Origin: an uncultured delta proteobacterium
GTDB lineage: Bacteria > Desulfobacterota > Syntrophobacteria > Syntrophobacterales > Syntrophobacteraceae
Assembly: GCA_963795045.1 (NCBI GenBank)
Contig: CAWCGB010000008.1
Location: 371,308-435,307, forward strand
DNA length: 64,000 bases
Direction of reading: 5' to 3'
This document shows, piece by piece, positions 1 through 64,000 of the stretch. The notes beneath the pieces were generated by a model. That model had not been told where the DNA came from. It saw only the letters and a program-made list of their open reading frames with translations, and ran no database searches. How positions within the stretch are numbered: the stretch's first letter is position 1; each line of letters begins with the position of its first letter. A program made the translations under genes and the position numbers.

Positions 1-234
1 TGATTCTTGCCCTCCCTGTTGGAATATGGATTTACGGTTAAATCCAAAGAAATAATGGAGGAAAACCTTGAAGGAAAAAGCTGTAGTCACCGCGGCGATT
101 ACCAACGCAAAGGAGCATTCATCATAAAAAGACTAGATTCTAAATTCGATCGGACCTTAATGTAATGATGTGCGAAACCATTAGGTCTGCGCTTCGTGAG
201 TGGGTCAAAACAATTCGACGAAAGGAAGAGGCAA

Positions 235-1275
235 ATGAGAAAACATCAGTCTACTTTAGCTATTACAATGACGGTGGTGTTCATGTTTATCGCTGTGGTT
301 GGGGGCATAGGTACTGCGCTGGCGGCTCCAGCATTGATACATAATGACACTACGATGACTCCCAGTCCAATTCCGGAGAATGAGAGGAATCTTCCTACTG
401 TTGTTGCCGAGCCGTATTTTAAAGTCTCTGATAAGGGCCTCCAATTGGAAGGCCCGGTGTTTGACCGCAATGGAAATCTTTTTTTTGTTGATGTTTGGAG
501 CGGCAGTGTATTTAAACTTACACCGGATAAAAAGTTATCAACTGTCCTCGGCCCGAACAAGCTTGGGTCGGCCGGGCTTGCTATTCATAAAGACGGTCGG
601 ATTTTCATTGCTTGTTTAGGGGATTTCAAAGTAGGCAGTGTAGTGGCGATCAAACCTGATGGGTCCGGGATGCAGACCATTATTCCGACGAGCGCAGGTT
701 ATCTGGTGGATGATCTGGTGTTTGACGACAAAGGCGGCTTTTACTTTACTGACTTCCATGGCAGTGCAACTAATCCCACAGGCGGAGTTTATTATGTTTC
801 GCCGCCGGATTATAAAACTATTACTCCCATTTTGCCTAATATGGCTATTGCCAACGGTGTTGCGCTGAGCCCCGATGGAAAAACCCTCTGGACAGACGAA
901 ACGGCCGGGAACAGGTTGTTCAGGGTGTCGCTGGCTGACGCAACTACTATTGCTCCGTTTGGCACGTCTATACCCTATCGTTTCACCGGCTGTCTCGGTC
1001 CCGACTCGATGCGCGTCGACAGCGAGGGCAACGTTTATGTGGCGATTTACGACCAGGGCAGATATCTGGTATTCAATAAAGACGGTAATCCAATAGGCCA
1101 GATTTTGCTTCCCGGCAGAGATAAAGGGCACAATATGCGTTCAACCAGTATGGCTATCAAGCCGGGTTCCAACGACATGTATGTTGTAACCAATGACGGG
1201 GATGGTGGTGAAGGTGCGCAGATATTTACCTGCAAGGCTTTTGGTAAAGGACTCTATTATTTCGGTCTTAAGTAA
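235..1275 (+). CDS. SMP-30/gluconolactonase/LRE-like beta-propeller protein with N-terminal membrane anchor or signal
   Basis: ORF 196..1275. A hydrophobic N-terminal segment (LAITMTVVFMFIAVVGGIGTALA) is followed by propeller-type motifs (NGNLFFVD, ANGVALSPDGKTLW, DSEGNVYVA). ATG 235 has AGGAAGAGG just upstream, so it is preferred over GTG 196. Confidence 0.6.
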   Translation: MRKHQSTLAITMTVVFMFIAVVGGIGTALAAPALIHNDTTMTPSPIPENERNLPTVVAEPYFKVSDKGLQLEGPVFDRNGNLFFVDVWSGSVFKLTPDKKLSTVLGPNKLGSAGLAIHKDGRIFIACLGDFKVGSVVAIKPDGSGMQTIIPTSAGYLVDDLVFDDKGGFYFTDFHGSATNPTGGVYYVSPPDYKTITPILPNMAIANGVALSPDGKTLWTDETAGNRLFRVSLADATTIAPFGTSIPYRFTGCLGPDSMRVDSEGNVYVAIYDQGRYLVFNKDGNPIGQILLPGRDKGHNMRSTSMAIKPGSNDMYVVTNDGDGGEGAQIFTCKAFGKGLYYFGLK

Positions 1276-1289
1276 CATTAAAGGGCCGC

Positions 1290-1391
1290 GTGATCCAAGA
1301 GCGGGCTCATGCACTCATTAGTATAGCGCATCCTGACTATAGAGAGGAACTTCGCGAGGAGGCTAAGAAACTGACTTTGCTTTTATTATAG
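1290..1391 (+). pseudogene. C-terminal fragment of an acetyl-CoA hydrolase/transferase-family gene
   Basis: Translates to VIQERAHALISIAHPDYREELREEAKKLTLLLL*. This aligns with the C-terminus of the intact CoA-transferase at 7347..8657 (EERAAALISIAHPKFRDQLRYEYKLL). No upstream coding continuation exists. Confidence 0.6.
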
Positions 1392-1789
1392 TGATTGTCG
1401 TAGAACGACCCCCAATCGCCGCTTGGTGATCCGTAAGTCCGGTCAGTGATCGGGCGAGCTGCCCACCGTCAACTTTGCAGTTGAGTCGTTTTCATCCTGT
1501 TGGCCGAAGCGTTCGGCGACTTATCATTTCCTGCGAGCTTACTCGATAGGAATTTGCCAAAAGAAGTCGAACGCTTCGGATACCTAATCCGGAGGGTGGT
1601 TTACCCCCATGTACGCATACCTTACACCCAGCGAGTTTCTCCCAGTAAGACTTCTGTTCGGGCTGTGTTTGCTTGGGGCTCTTTACCTTTTCGCAACACG
1701 CGTGAAATTTCTGTTCCAGGTCTTGCGTATCGGCGTCCATGATCCAAGACCTCGATTCGGCATCCCCGGCAAGAGGGTCATGAGCGTGC

Positions 1790-2053
1790 CGACGTACGTG
1801 TTCGGGCCGAAGCGCGTTCTGATGTTTCGGGGAGGTCTCGGGCACTTCCGGCTGAGAATTATCGCCAAGATACGTCTGCCCTTCAGGGGGTCATGGCCAC
1901 AGAGTTCGCCACGTTTTTGAGAAAATCCTTGAACGCGTCCGGTTTGATATCCCAACGGTTGGAGATGAGGCTCAAGTAGCCCTATTCTCCGCCTCGCCGG
2001 AATCCGGCCGGATTACAGGTCAAATCTTAGGAGTCGTTTTGTTTCTGTGCTAA
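1790..2053 (+). pseudogene. Decayed short-chain dehydrogenase/reductase remnant (frameshifted C-terminal part)
   Basis: Two frames read GVMATEFATF and FEKILERVRFDIPTVGDEAQVALFSASPESGRITGQILGV. Together they parallel the SDR C-terminus PGVIETEM...MGQPEDVANAVCFLASDEASFITGVEL of ORF 5190..5930. There is no intact ORF. The left boundary is approximate. Confidence 0.4.
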
Positions 2054-2103
2054 CGTGAAAAACCGAGTTGCTGGAAGAGTAGAAAGAAAAGATGGAGTGA
2101 AAT

Positions 2104-2289
2104 ATGAACGACGCGTGGCTTAATGGATGGAAACAAATCGCCGCTTTTATGGGTTGCTCGGTCGACACTGCTAAGAGATATAAGAAAAGATTTGGCTTGC
2201 CGGTCAAATATCTTCCTTCGGGAAGGCCTGCAGCAGTAAAAGAAGAATTGCAGATGTGGCTATGCAAAAGCAATGAAGAAAGTCGTTAA
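2104..2289 (+). CDS. Small helix-turn-helix DNA-binding protein (excisionase/AlpA-like)
   Basis: 61-aa ORF. WLNGWKQIAAFMGCSVDTAKRYKKRFGLPV resembles excisionase-type HTH proteins. It sits next to IS debris. Confidence 0.45.
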   Translation: MNDAWLNGWKQIAAFMGCSVDTAKRYKKRFGLPVKYLPSGRPAAVKEELQMWLCKSNEESR

Positions 2290-2467
2290 AGGACAACAAG
2301 TGAACGAATACGCCAGTGACAAAAGGAAGTCGGGCCTGGGCTCGATCAGATGCAGTAAACAATAGAGAGGTTCCCGAGAAGATGAGCCGAGTAAATTAAT
2401 CACGGTTCTTCCGGACGTCTCTCAGATTTGAGATTTACGGTAATATACCAGCGCTGGAGCAACGACT

Positions 2468-3050
2468 ATGAAACGTTACCACATCCGGCTTACAGATGAG
2501 GAACGCAGAGAACTTAAATGCCTGGTTGAGAACGGGCGCAAATTGGCCAGGAAAATTACACGCGCTCGCATTTTGTTGCTTGCCGACGGTACATTAAAAA
2601 CAGATAAGGAGATTGCAGAAGTACTCCAAATTTGCACCATGACAGTGCGCAATGTATGTAAACGCTTTTTCAACGAAAACTCTATCAACAACAGCTTAGA
2701 TGACAAACCACGGTCTGGAAAACCTCTTAAGCTTGACGGTCTAACGTCGACACACATTACGGCTCTTGCCTGTTCGGAGCCGCCCGAAGGTCGAGAGCGT
2801 TGGACACTGCGCATGCTGGCTGATAAAGCGGTGGAACTTGATTTAGTCGACTCGATATCTCATGAGAGCGTACGAAAGCTCTTAAAAAAAACGAATTGAA
2901 ACTGTACCTGAAAAAAGGTTAATGCATTGGCATAATAACACCGGAATTTGTGTGACACATGGAAGATGTGCCCCACGAATATGAACAGCCTTATGACTCA
3001 ATATATCCGAAGATCACTTTCGATGAATGTCCTTGCCAATCAATAGGGTC
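2468..3050 (+). pseudogene. IS630-family transposase remnant (HTH part intact as ORF 2468..2899, catalytic part lost)
   Basis: The 143-aa ORF is homologous to orfA of the intact IS630 at 17059 (ALACSEPPEGRERWTLRMLADKAVEL vs ALACSESPEGRRRWTVRLLAEKAVEL). The A-run is at 2884-2891. The shifted frame reads KNELKLYLKKG*CIGIITPEFV*HMEDVPHEYEQPYDSIYPKITFDECPCQSIG with in-frame stops, and homology ends before any DDE motif. Confidence 0.8.
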
Positions 3051-3613
3051 TAGTGAAACCCATCCCGATATAGCATCGGTAAAGTCAAAGTAAGTCATGT
3101 CACCTCCTGTATGCTGTTATGCCCCCCCTTTGCCTTGTGTTTGCCATCTTCCAATATGAGTTGGAATGCATCATCATGATCCCTGTAATGTCTCGGAGCC
3201 TGTTAATTTCAGCTTCATTATGAACATGAAACCACATACTCAGTGATGCGGGCGTTGGTCGTCGTCTGAAGGATCTGGTTTTATAGACTGAACTGTGCGG
3301 GCCGTCAATAGTGATGTTGGACAGCTTCATTATATCGAGTCAGCCATCAAACGCAACACTACGAGGTTGCTTTTCAGGGACTGATGGCACGGCGCGTCAT
3401 TTCCGGCATCGGTTTGACATCTGTTTGAAGCCGGCTTTTGTCAGTGGTTTTCGATTCTGCGGGCGATCGACCGATGTGCGGAGTTGAAAGGGGGTGGTGC
3501 TCGGAGAGATGGTTGCCCTCAAGCAGGGCGGATATCAGAGCAGTTTGAGGGGCTCGGATTTAGTGCTCTGTGATGAAGGATCACTACTTTTTTCACAATT
3601 AAGGGGGGAAGAG

Positions 3614-4564
3614 ATGAAGAAATTTCTATTGACATTGTTTGTAGTCGTGGCAGCGGCGGTGCTGGTTGCCCCTGCTTTCGCAACGGAGCTGTGGGATCCC
3701 CACCTTCGCGGCGTAGACGAAGGATTGGCTGCCGGGGCGCTCCCGCCTCCAGGCCTTTATTTCGTCCACGACTCTTATTTTAACCCGTCCCTTTTGGGCT
3801 ATGGGCCGACTCAAGGCGCAGCGATCGACCATGCGAATCCCGGCGTTAGGATCTTCGCTTACGTTGATATTCCCATTCTGCTGTGGGTCCCCGGATGTAA
3901 GTTTCTAGGCGCGGATTATGGTGTGGCAATAGCTCAGCCGTTCGATTACACGGTCCTGAGAACAGGGTTTCCCCCTGGTGCCGGTACCGCTGGAGCCCAA
4001 TGGGGAATTTTTAATACCATTTTCATTCCGTACATTTTGTCGTGGCGCCTCCCCTGTGATTTCCACGTCAAGACCGCTTTTGCTGTAGCTGTAGACGATT
4101 CAACGACTTCTCCCGGGAGCAGCAATTCAGCGGGCGTAGCTGCATCCGGCAACGGCACCTATATGTTTACCCCGCAAGTCGGAATTAGCTGGCTGCATGC
4201 CGGCTGGAACGTGAGCGCCGAGTTTTTCTACTCTTTCCAAACCGAAAACAACACCACCCACTACCAGTCGGGCGATCAGTTTGCGGCTGACTACACTGTT
4301 GCCTATACCTGTGGCAAATGGACGTTTGGGGTCGGCGCAGCAGAGGAAAATCAGCTCTTTAACGATCAATGGACGCCCGTCGTTGGGGGACCGATGGTAA
4401 CCCGTGGCAACTCCATAGCTTGGGCCTGGAGCGCCGGTCCGCTCGTCGGCTACAATTTCGGTCCTTGCAGCCTGATGTTCACGTACAATTTCCCGGTTGG
4501 TGCCAACAACGAGGTTGGCGGCTCATGGTTTAACTTATGCCTCGTTGTTCCGCTCTGGAAATAA
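3614..4564 (+). CDS. Outer-membrane beta-barrel channel of the MetA-pathway/phenol-degradation-like transporter type
   Basis: ORF 3494..4564. ATG 3614 is preceded by AAGGGGGGAAGAG. Signal peptide MKKFLLTLFVVVAAAVLVAPAFA. The protein has aromatic/Gly-rich alternating beta-strand character. The N-terminal ELWDPHLRGVDEGLAAGALPPPGLYF matches my memory of that family. Confidence 0.6.
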   Translation: MKKFLLTLFVVVAAAVLVAPAFATELWDPHLRGVDEGLAAGALPPPGLYFVHDSYFNPSLLGYGPTQGAAIDHANPGVRIFAYVDIPILLWVPGCKFLGADYGVAIAQPFDYTVLRTGFPPGAGTAGAQWGIFNTIFIPYILSWRLPCDFHVKTAFAVAVDDSTTSPGSSNSAGVAASGNGTYMFTPQVGISWLHAGWNVSAEFFYSFQTENNTTHYQSGDQFAADYTVAYTCGKWTFGVGAAEENQLFNDQWTPVVGGPMVTRGNSIAWAWSAGPLVGYNFGPCSLMFTYNFPVGANNEVGGSWFNLCLVVPLWK

Positions 4565-4590
4565 GTTGCTGTACGATCTAAAGTACCGAG

Positions 4591-4613
4591 GTTGCGCCCT
4601 TAATGGGCGCAAC
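4591..4613 (+). terminator. GC-rich hairpin after the OMP gene
   Basis: GTTGCGCCC-TTAAT-GGGCGCAAC, a perfect 9-bp stem 27 nt after the stop codon. Confidence 0.5.
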
Positions 4614-4622
4614 TGATGTCAG

Positions 4623-4666
4623 CAAAAAGAGACAGTGTAAGTTAATACTTACACTGTCTCTTTTTG
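4623..4666. terminator. Perfect long palindrome flanked by an A-run and a T-run (bidirectional intrinsic terminator)
   Basis: CAAAAAGAGACAGTGTAAGT-TAAT-ACTTACACTGTCTCTTTTTG, a perfect palindrome (20-bp arms). The flanking A5/T5 give a U-tract on either strand. Confidence 0.6.
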
Positions 4667-5189
4667 CTTGATTTCACCAGCCGCATCCGCCTCAGATGGC
4701 AGCCTTAAAAAACGTGTGTCATTATATACTTACACATTGGTGATTGAGATTATGGCCTGAATTGAGCAAGGCGCGAACTAGCGAATTACCAGCCCGACTG
4801 GTCTTTTCATCTCGAGGGAAGCCGCGACTCCTCTCTTGCCCAGTTGTGGCGTGGTTTTTGCTCTTTAACTCTTCTGAGCCCGTTCACAGATTCCCGGATA
4901 ATATCACGGATATGTTTCGGGTTAACTCATAAGCAGTCTTATCCGGATATCTTTGTCCCTTGTCGTATTCAAAACCATCATTGGATTCGAGATCATGGTG
5001 ATCCATTAGGCAACAGGTATTTTATAAAGATGGCGATGCACCTTGTCCCGCTAAATCGGGCGACACTTCCAGCTCCATAGTTCAAAGGGAATGGCGACAA
5101 GAAGTACGGCACGGAATTGGAAGTGTTGTCTTTCGCGGTTTTCAGTTTCAAAAATGACAATATTACTAGCGATGAGGAGAATGAACATC

Positions 5190-5930
5190 ATGAGATTTAA
5201 GAATGAGGTTGCATTAATTACTGGAGCAGGCCGCGGTATAGGCGCAGCAATAGCCCGTAAATTGTTTACAGAAGGATGCAGCATTGTTGTTCTTGACATC
5301 GATGAAACGACTGCGCGTAATTGTGTGCACTCTATTGATCCTGCTAGTAACGGCAGCTTAGCGCTTTCGTGCGATGTAAGTAACAAAGACTCCGTTAACC
5401 AGGCTGTATCGAAACTTATAGAAAAGTGTGGAACAGTAGACATACTGGTGAACAATGCCGGCATAACACGAGATGCCATGTATCATAAAATGTCTTACGA
5501 GCAATGGCACGATGTCATTAACGTCAATCTGACCGGGACCTTTTTGATGACAAATGCTGTGGTGCCATATATGCGTGAGAAGAAACAAGGACGAATAATC
5601 AACATTTCGTCAGTTTCCGCCTATGGCATGATAGGGCAGACTAATTATGCTGCGTCAAAAGCTGGGATAATTGGCATGACAAAGAGTCTGGCAAAAGAAC
5701 TGGGACAGTATAACATTACTGCAAATGTTATTGAGCCTGGCGTAATAGAGACGGAAATGCTGAAAAACGTGCCCCAATCTATAAAAGATGGTTGGCTTAA
5801 AGTGATGCCCTTAGCCCGTATGGGGCAACCGGAGGACGTGGCTAATGCCGTTTGTTTTTTGGCTTCGGACGAAGCAAGTTTCATTACCGGGGTGGAACTG
5901 CCTGTTTGTGGTGGGTTCTTGATTATTTAG
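5190..5930 (+). CDS. Short-chain dehydrogenase/reductase (3-oxoacyl/3-hydroxyacyl reductase, FabG-like)
   Basis: ORF 5091..5930. Contains TGAGRGIG, NNAG and YAASKAG motifs. ATG 5190 follows GAGGAGA with about 9 nt spacing. Confidence 0.85.
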   Translation: MRFKNEVALITGAGRGIGAAIARKLFTEGCSIVVLDIDETTARNCVHSIDPASNGSLALSCDVSNKDSVNQAVSKLIEKCGTVDILVNNAGITRDAMYHKMSYEQWHDVINVNLTGTFLMTNAVVPYMREKKQGRIINISSVSAYGMIGQTNYAASKAGIIGMTKSLAKELGQYNITANVIEPGVIETEMLKNVPQSIKDGWLKVMPLARMGQPEDVANAVCFLASDEASFITGVELPVCGGFLII

Positions 5931-6003
5931 ACAGTTCCGACAGAAATAGAATTCACGAAACGCTATAAACTCATTAAATCACAGTGGCAGGAGAGATTTG
6001 GAA

Positions 6004-7296
6004 ATGAGTGACAATTTTGAAGAGGTTGTTGTTGTAAGTGCAGTTAGAACGCCCTTTGGTAAATTCGGGGGTTTGATGAAGGATATTGATATCTATGATT
6101 TAGGATCGATAGCGATGAAAGCATCGGTCGAAAGAATAGGATTGCATCCAGCAGTGATTGACGAAGTATGGTGGGGATGTGGCGATACCACAAACTGTAA
6201 AGATCCATTTACGCCGGTCGTGGCACGACAATCGTTAATAAAAGCTGGATTGACTGTTACTACACCCTCAATAACCTTGGATAAAGCTTGCGTTTCGGGA
6301 ATGTCGGCAGCTTACTATGCCATGAGTAGAATAAAATCCGGAGAGGTGCGCGCTGTTCTAACAGGGGGCGCGACCAGTTTCAGCACAGTGCCGTATCTGG
6401 CGCGAAATATGAGGTGGCAAGGACACAAGGCAGGCGGCTTTAAACTGGAAGACCCACTTTTCCCTCTTGGCTATAAAGACTTTGCTCCTGTATCTGTCGA
6501 CTCCGGCAATGTTGCTGTCAGGTACAAGGTTTCGCGAGAAGAACAGGATGAATTTGCATGGAATAGCCACCAGAAATACGGCAAGGCATATGCTGCTGAT
6601 TTTTTCAAAACAGAAATGGTACCGTTGGATATTACCACTAAGACAGGGAAAAAAGCTGAAACCGTTCGTTTGGATATCGATGAACAATATCGGCCTAATG
6701 TGACATTAGCAGATTTGGCGAAGCTCCAAACTATTTTTGGCAATCCAACCGTTACTGCGGGCAATGCACCTGGACTAAATGACGGGGCAACTGCGCAGAT
6801 TCTTATGGCCGGAAGTATGGCCAATGACCTCGGTCTTGAACCGCTTTATACGATTGTTGATATGTGCTCGATAGCGACAAACGCAGATTTACTGCCGGTA
6901 GCACCAGCGCTTGCCATTAAGAAGTGTTTAAATAAATTGAAAATGTCAATAGACGAGATGGATATTTTGGAGATTAACGAGGCCTTTGCGTGCGTTCCCT
7001 TAGTTTCATGTAAACTGCTTTCCTGTAGCACCTTTATCGAGAGAAAATATGAAGACGTAATAAGTAAGATCGACAATTACCCCTTAGACAGTTTCAGTGA
7101 AGTCAAATACAAACAGCTTATTGAAAAGCTGAATGTTAATGGAGGTGCGATTGCTGTCGGACACGCGAATACTGCCAGCGGCGCTCGTATCATGATGACC
7201 GCTGCGGCCGAATTGAAACGGCGTGGGGGTGGAGTGGCCGCTTGCGCGATTTGTGGCGGTCTTACACAAGGGGATGCTTGTATAATACGAGTTTAA
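6004..7296 (+). CDS. Thiolase (acetyl-CoA C-acyltransferase family) with an internal insertion
   Basis: ORF 5998..7296. Has VSAVRTPFGKFGG, nucleophile DKACVSGMSA, NVNGGAIAVGHA and CAICGG. ATG 6004 is 8 nt after GGAGAG. Confidence 0.85.
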   Translation: MSDNFEEVVVVSAVRTPFGKFGGLMKDIDIYDLGSIAMKASVERIGLHPAVIDEVWWGCGDTTNCKDPFTPVVARQSLIKAGLTVTTPSITLDKACVSGMSAAYYAMSRIKSGEVRAVLTGGATSFSTVPYLARNMRWQGHKAGGFKLEDPLFPLGYKDFAPVSVDSGNVAVRYKVSREEQDEFAWNSHQKYGKAYAADFFKTEMVPLDITTKTGKKAETVRLDIDEQYRPNVTLADLAKLQTIFGNPTVTAGNAPGLNDGATAQILMAGSMANDLGLEPLYTIVDMCSIATNADLLPVAPALAIKKCLNKLKMSIDEMDILEINEAFACVPLVSCKLLSCSTFIERKYEDVISKIDNYPLDSFSEVKYKQLIEKLNVNGGAIAVGHANTASGARIMMTAAAELKRRGGGVAACAICGGLTQGDACIIRV

Positions 7297-7346
7297 GAGC
7301 AAGTAAAACTACTATTAAAATCACCTTACCAAAAGGGGAATTGTAA

Positions 7347-8657
7347 ATGAGTTGGCATAAAATTTATAAAGAACGGCTGACGACTCCTGATGAAGCCGTA
7401 AAAATCGTAAAATCGGGCAACCGTGTTGTTCCCGGGCACGCTGCAAGTGAGTCAAAATTGTTGATCGATGCATTGCTGAAAAGAGCATCAGAACTGCAGA
7501 GTGTTGAAATATGGCAAGGGGTGACCATAAGCAACGCACCTTATTGCAGTGCGGAAATGAAGGACCATTTTATCGTTAATAGTGTGTTTGCCAGTCCCGG
7601 CACCCGTGAGGCTATATGGGACAACCGGGGACATTTTTCGTCTTTAATGTTTCATCATTTTCCTAAAGCCTTCCGTGAAAAAATTATACCGGTCGATGTT
7701 TTTATCACTATGGTATCGCCGCCGGATCTCCACGGATATTGCAGTCTGGGCGTTTCTGTTGATCACTCCCGGCAGCTCATCGAAAGTGCGAAAACTGTCA
7801 TTGCTGAGGTCAATCCCAATATGCCCAGGACTTATGGAGATACATTCGTTCATGTCTCGCAATTTGACTATATAGTGGAAGGAAACGGTCCAATTCTGGA
7901 GTTGACTCGATTTGCTCAGAAAAGCGTTATCCTGGATAAGATTGGGGAAAATGTCGCCTCGATGGTCAGAGATGGGGATACATTGCAAATGGGAGCGGGT
8001 ATGCTTCCAGATGCGATCCTGTCCTACTTGAATGTAAAAAATGACCTGGGGATTCATACCGAGGTGGTGTCCGACGGTCTGATCGAACTCATTGAAGCCG
8101 GCATTGTCAACTGTAGAAATAAAACTCTTCACCCTCACCAAGTTGTGGCGACTTTCGTGTATGGTACTAGAAAAATGTATGACTATGTGGATAATAATCC
8201 ATTTTTCACTCTTTATCCAGTTGACTATGTTAACAATCCATTCGTTATAAGCCGTAATGACAATATGGTGTCGATTAATTCCGCATTGGAAGTGGACCTG
8301 CTGGGGCAGGTAGCCGCCGAGTCTCTTGGGCCTAAACAGTTCAGTGGCATTGGCGGTCAGCTCGACTTCGTTAGAGGGGCTGCAGCCGCAAGAAATGGGC
8401 GAGCTATTATCACCGTGCAATCGACGGCTCAAAAGGACACGGTTTCGAGAATATCTTGTCAGTTAAAGCCCGGAACGCCTGTTACAACCACCAGATATGA
8501 TGTCCGTTATGTAGTTACTGAATATGGTATTGCCGATTTATATTGCAAAACAAATGAAGAAAGAGCAGCAGCGCTGATCTCTATCGCTCATCCGAAGTTT
8601 CGTGACCAGCTACGATACGAATATAAGTTGCTATATGGAGTTGCGTTACCCGGCTGA
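7347..8657 (+). CDS. Acetyl-CoA hydrolase/transferase family protein (4-hydroxybutyrate/butyryl-CoA:acetate CoA-transferase-like)
   Basis: 436 aa. Motifs are typical of the family (LQMGAGMLPDAIL, GIHTEVVSDG, SINSALEVDLLGQVAAES, GIGGQLDF). RBS AAAAGGGGA. Confidence 0.85.
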   Translation: MSWHKIYKERLTTPDEAVKIVKSGNRVVPGHAASESKLLIDALLKRASELQSVEIWQGVTISNAPYCSAEMKDHFIVNSVFASPGTREAIWDNRGHFSSLMFHHFPKAFREKIIPVDVFITMVSPPDLHGYCSLGVSVDHSRQLIESAKTVIAEVNPNMPRTYGDTFVHVSQFDYIVEGNGPILELTRFAQKSVILDKIGENVASMVRDGDTLQMGAGMLPDAILSYLNVKNDLGIHTEVVSDGLIELIEAGIVNCRNKTLHPHQVVATFVYGTRKMYDYVDNNPFFTLYPVDYVNNPFVISRNDNMVSINSALEVDLLGQVAAESLGPKQFSGIGGQLDFVRGAAAARNGRAIITVQSTAQKDTVSRISCQLKPGTPVTTTRYDVRYVVTEYGIADLYCKTNEERAAALISIAHPKFRDQLRYEYKLLYGVALPG

Positions 8658-8681
8658 ATTAACAATATTAGTGACACTTAA

Positions 8682-8852
8682 AAAGGCCACATCGGGTTAA
8701 TTCTCGAAGGCAGCCTTGAGGTTGACTTCAGGGGCGACGTAGTCATATATCACAAGGCGGAGGGGATCTTCATCTCTCCCGGACCGGACAGCGCGCACAA
8801 AGCTCACTCCCTCACGACGGTTGCGCAGTTGGTGCCGGTCGAAGGTGTATAA
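8682..8852 (+). pseudogene. 5'-truncated paralog of the cupin gene (last 56 codons only)
   Basis: Reads KGHIGLILEGSLEVDFRGDVVIYHKAEGIFISPGPDSAHKAHSLTTVAQLVPVEGV*. By manual alignment about 155 of 171 nt are identical to 9111..9281. A TAA lies immediately upstream at 8679-8681. Confidence 0.8.
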
Positions 8853-8870
8853 TACGGAATTGCGTTCAAG
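8850..8870 (+). repeat. Solo copy of the IS110-element left inverted repeat
   Basis: TAATACGGAATTGCGTTCAAG matches 52061..52081 at 20 of 21 positions. Its first three bases are the stop codon of the cupin fragment. Confidence 0.7.
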
Positions 8871-8966
8871 ACCGGGCGTGGATGACGCCCCTGCAGCTTA
8901 TTGCCTGCGGCCTGCAGCTTCCGTCAACTCGCTCAGCGCCAACGTCCGGCCATGGGGAGTTCAGTT

Positions 8967-9281
8967 ATGCAGCATTTCAAAATCGACTTTGACGCTCTCG
9001 AGTGGCAGTCGCCCCTTCCGGGAGCACGCTTCAAGGCATATCGCTCGGGCGGAAAACAGATCCGCCTCGTGGAGTTCACTTCCGAGTTCGTCGAACCTCA
9101 CTGGTGCGAGAAGGGCCATATCGGGTTAATTCTCGAAGGCAGCCTTGAGGTTGACTTCAGGGGCAACGTAGTCATATATCACAAGGCGGAGGGCATCTTC
9201 ATCTCCGCCGGACCGGACAGCGCGCACAAAGCCCGCTCACTCACGCCGGTTGTGCGGCTGGTGCTGGTCGAAGATGTTTAA
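8967..9281 (+). CDS. Cupin-domain protein
   Basis: ORF 8901..9281. ATG 8967 is 7 nt after GGGGAG. The small beta-barrel signature is HWCEKGHIGLILEGSLEVDF...GIFISAGPDSAHKA. Confidence 0.7.
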   Translation: MQHFKIDFDALEWQSPLPGARFKAYRSGGKQIRLVEFTSEFVEPHWCEKGHIGLILEGSLEVDFRGNVVIYHKAEGIFISAGPDSAHKARSLTPVVRLVLVEDV

Positions 9282-9368
9282 GGGTTCTTTTGCCTGACCC
9301 GTCACTGAAGCGGTACGCAAAAGGTAGCGTGACGCCGGGCGCCGTTACGGATCGTGGAGTTATAATCC

Positions 9369-10160
9369 ATGGGTATGAAGGAAAATCCGCCCCTACCGAT
9401 ATCCCTCGGGAAAAGGCTCAGGAAGAGCTCGATTCGATGCGTCGGGCTGAAACCGAACTGGAGCGACTACCCGGAAGAGTTGCAAAGAGAAATTCTGCTG
9501 GCCGAAAAGATATACTACCCGGGCCCGGTTTACGGCGAAATTTTCCAGGCGGCGGGATTGAGTGTTTTTCCGCGCAACTATTATTATTTTCTCGGCAACA
9601 AAATAGCGCAGACAGACCTTTTCAATTTGCTCCAGGTTCCCCAGCCGAGGACTAAGATTTATTATGGACGGGACCCTTTGGCGCTAATAGCTCGAGATTT
9701 CGCCTATCCCTTTGTTGCCAAAACCCCCTTCGGGTCATCCCGGGGCAAGGGCGTCTTCCTGATCTCCCGCCCGGAAGAGCTTTCCCGATATCTGGAAACC
9801 CACAATCCTGCGTACATTCAGGAGTATCTTCCGATAGAGCGCGATTTAAGGGTGGTGGTCATAGGCGGGCACCTTGTTCACGCATATTGGCGCATCCACG
9901 TTGAAGGCGATTTTAGAAATAATGTCACCCTGGGAGGGACCGTCTCGTTTGAAAACATCCCGGCGGAGGCGCTCGATTTTGCGGTGGAAGCGGCCCTTAA
10001 ATGCCGCTTCGATGAGGTCGGTCTCGACATCTGCGAGCACGGCGGAAAGTATTATGTCCTGGAAGCAAACATGGTCTTTGGCCAGGAGGGGTTCAAGAAA
10101 AAGGGCATGGACATCCATCAAATAATTGCGGATCTATTCGATTCAGGCCGCTCGCATTAA
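9369..10160 (+). CDS. ATP-grasp ligase (RimK-like)
   Basis: FVAKTPFGSSRGKGVFLI, IQEYLPIERDLRVVVIGG, FRNNVTLGG and YYVLEANMVFG are typical ATP-grasp elements. Confidence 0.7.
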   Translation: MGMKENPPLPISLGKRLRKSSIRCVGLKPNWSDYPEELQREILLAEKIYYPGPVYGEIFQAAGLSVFPRNYYYFLGNKIAQTDLFNLLQVPQPRTKIYYGRDPLALIARDFAYPFVAKTPFGSSRGKGVFLISRPEELSRYLETHNPAYIQEYLPIERDLRVVVIGGHLVHAYWRIHVEGDFRNNVTLGGTVSFENIPAEALDFAVEAALKCRFDEVGLDICEHGGKYYVLEANMVFGQEGFKKKGMDIHQIIADLFDSGRSH

Positions 10161-10215
10161 CCTGCCTCGTTCCGTCTCTGAGCACCTTCGCTCGCATTTG
10201 CGAAAGGGCTGCATC

Positions 10216-10767
10216 CTATGGTACCAAGTGCAGGTTCCCCGGTGCAGGAATTGCTGCAACTAACCAGCCATGACTAACTTCAGGGTCTGATGACTCAAAA
10301 TTTCCGGCGGACGTTTGTCCAATAGAACACTCCCCGGAACTGGTGTCCGGACCGTTCGCATTCCTGAAATATTGAATTCCGACCGTTGCCACGCCGACAA
10401 TGTCGTTCGGTCCCAGGGGCTTGCTGAAATTGGACATACCGTTATTAAAGGGTGCAGAGAGATTTGCGCTGTGCGGTCCATATCCCGGGTCATCTGGATA
10501 TAAACTGCCTAAGTCATAACCGAATAATTTCATAAAAGCATACCCGCTATCGTAGGCAAATGATCCGCTCGACACTCCGAACGCGTCCTGGAAGAGCCCT
10601 TTGATTTCCTCCGTTGTCGCGAATCGAAAACCATAAAAGATTCCGCCGGGAAGTGTTCCTGCGACGACCTGATTAAGGGACATGTATTCTGTTGCCGTGA
10701 TTGGGAGCCAATTCAAGCCGGTCCGTGTATCAAGAATGGTGGTATTTGCCTTGAGTAAACTTCCCAT
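10216..10767 (-). CDS. Hypothetical protein, DUF1566-like, with a decayed PEP-CTERM-like end
   Basis: LDTRTGLNWL and FRFATTEEIKGLF resemble DUF1566 motifs. There is no signal peptide. It ends IPAPGNLHLVP*, where a PEP-CTERM anchor would normally continue. RBS AAGGGGGA is upstream. Confidence 0.4.
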   Translation of the reverse strand: MGSLLKANTTILDTRTGLNWLPITATEYMSLNQVVAGTLPGGIFYGFRFATTEEIKGLFQDAFGVSSGSFAYDSGYAFMKLFGYDLGSLYPDDPGYGPHSANLSAPFNNGMSNFSKPLGPNDIVGVATVGIQYFRNANGPDTSSGECSIGQTSAGNFESSDPEVSHGWLVAAIPAPGNLHLVP

Positions 10768-11173
10768 GCCACTTGTCCCCCTTGAACTGGAAAGAAGTGA
10801 TTAGTAGGCCGCAGATGAATCAATTTCTGGGGTAAGAAGAGAAAAAACTGGAACTGTTACGAACAGGATATGGGCGCCGATAGCGTACAGTGAGGTAGGG
10901 CCTTTTCCATGCGGCTATAAAATAACCCGATCGGTTAACGTGTCAAGTAGGTTAATGAAGTTGGTACAAACCGGATCTATTGATATCCGAATTGGAAGGT
11001 TCCGAGTGGAAGCTCCCGTGCCGCCCGATAGACTCACGCATCGTGCGGCCCGCCGATATTGTCCTGATAAAGTAATGACTGCTTTTCAGTTCGGTATTCG
11101 AATATAACCTCATTCGCACTCATCAGTGTTTATCCGTGGTTCAGTTGTCCTTTTTCTTTCCTTCCTGTCCGGG

Positions 11174-12823
11174 TTACAATTGGCAGGTCTCGCAAGCAGG
11201 CAATCGATCCGCCTCCTGCTTTTCCCGGGCGTTTCGCAGCGCTGCATCCAGGTGGGCTTGGGCCGAAATCATTTCTTCCTCGATTTTTTGAAGCACTTGC
11301 GGTGGAAGGTGGAAGTCGGGGCTTTCCAAAATCTTGCTGAGCACTTCGGCTTTTTGGGCCAGCTTTGACATATAGCCACTCCACTTCGGACCCATCGTTT
11401 CCACCACGGCAGCGGCCCCTGCGCGCTCGAGCCCCTCTGCCGTTATCCGGTCGCCAATTGAAGGCACTCTCGTATCAAACGGGAATTTCTGTCTCAGGAT
11501 GTTTGCGAATCCCTCGCTTACACTTTGTTCGCCGTGTATCAAGTAGACCCGCATTTTCGGATTTTTGAAATGGCTGAGCCACTCGATCAGCGCATTCTGG
11601 TCCGCGTGAGACGACAAGCCGCCGATCGTGAAAACTTTTGCCCGCACGATCACCCTTTCGCCCAGTATCCTAACCATGTGCGCGCCTTCGATGAGGCTCC
11701 TGCCCAGGCTGCCCGCCGCCTGAAAGCCCACGATCACCAGCGAGCATCCGGGCTTCCAGAGGTTGTGCTTGAGGTGATGCCTGATCCGGCCGGCCGTACA
11801 CATTCCGTTTCCAGCAATCACGATGGCCGGACCGGAACGTCTGTTTATTTCCATTGACTCCAGGGCCGAACGGGTGAGTACAAGCTGATCCAGATCGAAA
11901 GGGTCCTTTCCCGATTCCAGCAAAGCCCTGGTCTCTGTGTCATAATACTGTTTCATGTTGGAGAATATGGTTGTGGCGGCTATCGCAAGAGGACTGTCCA
12001 GGTAGACCGGCATCCTCGGTATAAGTTTTTCACGGAAGAATTTACCGAGGATGAAAAGAAGCTCTTGTGTCCGCTCCACGGCAAAAGCGGGAATAATGAC
12101 TTTTTCGCCGTGGCTGTAGCTGTACTGGATAGCATTCAGCAGTTCCTGTTCGCTTTGTTCTAGCGATTTGTGATTGCGGTTTCCATATGTTGACTCCATA
12201 AAGAGGATGTCCGCTTCCGTCAGGGTCTCGGGGTCTCCCACGATCAAATGCCCTTTGTAGCCCAGATCACCGGTAAAGACGGTTTTTGGCGCGCTGTCCG
12301 GAGGCCCTCCCCAGATTTCCAGAAATGAAGACCCGAGAATATGTCCCGAGTTGCGGAACCGGATGCTGAGGTCCGCCTCAAGACGATAAATCTCGTCCTG
12401 CTTTACCGGTTCGAAGAGATCAAAACAATCCTTGGCGTCCGAAACCTGGTAGAGCGGTTGGATGAGCTGCTCGCCCCGGCGTTTGTTCTTCCTGCTCTGC
12501 CACTCGGCTTCCATTTCCTGGATGTGAGCGGAGTCCAGGAGAAGTATTTTGGTAAGCTCGATAGTTGGAGCGCTTGCATAGATCCTGCCCCGAAAACCGT
12601 CTCTTACCAGCTTGGGTATACGGCCGGAATGGTCAATGTGGGCATGAGTGAGAAAGACTGCCTCGATATCGGCGGGGTTAAAGCCCCAGGGGCCGCGATT
12701 TAACGATTCCATTTTACTGCCGCCCTGAAAGAGGCCGCAGTCGACCAGGTATTTTCGACCGTTATCGATGAGAAAACTGGAACCGGTCACGCAACGCGCG
12801 GCGCCAAGGCAGGTTATCTGCAT
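11174..12823 (-). CDS. MBL-fold beta-CASP ribonuclease (RNase J/CPSF-like)
   Basis: HAHIDHSG metal motif plus beta-CASP and RNA-specificity region. A ~90-aa charged C-terminal tail ends in CETCQL. Confidence 0.85.
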   Translation of the reverse strand: MQITCLGAARCVTGSSFLIDNGRKYLVDCGLFQGGSKMESLNRGPWGFNPADIEAVFLTHAHIDHSGRIPKLVRDGFRGRIYASAPTIELTKILLLDSAHIQEMEAEWQSRKNKRRGEQLIQPLYQVSDAKDCFDLFEPVKQDEIYRLEADLSIRFRNSGHILGSSFLEIWGGPPDSAPKTVFTGDLGYKGHLIVGDPETLTEADILFMESTYGNRNHKSLEQSEQELLNAIQYSYSHGEKVIIPAFAVERTQELLFILGKFFREKLIPRMPVYLDSPLAIAATTIFSNMKQYYDTETRALLESGKDPFDLDQLVLTRSALESMEINRRSGPAIVIAGNGMCTAGRIRHHLKHNLWKPGCSLVIVGFQAAGSLGRSLIEGAHMVRILGERVIVRAKVFTIGGLSSHADQNALIEWLSHFKNPKMRVYLIHGEQSVSEGFANILRQKFPFDTRVPSIGDRITAEGLERAGAAAVVETMGPKWSGYMSKLAQKAEVLSKILESPDFHLPPQVLQKIEEEMISAQAHLDAALRNAREKQEADRLPACETCQL

Positions 12824-13180
12824 TCAGTGTTTTCCTTTGAGTCTGTACTCGAGTTTATACAAGAAAGTCGCAAGTGCTCGGCGCCGGAAAATCCCTCCCC
12901 AGGGGCCCGCCACAATGTCATTGTCTTCTATTTGGTCACAATATGCAATATATTTAATACGTTGAAGCATATTTAAGCCGGTTTGTCCAATTCTGTTTGT
13001 TCTTGACAAATCCTGGAAGAGGGGGGAAACAGAGGTCGCCGGATGACTTAGCGGCGGCCCTCGGCGGGCAAGGCGGTATTTCGGCGGCGCAATGTGCTTC
13101 AGAAAATGAAGATGAAGTTTATTTGAGCTGGCAAGAACAGGGGAACTGCGGTTCCGCTCTTTGTATGTAAAGGAAATGAG

Positions 13181-14362
13181 ATGACAAACGGGAAAAAAGG
13201 CAGAGGCAAACTCATAGTATTCGGAATCATATTCTGGTACCCGCTCGCGGGTGTGACGTACCAGTTTTTGCATTACCTGATCGGGCTCAGGCGGCTGGGG
13301 TGGGACGTTTACTACGTCGAGGACTCGAGCCGGTGGGTCTTTGATGTCAACGACTTCGAGTTGACGCCTGATGCCTCTGCTAACATAGGGATGGTTGCCC
13401 CGGTCCTCGATAGGTACGGATTTTCCGGAAAATGGGTCTTTCGCGGCGGCTACGAGGGCGGGAAATGCTACGGCATGAGCGAGGATGAACTGATGCGGCT
13501 CTACAAAGAGGCCGATGTCTGCTTCAACGTGACCGCTTCCCAGGAGCTTCGCGAAGAGCATATGTCCATCCCCAGGAGAATTTATGTCGAAAGCGATCCT
13601 TTTCACGTCCAGGTAAAGGTATTGGAAGGGGACATCAAGACATTGAACGCTCTTGCTGCGCACGATATCCATTTTTCTTTCGGAGAAAATCTGGGACAGC
13701 CCGACTGCGATTTGCCTGTCGATCTTGTGTGCTGGCACCCGACCAGGCAGCCCGTGCTTATGGACCTCTGGAAAAATCCCTTTCCTGTCTCCAAGGATTC
13801 GGTCTATTCGACCGTTACTACCTGGAAAAACAAGGGCAAGGACCTGGTTTTCCGGGGCGAGACATACTACTGGACGAAGGACCGGGAGTTTCTCAAGATC
13901 ATCGACCTGCCGAAGCGCAGACCCGTTGGTTTTGAACTTGCAACTGAGGTGGACGATGAGACGCGCCGGTTCCTTAACGAAAATGGATGGAGGATCAGGC
14001 GTTCTCTACCCATCTCCGGCGATGTGGATAAGTACCGGGAGTATATCCAGAAATCCAGGGGCGAGTTCACGGTTACAAAGGAGCAGGTGGTGCGCCCGAG
14101 GACCGGCTGGTTTAGCGACCGGAGTTGCACATTCCTTGCCGCCGGGCGGCCCGTCATAACCCAGGAGACCGGATTCAGCAAGTTCCTGCCCACCGGGAAA
14201 GGGCTTTTCGGATTTCTGACGATGGATGAAATTCTGGCCGCCGTCGATGTGATAGAGAGCGATTACGAGGGAAGCTGCAAGGCCGCGCGCGAAATCGCAG
14301 AGGAATATTTCGCGGCGGAAAAGGTGCTCGGAAAATTAATGTCTGAGGCGGGCCTTGGGTAA
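13181..14362 (+). CDS. GT-B-fold glycosyltransferase-like protein (CgeB/DUF3880-like, tentative)
   Basis: 393 aa, RBS AAAGGAAA. The C-terminal half (TGWFSDRSCTFLAAGRPVITQETGF...AAREIAEEYFAAEKVLGKL) resembles GT1-type C-domains. The N-terminal half was not recognised. Confidence 0.4.
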   Translation: MTNGKKGRGKLIVFGIIFWYPLAGVTYQFLHYLIGLRRLGWDVYYVEDSSRWVFDVNDFELTPDASANIGMVAPVLDRYGFSGKWVFRGGYEGGKCYGMSEDELMRLYKEADVCFNVTASQELREEHMSIPRRIYVESDPFHVQVKVLEGDIKTLNALAAHDIHFSFGENLGQPDCDLPVDLVCWHPTRQPVLMDLWKNPFPVSKDSVYSTVTTWKNKGKDLVFRGETYYWTKDREFLKIIDLPKRRPVGFELATEVDDETRRFLNENGWRIRRSLPISGDVDKYREYIQKSRGEFTVTKEQVVRPRTGWFSDRSCTFLAAGRPVITQETGFSKFLPTGKGLFGFLTMDEILAAVDVIESDYEGSCKAAREIAEEYFAAEKVLGKLMSEAGLG

Positions 14363-14689
14363 GGCCGCAAAATATGCCGCCTGACCCAGGCTCTTCAAAT
14401 GAACCGTCCCACTCGCCCGTTTAGCGTTAGTGACACGGCATCTCATACATCTCGAATACATGCATTGAATGCGTACGGTAGCGACCCTTCCACGGCGGCG
14501 CTTGCCTGCTAAGCCCCTAGCCCGCAGGATGGGTGGAGCGCAGCCCGCCCAAAACCTTCCGTAAGAGCTTTTCACGTCCCTTCGGGACACCCTGAAACCC
14601 ATGAAAAGGCGCAACTTTTCTTAAGAGTTATTCCTGTCTCACTGGGGCTTCTTCGCGTTCTTCGCGTCTTCGCGTGAAAGACTTTCTTT

Positions 14690-15613
14690 TCAGCTTTCCC
14701 TCGGAAGATACCGCACAGCGAGCCATCCTGCCGCAAAGCCTAAAAGAGCCATTATCCCCAGCAGTACCGCTGCATTTTGCAGCATATCCCACGATAACCA
14801 GTTGAAAGGCTCTTCCGGAAAACCGGCTGCTATGTGGAGTTCTCCCGACGACCCGCTCGTTACGCTGGTAATGGCAAAGTCTCGCACGACTCCGTCCAGG
14901 CCTTTTTCTTCCACGAATCCTTCCTTTTGACTTAGCATCGCCTTGATTACGGGCGCATCGGGCATTGAGCGCCCAATCCACTCATCGGCGTTTGGGTAGT
15001 TCGCCAGAATGGTCCCTTTGGAGTCGACAATCAAAACCTTGCCGTTTCCGGGAAATGTTTTTTCGGAAATCCGGACCAGCTCCTTCAGGTCCAAAAAGGC
15101 ATAAATTATACCTTCCGGCTGACCGCTTTCACTTAACCACGGGTAAACGAGACCGATTGCATGCTTGCCGGTGGTGCGGGAGAGCACATGATCACTGAAA
15201 ACGAACCGGCCGGTTTCAACGGCCTGCCGAAAATACTCCCTGTCTGCGATGTTGATCCTGGCCGAACCTGCCCCATTGCAGAAAACGTCCCCGTTCAGGT
15301 CAGCCGCCCCGATGTTGCTGAAAAACGGCTGATTTTTCAGGATATCCGAAAACAGGCTGCGGCAGGACTCCGAATCTTCCCGCACGACCGGGGTGGATTT
15401 CGATAGAACTGTCAAAAGGAGCCTGGTCTGCTCCATCAGTTGCCTGTTAGACTCGGCCAGGTATTGAACCAGACTGCGAGCCGTATTCTGCCTTTCGGCC
15501 TTTTCATTCTTCCATTGCTGGTAGGCCGGATGAATTATTACATCGGTGGTGGGCAAGAAGAAAAGCGGAACGAGGATCAAAATTTGAAGCTGCATCATTT
15601 TCGCAGTAGACAT
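14690..15613 (-). CDS. Cache-type periplasmic sensor domain protein lacking any output domain
   Basis: TM1, then a ~230-aa Cache-like domain (ADREYFRQAVETG, LIVDSKGTILANYP), then TM2, then a stop within about 10 residues. Confidence 0.6.
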   Translation of the reverse strand: MSTAKMMQLQILILVPLFFLPTTDVIIHPAYQQWKNEKAERQNTARSLVQYLAESNRQLMEQTRLLLTVLSKSTPVVREDSESCRSLFSDILKNQPFFSNIGAADLNGDVFCNGAGSARINIADREYFRQAVETGRFVFSDHVLSRTTGKHAIGLVYPWLSESGQPEGIIYAFLDLKELVRISEKTFPGNGKVLIVDSKGTILANYPNADEWIGRSMPDAPVIKAMLSQKEGFVEEKGLDGVVRDFAITSVTSGSSGELHIAAGFPEEPFNWLSWDMLQNAAVLLGIMALLGFAAGWLAVRYLPRES

Positions 15614-15830
15614 TTATCATCCTTTACCGAATTTGTGAGAACTCACTTACTTTCACAATGTCCAATTTTACAAAATGTACTATACATATTTTGCCTGTTA
15701 ATAACACTGCAGGATTGTTCCATCCTGGGTCCGTTCCAAGCTTTTAGGATAGTCGGACCATGATTTATACGGGCTTATGCTGATACGAAGAACGCCGCCG
15801 TGGAAGACGGCGCAAAAAAGGTTCCTTGCT

Positions 15831-16988
15831 ATGAAAAAAGGTGAGAGCCATCCAGTTGCGGCGGCCTCTTCAACCGGCCGTTTTCAATGGCTTGACGGCG
15901 TCAGGGGAATGGCCGTCATCTGGATAGCTTTTTACCATTGCCTCCTTTCATATGATAACGGACGCCTGCCCTGGCCGATAACGTTCGGTTCCTTTCCCGG
16001 TTTCGTAGAGCAATGCGCCGGGGGATCCATCCTTGGAAAACTTTCCTGCGCCCTTGCAGGAACCATTTCTGCAATCATCCAGCGAGGCCCGCAGGGTGTC
16101 GGCGTTTTCATCCTCTTCAGCGGATTCGGCCTCACCTACTCGCTTGTAAGGCGCGGCGGGGTTGGAATTTCCTGGGCGGATTGGTACAAGCGCCGATTTA
16201 TGCGGCTTTGTCCGGTCTACTGGCTGGCCCATCTGGTCTTTCTGGTCTCTCCCTTCGTGGTCCTGCACGACCCTGTCGATTACCGTTTCCTGTTGAGCTT
16301 TTTCGGCGACAGGGTTTATCCCCTGGATAAGATGTTCTTCTACCTGGTCCCCGCCTGGTGGTTCCTTGGACTGCTGATAGAACTCTACATCGTTTTCCCG
16401 TTGCTCTTCAAGCTGATGCAGCGGCTGGGGTGGGTAAGATACCTGGTGCTCTGCGCCGTATTGAGCTCGACCGCCAGGTATGTTCTCTTCGCAATACTGA
16501 AAGCAAACGGATATTATGTGATGGGGGCTTTCTTTGCCTGCAGGCTCTGGGAATTTGCGGCCGGAATGGCATTGGGAAAATCCATGGCCGAATCACCCGG
16601 CAGGACGCTGAGCCTGCTGCTTTCCTGGAAGGGATTCTCCATCGGGGCAATCATTTACGCGCTCGGGCTTTTTACCTACCAGCCCAACTTCATGTATAGC
16701 TTCTCGGACGGCCTTACCGCAATGGGTTTGTCGCTCATATTGATTCACGTGGCCTACCGTTTCGACAGGGTGCCCGGTGTTGGCAGGTCTCTTGGCTGGG
16801 CGGGAGTCTATTCCTATGGCATCTATCTTTTTCACCAGCCGTACGTCATGTATGCCGGTGAAAAGCTTCGATCCTGCTCCCTCGGTGTTTTCCTTATTCT
16901 GGCATCTGTGGTAATAGTTGTGGTAGCTTTGGCCTCGATGTTCTCGGAGCATGCGCTCAACAGCACTGTAACTCGTTTTTCCCGCTAG
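15831..16988 (+). CDS. Membrane acyltransferase family 3 (OafA/YrhL-like)
   Basis: ORF 15777..16988. FQWLDGVRGMAVIWIAFYHC is the typical N-terminal motif, followed by about 10 TM segments. Start 15777 or 15831. The stop TAG at 16986-16988 overlaps the IS630 target TA. Confidence 0.75.
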   Translation: MKKGESHPVAAASSTGRFQWLDGVRGMAVIWIAFYHCLLSYDNGRLPWPITFGSFPGFVEQCAGGSILGKLSCALAGTISAIIQRGPQGVGVFILFSGFGLTYSLVRRGGVGISWADWYKRRFMRLCPVYWLAHLVFLVSPFVVLHDPVDYRFLLSFFGDRVYPLDKMFFYLVPAWWFLGLLIELYIVFPLLFKLMQRLGWVRYLVLCAVLSSTARYVLFAILKANGYYVMGAFFACRLWEFAAGMALGKSMAESPGRTLSLLLSWKGFSIGAIIYALGLFTYQPNFMYSFSDGLTAMGLSLILIHVAYRFDRVPGVGRSLGWAGVYSYGIYLFHQPYVMYAGEKLRSCSLGVFLILASVVIVVVALASMFSEHALNSTVTRFSR

Positions 16989-18205
16989 TACCATGTAACA
17001 TTGCAATATTCGTATAATTCGGTATAATCATGGCAAATTCCAGGAGGAGGGATTCGCCATGGCACCACGATACCGAGTAACCTTGACGGAACAAGAGCGC
17101 CAGGGACTTGAGGCGCTGACGAAAACGGGCAAGACCAATGCGAAACGATTTCTCTTCGCACGCGCTTTGCTCCTGTGCGATGCAGGTCCTTTTGGGCCTG
17201 CGTGGACTGTAGCGGATACGGCTGAGGCCATGGGCGTCACGCCTCGCACCATCGAGCACCTTAAGAAGCGCTTCGTAGAAGATGGATTAGCTGCAGCGTT
17301 GGAGCGCAGGCAACCGGAACAGCCATCGCGCGAGGTAATTTTTGACGGGGCTTTCGAGGCGCGGGTTATCGCCTTGGCATGCTCAGAATCACCGGAGGGG
17401 CGACGGCGCTGGACTGTACGGCTTCTGGCTGAAAAAGCGGTTGAGCTGCATCTGGCCCAAAGCGTTTCGCATATGACGGTGCAGCGCATACTTAAAAAAA
17501 CGAACTTAAGCCTCACCTCAGGAAGTATTGGAAAATCCCGCCGGAGGGGAGCGCCGCGTTCGTAGCAAATATGGAAGATGTCATCGCTGTCTATCATTTG
17601 CCGTACGATCCCGATTATCCGCAGGTCTGTATGGATGAAAGCTGTAAGCAACTCATCGGGGAAGCGCACGAGGCGATAGCTTGCGCGCCCGGAAGACCCA
17701 AACGGATGGACGCCGAATACGTCCGCAATGGTGTTGCCCAGATTTTCCTTGAAGTGGAACCGTTGACGGGCAAGCGCCACGTGGAGGCCGCCCAGCATAG
17801 AACCATGAAAGACTGGGCGTTGTGGATCAAGGGCATGCTCGTCAAGCGATACCCAAAGGCAGTGAAAGTGCGCTTGGTCCTGGACAATCTGAACACACAC
17901 TGTCTTGCCTCTCTTTACGAGACGTTTAAACCTCAAGAGGCTCGACGCTTGGCAGAACGCCTGGAAATCCATTACACACCAAAACGCGGCAGTTGGCTCA
18001 ATATGGCGGAGATAGAGCTGAGCGCGTTAAACGGACAGAGCCTGGACCGGCGAATTCCCGATATAGAAACATTGCGTGGCCATATCGCCGCGTGGGAAAA
18101 TGACCGGAACAACCGGCAAGCAAAGATTCAATGGCAGTTCACGAATGCCAAGGCGCGCATAAAGCTGAAGCGCCTTTATCCGCAACTATAAGCGTTACAT
18201 GGTAC
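16988..18205 (+). mobile_element. Intact IS630-family insertion sequence with TA target-site duplication
   Basis: 12-bp perfect terminal inverted repeats: GTACCATGTAAC at 16988-16999 and GTTACATGGTAC at 18194-18205. It is flanked by TA at 16986-16987 and 18206-18207. Confidence 0.85.
17059..18191 (+). CDS. IS630-family DDE transposase, expressed through a -1 frameshift on an A7 run
   Basis: orfA is 17059..17565 (HTH). The -1 frame from 17499 reads KNELKPHLRKYWKIPPEGSAAFVANMEDVIAVYHLPYD and continues into ORF 17571..18191, which carries DD(E) motifs (VCMDES, LVLDNLNTH, WLNMAEIELS). The slippery A7 run is at 17494-17500. Confidence 0.85.
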
Positions 18206-18427
18206 TAGTCCCATTTTTTTGAAAAAATCTTGGCTGTTTCCTCTTTTTCATCAAAAAATAACTTAAAGTTTTTCTTTCTTTGAACCGATTTATGTTACGG
18301 ATGGGTAGTATCCAGACAGGGCCGGGTTCCAATCCGGCGATTGCAGATACCTGTTCCGGAACTGGACTCACCAGGCCATCCCCGTTAACGCACAACCTTC
18401 AAACCAGGACAACACAGGGGTTCAGAC

Positions 18428-19312
18428 ATGATTCGTGAGCTTAGCGAACATGAAATCGACGCTCTCCACTACGAATTGCTGGTCAAAGACATCGTTGCGG
18501 GCGCGGAGAAGCTGCCCCCCTTTCCTGATATAGCCTGGAAAATCATATCTCTTGTGAAAAGCATGGCCCCGGTAAAGGAAATCGAAGATATCATAAAATA
18601 CGACCAGGCCATCGCGGCGAAAATCCTTCGGCTCGGCAATTCGGCCTTCTATGGCCGGCGATACGACATACATTCGATCAATGAAGCAATCCTTCTGATC
18701 GGCAACAAGCGGCTCATTCAGGTGGTAATGGCCGCCTGCGCCATCCGCTATTTCGGGAGCGGCCGATCAAAAGACGAGCGCGAACTTTGGGAGCACTCCG
18801 TGACCACGGCGCTAATCGCGGAGATAGTTGCGCGGCGCATCACCTACAATGGTATTCTCACACTCTATACCGCCGCGCTCCTCCATGACATAGGTAATAC
18901 CATCCTCAACCTCTATTCCAAGATTTATCTTCATTCCAGTCTTCGCGAGATGAGGGGCGATAGCGATATAGTCAGGTCGGAGCGGCGGGCGCTCGGGATC
19001 GACCACCAGGAACTTGGTGGAATTATAGCCCGCAACTGGAAGTTTCCTCCCGACATAACCGCGGCGATCGAACATCATCATAATCCTGAAAAAGCTGGCC
19101 AATTTGGAGAAATTACCACCCTGGTTTACGTCGCCAACCTTCTGGCGATCACATTTCAAAAGAGAAATGAGGATAAGCGAAACAAGGGAAACGATCCTGA
19201 ATCCGACCCTGTTTTAAAAAAACTCAACATCACACGCAAGATGATCGAGGATATCAAAGTCGAGCTTGAGGTCAGTATGGAAGGGGTCAGGCAGGCGCTG
19301 AGCGCCGTCTGA
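18428..19312 (+). CDS. HDOD domain signalling protein
   Basis: LPPFPDIAWKIISL, IIKYDQAIAAKILRLGNSAFYG and LLHDIGN are typical of HDOD. Confidence 0.8.
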   Translation: MIRELSEHEIDALHYELLVKDIVAGAEKLPPFPDIAWKIISLVKSMAPVKEIEDIIKYDQAIAAKILRLGNSAFYGRRYDIHSINEAILLIGNKRLIQVVMAACAIRYFGSGRSKDERELWEHSVTTALIAEIVARRITYNGILTLYTAALLHDIGNTILNLYSKIYLHSSLREMRGDSDIVRSERRALGIDHQELGGIIARNWKFPPDITAAIEHHHNPEKAGQFGEITTLVYVANLLAITFQKRNEDKRNKGNDPESDPVLKKLNITRKMIEDIKVELEVSMEGVRQALSAV

Positions 19313-19544
19313 GCCTTGTCTGTAAGGGACAATCAGGGAAGCAGGGGCCTGCCCGCTGAATTGAAATGGCGCTTACGGGCAGGAAAGATGACAAAGGGCG
19401 CGCTGGGGGTCAGGGAGATCGGACCCCACACCCTCATGGGGTATGGAGGCCGATCAGGAGTTTGAAGCAACCCCCCGCCTTAAGACGGGGGATTAGAAAT
19501 CATTGTGTCGATCTGGAAATTTTTCCCGCTAAACCACCACGGCT

Positions 19545-20861
19545 TCATGCAAGCGAGGGTGCTTTTTCACCCACCGCAGAAGGCCTTTTAGTGACTCGGG
19601 CAATAAGAACCGCGATAACCAATACACAGGCCGACATATAGAAAGCATAGTTGAGGCTTCCGGTTATATCCTTTATGGTCCCGCCAAGCCTGACCATGAA
19701 GAAGCCCAGACCCCAGCCGATGAACACCAGGCCGTAGTTGAAGCCCAAGTTCTTTGCCCCAAAGAAGTCGGCTGTAAAAGACGGCAGAAGCGCGAGACCG
19801 CCGCCATACTGCCAGTAAGCTATGCCGACAGCCAGAAAGAGCAGGAAAGCGCTCTTGGCGCCGATAACAGTTGGCATAAGGAAAAGACAAAGGGCGGACA
19901 CCAGACAATTGAGCGTATAGGCGTTGGTACGGCCGATTTTGTCAGAGTACATGCCTGTCCCGACCCGTCCCAATGCGTTAATGAGCCCTCCGAAGGAGAC
20001 CAGCCAAAAGGCGGCTGCGCCGAGTACCGGAGCGGCCATAGGCATCGCGTTGCCGATTATCAGAAGACCGGACTGAGTCGAGCCGATGAACATGAGGACC
20101 AGAGCGAAGAACTGCCAGGTCTTTACCATATCGCCGGCCTGCCAGTCTATCATTGTCAATGCTGGTTTGCCAGGCGCGCCTGTTTTGGACGCCGGTGCAG
20201 GGGGAACGTAGCCGGCGGGAGGCCATGCCAGGAGTTGCCCTGCGATTATGATGACCACCGCGAAAATGACCCCGAGTACAATAAAGCTGCCGCTGATACC
20301 GTAATTGGCAATCAGCCATTTGGCCAGGGGCGCGATGTAGAGCGCAGCGCCGCCGTAGCCGCCTACGACCAGGCCGGCGACGAGACCGCGTTTATGCGGA
20401 CCGAACCATTTCAGCGCGGCGGGAGTGGGAGCGGCGTATCCGATACCCATGCCGATTCCGCCCATTATACCGAAACCAATGATCAGACCTTCATAGCTCT
20501 TCATCAGACCGGCAACAATACACCCGGCGGCCAGGAAGAGCCCGCCGACAGTAGCTCCGACCTTCGGGCCGAACTTATCCTGGATCTTCCCGCCGGGGAT
20601 CATCAAAAGGGCGAATATGATGACGCACAGCGAGATGGGTGTGGCGGCCTCTGCGTTGCTCAGGTATGTCCAGGCCGAATTGATGCCGGGAAGAGGCGTA
20701 CCGACCATAGATAGGTCTACCTTACCGGCTTTCATCGGAACGGTAAGCGCTCCGCCCCACACGCTCCAAGCGTACAAAATTCCCAGGCACAGATTGATAG
20801 CCGTTCCTGCGAAAGTGACAACCCATGCCTTGCCAGGCACTTTTTCCAATGGTGCGGCCAT
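19545..20861 (-). CDS. MFS transporter (oxalate/formate antiporter-like)
   Basis: 438 aa with about 12 TM segments and an OFA-type N-terminus (WVVTFAGTAINLCLGILYAWSVW). RBS GGAG. Confidence 0.8.
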   Translation of the reverse strand: MAAPLEKVPGKAWVVTFAGTAINLCLGILYAWSVWGGALTVPMKAGKVDLSMVGTPLPGINSAWTYLSNAEAATPISLCVIIFALLMIPGGKIQDKFGPKVGATVGGLFLAAGCIVAGLMKSYEGLIIGFGIMGGIGMGIGYAAPTPAALKWFGPHKRGLVAGLVVGGYGGAALYIAPLAKWLIANYGISGSFIVLGVIFAVVIIIAGQLLAWPPAGYVPPAPASKTGAPGKPALTMIDWQAGDMVKTWQFFALVLMFIGSTQSGLLIIGNAMPMAAPVLGAAAFWLVSFGGLINALGRVGTGMYSDKIGRTNAYTLNCLVSALCLFLMPTVIGAKSAFLLFLAVGIAYWQYGGGLALLPSFTADFFGAKNLGFNYGLVFIGWGLGFFMVRLGGTIKDITGSLNYAFYMSACVLVIAVLIARVTKRPSAVGEKAPSLA

Positions 20862-21602
20862 TCTTTTCTCCTTTCACGTTAAAAATCCGGTTTGCAGGTA
20901 ATGTCTGGTAAGCCCTGGTCAGATAGAAATCGAACGGGGTACGGCCGGTACTCAAAAAAAATGCTATAAGGCCAAACAGAGAAAGAGGGGCGTTGCCTTA
21001 AACAGGGCGAAAGTAATGCAATGCGGACAGGAAGAAAAAACTGCGGCTAATCCGCTCTGGATTGGGGACAGCGTTCAAACGTAAACAAGAGTTCAAACCC
21101 GGACGGTCACACCTGAGAACTAGGGGGAAATTGGAAGGAGGACATGAGCATTAAAAAACGCTGGATAAATCGAAAAAGAAGTCAAAACCGCAAAAAATGA
21201 ATCCGATTCTTTCAGCTACCGGTTATTTCCTTCAATCACCTCCTTCTCTTTATAGGGATAACTGCGGCCGCCACAGTATCGATGTGTAAATCAAAACCAT
21301 GGCGCAAGGATAGTGGGAAAAGCGAGCGGGGATAATGAAAAACCAGCACAAGCAGAAGGAACGATGCTAAATCGACATTAACCGCAGCGGCGGTCTTTTG
21401 CAAGATCAATTTCTGTGAAGCTCTAAATTCCGGTGAAGCTATCTTCATGAAAGATTTGAAATTACACCGGTTTCCGAATGACCTTTTCCCGTTTCACGGG
21501 TATGAGACCCTGTCAGGACAAATTTTGAGGGCGGGTCAAGCACGTAAAATAACGAGTAATTTCATTGACCGGGTCACCTGCTCCAGTGGAGGCGGAGCGG
21601 CA

Positions 21603-22865
21603 TTACCTGGTTTCCGTCCATCTCCTGAATACAAGAGTTCCATTGGTTCCGCCAAAACCGAATGAGTTGGAGAGCGCTACTTCTATTTGCGCCTTGCGGG
21701 CCGTGTTTGGGACGTAATCGAGATCGCAGTCGGGGTCCGGAAATTCGTAATTGATAGTCGGGGGCATGAGCTGGTTATAGATAGTGAGGACCGTGTAGGC
21801 GGCTTCGACACCGCCGGCTGCACCCAGGAGGTGCCCAGTCATCGACTTTGTCGAACTTACCGCCATGTTGTAAGCGTGATCGCCGAAAACTGTCTTGATC
21901 GCCTGGGTCTCATATTTGTCGTTGAGGTCGGTCGAGGTGCCGTGAGCGTTGATATACTGCACCTCCGAAGGCTTTATCACGGCGTCGTCGATGGCCATCT
22001 GCATGCAGCGGGCTGCCCCTTCGCCGTCGGGGGCCGGCGCGGCCATGTGGTAAGCATCTCCGGAAGCGCCGAACCCGATTATTTCGGCATATATCCGAGC
22101 GCCGCGCGCGCGCGCGAAATTGAGCTCTTCGAGAATCAGTATGCCGGAACCTTCACTCAGTACGAAGCCGTCCCTTTCTTTGTCAAAAGGCCTGGAAGCT
22201 CGCTCCGGGTCTTCGTTGCGCGTCGAAAGGGCCCGCATTGCGTTAAAACCGGCTAATGCCAGGGTGGTCACGGTCGACTCGACACCCCCGGTGATCATCG
22301 CTTCGACAAACCCGTCCCGGATTAGATGACAAGCCTGGCCTATGGCGTGAGTCCCGGCCGCGCATGCAGTCTGCAGGGAAAGGTTGGGACCTTTTGCGCC
22401 GTGGTATATTGAAATGAGGCCAGGGGCCATATTGCTGATAATCATCGGAATGAAAAATGGGCTTACTTTTTTGGGACCCGATTCCAGGATCAGTTTGTGG
22501 GATTCCTCGATTGTGAGCAGGCCTCCAAGGCCGCAGCCCATTACGACACCAACTCGCGAGGAGATCTCAGGCTCTATTTTGAGTTCGGCGTCTTCCATGG
22601 CATAGCGGGCGGCGCCGAGCGCGAACTGGAGGAAAGGATCCATTTTCCGGAGTTCTTTCTTGCTGATGAACTCCTCCGGATGAAAGTTCTTGACCTCTCC
22701 GGCGATATGAGTCGCGAATGCGGAGGAATCGAAGCGGGTGATAGGGCCGATTCCTGACTTCCCGGCGATCAAGTTGGACCAGTTCTCTTCAATGCCGATT
22801 CCAACAGGGGAAATCAGCCCGATTCCCGTTACAACCACGCGCCTCCGATTATTGTCTAATCCCAT
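21603..22865 (-). CDS. fabF: 3-oxoacyl-ACP synthase II
   Basis: [15 protein letters not shown], active site [17 protein letters not shown] and [12 protein letters not shown] track start is 22880 (GTG). ATG 22865 follows GAGGTGGGA. Confidence 0.95.
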
Positions 22866-22917
22866 CCTGTTCTTTCCCACCTCAAACTGGAGATTTTAGT
22901 CTCGCGGCATTGGGTTT

Positions 22918-23697
22918 CTACCCCATGAACATGCCGCCATTGACATGTATAACCTGGCCGGTAATGTAGCCGGCCCCATCAGATGCTAGAAATGCAACGG
23001 CTGCCGCGATGTCCTCAGGAGCGCCGTACCTTGCTGCCGGAATTAGCTCCAGAAGAGCCTCCCGCGACTTTTTCGGGGTGGCGAGCGTCATGTCGGTCTC
23101 AATGAAGCCAGGAGCGACCGCGTTTACTGTTATGTTCCTGGAGATAATCTCCCGCGCGAGAGACCTGGTAAAGCCTATAAGCCCTGCCTTGGCGGCAGAG
23201 TAATTGCACTGCCCGGCATTTCCAATCACGGCAACCACCGATGTGACATTTACTATACGGCCGTAACGTTGCCGGATCATAGGTTTTATCACCGCCTGTG
23301 AGCAAAGGAAAGCGCCTTTGAGGTTGGTATTCATAACATCGTCCCAATCGGCGGCCTTCATCAATGCGAGGAGGTTGTCCTTTGCTATTCCGGCGTTGTT
23401 TACTAGCACGTCGATCCGGCCGTGCGCATCCAGGATTTGCTTGAATGCAGTCTTGACCGCGTCGGGGTCGGCCACGCTGAACTGCATGAGAGTAAAGCTT
23501 CCGCCCTTGCCCTCGACCATCTCCGCAGTCTGCCTGGCGGCCTCAGCGCTCGAGTTGTAATTGATGATTATATGGGTTTGCGCGGCGGCCATTTCCACTG
23601 CAATGGCCCGGCCAATCCCCCGGCTTGCTCCGGTCACCACAATAACGCGTTGTTCGCTCAATCTCCCCCCCTGCTGACAGGATCGTTGCTCACTCAA
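22918..23697 (-). CDS. fabG: 3-oxoacyl-ACP reductase
   Basis: TGASRGIG, NNAG, YSAAKAG and PGFIETDMT. It lies 37 nt upstream of fabF. Confidence 0.9.
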   Translation of the reverse strand: MSEQRSCQQGGRLSEQRVIVVTGASRGIGRAIAVEMAAAQTHIIINYNSSAEAARQTAEMVEGKGGSFTLMQFSVADPDAVKTAFKQILDAHGRIDVLVNNAGIAKDNLLALMKAADWDDVMNTNLKGAFLCSQAVIKPMIRQRYGRIVNVTSVVAVIGNAGQCNYSAAKAGLIGFTRSLAREIISRNITVNAVAPGFIETDMTLATPKKSREALLELIPAARYGAPEDIAAAVAFLASDGAGYITGQVIHVNGGMFMG

Positions 23698-23861
23698 GTG
23701 GGCTGTTCCTCACCCATGAGAAAAAAGTAGCCTAAGTTCGGTCCCCTTGTAGGGATTGGAAAAAGCCTGTAACAAAATCCCCCTTGATCCCGAAATGGGG
23801 AGACGCGCAAGGGGGGGCTGAAGATTCTCATCTGATTCGGAAAACGAGCAACATGGCCAGT

Positions 23862-25031
23862 TTAGAAGAAAGAGTCCTTGATTCTGCTGTATTCCTTGTT
23901 TAGCTCCTGGCCAATGATGTTCCGCTGGATTTCGTTCGTACCCTCGTAAATCTGGAGAATTTTAGCGTCGCGCATCATCTTTTCGACCGGATAATCCTGC
24001 ATGTATCCGTAGCCTCCGAGCACTTGCACGGCGTTTGTGGCCACCTCCATGGCAACGTCGCCGGCGAATACCTTAGCCATTGCAGCGACTTTGCTTGCGT
24101 CGTGAGGGTCGCGGTCCATGTGACGGGCGACACTGTAAATAAGGGCGCGCGCAGCCTCGGTTTTTATGGCCATGTCCGCAAGTTTGTGTTGAACCGCCTG
24201 GAAGCTTATGATCGGCTTTTCGAACTGGACCTTCTTTCTCGCATATTCGACTGCAACATCGAGCGCCCCCTGGGCCAGACCAACCCCCAGAGCGCCAATG
24301 CCCGGCCGGGATTTATCGAAAGTCTTCATCGCAATGATAAAACCCAATCCATCCCTGCCAATCAACCGGTCTTTGGGAATGCGGCAATCCTGAAAAATCA
24401 ACTCGCGGGTAGCCGATGCGCGAATTCCAAGCTTTTTTTCCTTCCTTCCGAACAAAAATCCGGGGTCCCCCTTTTCGACTACGAAAAAGCTTGCGCCTCG
24501 CGGCCCTTTGGAGCGGTCGGTTATGGCCAGAACCGAATAGATTTCCGCCTCACCGCCGTTGGTGATCCACTGCTTGGAACCATTGATGACGTAATAGTCT
24601 CCGTCTTTTACAGCCGTGGTCTTAATTCCGGAAACATCGCTTCCTGCCCCGGGCTCGGTAAGGCCAAAAGCCGCCAGTCTTTTCCCGCTGGCGATCTGAG
24701 GCAGGTATTTCTGCTTCAGATCCTCGCTGCCGTAGAGCAGGATCGGATATGCCCCGAGGCCGCTTGCAGCAAAGGTGGTGGCAATCCCGATACAAGCCTC
24801 CCCGAGCTTTTCGACGGCAAGGCAGTTTTCGAATATTCCTCCACCCATTCCACCATATTCTTCAGGGATATACAGGCCGAAAAGATTCGCCTCTGCGAGG
24901 GTCTTCATGATCTCCCAGGGAAACTCATCGTTTGTATCCAGTTCCGCTCTGACCGGTCGGATTTTTTCCCTGGCGATCTTCGCGGCTAATTCCTGTATAT
25001 TTTGCTGTTGTTCAGTCAATAAATAATCCAA
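23862..25031 (-). CDS. Acyl-CoA dehydrogenase (short/medium-chain type)
   Basis: LTEPGAGSD, QWITNGG, and the YEGTNEIQ C-terminal catalytic region. ORF track start is 25058. TTG 25031 lies 6 nt after GGAGGA and gives the usual LDYLLTEQQ N-terminus. Confidence 0.9.
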   Translation of the reverse strand: MDYLLTEQQQNIQELAAKIAREKIRPVRAELDTNDEFPWEIMKTLAEANLFGLYIPEEYGGMGGGIFENCLAVEKLGEACIGIATTFAASGLGAYPILLYGSEDLKQKYLPQIASGKRLAAFGLTEPGAGSDVSGIKTTAVKDGDYYVINGSKQWITNGGEAEIYSVLAITDRSKGPRGASFFVVEKGDPGFLFGRKEKKLGIRASATRELIFQDCRIPKDRLIGRDGLGFIIAMKTFDKSRPGIGALGVGLAQGALDVAVEYARKKVQFEKPIISFQAVQHKLADMAIKTEAARALIYSVARHMDRDPHDASKVAAMAKVFAGDVAMEVATNAVQVLGGYGYMQDYPVEKMMRDAKILQIYEGTNEIQRNIIGQELNKEYSRIKDSFF

Positions 25032-25215
25032 CTTATTTCCTCCGATCAAAAACCCCATGGGCTTCAGACAACCCGCCTGTCACTGCCTGCGCCGCAATGG
25101 CGGGAAGCGGGCAGGGGATTCAGAATCTGTTCCCCTTAACATAAAAAGAGGAGTTTAGCCAATATTCAGTTTCAGGATCACGGTTGGGTATTCCAGGTTT
25201 TCTTAATTCAAAGGC

Positions 25216-26280
25216 TTACTTTGGCGCAAATCCCCATTTGTTCTTAAGATTTTCAAGAATAAGCAGAGCGTTGAAATACTTGAAATCAGCCAGCGAGCTA
25301 TCCTGCTCGAGCTGTTCGGCCATTTTCCGGCATGTCTCCTTCTCGGCTATCCTGTATGCAAGCTGGATCGCGCTGCTGATAGCCTCGCTTTCGGAGCGGC
25401 CGTGGGCAACCACAACCGGCCCTTTCACTCCGAGCAGCGGCGCTCCGCCCACGTGCTGATAAGCATAGCTTTTCTGAAAGCCGTCGAATATCCGGCTCAA
25501 CTCGGCCCGGCTTTCGGCCCCGCTCTGCCTTACCTTACCGCCAAGCGCCCGAATCAGGCCCTCGGAAAGCCCTTCATACATTTTCATAACAATGTTGCCA
25601 ACGAAGCCTTCGCATATGACGGCATCGGTCTGGCCATTGAAGAGGTCGTTGGGTTCCAGGTTGCCGGTAAAGTTGAGGCCCGAGCGTTTAATGAGAGAAA
25701 AAGCACGCTGCACTGCTCGGGTACCTTTGACCGGCTCGCGTCCGATGTTGAGCAGGCCAATGCTGGGACGGTCTATCCCGCGGCTTGCCTTAAGGTAAAT
25801 ATGGGCAAGCACCGCAGACTGGGCCAGGTGTAAAGCCCCTGACTGGGCGTACGCGCCGGCATCCAGAAGAACCGGCCTGCCATCTTCCGTTGGAAAGGGA
25901 ACAGCAAGAGCGGGCCTTCTAAGTCCCGGCAGGAGTCCCACGAAGTGCTTAGCGGCGGCGACAATGGCCGAAGTATTCCCCGCGCTGACGACGGCGTCGA
26001 CTTCACCTTCGGCCAGCATCCGCATTGCCACATTCAGCGATGCGTCACGCTTTTTTCGGATAGCAACCGGGCCGAATTCCTCCATCGAAATCGCAAGGGG
26101 AGCGTGTACCACTTCCGGAAAACCCAGAGGACCTGGTTCCCCTCCGAGCGCCTCCCGAACAACCGGCTCGTTTCCGATCAGCACGAGGTCAGCCGGACAG
26201 GCTGACCGGGCCAGAAGCGTGCCTTCCACCACGGGTCCGGGAGCATGATCCCCTCCCATGGCATCTATCGCGATTCTCAT
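25216..26280 (-). CDS. plsX: Phosphate acyltransferase
   Basis: MRIAIDAMGGDHAP and a full-length PlsX-like sequence. Confidence 0.95.
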   Translation of the reverse strand: MRIAIDAMGGDHAPGPVVEGTLLARSACPADLVLIGNEPVVREALGGEPGPLGFPEVVHAPLAISMEEFGPVAIRKKRDASLNVAMRMLAEGEVDAVVSAGNTSAIVAAAKHFVGLLPGLRRPALAVPFPTEDGRPVLLDAGAYAQSGALHLAQSAVLAHIYLKASRGIDRPSIGLLNIGREPVKGTRAVQRAFSLIKRSGLNFTGNLEPNDLFNGQTDAVICEGFVGNIVMKMYEGLSEGLIRALGGKVRQSGAESRAELSRIFDGFQKSYAYQHVGGAPLLGVKGPVVVAHGRSESEAISSAIQLAYRIAEKETCRKMAEQLEQDSSLADFKYFNALLILENLKNKWGFAPK

Positions 26281-26310
26281 CTTGAAGACTCTTTGGCCTT
26301 GATCTCCGCT

Positions 26311-26493
26311 CTATTCTTCCTCTAGTTCCAGGACCAGCCGGCCTTTGTAGTACCCGCAGTTCGGGCAGGCGCGGTGTGCCAGACGCATTTCATTACATTG
26401 GGAGCAGCGGGCCAGAGCCGGAGCGGCAACAGCATGGTTGGCCCTCCGTTTGTCGCGTCTGGCTTTGGAGGTTTTTCTCTTCGGTACACCCAT
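26311..26493 (-). CDS. rpmF: 50S ribosomal protein L32
   Basis: MGVPKRKTSKARRDKRRA plus CxxC...CxxC. Confidence 0.95.
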   Translation of the reverse strand: MGVPKRKTSKARRDKRRANHAVAAPALARCSQCNEMRLAHRACPNCGYYKGRLVLELEEE

Positions 26494-26557
26494 CGTTTAA
26501 CTCCTGATCTTGAATTGAGCCCGCAAAGGCGGGCATTGCCTGCTGATTAGCGCGAAA

Positions 26558-27109
26558 TTATTTCGTGGATTCGCGTGGTCCGGGTTTCAAAGATTTGAGC
26601 TTGGCAAATGGAGACTGCCCACTATCCGCCTTGCACCGGCAGACTTCTTCATTGAGGTTTGCCCCGCATCCCGGGCATATCCCTTTGCACTCTTCGACGC
26701 AAAGCACCTTCACCGGCAGCGCGAGAAAGACTTGCTCAGCTACGAGCTGATCAACTTCGATCACCTCACCATCGAAAAATTCATATACCAGTTCGTCCGG
26801 TTCGAGCTCCTTCTCTTGTTCTTTGGGCATCCGTACCTTTTCGAACAGGTAGAGGTCAACAGGTTCGTTCAGAGGCAGCGGAAATGGCTTCAGACACCGA
26901 TGACAGCTAACCTCAAGATCCCCTTCGATCTTGCCGGTAACTCGTACATGGTCCTGACGCCTGTCCAGGTTCAGCACGACGTTCACAGGGCGGAGCAGCC
27001 TGAGGCTGAATGGATCGCCCGGCGGGACGAACTGCCTTAGCCTGTCTTCATCCCAGTGGAATCTGAGAGTGCGTCCTGATTCCGGGATCTCGTCGACGCG
27101 AACGCGCAT
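26558..27109 (-). CDS. yceD: YceD/DUF177 family protein
   Basis: Conserved position upstream of rpmF. C-terminal CKGICPGCGANLNEEVCRC motif. Confidence 0.85.
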   Translation of the reverse strand: MRVRVDEIPESGRTLRFHWDEDRLRQFVPPGDPFSLRLLRPVNVVLNLDRRQDHVRVTGKIEGDLEVSCHRCLKPFPLPLNEPVDLYLFEKVRMPKEQEKELEPDELVYEFFDGEVIEVDQLVAEQVFLALPVKVLCVEECKGICPGCGANLNEEVCRCKADSGQSPFAKLKSLKPGPRESTK

Positions 27110-27361
27110 GTGTTTAACCTTTCCGCCAAAACAATCAAGTATAAATATATTCGCGGAGCTGTCAATAAACTTCGCGTAATTTGGCGGATTTACATGAATT
27201 TAGGGGCGCAATGTCGGCTATGGTATGTCTTCGCCGATGTTGCAAAGGCAGGCATCGAGCGCCAGGGTGAGCCAGAGATACTCCCATTGGCGCGAACCAT
27301 TTCTGTTGATGTCTCCAGGCGACGCCGAAGGCAGCGCCGAAAATTTGAGCGGCAATCCCGG

Positions 27362-27880
27362 CTAGAACTTCTTGACCGCCTGATTGACCACGTCTTGCGA
27401 AACTTCCTCGAATACCTTTTTCCAGGCATTTCTCGTAAGAGTACCGCCGCCAAATGCAATCTTGCGTTTCGATTCGATGCTCGCTAATTGTTTGCCGCCC
27501 TGGCTGAGTTCTACTCTGACAGTCAGGACAGTATTCCCCATGTATGGGAGCCAGCGCTCGGCCATGGACCCCTTCTTGAAATATTCGATATGGCCTACCA
27601 GGATGTATGGCTCACCCTGGAGCTGCGGCGTCCATAGCATTCCCCGCTTTCTCAGTGAATCCTCAAGCCCGTTCCACAGAAGACCGATTACGTCCACATC
27701 ATAGACCTGGTGTGTATCGTTGGATACATCGGTCACCCTCACTTTGTAGGGCGAAGTGACAACCTCTTTGGGCGTATATATGTCGCCCGCCACGTGAATA
27801 TCCCCGGTTCCTCCCCTGTGGCATGCAAACATGAATACTGCTATGAAAACAAGTGCAGGAAAATAGATTCTTCTGGCCAT
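27362..27880 (-). CDS. Putative lipoprotein (DUF4410-like)
   Basis: Signal peptide with FMFAC lipobox-like cysteine. 172 aa. The family assignment is tentative. Confidence 0.5.
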   Translation of the reverse strand: MARRIYFPALVFIAVFMFACHRGGTGDIHVAGDIYTPKEVVTSPYKVRVTDVSNDTHQVYDVDVIGLLWNGLEDSLRKRGMLWTPQLQGEPYILVGHIEYFKKGSMAERWLPYMGNTVLTVRVELSQGGKQLASIESKRKIAFGGGTLTRNAWKKVFEEVSQDVVNQAVKKF

Positions 27881-28216
27881 AGATATCCCTCTCTGCCGAA
27901 TTTTCGGACGAATCTATACGAAAACATCGCAATGAGCAAATTATTCTCAAAAGAAGGCCCCCGCCTTTTTCGCTCAAATCCGGATAGTGCCAGAGGCCGA
28001 AGAGATGGGCAAGCGCTTAATAAAGTCAGCGTTGATTAAACTTCTTTCTAATTGCCGTTTTCTGTTATTTTTGTCCGCCGGGAGTATAATTGAGTTCGCT
28101 GCAATATTATGTTATTGAACGTGCCCTTGCTCGTTCACGCAATTCATCCCCCAAAAGGGAAAACTAATCGCACAGGTGCGATTCACCGCTCGGCCGCCGA
28201 TAGGAGTATCGTTGAA

Positions 28217-29614
28217 ATGGAACCTGTAATCACCCGATTTCCTCCCAGCCCTACGGGATACCTGCACATAGGAGGAGCCCGCACCGCCCTGTTCAACTGG
28301 CTCTTTGCACGCAATACGGGCGGTAAATTCATCCTCAGGATCGAAGACACCGACGTGGAACGATCGACCGAGGAGTCCGTGAAAGCCATCATAGACGCTA
28401 TGGAATGGCTGGAGCTTACCTGGGACGAAGGCCCTTACTTCCAGACCAAAAGGTTGGATGTATATCGCGAATATGCTCAAAAACTGGTGGATGCAGGCCA
28501 CGCCTATTGGTGCGAATGTACTCACGAGGAGCTCGAAAATCGCAGAACAGCGGCAATGGCCGAAGGGCGAAAGCCGAAGTATGAGGGGACCTGCCGCCTG
28601 AAAAACCTCGGCCCCGGCCCGAACAGGGTGCTCAGGTTCCGGAGCCTTGACAGCGGCATGACTATTCTAAGAGACATCATAAAGGGCCCTATCGCCTTCG
28701 ATAACTCCGAGCTGGACGACCTCGTAATCTTGAAAAGCGACGGTATTGCCACGTACAACTTCGCTGTCGTCGTGGACGATATCACTATGGGGATCACGCA
28801 CGTGATCCGCGGAGATGATCATGTGAACAACACCCCCCGGCAGATTCTGATATACCAGGCGCTGGGAGCAAACCTGCCCGAGTTCGGCCACGTGCCGATG
28901 ATCCATGGCGAGGACCGCTCGCCTCTGTCAAAGCGCCACGGGGCGACTTCGGTCATGGAGTACAAGAATATGGGATTCCTTCCCGAAGCCCTGCTGAACT
29001 GCCTCGTGCGGCTGGGCTGGTCCTTCGGCGATCAGGAGATCTTCTCCCGCTCCGAGCTCATAGAAAAGTTCACGCTCGAAAATATCGGAAAATCTCCAAG
29101 CATCTTTACGATGGAAAAGCTGCTGTGGCTTAACGCGCACTACATAAAAGAAAAACGCCCTGAGGATATCGTTGAGATCCTCAGGCCCTTTCTGGCCCAA
29201 CGAAATTATCCTGACAAGCCCGTTGGCTACATTGCCGGCGCAGTTCGCACCCTTCAGGCCCGCTCGCGCACGCTGGTCGAAATGGCCGATGCCATGCGGT
29301 TCTATATGGTGGATGAAATCGAGTTCGATCCCGATGCCGCAGGAAAGTTTTTGACATCCGAGGTTCGAGAGACTTTTGTCCGGCTTATCTCTGAATTGTC
29401 CGGGCTGGAAGTCTTTGACGAAAAGAGTCTTGAACCTGTTTTCAGAAAGATCGCGGCGGACCTGGGAATGAAGCTTGGCAAGATAGCCCAGCCGGTCAGG
29501 GTGGCCCTGACGGGCGGAACGATAAGCCCCGGCCTTTTCGAGATAATAGAAGTCCTCGGAAAAGAAACCGTGTTCAAGCGCCTCCGAAAGGCCCTGGACT
29601 ATATCCAGGGATAG
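28217..29614 (+). CDS. gltX: Glutamate--tRNA ligase
   Basis: ORF 28109..29614. ATG 28217 gives MEPVITRFPPSPTGYLHIGG (HIGH motif). KMSKS-like LSKRHG. Confidence 0.95.
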   Translation: MEPVITRFPPSPTGYLHIGGARTALFNWLFARNTGGKFILRIEDTDVERSTEESVKAIIDAMEWLELTWDEGPYFQTKRLDVYREYAQKLVDAGHAYWCECTHEELENRRTAAMAEGRKPKYEGTCRLKNLGPGPNRVLRFRSLDSGMTILRDIIKGPIAFDNSELDDLVILKSDGIATYNFAVVVDDITMGITHVIRGDDHVNNTPRQILIYQALGANLPEFGHVPMIHGEDRSPLSKRHGATSVMEYKNMGFLPEALLNCLVRLGWSFGDQEIFSRSELIEKFTLENIGKSPSIFTMEKLLWLNAHYIKEKRPEDIVEILRPFLAQRNYPDKPVGYIAGAVRTLQARSRTLVEMADAMRFYMVDEIEFDPDAAGKFLTSEVRETFVRLISELSGLEVFDEKSLEPVFRKIAADLGMKLGKIAQPVRVALTGGTISPGLFEIIEVLGKETVFKRLRKALDYIQG

Positions 29615-29645
29615 ATGTCTAAAATTCCGTTTTAATTATGAACGC

Positions 29646-30263
29646 CTACCGGCTGGGCCCCGTCACATAGAGCCCCATATCGTCAGGCTGGCTGGAATTC
29701 AGCTCGTCGTTGGATTTATCCAGCGTTTCGACTACCGAGTAGATTTCCGTCCCCTGTTTTGCGCGGCCCGCCGACGCTTCCATCACTACGGCGGTAAGAT
29801 ACATGGACTGTACCGCCAGCAGCTTTTGGCGGACAGCCGCTTTTTTTGCCTCCAGCATGCTGCACTTGTCCGCAAGGTAGTAATAGTCTTCCAGGGTCTT
29901 CTTCCAGGAGGTCTTCCACTTCAGGTCCCACTCGGAAAGCCGGGACTCTACGCCCTCTATCTCCACCTCATTGTCCGGGTCTTTCAGGCCTGGAAACTCC
30001 AGCAGAATCTGCTCGAATTCATTCCACCCGGGCCGGCCGCGGAATTCTTTAATTTCCTCGAGCGCTGAATCCAGTTGGCTATGAAAGACCGACAACTGCT
30101 CTTTTGCATCGTGAAGCGCCCTGTTTGCTTCCATCAGTTTGGCTTCAGCTTCGGGAGGGCTGGGCGGGACACCGCCTCTACCCGTCAGGCCGGCGCATCC
30201 TGAAAGAGCTGCAATCAAGACAATACAAGATGTAATATAGCCAAAAGTTTTCCTGAACATCAC
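29646..30263 (-). CDS. Lipoprotein, coiled-coil rich, unknown function
   Basis: Lipobox LSGC after the signal peptide. Helical, charged remainder. Confidence 0.6.
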   Translation of the reverse strand: MMFRKTFGYITSCIVLIAALSGCAGLTGRGGVPPSPPEAEAKLMEANRALHDAKEQLSVFHSQLDSALEEIKEFRGRPGWNEFEQILLEFPGLKDPDNEVEIEGVESRLSEWDLKWKTSWKKTLEDYYYLADKCSMLEAKKAAVRQKLLAVQSMYLTAVVMEASAGRAKQGTEIYSVVETLDKSNDELNSSQPDDMGLYVTGPSR

Positions 30264-30408
30264 TCAACTCGCCTTTGCTAAGAGAATTTTCCCGATTCGG
30301 GCAGGCAGAAAAGGGAAAGGCAGGTAGAACTTTACCTTAACAATACTGTGTTAGTAGATGGAAAATACATCCTATACCTGATTTTCAAAAGGGAAAAATC
30401 AACTAATA

Positions 30409-30438
30409 TTGACCCATAAGATTATCCCTCCTTATAAA
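30409..30438 (+). promoter_or_regulatory. Sigma70-like promoter
   Basis: TTGACC (30409-30414), an 18-nt spacer, then TATAAA (30433-30438). Confidence 0.45.
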
Positions 30439-30444
30439 GTTTTG

Positions 30445-30512
30445 GTTTTTGGACCCCTTAATCATTCGCCCCGGAAAGCCAGGACCCCCCGCCCCTGGCT
30501 TTCTCCTTTTTT
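30445..30512 (+). ncRNA. Candidate ~70-nt small RNA or terminated leader
   Basis: Bounded by the promoter above and an intrinsic terminator. The terminator stem is GAAAGCCAGG (30474-30483) paired with CCTGGCTTTC (30494-30503), followed by TCCTTTTTT. The segment has no start codon or ORF. Confidence 0.4.
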
Positions 30513-30660
30513 GGCCCCCGTCATTTCCTCCTTGAGTTGCACGGCTCAGTATTCCTTTTGCAAAATAAGCTCTTATCGAGAAAGAGAAAATATTTCTTCG
30601 GCATGCGCTTCGCGGTTAGGATGGTTATCTTCCTATTAGATTTTGATTAGGAGGATAAAG

Positions 30661-30852
30661 ATGCAGGAAATATGGGAATATTTGCATGAGAAGCTTGATC
30701 GGGCAGCAGACCGAATCGCGGAGCTTCTCACAGGCTCACGAGTATACAGGGTGCGAAAAGTGAGAGCACGGGCCCCCGACGTTCGCAGAATTGTTGACGC
30801 TCGCCAGGCTAAGCGCCTTCACCCTTCCGGTCTTCCCTGTGATCGACATTAA
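30661..30852 (+). CDS. Small hypothetical protein (63 aa)
   Basis: ATG 30661 is 6 nt after AGGAGG. No recognisable domain. Confidence 0.35.
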   Translation: MQEIWEYLHEKLDRAADRIAELLTGSRVYRVRKVRARAPDVRRIVDARQAKRLHPSGLPCDRH

Positions 30853-30924
30853 ACCTCTCCGCGGGACTGGTATGGACCTGCCGGAATGGTAATGCGATAA
30901 CTGAACCAAACCTTAGAGCAGCAG

Positions 30925-30964
30925 AGACGAGAACTTTGCGTCGATTAAGGCAAAGTTCTCGTCT
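30925..30964. terminator. Hairpin between convergent genes
   Basis: 15-bp stem: AGACGAGAACTTTGC, a 10-nt loop, then GCAAAGTTCTCGTCT. There is no clear U-tract. Confidence 0.4.
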
Positions 30965-30991
30965 GTGCCGTCAGTTATGCCGAGAATGACC

Positions 30992-32203
30992 TTACTGCCA
31001 AACCTTTTCCCAGTCTATCGGATAGACATAGGATTTCTTCGCCACTTCTTTGGGCCACACGAGTTCGAGCCTTCCTTCTATCCATTGTACAAGGTAGGTA
31101 GGGAGCTTGTTCTGATTGTCCATCTTCTCATATTCCACGAATTTGACGGGTCCGAAAATCGTCATGAGATCGGTTTTGCTGAGCGATTCGCGGACATCGT
31201 CCCGGTCTAAAGACTTTGCCCTTTTGAGCGTGTCCGCGATCACATAGGCAGATGCATATCCTTCAGCCCCGTGGTATTCGGTGTCCATTTTGTATCTCTT
31301 TACGAATCTGTCGTAGTACTCTTCGGCGCCCGGATAGGGCAGGGTCTGATACCACAGTGTCGCTGAATAGACCATGTTTGCCGCTTTGCCCGCGTTCTCA
31401 CCGAACTCGGGCAGGGTAAAGCCTGCCCCGCCCCCAACGAAAATCTTCGGGGTGAGTCTCAACTCCATGGATTGCTTCATCAGAAGCGAAGCGTCCTTCA
31501 GGTAAGAAATCATATAGATCACATCAGGGTTCGCCTGCTTAACCCTTAACAGCAGGGGCTTGAAATCTACTCCGCCGCCCTGGTAGCCTTCATTCATTAC
31601 CACCTTGAGTTTCAGCTTGTTGCAGCTCTGCTGGAATTCCTTGGAACCCGAGGACCCGAAGTTCGTATTCTCATAGAGTATCGCCACACTCTGAGGTTTT
31701 ACGACTTCTGTCATGAAAGATTCGAGGGCTTCGGGGTAATCGCTTACCGGCTGGTTCAGGCGAAAAACATAATTCCACTTCATTTCCATGATCTTGTTGT
31801 CAGAACCGGTGGTAATCAGAAAGGGGATCCGGTTCTGCTGAGCAAGCCCGGCGATTGCAAATGTCTCGGAGCTGCTGTAACCGCCTCCGAGCATGACAAC
31901 CTTGTCCTCGGTGACCAACTTTTCCGCCGCGCTTCTTGCCACATCGGGCATGCCCATATCGTCTTCGTACAGGAACTCCAGCTTCTTGCCGTTTACTCCT
32001 CCAGCCGCGTTGATCTCTTCCAGAGCCATCTCAAATGACTTTTTCTCGATCTCCCCGAATTTTGCCTTCTCACCCGTCCCCGGCAGAATGATGCCCACTT
32101 TGATGGAGCCCTGGCAGAAAGCCGTTGACGGCACGAGCAGAGACAGAACCAAGGTCCAAAGAAGAACAAATCCGAGCCATCTTTTCATTATTCTCTTCCT
32201 CAT
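30992..32203 (-). CDS. ABC transporter substrate-binding protein (LivK/branched-chain amino acid type)
   Basis: Signal peptide and type-1 periplasmic binding fold motifs (IKVGIILPGTGE, VVMLGGGYSS). Confidence 0.85.
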   Translation of the reverse strand: MRKRIMKRWLGFVLLWTLVLSLLVPSTAFCQGSIKVGIILPGTGEKAKFGEIEKKSFEMALEEINAAGGVNGKKLEFLYEDDMGMPDVARSAAEKLVTEDKVVMLGGGYSSSETFAIAGLAQQNRIPFLITTGSDNKIMEMKWNYVFRLNQPVSDYPEALESFMTEVVKPQSVAILYENTNFGSSGSKEFQQSCNKLKLKVVMNEGYQGGGVDFKPLLLRVKQANPDVIYMISYLKDASLLMKQSMELRLTPKIFVGGGAGFTLPEFGENAGKAANMVYSATLWYQTLPYPGAEEYYDRFVKRYKMDTEYHGAEGYASAYVIADTLKRAKSLDRDDVRESLSKTDLMTIFGPVKFVEYEKMDNQNKLPTYLVQWIEGRLELVWPKEVAKKSYVYPIDWEKVWQ

Positions 32204-32206
32204 CGC

Positions 32207-33658
32207 TCATGAGCCGGAGAAGGCAACCTTTTCGAGTAAAAAATCCAATGCCTGTCTCGCTTTGGCCCTGTCCCGCACCTCATTGAGAATGACTGCCACT
32301 GCACAGACCCTGCCCGACGGACCTGACACATAGCCCGCAAAGCCGATCACATCGTTCAGAGTTCCGGTTTTACCCCTCACCGTCAGGCCCGGCTTGGACA
32401 TCCTTCGCCTGAGAGTGCCTGGCTCTCCGTTGGCCGCCAGGGATAAAATGAATTCTTCTCTTATTTCACTATCGTTCCAGACCGCGCAAAGCAGCCGGCA
32501 AAATGTTTCCGGGCTTACTCTGCAAAAACGGCTGAGACCGGACCCGCAATCCAGATTTCCGGTTCCAGCAGGAATACCTGCTTCACTGAGGGAAGTTCTG
32601 ACGATCGCAATTCCTTTTTCGGAGGTGCCGGGGGCGCCGGCCACATGGCAGCCAAGTGATTTCAGAAGCATTTCGGCCATGAAATTGTTGCTGTACCTGT
32701 TCATGCCGGATATCAATTCCTCGAGCTGAGGTGAATCATGGTACGCAATTACTTTGGCGCCGGGGGGCGCCGTCCCCTCTTTTGTATCGGCTCCCAGCAC
32801 CTTTACACCCGAACGCTCCAGGGCTGTCCGCATCGCATTGGCAAAAAGGCCTGCAGGGTCAGCCGCGTTGAACCGAAATTCTCGAACACGGCCCCCGCGC
32901 CCGGACGCCTGCCCGGAAAGCTGGAATTGTTCCTTGCCCTTTCCGTTGGCGCCTAGAGAAAGCAGCCGCAGCGGAGGCCCCCCCTTTTTTCCCGGACCAG
33001 CCTTGCCATTCACGAGGACATAGCCTGCCGCAAGGCCTGGATCGACGCTGAACGCCCCTCCGCCCTTAGCCGGGGTTGTGATCCTCACTGTCAGCGCGTT
33101 GTAGTCGATTGCCGCTGCCGAGACTACAGGGTTGTACATGCCCACGCAGTCGCTATCGAGGCAGATGCGCTCCGATGGTGGATCGAAAAAGCTGTTGTCC
33201 ACAAAAATGCCGCCCCGAATTTGCCTGATTCCGCTTTCTTTGATCGTCTGCGCCAACTGCAGCGCCTTCTCCGAAACAAAGAAAGGATCACCGCTTCCCT
33301 TTATCCAGATATCCCCTGAAACGACTCCTTCCACGGGCGCCTCGACCGCAAGCACTTTCGTCGTAAAGCGGAAAGAGGGTCCAAGCTTCTTCATGGCCGC
33401 ATAGCTTGTCAGCAGCTTCATGAGAGAAGCGGGAACAAAGGTATCTTTTGGACGGGACTGGCAGACAACCTCCCCTGATGAAAGCGATACCACAAGGACC
33501 CCTGCGGTGCCGGCAGCTTTGTCGATGCGCTCCATGGCTTGTTGAAAAGCGGCGGGGGCCTGGATTTGTGAAAGGGTCCGAATCTGAGACACGGCGGTGA
33601 ATACGGCCGTGTGCATGAGTAAAATCGACATACAAAAGATAAGGGAGAGCTTTCTCAT
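32207..33658 (-). CDS. dacB: D-alanyl-D-alanine carboxypeptidase/endopeptidase (PBP4, peptidase S13)
   Basis: Signal peptide, SxxK (PASLMKLLT), SNN (YSNNFMAE) and KTG (GKTGTL). Confidence 0.85.
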   Translation of the reverse strand: MRKLSLIFCMSILLMHTAVFTAVSQIRTLSQIQAPAAFQQAMERIDKAAGTAGVLVVSLSSGEVVCQSRPKDTFVPASLMKLLTSYAAMKKLGPSFRFTTKVLAVEAPVEGVVSGDIWIKGSGDPFFVSEKALQLAQTIKESGIRQIRGGIFVDNSFFDPPSERICLDSDCVGMYNPVVSAAAIDYNALTVRITTPAKGGGAFSVDPGLAAGYVLVNGKAGPGKKGGPPLRLLSLGANGKGKEQFQLSGQASGRGGRVREFRFNAADPAGLFANAMRTALERSGVKVLGADTKEGTAPPGAKVIAYHDSPQLEELISGMNRYSNNFMAEMLLKSLGCHVAGAPGTSEKGIAIVRTSLSEAGIPAGTGNLDCGSGLSRFCRVSPETFCRLLCAVWNDSEIREEFILSLAANGEPGTLRRRMSKPGLTVRGKTGTLNDVIGFAGYVSGPSGRVCAVAVILNEVRDRAKARQALDFLLEKVAFSGS

Positions 33659-33712
33659 GACGCTTTCGGTTTGCTGACAGGTCCAGTAATATCAATATGG
33701 TGTGCTAAACTA

Positions 33713-35005
33713 TTAACTTTGACTCTTCCCCAGGCCATCGAAAATCTCCCAGAATTCCGGAAATGATTTGCTGACGGACTCCGCCCCCTCTATGATCACA
33801 CCGTTGAGGCGCAGACCTGCTAGGGCAAAAGCCATCGCGATCCGGTGATCGTCGAAAGCCGAGATCGGGCCGGAGGGTGGTCTGAGTGGGGGCCCCCCAT
33901 GCACAATCAGCCCATCGGACAACTCCACCACGTCAACCCCGAGCGTCTTCAAGCCTGCCGCAACCGCCTTCAGCCGGTCGGATTCTTTTATTCGCAGGTG
34001 GGCCACGTTGCGGATGCGGGTAGTCCCGCTTGCAAATGCGCTCAACACACCCAGCGTAGGCACCATGTCCGGCATCTCATTCATATCGATATCGATGGGC
34101 AGGAGCCGCTCGGGTCCTTTTACGCAAACTCTTTCCGGTTCCCATATGACGCGGCAGCCCATTTTATCCAGGACATCCAGAAAACGGCAATCGCCTTGAA
34201 GACTCTGAGGCAAAACAGGTGAGGTTACTACCTCTCCGCCGGTGAGCGCGGCGGCGCCCCAGAAATATGAAGCTGAAGAACAGTCGCCTTCGACCGTGAT
34301 ATTGCCTGGCGCATAGACCTGGGGAGCAGGGATCGCGATCCGGTTGGAGGCCGGCCTCTCAAACCGGATTCCAGCCCCTTTCATCATTGCCAGGGTTATT
34401 TCCACGTAAGGCCAGGACGCGGCAGGCTCGGACCATTCCACCCGGACTTCTCCCCGCGCACCCGGAGCGGCGATCAGTATCCCGGATAGAAACTGGCTGC
34501 TTTCCGATGCGTCTACAAAAACATTCCCGCCGTCAAGTCCTGTGCTCCTGATCTCCAGTGGAGGAAACCCCGCTTTATCGAGCCAGCGAATTGAGGCCCC
34601 GAGCTTTTCGAGCGCTTCAGCGGCCGGGCCTACCGGGCGCTGCCGAAGACGCGGGGTCCCGTCCAGTAAGAATGTTCCAGCCCCCACCGGGATGACGGCG
34701 AGAAGAAGACGGGCACTCGTTCCGCTGTTTCCGAGAAAAATCGGTCCATCCGGCTGCCGCCATCGATATGCAGGTGGTATTACCCGTACCGAATCGCTGC
34801 TCCATTCGATTTTCGCTCCCAGGGCCTCCAGCGCGTTCGCGGTAAGATACGTATCCTCGGCCTTGAGCGGGTTGCGTATATCGCACGGTTCCTCTGAAAG
34901 AGCAGCCATTATGATCGCGCGGTGGGTTATGGACTTGGACCCGGGCAGCCGGATTTGCGCTTTTATTTTGGAAACGGGTTTTATCGCTTTAAGAAGATTT
35001 TTCAT
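33713..35005 (-). CDS. aroA: 3-phosphoshikimate 1-carboxyvinyltransferase (EPSP synthase)
   Basis: LPGSKSITHRA, LGNSGTSARLL and DHRIAMAFALAGL. Confidence 0.95.
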   Translation of the reverse strand: MKNLLKAIKPVSKIKAQIRLPGSKSITHRAIIMAALSEEPCDIRNPLKAEDTYLTANALEALGAKIEWSSDSVRVIPPAYRWRQPDGPIFLGNSGTSARLLLAVIPVGAGTFLLDGTPRLRQRPVGPAAEALEKLGASIRWLDKAGFPPLEIRSTGLDGGNVFVDASESSQFLSGILIAAPGARGEVRVEWSEPAASWPYVEITLAMMKGAGIRFERPASNRIAIPAPQVYAPGNITVEGDCSSASYFWGAAALTGGEVVTSPVLPQSLQGDCRFLDVLDKMGCRVIWEPERVCVKGPERLLPIDIDMNEMPDMVPTLGVLSAFASGTTRIRNVAHLRIKESDRLKAVAAGLKTLGVDVVELSDGLIVHGGPPLRPPSGPISAFDDHRIAMAFALAGLRLNGVIIEGAESVSKSFPEFWEIFDGLGKSQS

Positions 35006-35831
35006 TTACGGCTTCTTCCAGGGCCTGTCGCATCGCCTCGATAGCGGGAGTTTCGAAGATCGGACGTTCCAACCACCATTCGAGTTGAGCTGCCCCCTGG
35101 TATAGCAGCATGTCCAGACCGGATACAACCGTACACCCGGCGTCCGTGGCAGCTTTGGAAAAAGCGGTCGAACGGGGGCTGTAAATTATGTCCATTACTG
35201 TCATTTCGGGTTTGAAAAAGGAGTCGGAAACAATGGGGGTGGCTTCGCCGTCCTGAAGCCCTACAGAAGTGCACTGAACGACAATGTCAAAGTCCCTTAC
35301 AACTTTTGTCAGAGTGTTCAGCGGAATGAAATTGCTCTTGAGATGCCTGGATAGAGTCCGGCCCCGCTCGACGCACCTGTTAGAGATCGTAATTATTGCG
35401 CCGGCCCGCTTCAGGCCATAGGCCACCGCACGAGCGGCTCCTCCGGCGCCCAGGACAATAGCGTTGAGGCCTGAGACCCCAACGACCGCCGAAAGGGCCC
35501 GCAAAGCCCCGATCCAGTCGGTATTGCGCCCTTCCCAGCCATGGTTCGTTCTGCGCAGGGTGTTTGCGGCCCCGATCTCTTCAGCCGTCTCGTCGATTTG
35601 TTCGGCCAGCCGGCATGCCATCTCCTTGTAAGGAATGGTTACGCTCAGTCCGCTGAAGCCGGTTTTGTGCAAAAGCTTTAGATCGCAGTCAAGCTCATCG
35701 ACATAGAAAGCGGCGTAAAGCGCGGGAATATCGAGCGCCTTGAAGCACGCGCTCATCATGAGTGGACTGAGACTGTGGCGCACCGGGTTTCCGATAACCG
35801 CGAAAAGCTTTTTTTGTTCGGGTCTGATCAT
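34989..35831 (-). CDS. aroE: Shikimate dehydrogenase
   Basis: FAVIGNPVRHSLSP, GLSVTIPYK and VLGAGGAARAV. ORF track start is 35849 (TTG). ATG 35831 is the alternative. It overlaps the aroA start by 17 nt. Confidence 0.9.
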   Translation of the reverse strand: MIRPEQKKLFAVIGNPVRHSLSPLMMSACFKALDIPALYAAFYVDELDCDLKLLHKTGFSGLSVTIPYKEMACRLAEQIDETAEEIGAANTLRRTNHGWEGRNTDWIGALRALSAVVGVSGLNAIVLGAGGAARAVAYGLKRAGAIITISNRCVERGRTLSRHLKSNFIPLNTLTKVVRDFDIVVQCTSVGLQDGEATPIVSDSFFKPEMTVMDIIYSPRSTAFSKAATDAGCTVVSGLDMLLYQGAAQLEWWLERPIFETPAIEAMRQALEEAVNEKSS

Positions 35832-35923
35832 TTCTTTGCCGCCTTGCAAAAAGAGGCTCTGCGGGGCAAGCGTCGCTGCCGGTTTATCAAAATAGATTTA
35901 TCGAATACCAGGAATACTCGCCT

Positions 35924-36460
35924 TTACCGAGGCAAGGTTCCGTCCAACTGAAATCTCAGCTTTTTCCGAAGGACCTTCAGGTAATGCAGCAACTCCGGTT
36001 CACGATAGTCGGGATATGTCCAGGGAAGGGCCCGGTACGCGCCCTTCTGATAAATTAAAGTGAGGTCCGCATATATCCCGTTACGAAGGTAAATCCTGTG
36101 TGTAAAATTTTTCCCGGTAGCCAGAATGAAACGCTCAGCGCTGAGAAATCCCGGATCTATATTAACCTGCCGTTTGCCGTTACGTAACAGTCCGGCCTCA
36201 ATTTCGTTGGTGCGAAGCTTGATATCCGGCAGAGACTGCGGCGCTGCGAGTTCGAGAAAGCCGGCTGTCTGCCTGCGGATTTCCAGACCCATTTCTTCAT
36301 TGTAATAGGTTGTGTATGGAAAAGCTCCGGGGGAAGACAGAAAATCCATCGGTCCGAAATCCGATACAAGGGTATTGAGGGCTTGAATCTGAGCCCCGGG
36401 ATCACTGAACAGAAACCGGATTATGAGCTTTGCTGGGTAGGGTTCTGCGGGTTTACTCAT
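35924..36460 (-). CDS. DUF4416 family protein
   Basis: 178 aa. FPYTTYYNEEMG and the overall size match my recollection of DUF4416. Confidence 0.55.
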   Translation of the reverse strand: MSKPAEPYPAKLIIRFLFSDPGAQIQALNTLVSDFGPMDFLSSPGAFPYTTYYNEEMGLEIRRQTAGFLELAAPQSLPDIKLRTNEIEAGLLRNGKRQVNIDPGFLSAERFILATGKNFTHRIYLRNGIYADLTLIYQKGAYRALPWTYPDYREPELLHYLKVLRKKLRFQLDGTLPR

Positions 36461-36557
36461 ATGCCGGTAGGAGTATCGTCCGTCGCCCTAAAGACGGTGT
36501 TATGCAAAGTTGTCTTCATATTCCACGGAATTTTAGCCAAAGGACCCCAAACCTGCG

Positions 36558-36728
36558 TCAGTCGAGGGGTTTTGCTTCCTCGATCAACATGATCGGGATA
36601 TCTTCCCGAATTTCGTACATAAGCCGGCACTGCTCGCAAATGAGCCCGGTTTCATCTGTGTTTGGATGTATCGACCCCTTGCATTTAGGGCACCTGAGGA
36701 TTTCGAGAAGTTCTTTTCTTAAGGACAT
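36558..36728 (-). CDS. Trm112/UPF0434 family zinc-ribbon protein (56 aa, absent from the ORF track)
   Basis: My own translation is MSLRKELLEILRCPKCKGSIHPNTDETGLICEQCRLMYEIREDIPIMLIEEAKPLD*. CPxC...CxxC and IPIML are the family hallmarks. Confidence 0.8.
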   Translation of the reverse strand: MSLRKELLEILRCPKCKGSIHPNTDETGLICEQCRLMYEIREDIPIMLIEEAKPLD

Positions 36729-36745
36729 CCAATAGACTCCTCTAT

Positions 36746-37246
36746 TTAATCTGTTTGCACCGAAGACTCCGGTTTTTCTTCGAACTTGCGGGGAGTCTCC
36801 TGCCCATCATCATCGAGCATCTGGCGGAATGAGTCAAGGAGTGCGCGCATCCTTGCGCCGAACTGGATTCGATTCCGCCTCATCTCCGAGATTTCCTGTT
36901 CCATCCTGATAACGCGATTGCCTGCTTCATTCAGGAGCCCTTCTGCTTTGACTTCGGCCTCCGAGATAACCAGCTTGGCCTCACGCTCGGCGTTGGCGCG
37001 GGTCTGCTCCGCATTTTTTTGAGCGCTTATGAGCACGGCTCGAATCGTTTTCTCACGCTCCCTGTGTTCTTTTATTTCTGATTCCTGAGTCTGCACAACT
37101 CTTTTGAGGTTTTCATTTTCCTCGATGAGCCGCCGGAGCTCTTCGTTCATGTCCTGCAGAAAAGCGTCCACGTCGCCGGGATCAAGCCCCATCAGGCGTT
37201 TGCGAAATTTCTTCCCCTCGAGGTCCTGTATTTCCATCAAACTCAA
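36746..37246 (-). CDS. divIVA: DivIVA domain cell-division protein
   Basis: N-terminal IQDLEGKKFRKRLMGLDPGDVDAFL followed by coiled coil. Confidence 0.85.
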   Translation of the reverse strand: MSLMEIQDLEGKKFRKRLMGLDPGDVDAFLQDMNEELRRLIEENENLKRVVQTQESEIKEHREREKTIRAVLISAQKNAEQTRANAEREAKLVISEAEVKAEGLLNEAGNRVIRMEQEISEMRRNRIQFGARMRALLDSFRQMLDDDGQETPRKFEEKPESSVQTD

Positions 37247-37293
37247 ACTCCGAAAGTTCGCTCCCGCCCCGGGGGAGGCGGAAACAGAAAAGG

Positions 37294-37608
37294 CTAAGTG
37301 CCCATCATATAAGCCATTCTGGACAGGGTTGGCACGATGAACCGATCCAGAAACACCAGCACCAGGATAAGTATCATAGGAGTGAAATCTATCCCGCCTG
37401 TGTCGAACGGCATCAACCTGCGGATGCGATACAGGACGGGTTCGGTCACATTATAAAGGAACCGCACTATCGGGTTGTAGGGGTCGGGGCTTACCCACGA
37501 CAGAATCGCGCGGGCTATCACGATAAGCATGTATGTATAGAGGACGATGTGCAAAACCTCTGCCAGCGCTATGAGAAAATAGGAGATGATGAACATGTCC
37601 GGCTCCAT
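37294..37608 (-). CDS. yggT: YggT family membrane protein
   Basis: ARAILSWVSPDPYNPIVRFLYNVTEPVL motif and 2-3 TM segments. Confidence 0.85.
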   Translation of the reverse strand: MEPDMFIISYFLIALAEVLHIVLYTYMLIVIARAILSWVSPDPYNPIVRFLYNVTEPVLYRIRRLMPFDTGGIDFTPMILILVLVFLDRFIVPTLSRMAYMMGT

Positions 37609-37772
37609 GGATGTTGTGTTTGAGTATCGACTATCTGCACAAATTAAAACTTGAAACTACTTTTTTTCATCCGGCATGTCAACCAGGCAAAGCAACTTGA
37701 GGTTGACATTGGGCCCAAAAACAGGGATGAAAGGGCGGTTCGATGATTTCTATTTCCCGGGGGGCTTAGTGG

Positions 37773-38624
37773 ATGAGTAAATTCGAGTTCGGCGAGTGGG
37801 TGCTGCTGACTTCACAAAAAGGGAAAAAATGGCTCGTTCGAGTGGAGGAGGCGTCGTATTCGTCGCATCTTGGAGGCATTAACCTCGGGGATATAGCGGG
37901 CAGGGAGGAAGGCGACTGGCTCGTGACCAGCAAAGGAGCTAAGCTGATGCTCTTCAAACCCGCTCTCCAGGACTACATTTTCAGCATGAAAAGGCGCACC
38001 CAGATTATTTACCCCAAAGACCTCAGCGCGATGATTTTCAGCGGGGATGTCTATCCGGGGTGTTACATCCTGGAGACCGGGATAGGCTCGGGCGCCCTTG
38101 CGCTTGCCCTGCTGCGCGCCATGTGCGGCCGAGGAAAGCTCATTTCGGTTGAGAAGAGGACCGAATTCGCTTTGGAAGCCCGTGAAAACATCAGCCGCTT
38201 TTTCGGCGGGACGCCGGAAAATCATGAGATCATCGTTGCCGATATCGAAGGCTTCCACCTCTCATGCCAGGTGGACCGGGTTTTCGTGGACCTTCCCGAA
38301 CCATGGCGCGCCGTCGAAAGCCTTTGTGGAATGCTCCGGATGGGAGGACTTCTGGTAAGCCTTAGCCCAAATGTGGGCCAGGTCCAGCTCACTCAAAGGC
38401 AACTTAAGATAAACGGGTTCGGGGACATAGAGCATTTCGAGCTTTTGCGGCGGGACTGGAAGATTGACCAGCTTCGCGCCCGCCCCTTTGACAGGATGGT
38501 GGCCCACACCGGGTTTATTACGGTTGCAAAAAGGGTTTCGGCAGAACGGGGAGAACCGATCGAGAGCGGTCCTGATTATGGGGAAGATTCCGAAACCGGG
38601 AAGGTCCCCGAAGAACTTGTTTAG
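37773..38624 (+). CDS. tRNA (adenine-N1)-methyltransferase (TrmI/GCD14-like)
   Basis: RRTQIIYPKDLSAMIF and the SAM motif ILETGIGSGALALAL. Confidence 0.8.
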   Translation: MSKFEFGEWVLLTSQKGKKWLVRVEEASYSSHLGGINLGDIAGREEGDWLVTSKGAKLMLFKPALQDYIFSMKRRTQIIYPKDLSAMIFSGDVYPGCYILETGIGSGALALALLRAMCGRGKLISVEKRTEFALEARENISRFFGGTPENHEIIVADIEGFHLSCQVDRVFVDLPEPWRAVESLCGMLRMGGLLVSLSPNVGQVQLTQRQLKINGFGDIEHFELLRRDWKIDQLRARPFDRMVAHTGFITVAKRVSAERGEPIESGPDYGEDSETGKVPEELV

Positions 38625-38661
38625 CACAGATTCTGACTCGCAGAATGGGAAATACCGAAAC

Positions 38662-39495
38662 ATGGAATTCAAGCAGCAAGTACTTTTTAACAAAATGAAC
38701 TCTACCGGCGAATTGAGCAACCTCGAACCAGGGCGGAATTCTAAGCCGGTATCGATAAAAGAAGAAAAGATCGACATCTCGATAGTGATTCCGCTACGTA
38801 ACGAAGCGGAAAACATTCTGCCTCTGGCCGACGAAATAAGATCCGTAATGGAGCGGGAATTTGCGGAATGGGAGTGCATCTGGGTTGATGACGGCTCAAG
38901 CGACGGCAGCCTGGATATACTTGTAGAACTTGCGCGCGCGGACCGCCGTCATAGATATATCTCCTTTGAACGAAACGCCGGGCAATCGGCCGCGCTCTGG
39001 GCAGGATTCAGGGAATCCAGGGCTCCAGTAATCGCCACAATGGACAGCGACGGCCAAAACGACCCGGCGGACATCCCTGCGCTGTTCCGGAATGTCGAAT
39101 CGGGCGCCGCCGACATGGCGAACGGCTATCGCGCCCAAAGGCAGGACAACCTGAAAAGAAGAATTTCATCCATTTTGGGCAACGGATTCAGAAACTGGCT
39201 GACCGGCAGGACCGTAAGAGACGCGGGATGCTCAACCAGGGTCTTTCGCAGGGAATGCATCGAATCATTCCCCCGATTTGCCGGAATGCACCGTTTTCTG
39301 CCTACGCTGGCAGCTCTGCAGGGCTTCAAACTTTCTGAGGCGCCCGTAAATCACCGGCCCAGGATCAAAGGCCGCTCAAAGTACTCGATCAGTAACCGGC
39401 TTTGGGTCTCGCTGCTGGATATGTTTGGCGTTTTCTGGCTGAAAAAAAGGGCCTTCCGTTACAGGATCGCAACGAAATCGCAACTCCCCGATTGA
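38662..39495 (+). CDS. Family 2 glycosyltransferase (polyprenyl-phosphate sugar transferase, GtrB/ArnC-like)
   Basis: ORF 38464..39495. ATG 38662 removes the overlap with the upstream gene. VIPLRNEAENI, VDDGSSDGS, DSDGQNDP (DxD) and a C-terminal TM helix. Confidence 0.8.
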   Translation: MEFKQQVLFNKMNSTGELSNLEPGRNSKPVSIKEEKIDISIVIPLRNEAENILPLADEIRSVMEREFAEWECIWVDDGSSDGSLDILVELARADRRHRYISFERNAGQSAALWAGFRESRAPVIATMDSDGQNDPADIPALFRNVESGAADMANGYRAQRQDNLKRRISSILGNGFRNWLTGRTVRDAGCSTRVFRRECIESFPRFAGMHRFLPTLAALQGFKLSEAPVNHRPRIKGRSKYSISNRLWVSLLDMFGVFWLKKRAFRYRIATKSQLPD

Positions 39496-39754
39496 TTCTC
39501 TCCCCGGCAGCCGGCCGGCAAGAAGTTTCACGAGAATTTCGCCGCCTCCTCCAATTACCATTCCGTTATTAAAATTGCAGTCAAGATACTGACAATTTCC
39601 ATTGTGACTCTCAGAAGATCCCGGTCTTCTGAAATCCAGGTCCCATTGTCCGTGCTCTTGCCGCATAAGAAAAGCTAGGCGGTATAACCGCTTACCAACA
39701 ACCACCTCGTGACTCGAGACCTGGAAGAAATCTTCAATTCGCCTGCCTGTTAAG

Positions 39755-39770
39755 AGGCACAAAAAGTGCA
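39755..39770 (+). promoter_or_regulatory. Sigma54 (-24/-12) promoter-like element upstream of the pilin gene
   Basis: AGGCAC-AAAAA-GTGCA compared with consensus TGGCAC-N5-TTGCA. The GG and GC spacing is exact. It ends 66 nt before ATG 39836. Confidence 0.5.
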
Positions 39771-39835
39771 TGCCACGTTCCCTGAGAAGATTGCGTCGTC
39801 ATCGAAATAAGGGACGGAAGGGGGACGGTCTCCAC

Positions 39836-40300
39836 ATGAACGGTAAACGTGGTTTCACTCTGGTCGAACTGGTAGTGGTCGTGGCGATCGTCGCTATCCT
39901 GGCGGTTGTCGCAACACCGGCTTACATCAATTACGTGAACCGCACGAAACAGGGCAGCGCTGTCAGTATGCTGCTCACAGCCCGGCTCGAGATGGAAGAG
40001 TTTAATGCGGACAATGGACGATACGCGAGTACCATACAATGCCTTCCTTCGTTTGGAAACGCGGCATGCCTGGCCGATTGCACTAACTGCGCCACCGCCA
40101 CCACGGTGCATAATTATACCTTCCGTGTCTCGGTCCCTCCCAGCTCGGCCACTTCGCCCTATTACCAGATTGCGGCAACGAGACAAATCTACGCGAATGT
40201 CGCTGCCGATAAGTTGACAATCAGCGCAAGCACTGACACTCCGATCGTACAGAACACGGCCGCGCTGAAATTTTCCGTTTTCCAGTGGTTGTTTCAATAA
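39836..40300 (+). CDS. Type IV pilin (major-pilin-like)
   Basis: ORF 39770..40300. ATG 39836 gives MNGKRG|FTLVELVVVVAIVAILA, the class III signal. 154 aa with four Cys in the C-terminal half. Confidence 0.85.
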   Translation: MNGKRGFTLVELVVVVAIVAILAVVATPAYINYVNRTKQGSAVSMLLTARLEMEEFNADNGRYASTIQCLPSFGNAACLADCTNCATATTVHNYTFRVSVPPSSATSPYYQIAATRQIYANVAADKLTISASTDTPIVQNTAALKFSVFQWLFQ

Positions 40301-40326
40301 AATGTAAATGAAAGAGGTAATTACCC

Positions 40327-40743
40327 ATGCCTAGATTTTTTATTTTGGGTATCGCAATTTTGCTTCTATTGCTTCCATTGTTTTCTCCCTGCAGCGCCAT
40401 GGCGTTCACGGTTCAAGGAGAAACGACTGTCATTCAACAAGGTGCGCCTTCCAAGGCGCCCGCCAAAGCGGCGCCGGCCACGACTTCATCGCACTCGCAG
40501 GCCAAGGCTTCATCGCAAACCTCGGCCAAGGCTTCATCGCAATCGCAGCCCTCGGTGCACAGGAAAGTCGTCAATGTAGTCGTAGACAGGATCGAGGAAG
40601 GCGCAGTCTATTCCAGAGACGGTCAGAAATTCCAAATTACCAGCGATACCAAGGTCATTGATAATAGCAATCCCGTAACAAAAATGAGAACAGCCGAACT
40701 GGCTTTCGAAAACGGTGACCTGGTGACAGTGACCCTGAAATAG
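40327..40743 (+). CDS. Secreted 138-aa protein of unknown function with a Ser/Gln/Ala/Lys low-complexity linker
   Basis: Signal peptide. A tandem 24-nt DNA repeat (40501-40524 and 40525-40548) encodes AKASSQTS/AKASSQSQ. The C-terminal ~60 aa look beta-rich. Confidence 0.6.
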   Translation: MPRFFILGIAILLLLLPLFSPCSAMAFTVQGETTVIQQGAPSKAPAKAAPATTSSHSQAKASSQTSAKASSQSQPSVHRKVVNVVVDRIEEGAVYSRDGQKFQITSDTKVIDNSNPVTKMRTAELAFENGDLVTVTLK

Positions 40744-40777
40744 AGGCAATTACAAACCTAAGTTAGAGGAGCAGTCC

Positions 40778-43700
40778 GTGAGGCGAGCCACACTAAATTT
40801 TATTCTCTTTTCTTTTTTTTCGCTCGCATTTATACCCGGGGATGTTTACGGCAGCGCATGCAGCAATTCGCTCTATCCTCCGTTCATTGCCAACAACGTC
40901 AAACCCAACATACTCATAATCCTTGATAACTCCCAGAGCATGGATGAAGATTTCTACGGCAACGCGGTCGGTTCCTTTGCTTCAAGCAGCAAATCAGTGA
41001 TCGCAAGGCAGGCGCTGCAAAACCTGGTGGCCCAGATCCAGGATCAAGCCAATGTCGGAATAATGACATTCGGACTGCCCAGTGACACAAGTAATGGTTA
41101 CTACATTCACAACGGCATGCCTTTTGCCTCCTACAATCCCAACTCATACTGCCCCAATGCGACCCAAGCCACGATTCAGGCCTGCGTAAATTATTGCACG
41201 AACATGGACTCAGCCGATGCAGCCGCCTGTGATGCGGGCTGCCCCCCCAACGCATTACTCGGTCAAACGTTTACAAGTTTTACGGGTCAGCTCTTCACTC
41301 ACAACGACGGGACGAAGACAAACTTTACCGATCTCTTAATTACCAGTTATGCACCAGGCGACCCTACAAGAGCGAGGTATTGCGGGCTGGTCTACCCTAA
41401 GACTAAAAGTTGGCCGTACAACAATCCCTTAGGCTACACCACTACAGTTTATTATAACCAGGGAGACCCATACTATGACACGGCAGACGACCACACACTG
41501 TTCGGGTATTCCGGAAAAGATAGCCTAGCAGGCAGTGCGTACAGTACGGCGGAAAACGCCGCCAATACCTACACATACTGCCCCAATAAAGAGGGAACCA
41601 GCGATAGCTTTGTAGGTTATAGCAGCACCTCGACGACTCCCTGTAAAAATTACAAATTTATACCCACCGATTCGGACTGGGCTTTAGGGTTTTACAACTG
41701 GGGCCAGTCCATGCCCTGGTATTACGTGGGCCCCACATGGTTCAGCCAGAGTGGGGGGTCTCCTTCTCCACAGGGGTACCTTCACAATAAAATAACCCCC
41801 CTGAGCGGCACCACGTGCTACAACAGCTCCGGTGTATCCAATGGACAGGAATGCTCAACTACCTCGGACTGCACAGCCCCTTACAACTCGAGCTGTACAA
41901 ACAATTCCACTTATTACAACAGTCTTAATAGCTTACTCAATCCAAACGCCGATAACAGCGCCGGGTATATGAGCTGCACCCAAACCGGAACGAATGCAAA
42001 CCTATGCCCTTATATTATAAATGCCACCGACACGCCGACCGCCGGTACCCTGAGTTCGGCGCTCGCCTATTTCAACGGCCAGTACAAGAATGCAGGGGTG
42101 AACTATGCCAGTCCCATCACCTCGAAATGTCAAAAGAACTATATAATTTTCGTTACGGACGGCTTGCCTTCCACTTTAATGAACGGTACGCAAACCCAGA
42201 ACATTTCGCAGCTCATGACTGAAGTCACTACGGAGCTTGGCGACCTTCAATCAAACGTGTCGCAGACAATCAGCGGGACGGCCAAAATCTTTCCCGTCCT
42301 AACTTATGTTCTGGGGTTGGGCCTCACATCCGAGGCCAAAACAAATCTCGATGCCATGGCCAAGGCCGGCGGCACGCTCACCACCTCCGGACACGCTTAT
42401 TATGCCGATGAGCCCGACGAGTTGACCACTGCTTTGGAAACCATCATGGTAAACCTGCTGGGACAGGTTTCATCAGGAAGCGCCATCTCAATTCTCTCGC
42501 AAGGTCAGACCCAGAACGGCGCCAACATGCTGCAGGGCGTGTTTTATCCCGCGAAATACTTTGGGACGACAGCCATAACCTATCCGGGTTATCTATATAA
42601 CTATTGGTACTACCAAAACGGGCAATATAGCAACATAAGGGAGGATACCGTCCATGACTATATCCTCGAACTCGACCAGGACTACGGGTTAACTTTCCTG
42701 TTCGACACTCAGACAGGCCTTACAGTAGACCGCAAATCAGACCCGTCCGGCAGCGGCGATCCGACCGTATTTGTCGATAACGTCGGGCTGGATTCTCTTA
42801 CACCCCTATGGGAAGCTGGAAAGATGCTGCTCCAGGCAACCCCTGCCAGCAGGCAAATCCTCACTCCGGGGACAAACAGCAACGGTAGCGGACTGGTTAG
42901 TTTTGATACCTCCAATACCACCCTCACTACGCCCGCGTCTTCTCCACTGGGCAATCCGGCACTAATTCCGTCGACATTCGATGCCTGCCTTCAGCCTCCG
43001 GGAACGAGCAATACGGCTATCCTGGATAACCTGATAAATTATGTGCGGGGGACCGACATAACAAATACTTATTGTTCCAACGCCGCCGGGACCAGTTTCA
43101 GCACAACTCCCTGCAGTCCGACCAACCCATGTACGACCTCCCCTTACACAACCTGCTCCACGCTCACTAGCTGCAGGAACAGGACTGTAGGCCTCTGCTC
43201 CAACGGGACCCCGTGCAATTCGGACCCGGATTGCACGAGTGGAAGCTGCACGAAAAATGTGTGGAAAATGGGGGACATTATCTATTCTACGCCCCAGGTT
43301 CAAGCCAATTACAGTTATTGCTACAATGGCACTTCTTACAGCACCCAGTCCTGCACTCAGAACTCCGATTGCACTACCGGCAATTATACTACATGCCAGC
43401 AGAAGCAGAGCGTCGTCTTTGTCGGCGCCAACGACGGGATGCTGCACGCCTTCCAGACGGGAGTTATAAGCACCACGGGATTGAATTCATCGAACTTCCA
43501 GGTGGCAGAATTGACGGGAATTCCGACCTCGAGCATGGGCCAGGAATTGTGGGGCTTCATACCCACGAACAGTCTTCCCTACCTGAGGTGTCTTGCATCT
43601 CAGACCGGTTGCCATCTCTATTACAACGATTTGAGCCCATACATCACGACGATGAATCTGAGTCAGCAATATTGTTCCAATGCTACTTCTCAGACCTGCA

Positions 43701-45406
43701 CCCAGGACTCCGATTGCACTTCGCCCGGTACGTGCGCGCCGAAGGCCGTGACGGTCCTGATCGGCGGGATGAGACTCGGGGGCGCGGCTATCAATTCCAC
43801 AGGTACAGCCACTTACTGCTTCAACAGCTCCGGGGTAACCAATGGAGGCACATGCTCAGGGGGTACCTCGGGCTGCAGCTCCGGTTATACCTCAAGCTGT
43901 TCAGGTCAATGCTTAAACAGCTCCGGAGTACCCAACGGACACAAATGCTCAAGTGTGTCGAACTGCACAACGGCCCCATATAATGCGGGCTGCTCCACCA
44001 GCTCTTATTATTATATCAACGCGCCGTCGGACACATGTTCAAACTTGTCATCGTTGTACTCAAGCCCGCAAAGCTTGTGCTCCGATGCCAGCAACTCCAA
44101 TAGCACCAACTACAATCCTTCGAACTGCACGGGCCTTTCCGAATACTACGCCCTCGATATCACCGACGCCCAGAACCCCAAACTCCTATGGGAATTCACC
44201 CATCCATTTCTGGGTTCTTCCTACTCCGGGCCGGCGGTCATCCACAAGTGGTCAAATTCGACCCTTGTGAGCGGCGACCAATATTACGTGATGTTTTTGT
44301 CCGGCCCGACAAACCCGAAGGACGGCAGCTCGATTCAAGACGTCAAGACCTTCGTCCTGACACTTAACAGCGCTAACCTGGGAATCGGCAGCGTATACTA
44401 CAGGGACCTCGGAGCCACCACCGCGAACGGCTTCGGCGGGAGGCTTTTCACCAACGGCCTGCAAGTAAACGGGGACAATTACACGGACTTTGTTTTCTTC
44501 GGGTACGCAAATTCCCCAACCGGAAGCGCGACCGGCTGGCAGGGAGGCCTCGGGAAAATCTACACCAGCAAGACCAAGACCGATTCGAACGGAAACATTG
44601 CGATCGATTATACAGCCACGGACCCCAGTAACTGGACCTATGACGTGACAACTTACGCCGGCGCAGTTACACAGCCCATAACCGCCAGGGTAGCGACCGA
44701 GCAGTGTTTCAACACGTTGTATCTCTATTCCGGGACAGGAAGGTATTTTTTCCCGCTGGACAACTATAGCGGGCCCGGTTTGAATTATCTCATGGGAATA
44801 CCGTTTACCTGCGATCAATACAACAGGTGCGGCAATTGCCTCAACAGCTCCGGGGTTTCCAATGGACAGGCATGCTCAAGTACTTCGGACTGCGCAGCCC
44901 CTTATAACTCGAGCTGTTCCAGCGCCATTAGTATCCAGAACAACAACCAATGTACACAATTGCAGGATGGAAACTTTAATCAGGCCGGCTGGCAGATTCA
45001 ACTGGATGCTGCGGGGGCGGATACGGGCTTTCTCGCGGAGAGGATGATTACCGATCCCACCACATCGTCCGGCAACAAGGTATATTTAACCACCTCCGAA
45101 CCCACTTCCGATCCATGCGGCTATGGCGGCCAGAGCCGCGTGTGGGGTATGAACTGCGCCACAGGGGCCGCTATCTCAGATCAATCATGCCCTGCATATA
45201 CGGTGGCCGACCCGACCGGCACCTTGTATGTGCAAACCTCCACCGGGGCGATAAACAAGATCTCCGTCGCCAACGATTTTCAGTACAACAACAACAGAGC
45301 AACTCAGTGGTTTACAGGCATTCCTCCGGAAAATTCTCCCCCGCCGGCGCAGCAGTCAACGGCGACGGCAAAAACGGGGCAGTTAATGCAGTGGATTGAA
45401 AAATGA
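40778..45406 (+). CDS. PilY1-like type IV pilus tip adhesin (vWA + PilC/PilY1 beta-propeller) with Cys-rich insertions
   Basis: Signal peptide, MIDAS LDNSQSM, FVTDG, VVFVGANDGMLHAFQTG, ELWGFIP, YYALDITDAQNPKLLWEF and a Ca-loop-like NGDNYTD. 1542 aa. Confidence 0.85.
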   Translation: MRRATLNFILFSFFSLAFIPGDVYGSACSNSLYPPFIANNVKPNILIILDNSQSMDEDFYGNAVGSFASSSKSVIARQALQNLVAQIQDQANVGIMTFGLPSDTSNGYYIHNGMPFASYNPNSYCPNATQATIQACVNYCTNMDSADAAACDAGCPPNALLGQTFTSFTGQLFTHNDGTKTNFTDLLITSYAPGDPTRARYCGLVYPKTKSWPYNNPLGYTTTVYYNQGDPYYDTADDHTLFGYSGKDSLAGSAYSTAENAANTYTYCPNKEGTSDSFVGYSSTSTTPCKNYKFIPTDSDWALGFYNWGQSMPWYYVGPTWFSQSGGSPSPQGYLHNKITPLSGTTCYNSSGVSNGQECSTTSDCTAPYNSSCTNNSTYYNSLNSLLNPNADNSAGYMSCTQTGTNANLCPYIINATDTPTAGTLSSALAYFNGQYKNAGVNYASPITSKCQKNYIIFVTDGLPSTLMNGTQTQNISQLMTEVTTELGDLQSNVSQTISGTAKIFPVLTYVLGLGLTSEAKTNLDAMAKAGGTLTTSGHAYYADEPDELTTALETIMVNLLGQVSSGSAISILSQGQTQNGANMLQGVFYPAKYFGTTAITYPGYLYNYWYYQNGQYSNIREDTVHDYILELDQDYGLTFLFDTQTGLTVDRKSDPSGSGDPTVFVDNVGLDSLTPLWEAGKMLLQATPASRQILTPGTNSNGSGLVSFDTSNTTLTTPASSPLGNPALIPSTFDACLQPPGTSNTAILDNLINYVRGTDITNTYCSNAAGTSFSTTPCSPTNPCTTSPYTTCSTLTSCRNRTVGLCSNGTPCNSDPDCTSGSCTKNVWKMGDIIYSTPQVQANYSYCYNGTSYSTQSCTQNSDCTTGNYTTCQQKQSVVFVGANDGMLHAFQTGVISTTGLNSSNFQVAELTGIPTSSMGQELWGFIPTNSLPYLRCLASQTGCHLYYNDLSPYITTMNLSQQYCSNATSQTCTQDSDCTSPGTCAPKAVTVLIGGMRLGGAAINSTGTATYCFNSSGVTNGGTCSGGTSGCSSGYTSSCSGQCLNSSGVPNGHKCSSVSNCTTAPYNAGCSTSSYYYINAPSDTCSNLSSLYSSPQSLCSDASNSNSTNYNPSNCTGLSEYYALDITDAQNPKLLWEFTHPFLGSSYSGPAVIHKWSNSTLVSGDQYYVMFLSGPTNPKDGSSIQDVKTFVLTLNSANLGIGSVYYRDLGATTANGFGGRLFTNGLQVNGDNYTDFVFFGYANSPTGSATGWQGGLGKIYTSKTKTDSNGNIAIDYTATDPSNWTYDVTTYAGAVTQPITARVATEQCFNTLYLYSGTGRYFFPLDNYSGPGLNYLMGIPFTCDQYNRCGNCLNSSGVSNGQACSSTSDCAAPYNSSCSSAISIQNNNQCTQLQDGNFNQAGWQIQLDAAGADTGFLAERMITDPTTSSGNKVYLTTSEPTSDPCGYGGQSRVWGMNCATGAAISDQSCPAYTVADPTGTLYVQTSTGAINKISVANDFQYNNNRATQWFTGIPPENSPPPAQQSTATAKTGQLMQWIEK
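41816..41896 (+). repeat. Cys-rich module R1 (CYNSSGVSNGQECSTTSDCTAPYNSSC)
   Basis: aa 347-373 of the PilY1-like ORF. About 72 of 81 nt are identical to R4 by manual alignment. Confidence 0.8.
43817..43900 (+). repeat. Cys-rich module R2 (CFNSSGVTNGGTCSGGTSGCSSGYTSSC)
   Basis: aa 1014-1041. It lies in tandem with R3. Confidence 0.75.
43910..43993 (+). repeat. Cys-rich module R3 (CLNSSGVPNGHKCSSVSNCTTAPYNAGC)
   Basis: aa 1045-1072. Confidence 0.75.
44837..44917 (+). repeat. Cys-rich module R4 (CLNSSGVSNGQACSSTSDCAAPYNSSC)
   Basis: aa 1354-1380. Confidence 0.8.
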
Positions 45407-45960
45407 AAAAGGAAAGCGGGTTCACTTTAGTCGAACTAATGGTGGTAGTCGCGATTACCGTGCTGGTGCTGGGGTGGGGTATTCCCTCATACTCGACCTG
45501 GAAGACGAAACACGATATCGAAAACCAGATGGTCCAGCTCTACAGCGACCTTCAGTTCGGGCGCATGACCGCCTACGGCAGGAAAGTCGTAGGGGGGGTA
45601 TTCTGGGGAACAGGCGGCACGGTCCCCAAGTCCACGACCGCCAACCCCACCTCGTACTACATAAGATATGATAATAGCAGCCCGCTGAATAATTCAATCG
45701 AAGACACCGGTACAGACGTTCAGATCGGGGCCGTTGCAACAAAGTATCCAATTACTGTTGTGGTGAGCCCGGTCCAGACCCTGAACAGCGTGAGCTTTGA
45801 CGGCAGGGGTTTTCTGAATACGCTCAATCAGGCGACTCCCGCCAGTTCGATCACGTTCAGCGTTTCATCGAGCTCCGGGGCTGCAATGGATTGTGTGGCG
45901 GTAACAAGCACCAGAATAACCCTCGGGAAAATGAACGCCGGAAATTGCGCGCCAAAATAA
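45403..45960 (+). CDS. Minor pilin, FimT/FimU (GspH-like)
   Basis: MKKESG|FTLVELMVVVAI prepilin motif. Its ATG overlaps the PilY1 stop (ATGA). Confidence 0.75.
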   Translation: MKKESGFTLVELMVVVAITVLVLGWGIPSYSTWKTKHDIENQMVQLYSDLQFGRMTAYGRKVVGGVFWGTGGTVPKSTTANPTSYYIRYDNSSPLNNSIEDTGTDVQIGAVATKYPITVVVSPVQTLNSVSFDGRGFLNTLNQATPASSITFSVSSSSGAAMDCVAVTSTRITLGKMNAGNCAPK

Positions 45961-45969
45961 GGGGTATTC

Positions 45970-46389
45970 GTGACTATTAACCTTCGCGGTAAACGGGGCT
46001 TTACGCTCGTCGAGGTCCTGGTAGCTCTTTTGATCCTGGCCGTCGGCATGTTGGCATCGGTCATAGGAATCATGAAGGCGCTCGATTATAGCATGATGGA
46101 CGAGATGCGAAATGATGCGATGAAGATAGCACAGGAACAGCAGGAAGCGGCCAGGAACATGGACTATAATGCTCTCCCGCAAATTCCTGCCACGGCGCCA
46201 AATGGTGTGCAAATTACGAGGGAGGTTAGAAAACAACTGGTCCCTTATACGGTCATTTGCAACCTGCAACAACCTCCTCCCGCCGCCGCAGGTATGGGAG
46301 GGCGCATAGTCGAGTTCAAGGTCCAGTGGACATTTAAAGGCATCACATATACATATGACCAGGAAACGATCGTGAGGCAAACGAGATGA
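45970..46389 (+). CDS. Minor pilin, PilV-like
   Basis: GKRG|FTLVEVLVALLILAVGML. GTG start. Confidence 0.75.
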   Translation: MTINLRGKRGFTLVEVLVALLILAVGMLASVIGIMKALDYSMMDEMRNDAMKIAQEQQEAARNMDYNALPQIPATAPNGVQITREVRKQLVPYTVICNLQQPPPAAAGMGGRIVEFKVQWTFKGITYTYDQETIVRQTR

Positions 46390-47675
46390 ACAGGCAGCGC
46401 GGCATGACGATGGTGGAGCTGATGGTCAGCCTTGCGGTTGTCCTGCTTGTCATTGGTGCGGCAACCACGGCCTACCTGAAGCTTCTGAGGACTTACACGA
46501 ACCAGGGCAATCTGGCCGAGAACTATATGGCCAATTTGACCGGACTGGAGATGTTGCGCTACGATATCGAAATGGCCGGGTTAGGGCTGCCTGCCCCACC
46601 AACTGCAGCACTGCCGCCTGGCGTCACCTACACCGAAGCCGCCGCGCAGGGCGCCAACGCCCCGGCGCCTCCCTACGATCCAGCCGCCCTTAACGATGCG
46701 ACGTCTTCCGTGCCGCGCGCCTTCGTCCAGTTGGACAACGGCGGGGCGAACAATTCCGATGTGCTTGCTATAAAATCGACCGCAGCGAACCTCAACCCTA
46801 CGAGCAAGAAATGGTCCATGATCTCCCGCGCCGGCCCCGCGGCTCCTGCGGTGGTCAAAATGTGGGGGGGCGGGCAGTCCCTCGATCCTGTCATGGACTT
46901 TACCGCCGGTCCTCCCGCTGACATGTTCATCATTCTCGACAATAACTACCAGTTGGAAGCCGACCCATCCAATAACTTTAATTGGTGTTTTCCCTTCGTC
47001 GGCGCAGCAGGCCCCCCAACCGGTTATTATTCTTCAGTAGGCCTCTCGGGCGCCGTGCTCCCGCCCACCGTCCCGACCACCGGCGATCAGTCGGTCTACC
47101 ATATTTATGGCCTGGATAACAGCGCAGGCGTACACAGAATGCCGTTTAACCGCGTGGATTACTACCTGGGCAATAATGTCAATTTCCCAAGTCCAAAAAG
47201 TTGCGCGCCAGGCACCTTCACCCTGTTTCGAAGCACTATCAAGCAGGCTGACGGCACGCTCATCACGACTCCCCTTATCGATTGCGTGATGGATTTTCAG
47301 GTGGCCTTCGGGCTCGCCACCAATTTAGACAACAATATCAACAAATGGCAAACGAATCTGGCCGGTCTGCAGGCTTTGGACATACAGCAGCAGCTCCGCG
47401 AAGTGAGAGTATTTCTAGTCTACCAGGAAGGGCTCGGCGATTTAAGCAAGTCCCCGAGTTTCCGGTTTTCCGGCTTTTTAAATCTTGGTGACCAGGACAT
47501 TGCCAACGGCATTGATCCGGCTGATTATCCACAGGTACCGAACAATTTTCAACAGTGGAGCCCTGCGATAATGAATGGGGCGCTGAGCAACCCCACTCCT
47601 TTCGGATTGCAACTTCAATACCGCTGGAAGGTCGTCGAAATGGCTGTAAAACCTATGAACTTGATAAGGCCATAA
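46386..47675 (+). CDS. Minor pilin, PilW-like
   Basis: QRG|MTMVELMVSLAVVLLVIG. 429 aa. It overlaps the PilV stop by 4 nt. Confidence 0.75.
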   Translation: MNRQRGMTMVELMVSLAVVLLVIGAATTAYLKLLRTYTNQGNLAENYMANLTGLEMLRYDIEMAGLGLPAPPTAALPPGVTYTEAAAQGANAPAPPYDPAALNDATSSVPRAFVQLDNGGANNSDVLAIKSTAANLNPTSKKWSMISRAGPAAPAVVKMWGGGQSLDPVMDFTAGPPADMFIILDNNYQLEADPSNNFNWCFPFVGAAGPPTGYYSSVGLSGAVLPPTVPTTGDQSVYHIYGLDNSAGVHRMPFNRVDYYLGNNVNFPSPKSCAPGTFTLFRSTIKQADGTLITTPLIDCVMDFQVAFGLATNLDNNINKWQTNLAGLQALDIQQQLREVRVFLVYQEGLGDLSKSPSFRFSGFLNLGDQDIANGIDPADYPQVPNNFQQWSPAIMNGALSNPTPFGLQLQYRWKVVEMAVKPMNLIRP

Positions 47676-48244
47676 TGAAAAACTCCATCCAAAACCAAAA
47701 GGGAATAGCGCTCATCACCACCCTGATGCTTGTCGTCCTTGGGTTTGGGGTTGTGGCGATTATGTTGCGGCTCTCTACTCAGGAAACGAAACTGGCCAGG
47801 CTCGAACAAGGCTATACAACCGCACTGGATGCGGCAAAGGGCGCGACCGACCTTTTCATTTTCACTGTGCAAAATGGATCGGCACTGGGCACTCCACCGA
47901 CCCCGCCTTTCGGAGCGGCCTTCAATCAGAGCAATTGTCTTAAAGCAAAGATGACCACCGCTACGTCAGGCTGGACCGGAGCTGGATGTCCACAGACGAA
48001 CAACACCACCGCCCCTTCCGCAATAAGCTCCAACCCCGCCGATAGTCCGGACATAACCTTTACACTGTCAAATAATTACACCGTCAACGTCAAAATCATC
48101 GATACCACGATGACCGGGCCCGGCAGCCCCCCAAGCGATCCGTGCCGGAACGGCTGCTACTTTTACACAGTAGTAGCACGGGCCGCATCGCTGGATTTAA
48201 GCGAGCATGCCGACATTTCTTTCGTCTACCGCTACGATCAATAG
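47675..48244 (+). CDS. Minor pilin, PilX-like
   Basis: ORF 47555..48244. ATG 47675 overlaps the PilW stop (TAATG). QKGIALITTLMLVVLGFGVVAIML is the PilX N-terminal type. Confidence 0.7.
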   Translation: MKNSIQNQKGIALITTLMLVVLGFGVVAIMLRLSTQETKLARLEQGYTTALDAAKGATDLFIFTVQNGSALGTPPTPPFGAAFNQSNCLKAKMTTATSGWTGAGCPQTNNTTAPSAISSNPADSPDITFTLSNNYTVNVKIIDTTMTGPGSPPSDPCRNGCYFYTVVARAASLDLSEHADISFVYRYDQ

Positions 48245-48674
48245 AGAGAAGAGAGACAAGGGCGCAAGGTGAATATTTCACCCTCGTGCACTTCAGGGTA
48301 CGCGTGTATGCAAACCCTCGATTCGCCTGCAGGAACGAAAAATCCCCCTCTTTCAGGTCAAAAAATCCGATTCGGAAGCCCCGGATCTGGTCCGGCCCAG
48401 GCTCTCGCGGGACGTGGAATTCTCGTAAGGTTAAATCCTCCTGCGTTCATCGGTCTTTCCGGATGGACACCAGGCAGGGTAAACTGGTATAAAATCAATA
48501 CCAGGCCGCTGCCCGAATCCGGCTTTGCTCTCCCCATTTTCCTGCGTGCGCCGGCCGTTATCAATGTAAGTTAAAGGGTTCCATGTGGTGCCGTTTACAG
48601 ATGGCAACCTGGTATTTCACCACTTGGGTGAAATGGCAAATCTTCCATCCATTGCTCACCACGCGAGACTCAAA

Positions 48675-49337
48675 ATGAAGCCACGGCGGGCTGTGCTGCT
48701 CACTTTTTCGGTTATTGCCGTCTGTATCGTAAGCTACGAGTTTTTCGATCAGCCGGCCGCGCGTTTTTGTTCGACGATCGGCGGCAGAATTGCGTACATC
48801 TCCGAGCTGATAACGCGGCTGGGATTATCTACGCCATACCTGGCGGCAGCTCTTGCCGGATTTATCTATTTCAGGTTTATCAACAAGAACGAAACGCATG
48901 CAAACGCAGCCGCTTTTCTGCTCGCGGCCGTTGCCCTATCGGGACTTGCGAACGATCTGATCAAGGTGCTGGTTGGAAGGAGCAGGCCGGGACTGCTGCT
49001 TTCCCAGGGCATTTACTGGTTTAAACCCTTTACCAGCCAATATTATTATGCCTCGTTTCCGTCAGGGCATGCCAACACGATAGGCGCTCTGTGTTACGGG
49101 CTTTACAAAGTGATCGGCCGCTTCAGGTGGGCCTGGCTGACTATAGCTCTGGCGGTGATGGCCAGCCGTGTCATACTCGGGGCCCATTTTCCCAGCGACG
49201 TCCTGTTCGGGGCTTACCTGGGAGTAGTCGTTACTGAACTCATAGCTGAGGCTTTTGAGAAAAGATCAAAGCGGATAACATGGCAACCCGGACAGGGACC
49301 GCAGCAGCCGGCAGGCAACGGATTTGAAGGCCAATAG
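48675..49337 (+). CDS. PAP2-family phosphatase
   Basis: ORF 48585..49337. KVLVGRSRP, PSGH and SRVILGAHFPSD acid-phosphatase motifs. The start (48633 or 48675) is uncertain. Confidence 0.8.
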   Translation: MKPRRAVLLTFSVIAVCIVSYEFFDQPAARFCSTIGGRIAYISELITRLGLSTPYLAAALAGFIYFRFINKNETHANAAAFLLAAVALSGLANDLIKVLVGRSRPGLLLSQGIYWFKPFTSQYYYASFPSGHANTIGALCYGLYKVIGRFRWAWLTIALAVMASRVILGAHFPSDVLFGAYLGVVVTELIAEAFEKRSKRITWQPGQGPQQPAGNGFEGQ

Positions 49338-49356
49338 GCAGGTATGAGAGGACAAG

Positions 49357-50175
49357 ATGCCATTCATCAACATTGGGGACATCGATCTCAACTATGAGAT
49401 CCATGGCGAGGGATTTCCGCTCCTTTTTATAAGCGGTCTTTCCGGAAGCATCTATTCGTGGGAAGGACAAATCAGGTTTTTCAAAGAATATTACAGATGC
49501 ATAGTTTTCGATAACCGCGGGGCGGGGCTGTCCGAAAAGCCCCCGGGGCCGTATACAATGGCCGGGATGGCACAAGACGCGCTCCGCCTGCTCGATAGCC
49601 TCGGGATCGAAAAGGCGCTGGTATTCTCCCTTTCAATGGGAGGAATGATCGCCCTTGAGCTCGCGAGGATTGCGTCCCGCAGGCTTGGGGCCATGCTCCT
49701 GGGATGCACCCACGCGGGCGGCGGGAACCGGGTCTCGCCCTCGCCCGAAGCAGTATCGCTCCTCGTAAACAATGCGGGGCTCAGCCGCGAGGAAATCCTC
49801 CGGAAAGACACGCCCCTGTTTTTTAGTGAGAAATTCCGGGCCGAAAGCTCGAAAGTGATAGAAGAACACTACCGGTTGCAGCTTCTGGCGCCCCCTCAGC
49901 CGGAGTACGCGTTTCAGGCCCAACTCATGGCAATCTATGAATTCGACTGTACGGACGCACTGCAAGAAATCAACAATCCTGCGCTGGTCGTAACCGGGAC
50001 GCAAGACGTTCTGATTCCGGCCGCAAATTCGATCTTTCTTGCCGAAAATCTTGGGAACGCCGAACTGCTCGAAATACCTGGAGCGGGGCATGCCCTGCAT
50101 GTCGAATGCCGGGAATTTCTCAACCAGGCTGCTCACCTTTTTTATCAGAAACATCTTGGGGCGGGGTCCCGCTGA
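49357..50175 (+). CDS. Alpha/beta hydrolase
   Basis: HG..PLLFISG and the nucleophile elbow FSLSMGG. C-terminal GAGHALHVE. Confidence 0.85.
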   Translation: MPFINIGDIDLNYEIHGEGFPLLFISGLSGSIYSWEGQIRFFKEYYRCIVFDNRGAGLSEKPPGPYTMAGMAQDALRLLDSLGIEKALVFSLSMGGMIALELARIASRRLGAMLLGCTHAGGGNRVSPSPEAVSLLVNNAGLSREEILRKDTPLFFSEKFRAESSKVIEEHYRLQLLAPPQPEYAFQAQLMAIYEFDCTDALQEINNPALVVTGTQDVLIPAANSIFLAENLGNAELLEIPGAGHALHVECREFLNQAAHLFYQKHLGAGSR

Positions 50176-50800
50176 GAAAATTCCGCTTTAGAAAAGCTTC
50201 TATTTTTGCTGAGAGGTCCCGCTCGGCCCCCCGGTAGAAATGATCCACGCCGGGCAGTATTTCAGGGGTTACCGGGGCGCCAGGCTGGCTGGACAGCCAT
50301 TTCCCCAGAGATTCGACAGAGCAGAAATCGTCCTGGTTTCCGATCGTGACGAGCCGGGGCACGTCAGGGAGTTTGAGTCCCTCGAAAGAAATAAAATCGA
50401 GCGGAGGCGATATCAGTATCACCGAATCCGGTGTAAGGCCCATTCGGATAGCCTCCATTGTTGCCCATGCTCCATAAGAGTAGGCCGCAAAATCGATGGG
50501 CCCGGGAGAGTGGGTATTGAGATATTCCGAGATGCCGGCCAGGTCTTCGGCATCCTTGAGCCCCTGGGCCGGATGCCCGCCGCTGGCGCCTGTTCCCCTG
50601 AAATTAAAGCGCAGCGTTCTCCACCCAAGGCCGGCAAAAGCCTGGCGCGCGGCCTGAACGGCGTTGTTGTACATGTCGCCGCCGTAGAGCGGATGTGGAT
50701 GGCAAAGGACCGCATTTCGGCCGGTCCGCCCATGCTCGAATAGTCCTTCGATAGTGATCTTCCCATCTTCAACTGGTATCCTGACTGGTTCTTCAGCCAT
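50120..50800 (-). CDS. Alpha/beta hydrolase (dienelactone hydrolase/KANL3-like)
   Basis: ORF 50120..50860. ATG 50800 is 7 nt after GGAG. CHPHPLYGGDM and nucleophile-like AYSYGA. Confidence 0.75.
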   Translation of the reverse strand: MAEEPVRIPVEDGKITIEGLFEHGRTGRNAVLCHPHPLYGGDMYNNAVQAARQAFAGLGWRTLRFNFRGTGASGGHPAQGLKDAEDLAGISEYLNTHSPGPIDFAAYSYGAWATMEAIRMGLTPDSVILISPPLDFISFEGLKLPDVPRLVTIGNQDDFCSVESLGKWLSSQPGAPVTPEILPGVDHFYRGAERDLSAKIEAFLKRNFLSGTPPQDVSDKKGEQPG

Positions 50801-50975
50801 AATCCGCTCCTTTTCGGCCGCCCCTGGACTGTTTATATTTATTGATGTAAATGCATACACCGGAAGGGCCGGTTTTTACAATCCGGTTTATGTTCGATCC
50901 AGGGGCGGGCGGTGCGGCCAGGTTCCGTTGGCCTCCCCCGGGTTTCCTGCCGCAGTGACGTTAAAAGGATGTTGA

Positions 50976-51929
50976 ATGTCCCGCTTCAAATCCGCACTTG
51001 TGCTTAGCGGAGGTTCCGCGCGAGCCCTTTCGCACCTGGGGGTCATCCAGGAAATCGAGCGCAGAAACCTGAAGTTCGACTTGATAGTAGGAACGAGCAT
51101 GGGGGCCGTAATCGGCGGCCTTTACGCCTGCTATCGAGACTCGGCAAAGGTCCTGGCGCGTCTCAAAAATCTTTTCAAAAGCGAACTCTTCCTCAGGACC
51201 ACCTCCAACGCAGTCGATGACAATCCCGTTTTTCTGGGTCCGGAAGGCTTTTTTAACCGGTTTATATGGCTGTTTAGAAGAGGGGTCTTCCTTAGCCACA
51301 CCATGCTGCAGATGGAACTGGTAGCCGAAGATCTCTACGACGAATTGTTCTCTATGCTGATACCGGAAGTGCTCATAGAAGAACTGCCGGTCCGGTTTGC
51401 CGCGGTCGCAACGGACCTGCTGACGGGAGAAGAGATAGTACTGACGAAGGGGTCTTTGAGACGCGCCGTTGCAGCAAGTTCCTCGATACCGGGCATGTTT
51501 CCGGTGATCGAGATAAACGGCCGGACGCTCGTGGACGGGGGCTGGGCGGATAACGTTCCCGTTGCCCCGGCGATCGCCATGGGAGCTCATTTCGTCCTTG
51601 CCTCCGACGCCACTCTCGAGGTTAGCGGAATGGCGACAGAGCCAAAGTCCGCAATGGAGATATTGTTTCGCTGCAATGAAATCTCGCGTGTTCTTCTGAC
51701 CAGACATCTGAAATCGGCCGCTGATGTCCTGATTACCCCTGAGATAGGCAACATATCCTGGGCGGACTTCAATTCTTTGGACCATTGTCTGGCCGCAGGC
51801 AGAAAAGCCTTCGATCAAAACTCTTCAGCCATTTTGAAACAGTTGCTTGTGCGCCGGTTCCAGACACTTGAAGGGACCATCCACCCCGGCAGGTTCGGAG
51901 AATGGCGGCATGAGTTCCTGATAATGTGA
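50976..51929 (+). CDS. Patatin-like phospholipase
   Basis: GGSARALSHLGV (oxyanion), GTSMG (GxSxG) and VDGGW (catalytic Asp). Confidence 0.9.
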   Translation: MSRFKSALVLSGGSARALSHLGVIQEIERRNLKFDLIVGTSMGAVIGGLYACYRDSAKVLARLKNLFKSELFLRTTSNAVDDNPVFLGPEGFFNRFIWLFRRGVFLSHTMLQMELVAEDLYDELFSMLIPEVLIEELPVRFAAVATDLLTGEEIVLTKGSLRRAVAASSSIPGMFPVIEINGRTLVDGGWADNVPVAPAIAMGAHFVLASDATLEVSGMATEPKSAMEILFRCNEISRVLLTRHLKSAADVLITPEIGNISWADFNSLDHCLAAGRKAFDQNSSAILKQLLVRRFQTLEGTIHPGRFGEWRHEFLIM

Positions 51930-52089
51930 CTCTCCGCCTCGCGTTTCCTTGTCTATCAGGGAGACCCGGCCGAAATCTGCGGAGTAATCCCCCTCACGTA
52001 CTCCGCCCCGGGCGCGCCGGGAACTTGCAGGGCTGCATGCCGAACCCGGTCGAAGTGCTCTAATACGGAGTTGCGTTCAAGTCGGGTGC

Positions 52090-52127
52090 TACGGGAGGGC
52101 ATACAGCGTTGCGCTCCCCCTCCCGTA
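52090..52127. other. Stem-loop inside the IS110 3' non-coding end
   Basis: TACGGGAGGG, an 18-nt loop, then CCCTCCCGTA. The loop contains GTTGCG, which also occurs in the IR core. Confidence 0.5.
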
Positions 52128-52153
52128 CGGAACAACCGTGCGACAATGCTGTA

Positions 52154-52175
52154 GGGGCGGGGTTTATCCCCGCCC
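52154..52175 (-). terminator. GC hairpin 37 nt after the transposase stop
   Basis: GGGGCGGGG-TTTAT-CCCCGCCC. Confidence 0.45.
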
Positions 52176-52211
52176 GGTCTCTTGTGAAACTTGAAGGGAC
52201 AATGAACGCCC

Positions 52212-53594
52212 CTAAGCAGCTAATGGTTCGATTTTATAGCCCATTTGCTTAAGAGTTCTGGCATACGTTGCCAAACGACGCTCGGTAAAACGGGCCTCGT
52301 AGACATCGGAGCCTGTGTCAACATATGCTTGGCCATAACGGATCAACCGATAAACCAGTTGGGCCAACTTGCGGGCCGTCGCAAAAACGGCGACCGACTT
52401 GCCTTTGCGTCTCGAGATGCGGCGATAGTAGGCTCCAAGTGCCGTTTTCGAATTGCGCAAACTTGTTGCGGCCATGCGCAATGCATTGCACACCCGCGTG
52501 GAGGTGACAGCCCGGAACTTGCCTGGGACCTTTTTGCCTGCGCTGATCGAGATATTTGGCGCTAGACGCAAGTACGAAACGAAGTGGCCTTCATCTGGGA
52601 ATACAGACAGGTCGGGACCTAACTCACTCATGATAACGGCGGCGGTATCAACACCAATGCCGTCAATTGTAGTGAGATCAAAGCCCGACATGCGATAAAG
52701 GGCCTGGCGCATTGGCTCCTGACCCAGCTTGGAAAATTTAGTCGCTTTGGCTCTGGATGCCGGAGGCGGTGCCGATGAATCCTTTGAGTCAGGAGGTTGC
52801 AAGGAGTTGACGTACTTGAGGATCTCGGCATCATAGTCGGCGATGACGCCACATAGCTGATCATAAACCTTTAGGGCTTGACCAAGGTTGAACAGGTGCT
52901 CAAGGCGCCAGTTACCGGTGAGCTCCTCGGCGATCCTGTCTTCCGATTTCTGGCATCGGCAATCACGCAAACTCGCCAGGGCACGAGGGTCCCGTTCACC
53001 GCTTATAATGGCACGGATAATTGCCATGCCGGTAAGGCCTGTAATATCCGAAACGGCGTGATGCACGCAAATGTTCATCTGGTCGAGGCTCTTTTGCATC
53101 CGTCGGACCCAGTCGGAACGCAGGTCTACAATTGTATTGCGCTCACGTATGAGAGCTCGCAGGCAACAGATGTCCTCGCCTGGTCGGAAAGACCCCCGGA
53201 GCAATCCGCAGGCGTGCAGTAATTGAATCCACTGGCAATCGATCATGTCGGTTTTGCGGCCCGGAACATGACTAATCTGGCGAGCATTGACCAGTTGGAC
53301 GTCGAAGCCGCGGCTATCGAGGATTTCAAATAGCGGGATCCAGTATACGCCGGTGCTTTCCATGGCGACAGTAGCGATCTTCTGCTGCTCAAGCCATCCG
53401 GCGAGGCGCAACAGTTCCGGGGTTGTGGTTCCAAAATGCTTTACGTTAGGGGAACCGTCCGGTAAAGGTGGACCGGCCACGCAGTGCTCGCGTGAGCCCA
53501 GATCGATACCGGCTGCATTGGGTTGAATTGGGTTCAAAGAGTGTGGCTGCCCTTTGCGGCCTTTGCCTGGTGCATTCTTACGCTTCTGGGCCAT
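52212..53594 (-). CDS. IS110-family (DEDD) transposase/recombinase
   Basis: AGIDLGS, VAMESTGVYW, and the C-terminal Transposase_20-like LTTIDGIGVDTAAVIMSELG. Confidence 0.9.
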   Translation of the reverse strand: MAQKRKNAPGKGRKGQPHSLNPIQPNAAGIDLGSREHCVAGPPLPDGSPNVKHFGTTTPELLRLAGWLEQQKIATVAMESTGVYWIPLFEILDSRGFDVQLVNARQISHVPGRKTDMIDCQWIQLLHACGLLRGSFRPGEDICCLRALIRERNTIVDLRSDWVRRMQKSLDQMNICVHHAVSDITGLTGMAIIRAIISGERDPRALASLRDCRCQKSEDRIAEELTGNWRLEHLFNLGQALKVYDQLCGVIADYDAEILKYVNSLQPPDSKDSSAPPPASRAKATKFSKLGQEPMRQALYRMSGFDLTTIDGIGVDTAAVIMSELGPDLSVFPDEGHFVSYLRLAPNISISAGKKVPGKFRAVTSTRVCNALRMAATSLRNSKTALGAYYRRISRRKGKSVAVFATARKLAQLVYRLIRYGQAYVDTGSDVYEARFTERRLATYARTLKQMGYKIEPLAA

Positions 53595-53999
53595 CGTTGT
53601 CAGTCTCCTTTAATAGGGTATGGGAACGACAGCCCGGGGTGGCCTTTGTAAATATTCTCTTGTGGGAGAGTGCATAAGCCTCATCAGTGTTCAAAAAGCG
53701 GCCCGGGGCCATGCTTGAACAGGGGCATCGAGCTCCAGTGATCGAGGGACCTTGGCTGCTGCCGCGCCCGAGCTTGTTCTTTTAGAATGATGCATCCGGC
53801 AGGGCAAGGTCCAAGTTTCATTCTCGTTCAAACCGCGTCCGAGGACGGGGCGGCCTTGCTTGAACGCAACTTAGTATAAAACCTGACGCGCAACCATCTC
53901 GCTTATTTCCTTTGACAAGACACCCCCGATTTATGAGATAGTTATCGATAGTCCGATTGAGAACAGAGAAACTCATAGTAAGACGAAAGGAGACATCCC

Positions 54000-54695
54000 A
54001 TGGCTCAGAGGACTGGCCTAGCCGTTTTTATCATGGTTTTGAGTCTATGTTTGCTCGCACCTGCCTTTTCAAATGCCGGAGTCGGAGAGGAAGCCAAGAT
54101 TCAGGCATCAACCGCCGTCATAAAAGAGATCATGGAAATCCCGGAAAGTGCAATTCCGCCCAGTCTTTTGTGCAGCGCACACGGGATCGTAATTTTTCCC
54201 GATCTGCTGAAGGCCGGCTTTATTTTTGGCGGCCGCTATGGATGCGGGGTGCTGCTGGTGCGCAATCAGGACGGGACTTGGAGTAACCCGGTCTTTTTTC
54301 GCCTCATAGGAGGCAGCTTCGGGTGGCAGATCGGCGCCCAATCCACCGACGTTATCCTTGTGCTCAAAAGCATTCGCAGTCTGGATGCGATAAGCGGAGG
54401 CAAATTCACTCTCGGGGGTGACGCTTCGGTAGCAGCCGGCCCGGTCGGCAGGCAAGCCGAAGCGGCAACAGACGTTATGCTCACGGCCGAGATCCTCTCC
54501 TACTCGAAAAGCCGGGGCCTTTTCGTGGGCCTTTCGCTTGAAGGGGCCGCAATTCAGGTGGACTACGGCTCGACCGCGGCATTCTATAACGTTCCGGGAT
54601 TGCTGCCGGTGGATATTTTGAAAAACCGGAATATGACGGCCCCTGCCTCTGCCATGGAGCTTAGACGGGTGATCGAGTGGTACTCCAAACAGTGA
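54000..54695 (+). CDS. SYLF/DUF500 (Ysc84-like) lipid-binding domain protein, secreted
   Basis: Signal peptide. GGSFGWQIGAQSTDVILV, GGDASVAAGPVGR and SRGLFVGLSLEG. Confidence 0.8.
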   Translation: MAQRTGLAVFIMVLSLCLLAPAFSNAGVGEEAKIQASTAVIKEIMEIPESAIPPSLLCSAHGIVIFPDLLKAGFIFGGRYGCGVLLVRNQDGTWSNPVFFRLIGGSFGWQIGAQSTDVILVLKSIRSLDAISGGKFTLGGDASVAAGPVGRQAEAATDVMLTAEILSYSKSRGLFVGLSLEGAAIQVDYGSTAAFYNVPGLLPVDILKNRNMTAPASAMELRRVIEWYSKQ

Positions 54696-54856
54696 GAAGG
54701 GCTTCGGCAGCCGCATAAAAGACGCCAAAACCCGAGGGCAGACAAGCCCGAAGGTTTACACAACCGGAACCTTGTTCCGGCCCTCTCGTTTCGAGTTATA
54801 CATTGCCTCGTCCACTCTGAGGAAAGGCTTCCCGGGGTCGGTGTCTGTCGGCCGAT

Positions 54857-55798
54857 TCAGGCCACCACCCAGAGAGCAATACCTCCCGCGAGTTGGATAA
54901 GCTTGCCGGTTACGCGTCCCATGTCGAACTCATCAACGTTGGAAAGCCCTTTTCTTCCCACTACCACCGTACCATATCCTTCGCGGTTGGCTTCTTCGAA
55001 AATCGCCCCGGCGCGGCTTGTGACGCCGGAAATGACTTTGGTCGAAATTTTCTCCCGCTCGATTCCGGATGATACAAGGATACGGATAGCCGCATCAAAG
55101 GAAGGTCTGATCTGGTTTTCCGCCTCTTCGATAAGCCGTTGCCTGTATTCTTCCGGAAATATCTTTTCCTTGCCGGTCCAGGAGACTGCAATTCCACGAA
55201 CGACATGAACGAGCCTGATGGTATTTTTGGAAGCGTTGATCATCTTGGAGACATGATCCACGGCCCTCATGGCCGATTCAGAGGAGTCCATCGCTACAAT
55301 CACCCCGCCGCTCCCAGCGTTGTCACCAACCAGCCACAAGTTAACTGAGCGAAGTTTTGACGCAGTTTTGGCCGCAACGCTTCCGAGCACCTCTACACCG
55401 GCTCCTCCAAACCCGCGCCGGCCCATGAGTATTGCGTCATACTCGCGCTGGGCCTCCAGCAACAGGTCTCTTGCAATGCCCTCTTTTTCTTTCTGGATGC
55501 TGATCATGATTGAATACTCGGGTATGCCTATGCCCGTAAGCTGGCGCCGAATATCGCGCATAAGATCGCGGACCTGTCTTTCCCGCTCGGAGTCCCATTT
55601 CCTGAGAATGTCAGAATTCGGTAAGCCGAATGGTTCTTTTTCCCAATCCCGGAAGGATTCCGGAGCTTTCGGCATGACATGGAAAAGAACAAGTTCCGTC
55701 TGCTCGACGGAAATTATGCCTCTCAGGTAATCGACAAGCCTCTGCGTCTGTTCAGAGCCATCGACAGCGATAAGCACCTTACAGCATCCGCGGTCCAT
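54857..55798 (-). CDS. Tandem universal stress protein (two UspA domains)
   Basis: ORF 54857..55846. Two VLIAVDGSE / VIVAMDSSE openings and two G-x2-G-x9-G-S-like ends. ATG 55798 avoids overlap with the upstream gene. TTG 55846 is also possible. Confidence 0.7.
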   Translation of the reverse strand: MDRGCCKVLIAVDGSEQTQRLVDYLRGIISVEQTELVLFHVMPKAPESFRDWEKEPFGLPNSDILRKWDSERERQVRDLMRDIRRQLTGIGIPEYSIMISIQKEKEGIARDLLLEAQREYDAILMGRRGFGGAGVEVLGSVAAKTASKLRSVNLWLVGDNAGSGGVIVAMDSSESAMRAVDHVSKMINASKNTIRLVHVVRGIAVSWTGKEKIFPEEYRQRLIEEAENQIRPSFDAAIRILVSSGIEREKISTKVISGVTSRAGAIFEEANREGYGTVVVGRKGLSNVDEFDMGRVTGKLIQLAGGIALWVVA

Positions 55799-55829
55799 TC
55801 TTCTCCCGATACTCCCGAGCAAGTTAGCG

Positions 55830-56546
55830 TTAGCCTTCGCTTTCAATCGGAAAGGTGAGCTTGGCCCCGTGCCAACCGATTACTAAAACCATAGGGCAAA
55901 GGGAAAAGATGAGCAATAAATAAATGAAGCTGACGCCCCTTAGCCTTGTGAGAATATCAGGGGTCATTTCCCGCCAGAAGAGGGCGGCAAGAGAAACAAC
56001 CAGCATGAGCGTGGAAACAGCCACTTTTATGTTGATCGACCGCAGTGGTTTTGCCAGGTAATTGACGAACCAGGTCGCAAAACCGGTCAGCATGACGATC
56101 GGAGTGAAGATTACGCCGCCGGCGAGGCAATGGAAAGCGGTCGTTTCGTATGAAGTGTCCGCTGTTACGAGGTAGAGGAAAGTAAAGAATACCGCAGAGA
56201 GCATGAACACGATGGGAAAATGCACCGTCATCGGATGCGGGTGTCTGCGAAGAAAGGGAACTGCCTCGAACAGCGGTTCAAGAAAGCTCTTTTCCTCAAT
56301 TCCGGATTTCTTCCCGATAATCCCCACCTGCGGATATCTTTCGAGGACTTCCGGCCCGTGAGGGGCGGCGCTCATATCAGTGGTCAGGTCCTTTCCCGAA
56401 TGATGGCGTCTCATGTGGACGCCTGTTTTCCACAGGTCACTCCGGCTTACGTCATAGACTTTGCCCTCATAGGCTATATAGACGGGCGTTCCTTCCTTGC
56501 CGTCTTTGTGGGCAAGTTCCTCCAGGCTCAGTTCCATATCCGGCAT
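55830..56546 (-). CDS. Cytochrome b5-like heme/steroid-binding domain fused to a DUF2231-type 4-TM domain
   Basis: N-terminal LEELAHKDGKEGTPVYIAYEGKVYDVS...HHSGKDLT, followed by four hydrophobic helices. Confidence 0.6.
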   Translation of the reverse strand: MPDMELSLEELAHKDGKEGTPVYIAYEGKVYDVSRSDLWKTGVHMRRHHSGKDLTTDMSAAPHGPEVLERYPQVGIIGKKSGIEEKSFLEPLFEAVPFLRRHPHPMTVHFPIVFMLSAVFFTFLYLVTADTSYETTAFHCLAGGVIFTPIVMLTGFATWFVNYLAKPLRSINIKVAVSTLMLVVSLAALFWREMTPDILTRLRGVSFIYLLLIFSLCPMVLVIGWHGAKLTFPIESEG

Positions 56547-56842
56547 TCCAAAATCCCCCCAGGCCCAAATCGGCTTCTGCTCGTACGGTCCCGGAAAAGA
56601 TAATAATCGAGCCGCTTAATACAATCACTAAATTTACTGTCTCCCAAATCAAAATTCGGCCGCTGAAAATTAACGAAGATCCATGGATTGCATTTGATCT
56701 GTCGATTCTTATCCTGATTTGAGCACCTGTGCGGCGAATGCTGATGTGGGGAGGGTGCAGTTTTCGTAGAGTTCGACCTCCGGACGGGCACATAATCTAT
56801 TTGGTAAATTCGCGCTGTTCAAGCGCGGGGAGGCGCGTTTCC

Positions 56843-58261
56843 TTGAAAATCGCGGGCGTTTTTCTGTGCACCATGTTTTTGCTGATTCCGTCTCTTTCCC
56901 CCGGGGAGGTATTCAAAGACGCTACGGAAGCCAGGCTATCGAACGGCCTTAAAGTCATTTTGCTCGAAAACCACCAGTCCCCAATAGTGTCGTTTCAGGT
57001 CTGGTACCGGGCCGGGGCGCGGAACGAAAAAAACGGCAAAACCGGGCTCGCGCACATGCTTGAGCACATGATGTTCAAAGGTACCGTCAAAGTAAGCGGT
57101 GAGGAGTTTGTCAGGACAATCTATGAACTGGGAGGGGAGCAAAACGCCACCACGTCGCACGACTCTGTGGGGTATTTCGAGACGCTCGCTTCGGACCGGA
57201 TTGGCGTGGCCGTCGATTTTGAGTCTGACCGCATGAGCAACCTGGTCCTGAGAGAAAGTGACTTCCGGACGGAAAGGATGGTCGTTCTCGAAGAGAAGCG
57301 AATGCGCGTCGATGACAATCCGCAGTCTTTTTTGATGGAGCAGTTGGAGGCCGCCGCCTACCAGTCGCAGCCGTACCACTGGCCTGTCATCGGATGGACC
57401 GAGGACATTGAGAGATTCACAATCGAGGACGTAAAGGATTTCTACTCTACCTTCTACATCCCGGCCAATGCTTTCATCGTAGTCACTGGCGACTTCAAGA
57501 AAGAAGCCCTCTTACCCGAGATGGAAAAGGCGTTCGGGAAAATCCCAAGCGGAACTCCCGTACAGCAGCTTTTAATTCAGGACCCCAAACAGCCCGGAGA
57601 AAGACGTGTGGTTGTCGAGCGCCCTGCCCAGGTCGGGTCCCTTGTCATCGCCTGGCACGTTCCCAATCTGCGAAGCCAGGACAGTTACGTGCTGGAGGTT
57701 ATAAAGGCGATTCTTGCCGAGGGGAAGAGTTCGAGGCTCTATGACCACCTGGTGCGCGGGAAAGCGCTCGTACTCGAATCTTCGGTTGACTACGACATGC
57801 TTACCATGGACCCGTCCCTTTTTTATCTCACGGTCTCCGTTCTTCCAGGCAAGGATTTCGACGAAATAGAAAAGGCTATCTCTGAGGAAATGGAGCTTCT
57901 AAAGACAACTCCCGTAGGCACCCGGGAGCTTGAAAAAGCGAAAAACCAGCTTGAGGCCGCTTTTGTCTTCGACCAGGAATCCATCTTTTCCCTGGCCCAG
58001 AACCTGGCTTCATACGAAATAGCCCTTGACTGGGCTTCCATGGGCGCATACGTCCCATCCATCCGGAGCGTTACGCCGCAGGAAATTCAACGCGTTGCAT
58101 CGAAGTACTTCACGGCCGAAAACCGCAATGTGGGGGTTCTTACACCCACGGGGCCTCCCGTTCAGTTGCCTTCTCAGGCCGCCCCCCAGCCTGCCGGCAA
58201 CATAAAGGAGAGGGGCTTAAGGCTTCGGGCTTCCAATATCCGCAATGAAATTATCCCGTAG
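56843..58261 (+). CDS. M16 family zinc peptidase (active subunit)
   Basis: ORF 56729..58261. HMLEHMMFKGT (HxxEH). TTG 56843 follows GGGGAGG by 9 nt and opens a signal peptide. Confidence 0.85.
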   Translation: MKIAGVFLCTMFLLIPSLSPGEVFKDATEARLSNGLKVILLENHQSPIVSFQVWYRAGARNEKNGKTGLAHMLEHMMFKGTVKVSGEEFVRTIYELGGEQNATTSHDSVGYFETLASDRIGVAVDFESDRMSNLVLRESDFRTERMVVLEEKRMRVDDNPQSFLMEQLEAAAYQSQPYHWPVIGWTEDIERFTIEDVKDFYSTFYIPANAFIVVTGDFKKEALLPEMEKAFGKIPSGTPVQQLLIQDPKQPGERRVVVERPAQVGSLVIAWHVPNLRSQDSYVLEVIKAILAEGKSSRLYDHLVRGKALVLESSVDYDMLTMDPSLFYLTVSVLPGKDFDEIEKAISEEMELLKTTPVGTRELEKAKNQLEAAFVFDQESIFSLAQNLASYEIALDWASMGAYVPSIRSVTPQEIQRVASKYFTAENRNVGVLTPTGPPVQLPSQAAPQPAGNIKERGLRLRASNIRNEIIP

Positions 58262-58276
58262 AGTGCGAGCGGCTCA

Positions 58277-59605
58277 ATGAATCCAAAGAAAATCTGCATC
58301 GTTTTTATGTTGCTCCTGATTGCGCCTCTGCTGAAAGACGATTTTTGCATCGCGATGCCGAAGGCTCAGAAGATCGATCTGCCTAACCACCTGCGGGTGC
58401 TCGTATTCGAAGAACATTCGATTCCGGCCGTTACGCTCCAACTCCTGGTGGCCGCCGGTTCCTGGCGAGATCCTCAGGATCACAAAGGCCTCGCCAACCT
58501 GACTGCCAAGTCTATTCTGCTCGGGACCAGGTTTTTTTCATTCGATGAGATAAATGACAGGCTCGATTTCATCGGGGCCAATCTTGATGCGGATTGTTCC
58601 AAAGACTTTGCCGTAATCGGCATGCAGGTGCTCAAGAAGGACCTTGATGCAGGGCTTGGCCTCTTTACGGAGATAATCGTCTATCCCACCTTCCCCGCAG
58701 CCGATGTGGACGGACAAAAAGATGACATCATCGGAGCTCTGCGGGCAAAGGAGGACAACCCGCTGGAGGTCGCGAGCAGGGCATTCGACAAGGCGCTTTT
58801 CCTGAACGGCCCTTATGCCAGCCCGGTCGAGGGTACGGAGAAATCGGTTGGAGGAATTGGTACGGAAGAACTTTCAAAATTCTACTCCTCTTTTTATCGG
58901 CCGAACAACTCGGTGCTGGTGATCGGGGGGGACATTACCCCACAGGAAGTCGAGACCCTGATAGTTCCCAAATTGCTTGCGTGGAAAGAGGCACAGATAC
59001 CGGAAACGCCGTTTGAACCCCAGTTCGCCGAAGGGACCGTGAACGTCGCGATTGACAAGCCCGTGACGCAGGCCACAATTATGATCGGCTGCCCGGCCAT
59101 GGATAGGGCAAGCGAGGACTATTACCCCTTCCAGGTGATGAATCAGATTCTGGGCTCAGGGGATTTGTCGAGCCGGCTGATGGATGAGATACGTATCAAA
59201 AAGGGGCTTGCCTATGCGGTCGAAAGCCTGCTCGCCGCCCGCAGGCATGCGGGTTCTTTTCGAATTGTTCTTCAGACCAGGAATGAGTCTGCCAAAGAGT
59301 CCACCGCGCTTGCTGAAAAGGAATTGGAGCGGCTCCAGCGCGAACCGGTTTCAGAGGCGGAACTCCAGGCGGCAAAGAAATTTTTGATTGGCAATTTCCC
59401 ATTGAAATACAGCCTCCAGCAGGATTATGCAAGATTCCTGGCGCAGATCGAGTTCTACGGACTCGGGTCTGATTACCCCGACCGGTATGCGTCGCTGATA
59501 AATGCGGTGACTGCTGGAGATATTCTCAGGGTGGCGAAGAAATATCTTAGACCGGAGAATGTAATAGTAATTGTCGCCGATCTGAAGAAGGCCCAAGTAA
59601 AATAA
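58277..59605 (+). CDS. M16 family peptidase (HxxEH-less partner subunit)
   Basis: Signal peptide and M16 fold, with no zinc motif. It lies 15 nt after the previous gene. Confidence 0.8.
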   Translation: MNPKKICIVFMLLLIAPLLKDDFCIAMPKAQKIDLPNHLRVLVFEEHSIPAVTLQLLVAAGSWRDPQDHKGLANLTAKSILLGTRFFSFDEINDRLDFIGANLDADCSKDFAVIGMQVLKKDLDAGLGLFTEIIVYPTFPAADVDGQKDDIIGALRAKEDNPLEVASRAFDKALFLNGPYASPVEGTEKSVGGIGTEELSKFYSSFYRPNNSVLVIGGDITPQEVETLIVPKLLAWKEAQIPETPFEPQFAEGTVNVAIDKPVTQATIMIGCPAMDRASEDYYPFQVMNQILGSGDLSSRLMDEIRIKKGLAYAVESLLAARRHAGSFRIVLQTRNESAKESTALAEKELERLQREPVSEAELQAAKKFLIGNFPLKYSLQQDYARFLAQIEFYGLGSDYPDRYASLINAVTAGDILRVAKKYLRPENVIVIVADLKKAQVK

Positions 59606-59812
59606 GAGAGTTGGCTTTGAATATCACGATAATCTATTGAGATTGAAAACTGTAAAAAAGCAACCAAGCTATTGTAATTGGGAGCCGTGATATTATTTTT
59701 GGCAAGCAGGGTCCTGCCGTCAGCCAACACCAACGTCCTGGCGGGGCTCTTCCGGTTATTTTTCAGTATCCTTCGGAAATGTTCCCCTTACTGAGTTGCA
59801 AGGCTTTGGCAG

Positions 59813-62776
59813 ATGCCCGATTTGTGTCGCAGAGAATTTCTCAAGCTCTTCGGAATCGTGGGGACGGGAGCGGTGCTAAGCGGTTGTGGCGAACCGGCCG
59901 CGCGATATCTGATTCCTTACATTAATCCGCCTGAAGATGTCGTCCCCGGAAAGGCAGTATACTACGCCACGACCTGCCGCGAGTGTCCGGCCGGCTGCGG
60001 TATGCTGGCCAGGAATCGTGAGGGGCGGATAGTAAAGGTGGAGGGCAATCCGGCACACCCGGTCAGCGGAGGCAAGCTCTGCATGCGTGGGCAGGCTTCG
60101 CTGCACGGCCTGTACAACCCCGACCGATACCCGGGTCCGATGCTGCGAAACGATGCCGGCGGCTTCGATCCTGTTACGTGGGAGCGGGGCGAGCAGCTCC
60201 TGGCCACGAAGCTGGCTGAAGCCGTCCGCAAGGGCGGCGGCGGCCGCATAGTCGTCATGACCGACCTCATAACGGGATCTTTACACGATCTGACCGGGCT
60301 GTGGCTAAACGAAATGGGCCAGCGAAACGGCCACATAATGTATGAAACCTGGTCCTATGAGCCTCTTAGAAAAGCCAACCAGGTAGTTTTTGGCCGTGAT
60401 GCTATTCCGACCTACCGGTTCGATGAACTCGATTTTCTGATCTCCTTTAACGCCGGTTTTCTCGAAACCTGGATATCCAACCTGGAATTTGCCCGCCAGT
60501 ACGGTTCTTTTCATCCAATCGCGGGTGAGAGGAAAAACACCTTCGTTTTCGTCGGACCGCGACTTTCGATGACGGCAAACAATGCTGACCTATGGATTGC
60601 GACTCGCCCCGGAACCGAATACGCGGTCGGACTTGGAATTCTTCGGGCAATCCTTGACAATAACCTCGTCTCCGGCCTTCCTGCAGATCGCAGGGCGGCG
60701 CTTGCATCGATTGTCAGCAACTGGTCCGTTGATAAGGCTGCCGCAACAGCCGGGTGCGACCCGGGCCTCATTGAAACCGTTGCGAAGAGGTTCGCCGGCG
60801 CGGCGCGGCCTCTGGCCATCGCCGAAGGCCTTTCACAGTGTCTGCCCAACGCAACGGAAACTGCCGTTGCCGCAAATCTGCTCTGCACGATTAAACCTGC
60901 GGCCATGTCAGCCATCGACTTCAACCGGGAATCCTCCTATACCTTGAGCGCGCGTGCCGAGGAGGTCAAGACCCTTGCCGACCGGATGCGCTCCGGAGAG
61001 GTGGACGTTTTGATCTTCCGAGGAGTAAATCCCGTTTTTTCGCTCCCCAAATCGTGGGATTTTGCCGGAGCAGTGAAGAACGTTCCCTTTGTGGTGGAGT
61101 TTTCTCCGGCCATTGACGAAACCGGCGCCCTGGCTCACCTTGTTTTGCCCACTAATTATTCCTTCGAGTCCTGGGGAGATTATTCACCCAGACCTGGAGT
61201 TACCGGGTTCATGCAACCGGTGATGGGACCGGTTTTCAATACCAGGCACATGGGGGATATACTGATCTCGAGTGGCAAGAAGGTAAAAGGAGAAGACAGC
61301 TTTCCTTTCAAGGACTACTACGATGCCCTCCAGGGCTACTGGACGCGAATATCGGCCGAGGCCGGTATCGAATCATTTGACACTTTCTGGCAGAACTTGA
61401 TCAAGCAGGGCGGGTACTGGCCGGAGCAATCCGCAGCAGCCCAGGCGCTCTCCCTGCCCGTGCCGGCGTTTAGTTTTCCGGAACCCGGGCAACATCCGGG
61501 GGCAGCCCCGCCCCTGGTCATCTATCCTACCGTACAGTTCTTTGACGGCAGGATGGCCAACCACTTGTGGGTCCAGGAGTTCCCCGATCCGATGACCCAG
61601 GTGACCTGGGGAGGATGGCTGGAGATTCACCCGGAGACAGCCGGGAAATTGAACCTCAAGAAAGGAGACCTCCTCCAGGTAAAAACGAGTTATGGGACGA
61701 TCCGGATTCCGGCCCTCCCCATCTACACTGTACCTGAGGGCGTCGTCGCAATACCGGTCGGCCAGGGGCATTCCGGCTTCGGCAGGTTTGCAAGCGGACT
61801 TCCGGCAAATCCCTTCGAGCTGCTTGCTCCGGATATCGACCCGGTTTCCGGCGCTATTCAACGCCAGGAGCTTAATCCGGAGATCGAAAAAACAGGCGGT
61901 ACTTTCGTAATTGCCAATACGGACGGAAGCTTCTTCCAGCATGACCGCGAGATGGCGCAGGCAATGCCCCTGGAAGAGCGAAACAGGATGGCGGCGGCGG
62001 GAGAAAAACCCTACATCGATTATCCTTTGCCTATTGGCTACGAGAAGTCGAAAGATTTCTATCCACGTCAGATGTATAAAGATTACCGCTGGGCAATGGT
62101 CGTTGACCTGGACAGGTGCATTGGCTGCAGCGCATGCGTAGCCGGATGTTACTCGGAAAATAACGTTGCCGTAGTAAAACGGGAGCAGGTCATTAAAGGG
62201 CGCGAAATGTCATGGATAAGGGTCCAGCGGTATTTCGACGATGATAAAAACGGCGCCAAATGGCTGGTAATGCTTTGTCAGCACTGCGACAACGCGACGT
62301 GTGAGTATGTGTGCCCAATTTTCGCCCCGCAGCATAGCGTGGAGGGGCTTAATAACCAGATTTACAATCGGTGCTTCGGAACGCGTTTCTGCTCTCAAAA
62401 CGATCCCTACAAAGTGCGGCGCTTCAACTGGTTTACCTTCACCCGGCCCGAGCCGCTCAAGTGGCAGCTAAATCCCGACGTTACGGTGAGACAAAAGGGC
62501 GTAATGGAGAAGTGCTCTTTCTGTGTCCAGCGAATTATAGAAGCAAAACTCGACGCCAAAGCGAAAGGCCGCGAAAAAGTGCGCGACGGCGACTTTACAA
62601 CGGCCTGCGCGCAGACCTGCCCGACCGGCGCTCTGATCTTTGGCAGCCTGATCGACCCGGACAGCAGGGTGTCCAAGCTGATTAACGATGTCAGGGCTTA
62701 CCAAGTGCTGGTGCACCTCAATACCAAGCCTGCTGTGATCTATCTGAAGAGGGTGACTCAAAAGATAACGGTCTGA
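59813..62776 (+). CDS. Fused molybdopterin-oxidoreductase / 4Fe-4S ferredoxin subunit with Tat signal (ActB/PsrAB-like)
   Basis: RREFLKLFGIVGTGAVLSGCG Tat-type leader. CRECPAGCGM...CMRG is a CX2CX3C...C motif. The C-terminal ~230 aa carry several CxxCxxCxxxC ferredoxin motifs (CIGCSACVAGC, CQHCDNATCEYVCP, CSFCVQR). Confidence 0.85.
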   Translation: MPDLCRREFLKLFGIVGTGAVLSGCGEPAARYLIPYINPPEDVVPGKAVYYATTCRECPAGCGMLARNREGRIVKVEGNPAHPVSGGKLCMRGQASLHGLYNPDRYPGPMLRNDAGGFDPVTWERGEQLLATKLAEAVRKGGGGRIVVMTDLITGSLHDLTGLWLNEMGQRNGHIMYETWSYEPLRKANQVVFGRDAIPTYRFDELDFLISFNAGFLETWISNLEFARQYGSFHPIAGERKNTFVFVGPRLSMTANNADLWIATRPGTEYAVGLGILRAILDNNLVSGLPADRRAALASIVSNWSVDKAAATAGCDPGLIETVAKRFAGAARPLAIAEGLSQCLPNATETAVAANLLCTIKPAAMSAIDFNRESSYTLSARAEEVKTLADRMRSGEVDVLIFRGVNPVFSLPKSWDFAGAVKNVPFVVEFSPAIDETGALAHLVLPTNYSFESWGDYSPRPGVTGFMQPVMGPVFNTRHMGDILISSGKKVKGEDSFPFKDYYDALQGYWTRISAEAGIESFDTFWQNLIKQGGYWPEQSAAAQALSLPVPAFSFPEPGQHPGAAPPLVIYPTVQFFDGRMANHLWVQEFPDPMTQVTWGGWLEIHPETAGKLNLKKGDLLQVKTSYGTIRIPALPIYTVPEGVVAIPVGQGHSGFGRFASGLPANPFELLAPDIDPVSGAIQRQELNPEIEKTGGTFVIANTDGSFFQHDREMAQAMPLEERNRMAAAGEKPYIDYPLPIGYEKSKDFYPRQMYKDYRWAMVVDLDRCIGCSACVAGCYSENNVAVVKREQVIKGREMSWIRVQRYFDDDKNGAKWLVMLCQHCDNATCEYVCPIFAPQHSVEGLNNQIYNRCFGTRFCSQNDPYKVRRFNWFTFTRPEPLKWQLNPDVTVRQKGVMEKCSFCVQRIIEAKLDAKAKGREKVRDGDFTTACAQTCPTGALIFGSLIDPDSRVSKLINDVRAYQVLVHLNTKPAVIYLKRVTQKITV

Positions 62777-62801
62777 TTAATGTTTTGAAGGAACCTGCAC
62801 A

Positions 62802-64000
62802 ATGGGGGCGACAGTTTCCAATGGAGTGACCGAGGCGGCGGGGCCTGAGGGCCTGACCACCTACGCAGCGGTAGACGACCAGATACTTGGCGCTATGTGG
62901 AATCCCGGCGGCTTTTACTGGCTTTGTCTGGCGATTGCCGGGCTGGGTGTTCTTATAGGCGCTTTTTCCTGGGCATACCAGATCGCAACGGGCCTCGGGG
63001 CGGCGAATATTACCCACCCCACGATGTGGGGATCATACCTGGTGAACTTTGTATTCTGGGTCGGAATTGCCCATTCAGGCACCCTCATCTCGGCTATCTT
63101 GTTTCTTTTTCGCGCATCCTGGAGAACAACCATTTCCAGGAGTTCCGAGGCGATGACTATCTTCGCGGTAATGATAGCCGGAATGTTCCCGCTCATCCAC
63201 CTGGGGCGTGTTTGGCTAGTGTACTGGATACTTCCATATCCGAACCAAAGGAATCTGTGGCCAAACTTCCAGTCGCCTCTGGTCTTCGATGTGGTTGCTG
63301 TCTCGACGTATCTCACCGTCAGTTTCCTTTTCTGGTACACCGGCTTAATCCCGGACCTGGCTACTATAAGGGACCGCACCACCGGCCTGAAAAACAGGAT
63401 ATATGGTTTTTTCTCGCTTGGCTGGCGGGGGTCGAACTCTTTCTGGAAGAATTACGGAACAGCCTACCTGCTGTTTGCGGCCCTGGCCACCCCGCTCGTT
63501 ATCTCGGTCCACAGCGTCGTTTCCTGGGACTTCGCCCTGGGCATCGTTCCAGGGTGGCACAGTACTATTTTCGCTCCCTACTTCGTTGCCGGCGCGATTC
63601 ATTCCGGACTGGCGATGGTGCTCGTGCTTCTGATCCCCTTGCGCAAAATTTTCAGGTTCGAAAACCTTATCACTATGAACGTGCTGGAAAATATTGCTAA
63701 GACGATAATCCTTACCGGCCTCATCGTCGGCTATTCCTATATGGTCGAACATTTCATGGCCTGGTATGGCGGCGGCAAAGCCGAAGAGGCCCAGTACATG
63801 TGGCGCATGACGGGTTATTACTCCTGGTGCTTCTGGCTGATGGTCATCTGTAACGCGGTCGTCCCGATATTTCTATTCTTCAAGAAAATCAGGACCAATC
63901 TGGCGGCGCTGTTCTCGATAGGGATACTTGTAAACATCGGGATGTGGTTCGAGCGCCTGGTGATTATCGTAGGTTCCGAAGCCCATGAATACGACCCTTA
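62802..64000 (+). CDS. NrfD/PsrC/ActC-type polytopic membrane quinone-interacting subunit (3' end outside the window)
   Basis: My own translation from ATG 62802 stays open to the window end: MGATVSNG...WGSYLVNFVFWVGIAHSGTLISAILFLF...FAPYFVAGAIHSGLAMV. The track ORF 62897..63700 is in a different frame. Confidence 0.85.
   Translation, partial: MGATVSNGVTEAAGPEGLTTYAAVDDQILGAMWNPGGFYWLCLAIAGLGVLIGAFSWAYQIATGLGAANITHPTMWGSYLVNFVFWVGIAHSGTLISAILFLFRASWRTTISRSSEAMTIFAVMIAGMFPLIHLGRVWLVYWILPYPNQRNLWPNFQSPLVFDVVAVSTYLTVSFLFWYTGLIPDLATIRDRTTGLKNRIYGFFSLGWRGSNSFWKNYGTAYLLFAALATPLVISVHSVVSWDFALGIVPGWHSTIFAPYFVAGAIHSGLAMVLVLLIPLRKIFRFENLITMNVLENIAKTIILTGLIVGYSYMVEHFMAWYGGGKAEEAQYMWRMTGYYSWCFWLMVICNAVVPIFLFFKKIRTNLAALFSIGILVNIGMWFERLVIIVGSEAHEYDP

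Follow-up and report, generated by a model that had tools for sequence, protein, structure and literature searches.

A gene in the 64 000-nucleotide stretch of DNA analysed here (the window), which belongs to a peat or soil Syntrophobacteraceae bacterium, encodes what is predicted to be the large, tip-associated PilY1-type subunit of a type IV pilus. A small four-cysteine module occurs eight times in this protein, once within an insertion in its vWA domain and seven times in loops of its propeller region (Table 1). In an exhaustive profile search, complete modules were restricted to a single PilY1 lineage; gains and losses involve entire modules, and copying within the gene has produced both a tandem pair (M6/M7) and a pair whose members lie 3 kb apart (M1 and M8). 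It is the repeated module as a unit that is new, and that alone, the underlying protein being an ordinary kind of PilY1. The explanation that we favour for the whole, and regard as probable rather than secure, is that of a PilY1-type tip subunit whose four-Cys modules are disulfide-stapled loop decorations.

Table 1. Features of the PilY1-family gene, its product and the surrounding pilin operon (nucleotide positions are those of the window; filled sites are counted among 121 aligned proteins)
Feature	Residues (aa)	Nucleotides	Strand	Basis and remarks
Type IV pilin gene, upstream		39770..40300	+	Pfam N_methyl and ComP_DUS
Small secreted protein gene, conserved	138 aa	40327..40743	+	Without Pfam match
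pilY1-family gene	1542 aa	40778..45406	+	ORF listing and translation; starts with GTG, encodes 58 Cys
Sec-type signal peptide	1-25		+	
N-terminal vWA domain	about 40-565	40895..42472	+	MIDAS motif, VWA_2, AF2, Foldseek
MIDAS DxSxS (DNSQS)	50-54	40925-40939	+	
Insertion of about 320 aa in vWA domain	about 100-415	41075..42022	+	AF2; holds M1
Module M1, CYNSSGVSNGQECSTTSDCTAPYNSSC	347-373	41816..41896	+	Site filled in 8/121; pLDDT 73-86, short strands
FVTDG	458-462	42149-42163	+	TDG itself 460-462
PilY1 C-terminal region with beta-propeller	about 580-1500	42515..45277	+	3HX6 alignment, AF2
Module M2, CSNAAGTSFSTTPCSPTNPCTTSPYTTC	766-793	43073..43156	+	Site filled in 21/121; pLDDT 76-83
Module M3, shortened form, CSNGTPCNSDPDCTSGSC	807-824	43196..43249	+	Site filled in 46/121; pLDDT about 88-91
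Module M4, CYNGTSYSTQSCTQNSDCTTGNYTTC	848-873	43319..43396	+	Commonest site, filled in 64/121; pLDDT 88-94
Module M5, short form, CSNATSQTCTQDSDCTSPGTC	966-986	43673..43735	+	Site filled in 7/121; pLDDT about 70
Tandem modules M6 and M7	1014-1041 and 1045-1072	43817..43993	+	Pattern, DNA repeats
Degenerate Ca-site motif QVNGDNYTD	1229-1237	44462-44488	+	3HX6 alignment
Module M8, CLNSSGVSNGQACSSTSDCAAPYNSSC	1354-1380	44837..44917	+	pLDDT below 50
Minor pilin genes, downstream		45403..48244	+	Pfam
FimT/GspH-like gene		45403-45960	+	N_methyl above Pfam cut-off; GspH match below cut-off
PilV-like gene		45970-46389	+	N_methyl above Pfam cut-off
PilW gene		46386-47675	+	N_methyl above Pfam cut-off; PilW match below cut-off
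PilX gene		47675-48244	+	PilX_N match below Pfam cut-off

The first-pass annotation had assigned the protein to the PilY1 family, with a vWA domain and a propeller, and the 3HX6 match, the pilin neighbours, the homologues, the N-terminal model and Foldseek all agree with this. The motifs it cited as hallmarks are indeed all present, namely DNSQS, FVTDG, VVFVGANDGMLHAFQTG (aa 879-895), ELWGFIP (aa 923-929), YYALDITDAQNPKLLWEF (aa 1123-1140) and NGDNYTD, which lies within the Ca loop. The propeller of Pseudomonas aeruginosa PilY1 (3HX6) is matched by phmmer with an E value of 4.9e-11, in an alignment that spans aa 831-897 and 1122-1466 and takes in the GANDGMLH, ALDxTD..LLWE and Ca-loop motifs. 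Many of the 387 homologues retrieved carry PF05567 or have PilY1 as their source name, precomputed PF05567 being found in about 40 among the 120 homologues listed. The C-terminal AF2 model is almost all beta (pLDDT 81.7, pTM 0.86), so that the 3HX6 match, the homologues with PF05567 and the beta-rich model all indicate homology to the PilY1 beta-propeller. No match of the 1542-aa protein to PF05567 was obtained at E <= 1 by hmmscan against Pfam, nor was 3HX6 recovered by Foldseek from the C-terminal model in a search against PDB; the probable cause of both misses is the many insertions in the protein.

At the N terminus, both a vWA domain and its MIDAS motif were identified, a combination that occurs in many, not all, PilY1 proteins. 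The VWA_2 match in Pfam (aa 45-99) is sub-threshold, at 18.7 bits against a cut-off of 27, and the AF2 model (pLDDT 86.6) shows an alternating beta/alpha order that fits a vWA domain. The sequence also has TPTAGT at aa 419-424, and the homologues P0054 and P0092 carry PF00092 or PF13519. The best-ranked Foldseek matches of the N-terminal model in PDB, all with E >= 0.01, were mostly to vWA-containing proteins (SpaC, beta3 integrin, PilB, GBS104, RrgA and the LapA vWFA domain among the top matches), and those of the C-terminal model were weak and mostly to propeller proteins, plexin sema domains among these. Neither model gave a match in PDB at E <= 0.001, and Foldseek thus supports the general fold classes only, propeller and vWA domain. 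The first-pass annotation had put DxSxS and TDG about 400 aa apart instead of roughly 100; we measured 408 aa. The large insertion responsible, which splits the vWA domain, falls in the AF2 model after strands 92-113 and before helix 421-432, where pLDDT is mostly >90. This insertion is conserved family-wide, with Cys and Tyr columns kept in the homologue alignment.

The genomic context is that of the PilY1/PilC family, with a pilin gene on the 5' side and four minor pilin genes on the 3' side, of the kinds (fimU/T, pilV, pilW and pilX) whose products make up the tip complex together with PilY1. The gene order of this operon is identical in two related loci (L001 and L033), which also have ORFs at the site of the 138-aa gene that are similar to it, as compared by size and position only. 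Genes for a GT2 glycosyltransferase and a PAP2 phosphatase, identified through Pfam, flank the operon. P. aeruginosa PilY1 (PA4554, of which 3HX6 is the C-terminal domain) resembles the protein in its homologous beta-propeller, with the GANDGMLH, ALDxTD..LLWEF and, in degenerate form here, Ca-loop motifs in common, in its N-terminal vWA domain and in the association of its gene with minor pilins. However, it contains only 11 Cys (PMC9210963) as against 58 here, and lacks the eight four-Cys modules and the insertion that splits the vWA domain here. The stretch between the two aligned segments is about 60 aa in 3HX6 and about 225 aa in our protein, and its Ca loop reads Q-V-N-G-D-N-Y-T-D, with Gln where the EF-hand-like Ca-binding pattern D-x-N-x-D-x-x-x-D has its first Asp, whereas the loop of L001 is canonical (D-V-N-D-D-G-Y-T-D).

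Four long modules (M1, M6, M7 and M8) and three shorter ones (M3, M4 and M5) had been reported previously, and all seven are present as described; the count is nevertheless eight, the module at aa 766-793 having been overlooked. The typical spacing is C-x10-12-C-x5-C-x7-8-C, in 21-28 residues, and the interval of five between the second and third Cys is kept in all 10 of the commonest spacing classes among 282 distinct modules. Such an arrangement does not follow from composition: in 2000 shuffles of the protein, the general four-Cys pattern, observed eight times, occurred with a mean of 0.36 and a maximum of 4, and the strict module pattern, observed four times, occurred not once. When the HMM was used in a local re-search, the four Cys were intact in all 189 full-length module matches. 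Modules sit in stretches that are loops in 3HX6, M4 for instance taking the place of the loop that joins the strands GDII..SP and VYVGANDGMLH. In the AF2 models, the first of which was run on an alignment of 55 rows, M1-M4 appear as short strands (pLDDT 73-94), with the first Cys ending one strand and the last Cys starting the next, so that the well-sampled modules are, as modelled, short beta-hairpin excursions. Confidence is lower, with pLDDT below 50, for M8 and for aa 1022-1053, a span that takes up the greater part of M6 and reaches into the start of M7; sparse coverage of these residues in the alignment is the probable cause.

The number of modules varies from 0 to 8 across homologues, and their position varies too. 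Genome loci hold 0-7 modules, with 2-7 complete modules in 20 of 31, and individual sites are filled in 2 to 64 of 121 aligned proteins. The M8 site is filled only in the window protein, P0001 and L001, and the site of the shortened M3 is taken up in many homologues by a module of full length (25-26 aa). In L001, which is 80% identical overall, M1-M5 and M8 are present along with a single module at the M6/M7 site; as a single module is also found at this site in most other close homologues, the tandem is a recent duplication. M1 and M8 are 89% identical in DNA over 81 nt, compared with 64-83% for other module pairs; the M1/M8 identity equals the level of orthologous comparisons with L001 (88-92%) and indicates that the module spreads by intragenic copying.

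An exhaustive search of 1.84 billion representative proteins with a profile built from a natural single-module alignment gave 18 matches, and all full-length ones came from PilY1 homologues, whole or fragmentary. The PilY1 proteins with complete modules are either members of the homologue set of the window protein or very similar to it, and those of the set that carry names are from Syntrophobacteraceae or other Deltaproteobacteria. With a doubled-module profile, a word-indexed search gave no match; it also missed known PilY1 homologues and is hence uninformative. Candidate relatives outside PilY1, comprising cadherin/Big_9, CPDGTTVPNGQTCP, NGVxCVSASDCWAVG and CTQDSDC repeats, were rejected, as they cover the profile in part only and as the ones that were scanned against Pfam fell into other named families or gave nothing above threshold.

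That the module lies outside named families had been proposed from inspection alone, and searches of Pfam, NCBIfam and PDB sequences returned no significant match. The best hits of isolated modules in Pfam at E <= 10 were Toxin_21, at 18.6 bits against a cut-off of 21, and the EB module (16.4 bits, E 0.0096, cut-off 24.3), both sub-threshold, and no PSI or EGF relationship was detected; curated thresholds were not reached for the named small Cys-rich families (EGF, EB, knottin-type toxins, squash inhibitors and Dickkopf-like). The whole protein matched no NCBIfam family, and the best hit of the module profile among PDB sequences had an E value of 0.3. The broader suggestion of an undescribed feature holds for the repeated module as a unit. 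It does not extend to the high Cys content and many predicted disulfides, which have already been reported for the Cys-rich PilY1 clades 1.5-1.7 of Myxococcota, long vWA and propeller proteins with a median of 30-41 Cys and 5-20 predicted disulfides that were interpreted as stabilizing extracellular domains (PMC13190605). Our protein resembles these clades in length, domains and high Cys content, yet has more Cys (58), and a text search of that report (PMC13190605) found no repeated module defined. More distant homologues of the window protein have about 16-30 Cys, a number that module copying has raised to 58 here.

Other adhesins offer partial parallels. The Gram-positive sortase-pilus tip adhesins RrgA, GBS104 and SpaC, which were among the top Foldseek matches of the N-terminal model, likewise have a vWA domain with large inserted segments, but their pilus system is a different one, they are without a propeller, and the match is weak (E >= 0.015). 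In eukaryotic integrin and semaphorin/plexin ectodomains, a propeller and/or vWA-like domain is decorated by Cys-rich PSI or EGF modules. The likeness is one of analogy only, in the combination of propeller, vWA-type domain and small disulfide-rich modules, and the four-Cys modules here are loop-inserted, not stalk-arranged; beta3 integrin and plexin sema domains were among the weak Foldseek matches of our models.

Our working hypothesis is that each module forms two internal disulfides, which would staple a short beta-hairpin excursion. In an adhesin that is exported and bears force, stapling of this kind may keep long surface loops rigid and protease-resistant, and as a by-product the modules would reshape the exposed surface differently in different lineages. 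Disulfides have been discussed as mechanical elements of PilY1 (PMC9210963). We sought clues to the disulfide pairing in natural variants that have lost a Cys pair; there were none among the 189 complete modules, all of which have four Cys. The strictly anaerobic life of the hosts may count against disulfides.

The first-pass annotation had also proposed that the modules may define adhesin specificity, i.e. that they are ligand-binding determinants, variable knobs setting what the pilus tip sticks to. Close relatives do differ in module number and position, the whole gene evolves fast (dN/dS about 0.5), and the modules occupy loop regions of 3HX6. However, over only about 170-200 codons, module dN/dS was 0.73 against 0.51 for the rest of the gene in the comparison with L033 and 0.43 against 0.47 with L001, so that the modules are not clearly different from the remaining gene and the proposal found no specific support. 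The stereotyped non-Cys positions (N3, G6, SDC and PYN) look instead like a structural framework, and adhesins of this type more usually bind their ligands at the vWA MIDAS. We consider a binding role unlikely, if the most serious of the alternatives.

The anaerobic habitat could also be read in favour of reactive thiols. In one version, which we think improbable, the four-Cys unit would be an autonomously folding mini-domain that originated in one PilY1 lineage and was copy-and-pasted into further surface loops of the same protein. Instead of forming inert staples, its thiols would serve as redox- or metal-reactive contacts, for example with syntrophic partner cells or iron-sulfide minerals. 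Slightly less credible still is that the module Cys are simply unpaired, acting as thiol or metal (Zn, Fe) ligands or as anchors to iron-sulfide minerals in a reducing habitat. Four invariant Cys per module and a host family that is strictly anaerobic, judging from organism names and general knowledge of their physiology, are consistent with this idea, but the C-x11-C-x5-C-x7-C arrangement is without the CxxC-type knuckles that typify Zn ribbons, rubredoxins and ferredoxins. Furthermore, there are no His or acidic co-ligands, the isolated modules matched no metal-binding family in Pfam, and the protein is exported and otherwise Cys-rich in the manner of disulfide-bonded extracellular proteins.

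Very unlikely, in our estimation, is that the modules are acceptors of N-linked glycans, with C-x-N-[GSA]-[ST] placing an N-x-S/T sequon at a fixed position. Although 121 of the 282 distinct modules start with C-x-N-x-S/T, and the GT2 and PAP2 genes lie beside the operon, sequons are not enriched in the protein as a whole (33 observed, 29 expected from composition), and no oligosaccharyltransferase gene was found in the subset of window ORFs scanned. Position 3 is Asp in 39 of the 282 modules; this residue cannot be N-glycosylated, and an Asx-turn role fits instead. Lastly, a dismissal of the modules as low-complexity sequence or artefacts of assembly, biologically meaningless, could appeal to the compositional bias of the protein (T+S+G+N = 41%), but is effectively refuted by the intact reading frame, the confident AF2 models of several modules and the recurrence of modules, their Cys invariant, in dozens of assemblies made independently in different studies, e.g. 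the independently assembled MAG of L001.

PilY1 proteins determine what type IV pili stick to and the way in which surfaces are sensed by the cell, and to our knowledge almost all mechanistic work on them has concerned a few pathogens and Myxococcus. The module leaves the understanding of how PilY1 and type IV pili work unchanged. It would be helpful as a marker of this PilY1 clade of Syntrophobacteraceae and, if the modules are two-disulfide staples as we favour, would offer a compact natural loop-stabilizing unit of interest for protein engineering. The copying of a 27-residue Cys module into various loops represents a simple route by which an adhesin may be remodelled.

The pilY1-family gene product is a PilY1-type protein into which discrete, lineage-specific, four-cysteine insertions have been placed in loops. 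The protein contains 58 cysteines and begins with a Sec-type signal peptide, MRRATLNFILFSFFSLAFIPGDVYG, and all the PilY1 motifs quoted in the first-pass annotation were found in the translation where that annotation had placed them. Its proposal of a PilY1 identity is borne out by the neighbouring pilin genes, by the many homologues, among 387 found in a database search, that carry a precomputed PF05567 match or the JGI name PilY1, and by the sole match to a PDB sequence (phmmer), the C-terminal domain of P. aeruginosa PilY1 (3HX6; E 4.9e-11), in an alignment taking in GDII..SP, VxVGANDGMLHxF, ALDxTDxxNxKLLWE, the Ca-binding loop and the C-terminal CxxG region. When the protein was analysed by hmmscan, VWA_2 alone was returned, below threshold (aa 45–99, 18.7 bits); PF05567 was not reported and NCBIfam gave no match, a failure we ascribe to the numerous insertions interrupting its domains. 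Organism-named homologues came from Syntrophobacteraceae or other Deltaproteobacteria, except for one Thermovibrio and one Desulfurellaceae record, and the closest relatives by genome locus were Syntrophobacteraceae MAGs, several of whose isolate names derive from bogs or fens. In one close relative (locus L001) the PilY1 protein is 80% identical and the locus fully syntenic. In a second (locus L033, 1–980), the first ~300 codons of the homologue P0001 (90% identical) are out of frame with the remainder, hence its length of only 1234 aa; this reflects either a sequencing error in the assembly or a pseudogenised copy.

Genes of the pilus operon and its surroundings
Feature	Position	Strand	Remarks
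GT2 glycosyltransferase	38464-39495	+	flanks pilus operon
Type IV pilin	39770-40300	+	Pfam N_methyl and ComP_DUS
138-aa secreted protein	40327-40743	+	signal peptide; no Pfam match
pilY1-family ORF	40778-45406	+	GTG start; 1542 aa; ORF translation
Four prepilin-like genes	45403-48244	+	downstream of pilY1; N_methyl, GspH, PilW, PilX_N signatures
PAP2-family phosphatase	48585-49337	+	flanks pilus operon
Patatin-like gene	50976-51929		
IS110-family transposase ORF	52212-53594	-	DEDD_Tnp_IS110 and Transposase_20
Ysc84-like gene	54000-54695		

The pilin encoded upstream, whose true start is likely to be Met23, ahead of GFTLVELVVV, scores 34.6 bits against ComP_DUS (cut-off 27.3), the family to which the Neisseria minor pilin that serves as receptor for the DNA-uptake sequence belongs. 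Between it and pilY1, the 138-aa ORF has an S/A/Q-rich low-complexity stretch, and ORFs matched to it by size and position are present at L001 (7531–7956) and L033 (475–885). Among the signatures of the prepilin-like genes, N_methyl alone exceeded the Pfam cut-off. L001 also has ORFs of similar size at the GT2 and PAP2 positions. The IS110 ORF separates the patatin-like and Ysc84-like genes; as L001 has ORFs equal in length to these two (317 and 231 aa) side by side at the corresponding positions, it looks like a strain-specific insertion.

The first-pass annotation had described seven cysteine-rich modules, four long (aa 347–373, 1014–1041, 1045–1072 and 1354–1380) and three shorter (aa 807–824, 848–873 and 966–986). 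All seven were recovered as described, and a general four-cysteine pattern revealed an eighth at aa 766–793, so that the total rises to eight (M1–M8, numbered from the N-terminus). This pattern occurred at a mean of 0.36 and a maximum of 4 in 2000 shuffles of the protein, and the strict pattern, present four times, in none. From the protein and 120 homologues, 282 distinct four-cysteine segments were gathered, with the consensus C-[SFYL]-[ND]-[GS]-[ST]-[GS]-[VF]-x-N-x-x-x-C-[STQ]-x-[NDT]-S-[DN]-C-T-x-x-P-Y-[NT]-[ST]-[ST]-C. The commonest cysteine spacings were (11,5,7), (10,5,7) and (11,5,8), the central value being 5 throughout the ten commonest classes. In a local HMM re-search all 189 full-length matches had four cysteines, and none was a cysteine-substituted variant.

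The first-pass annotation did not recognise the module from any named domain family, and Pfam and PDB-sequence searches gave no significant match. Isolated modules gave only sub-threshold noise against Pfam at E ≤ 10 (EB module, 16.4 bits; Toxin_21, 18.6; Squash, 14.2), and the module profile found nothing better than E 0.3 among all PDB sequences. When 1.84 billion representative proteins were searched exhaustively with the 31-position profile (hmmsearch, E ≤ 0.001), only 18 matches came back. Those spanning the whole profile were all PilY1 homologues or fragments (P0011, P0035, P0039, P0043, P0122, P0123, P0126, P0128, P0129 and P0131), as was P0061, whose best stretch covered profile positions 1–26. 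One canonical module scores ~40 bits (P0131), enough for lone copies elsewhere to have been picked up; within the reach of these searches, the module is confined to this PilY1 lineage. Partial-profile matches to cadherin/Big_9 repeats, CPDGTTVPNGQTCP repeats, NGVxCVSASDCWAVG repeats and CTQDSDC repeats were rejected. P0125 and P0130, which had no Pfam match above threshold, are unrelated proteins of tandem 17-residue two-cysteine repeats (CPDGTTVPNGQTCPxV) similar to the first half of the module (CLNSSGVPNGHKC); the likeness may have arisen by convergence or reflect a very remote relationship.

Module number falls from eight in this protein to none in distant homologues. Two to seven complete modules were present at 20 of 31 genome loci, all 20 from Syntrophobacteraceae or unnamed ‘delta proteobacterium’ MAGs, and there were none in the homologues of Aquificales, Hydrothermota, Nitrospiraceae, Syntrophorhabdus, Syntrophaceae and Desulfacinum at these loci. 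In an alignment of 121 sequences the sites were filled by a four-cysteine segment in 8 (M1), 21 (M2), 46 (M3), 64 (M4), 7 (M5) and 2 (M8); at the M6/M7 site most close relatives have one module, and only a few have two in tandem. L001 has M1–M5, one module at the M6/M7 site, and M8. M1 (41816–41896) and M8 (44837–44917) share 89% DNA identity over 81 nt, running exactly from the first to the last cysteine codon, other pairs sharing 64–83%. They are as alike as each is to its own L001 orthologue (88–92%), which indicates, on nucleotide comparison, that the copying took place shortly before the two species split or that gene conversion is ongoing. From this likeness and the M6/M7 tandem it follows that the module spreads within its gene, by tandem duplication as well as into loops far away.

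The AF2 model of aa 1–620 (pLDDT 86.6, pTM 0.82) has the strand/helix alternation of a vWA domain: strand 44–49 with DxSxS, helix 72–87, strand 92–98, helix 421–432, strand 454–460 ending in TDG, and three further helix–strand units. The annotated gap of ~400 aa between DxSxS and TDG is correct, and a confidently modelled insertion of ~320 aa (residues ~100 to ~415) is conserved across the homologue family. Top-ranked Foldseek matches, every one with E ≥ 0.01, were mostly vWA-containing proteins (Sec23/24, SpaC, beta3 integrin, S. sanguinis PilB, GBS104, RrgA, LapA vWFA, factor B and ITIH1). The model of aa 560–1542 (pLDDT 81.7, pTM 0.86) is nearly all beta, its weak Foldseek matches being mostly propeller proteins (best E 6.6e-3). 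M2–M4, well sampled in the alignment (pLDDT 76–94), each show a strand leading to the first cysteine, a short internal strand and a new strand from the last cysteine, a pattern shared by M1 in the model of aa 1–620 (pLDDT 73–86). M5 reached ~70; M8, most of M6 and the start of M7 fell below 50, at sites with few alignment rows. In the 3HX6 alignment, M4 lies between GDII..SP and VYVGANDG, M8 falls in a poorly conserved stretch, and M5–M7 lie within 225 aa (897–1122) that correspond to only ~60 residues. The propeller loop aligned to the Ca-binding site of P. aeruginosa PilY1 (44462–44488, aa 1229–1237) reads QVNGDNYTD, versus DVNDDGYTD in L001; this strain has thus lost the first Asp ligand.

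We infer that two disulfides form within each module, which would then serve as a rigid, stapled hairpin and stabilize the long, exposed loops of an adhesin that is exported and bears force. This reading fits the absolute need for all four cysteines, the stereotyped non-cysteine framework and the published view that disulfides stabilize or mechanically tune PilY1 (PMC9210963, PMC13190605). That the modules set binding specificity, as was first suggested, is possible, although their dN/dS is not clearly above that of the rest of the gene (0.73 vs 0.51 against L033; 0.43 vs 0.47 against L001); with a whole-gene value of ~0.5 against both relatives, selection seems to be relaxed or diversifying throughout the tip protein and not in the modules alone. 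A metal or thiol role for the cysteines is conceivable, yet CxxC knuckles are absent from the spacing pattern and the modules matched no metal-binding family. The modules are unlikely to be N-glycosylation sites, as the protein has 33 sequons where 29 are expected and Asn is replaced by Asp in 39 of the 282 modules.

Long vWA-type myxobacterial PilY1 proteins have recently been described as cysteine-rich, with medians of up to 41 cysteines and many predicted disulfides (PMC13190605, 2026). No repeat unit was defined there. What is new is that a discrete, mobile four-cysteine module, found only in a PilY1 clade centred on Syntrophobacteraceae, has been recognised, a finding chiefly for those who study pili and adhesins and perhaps for protein engineering.
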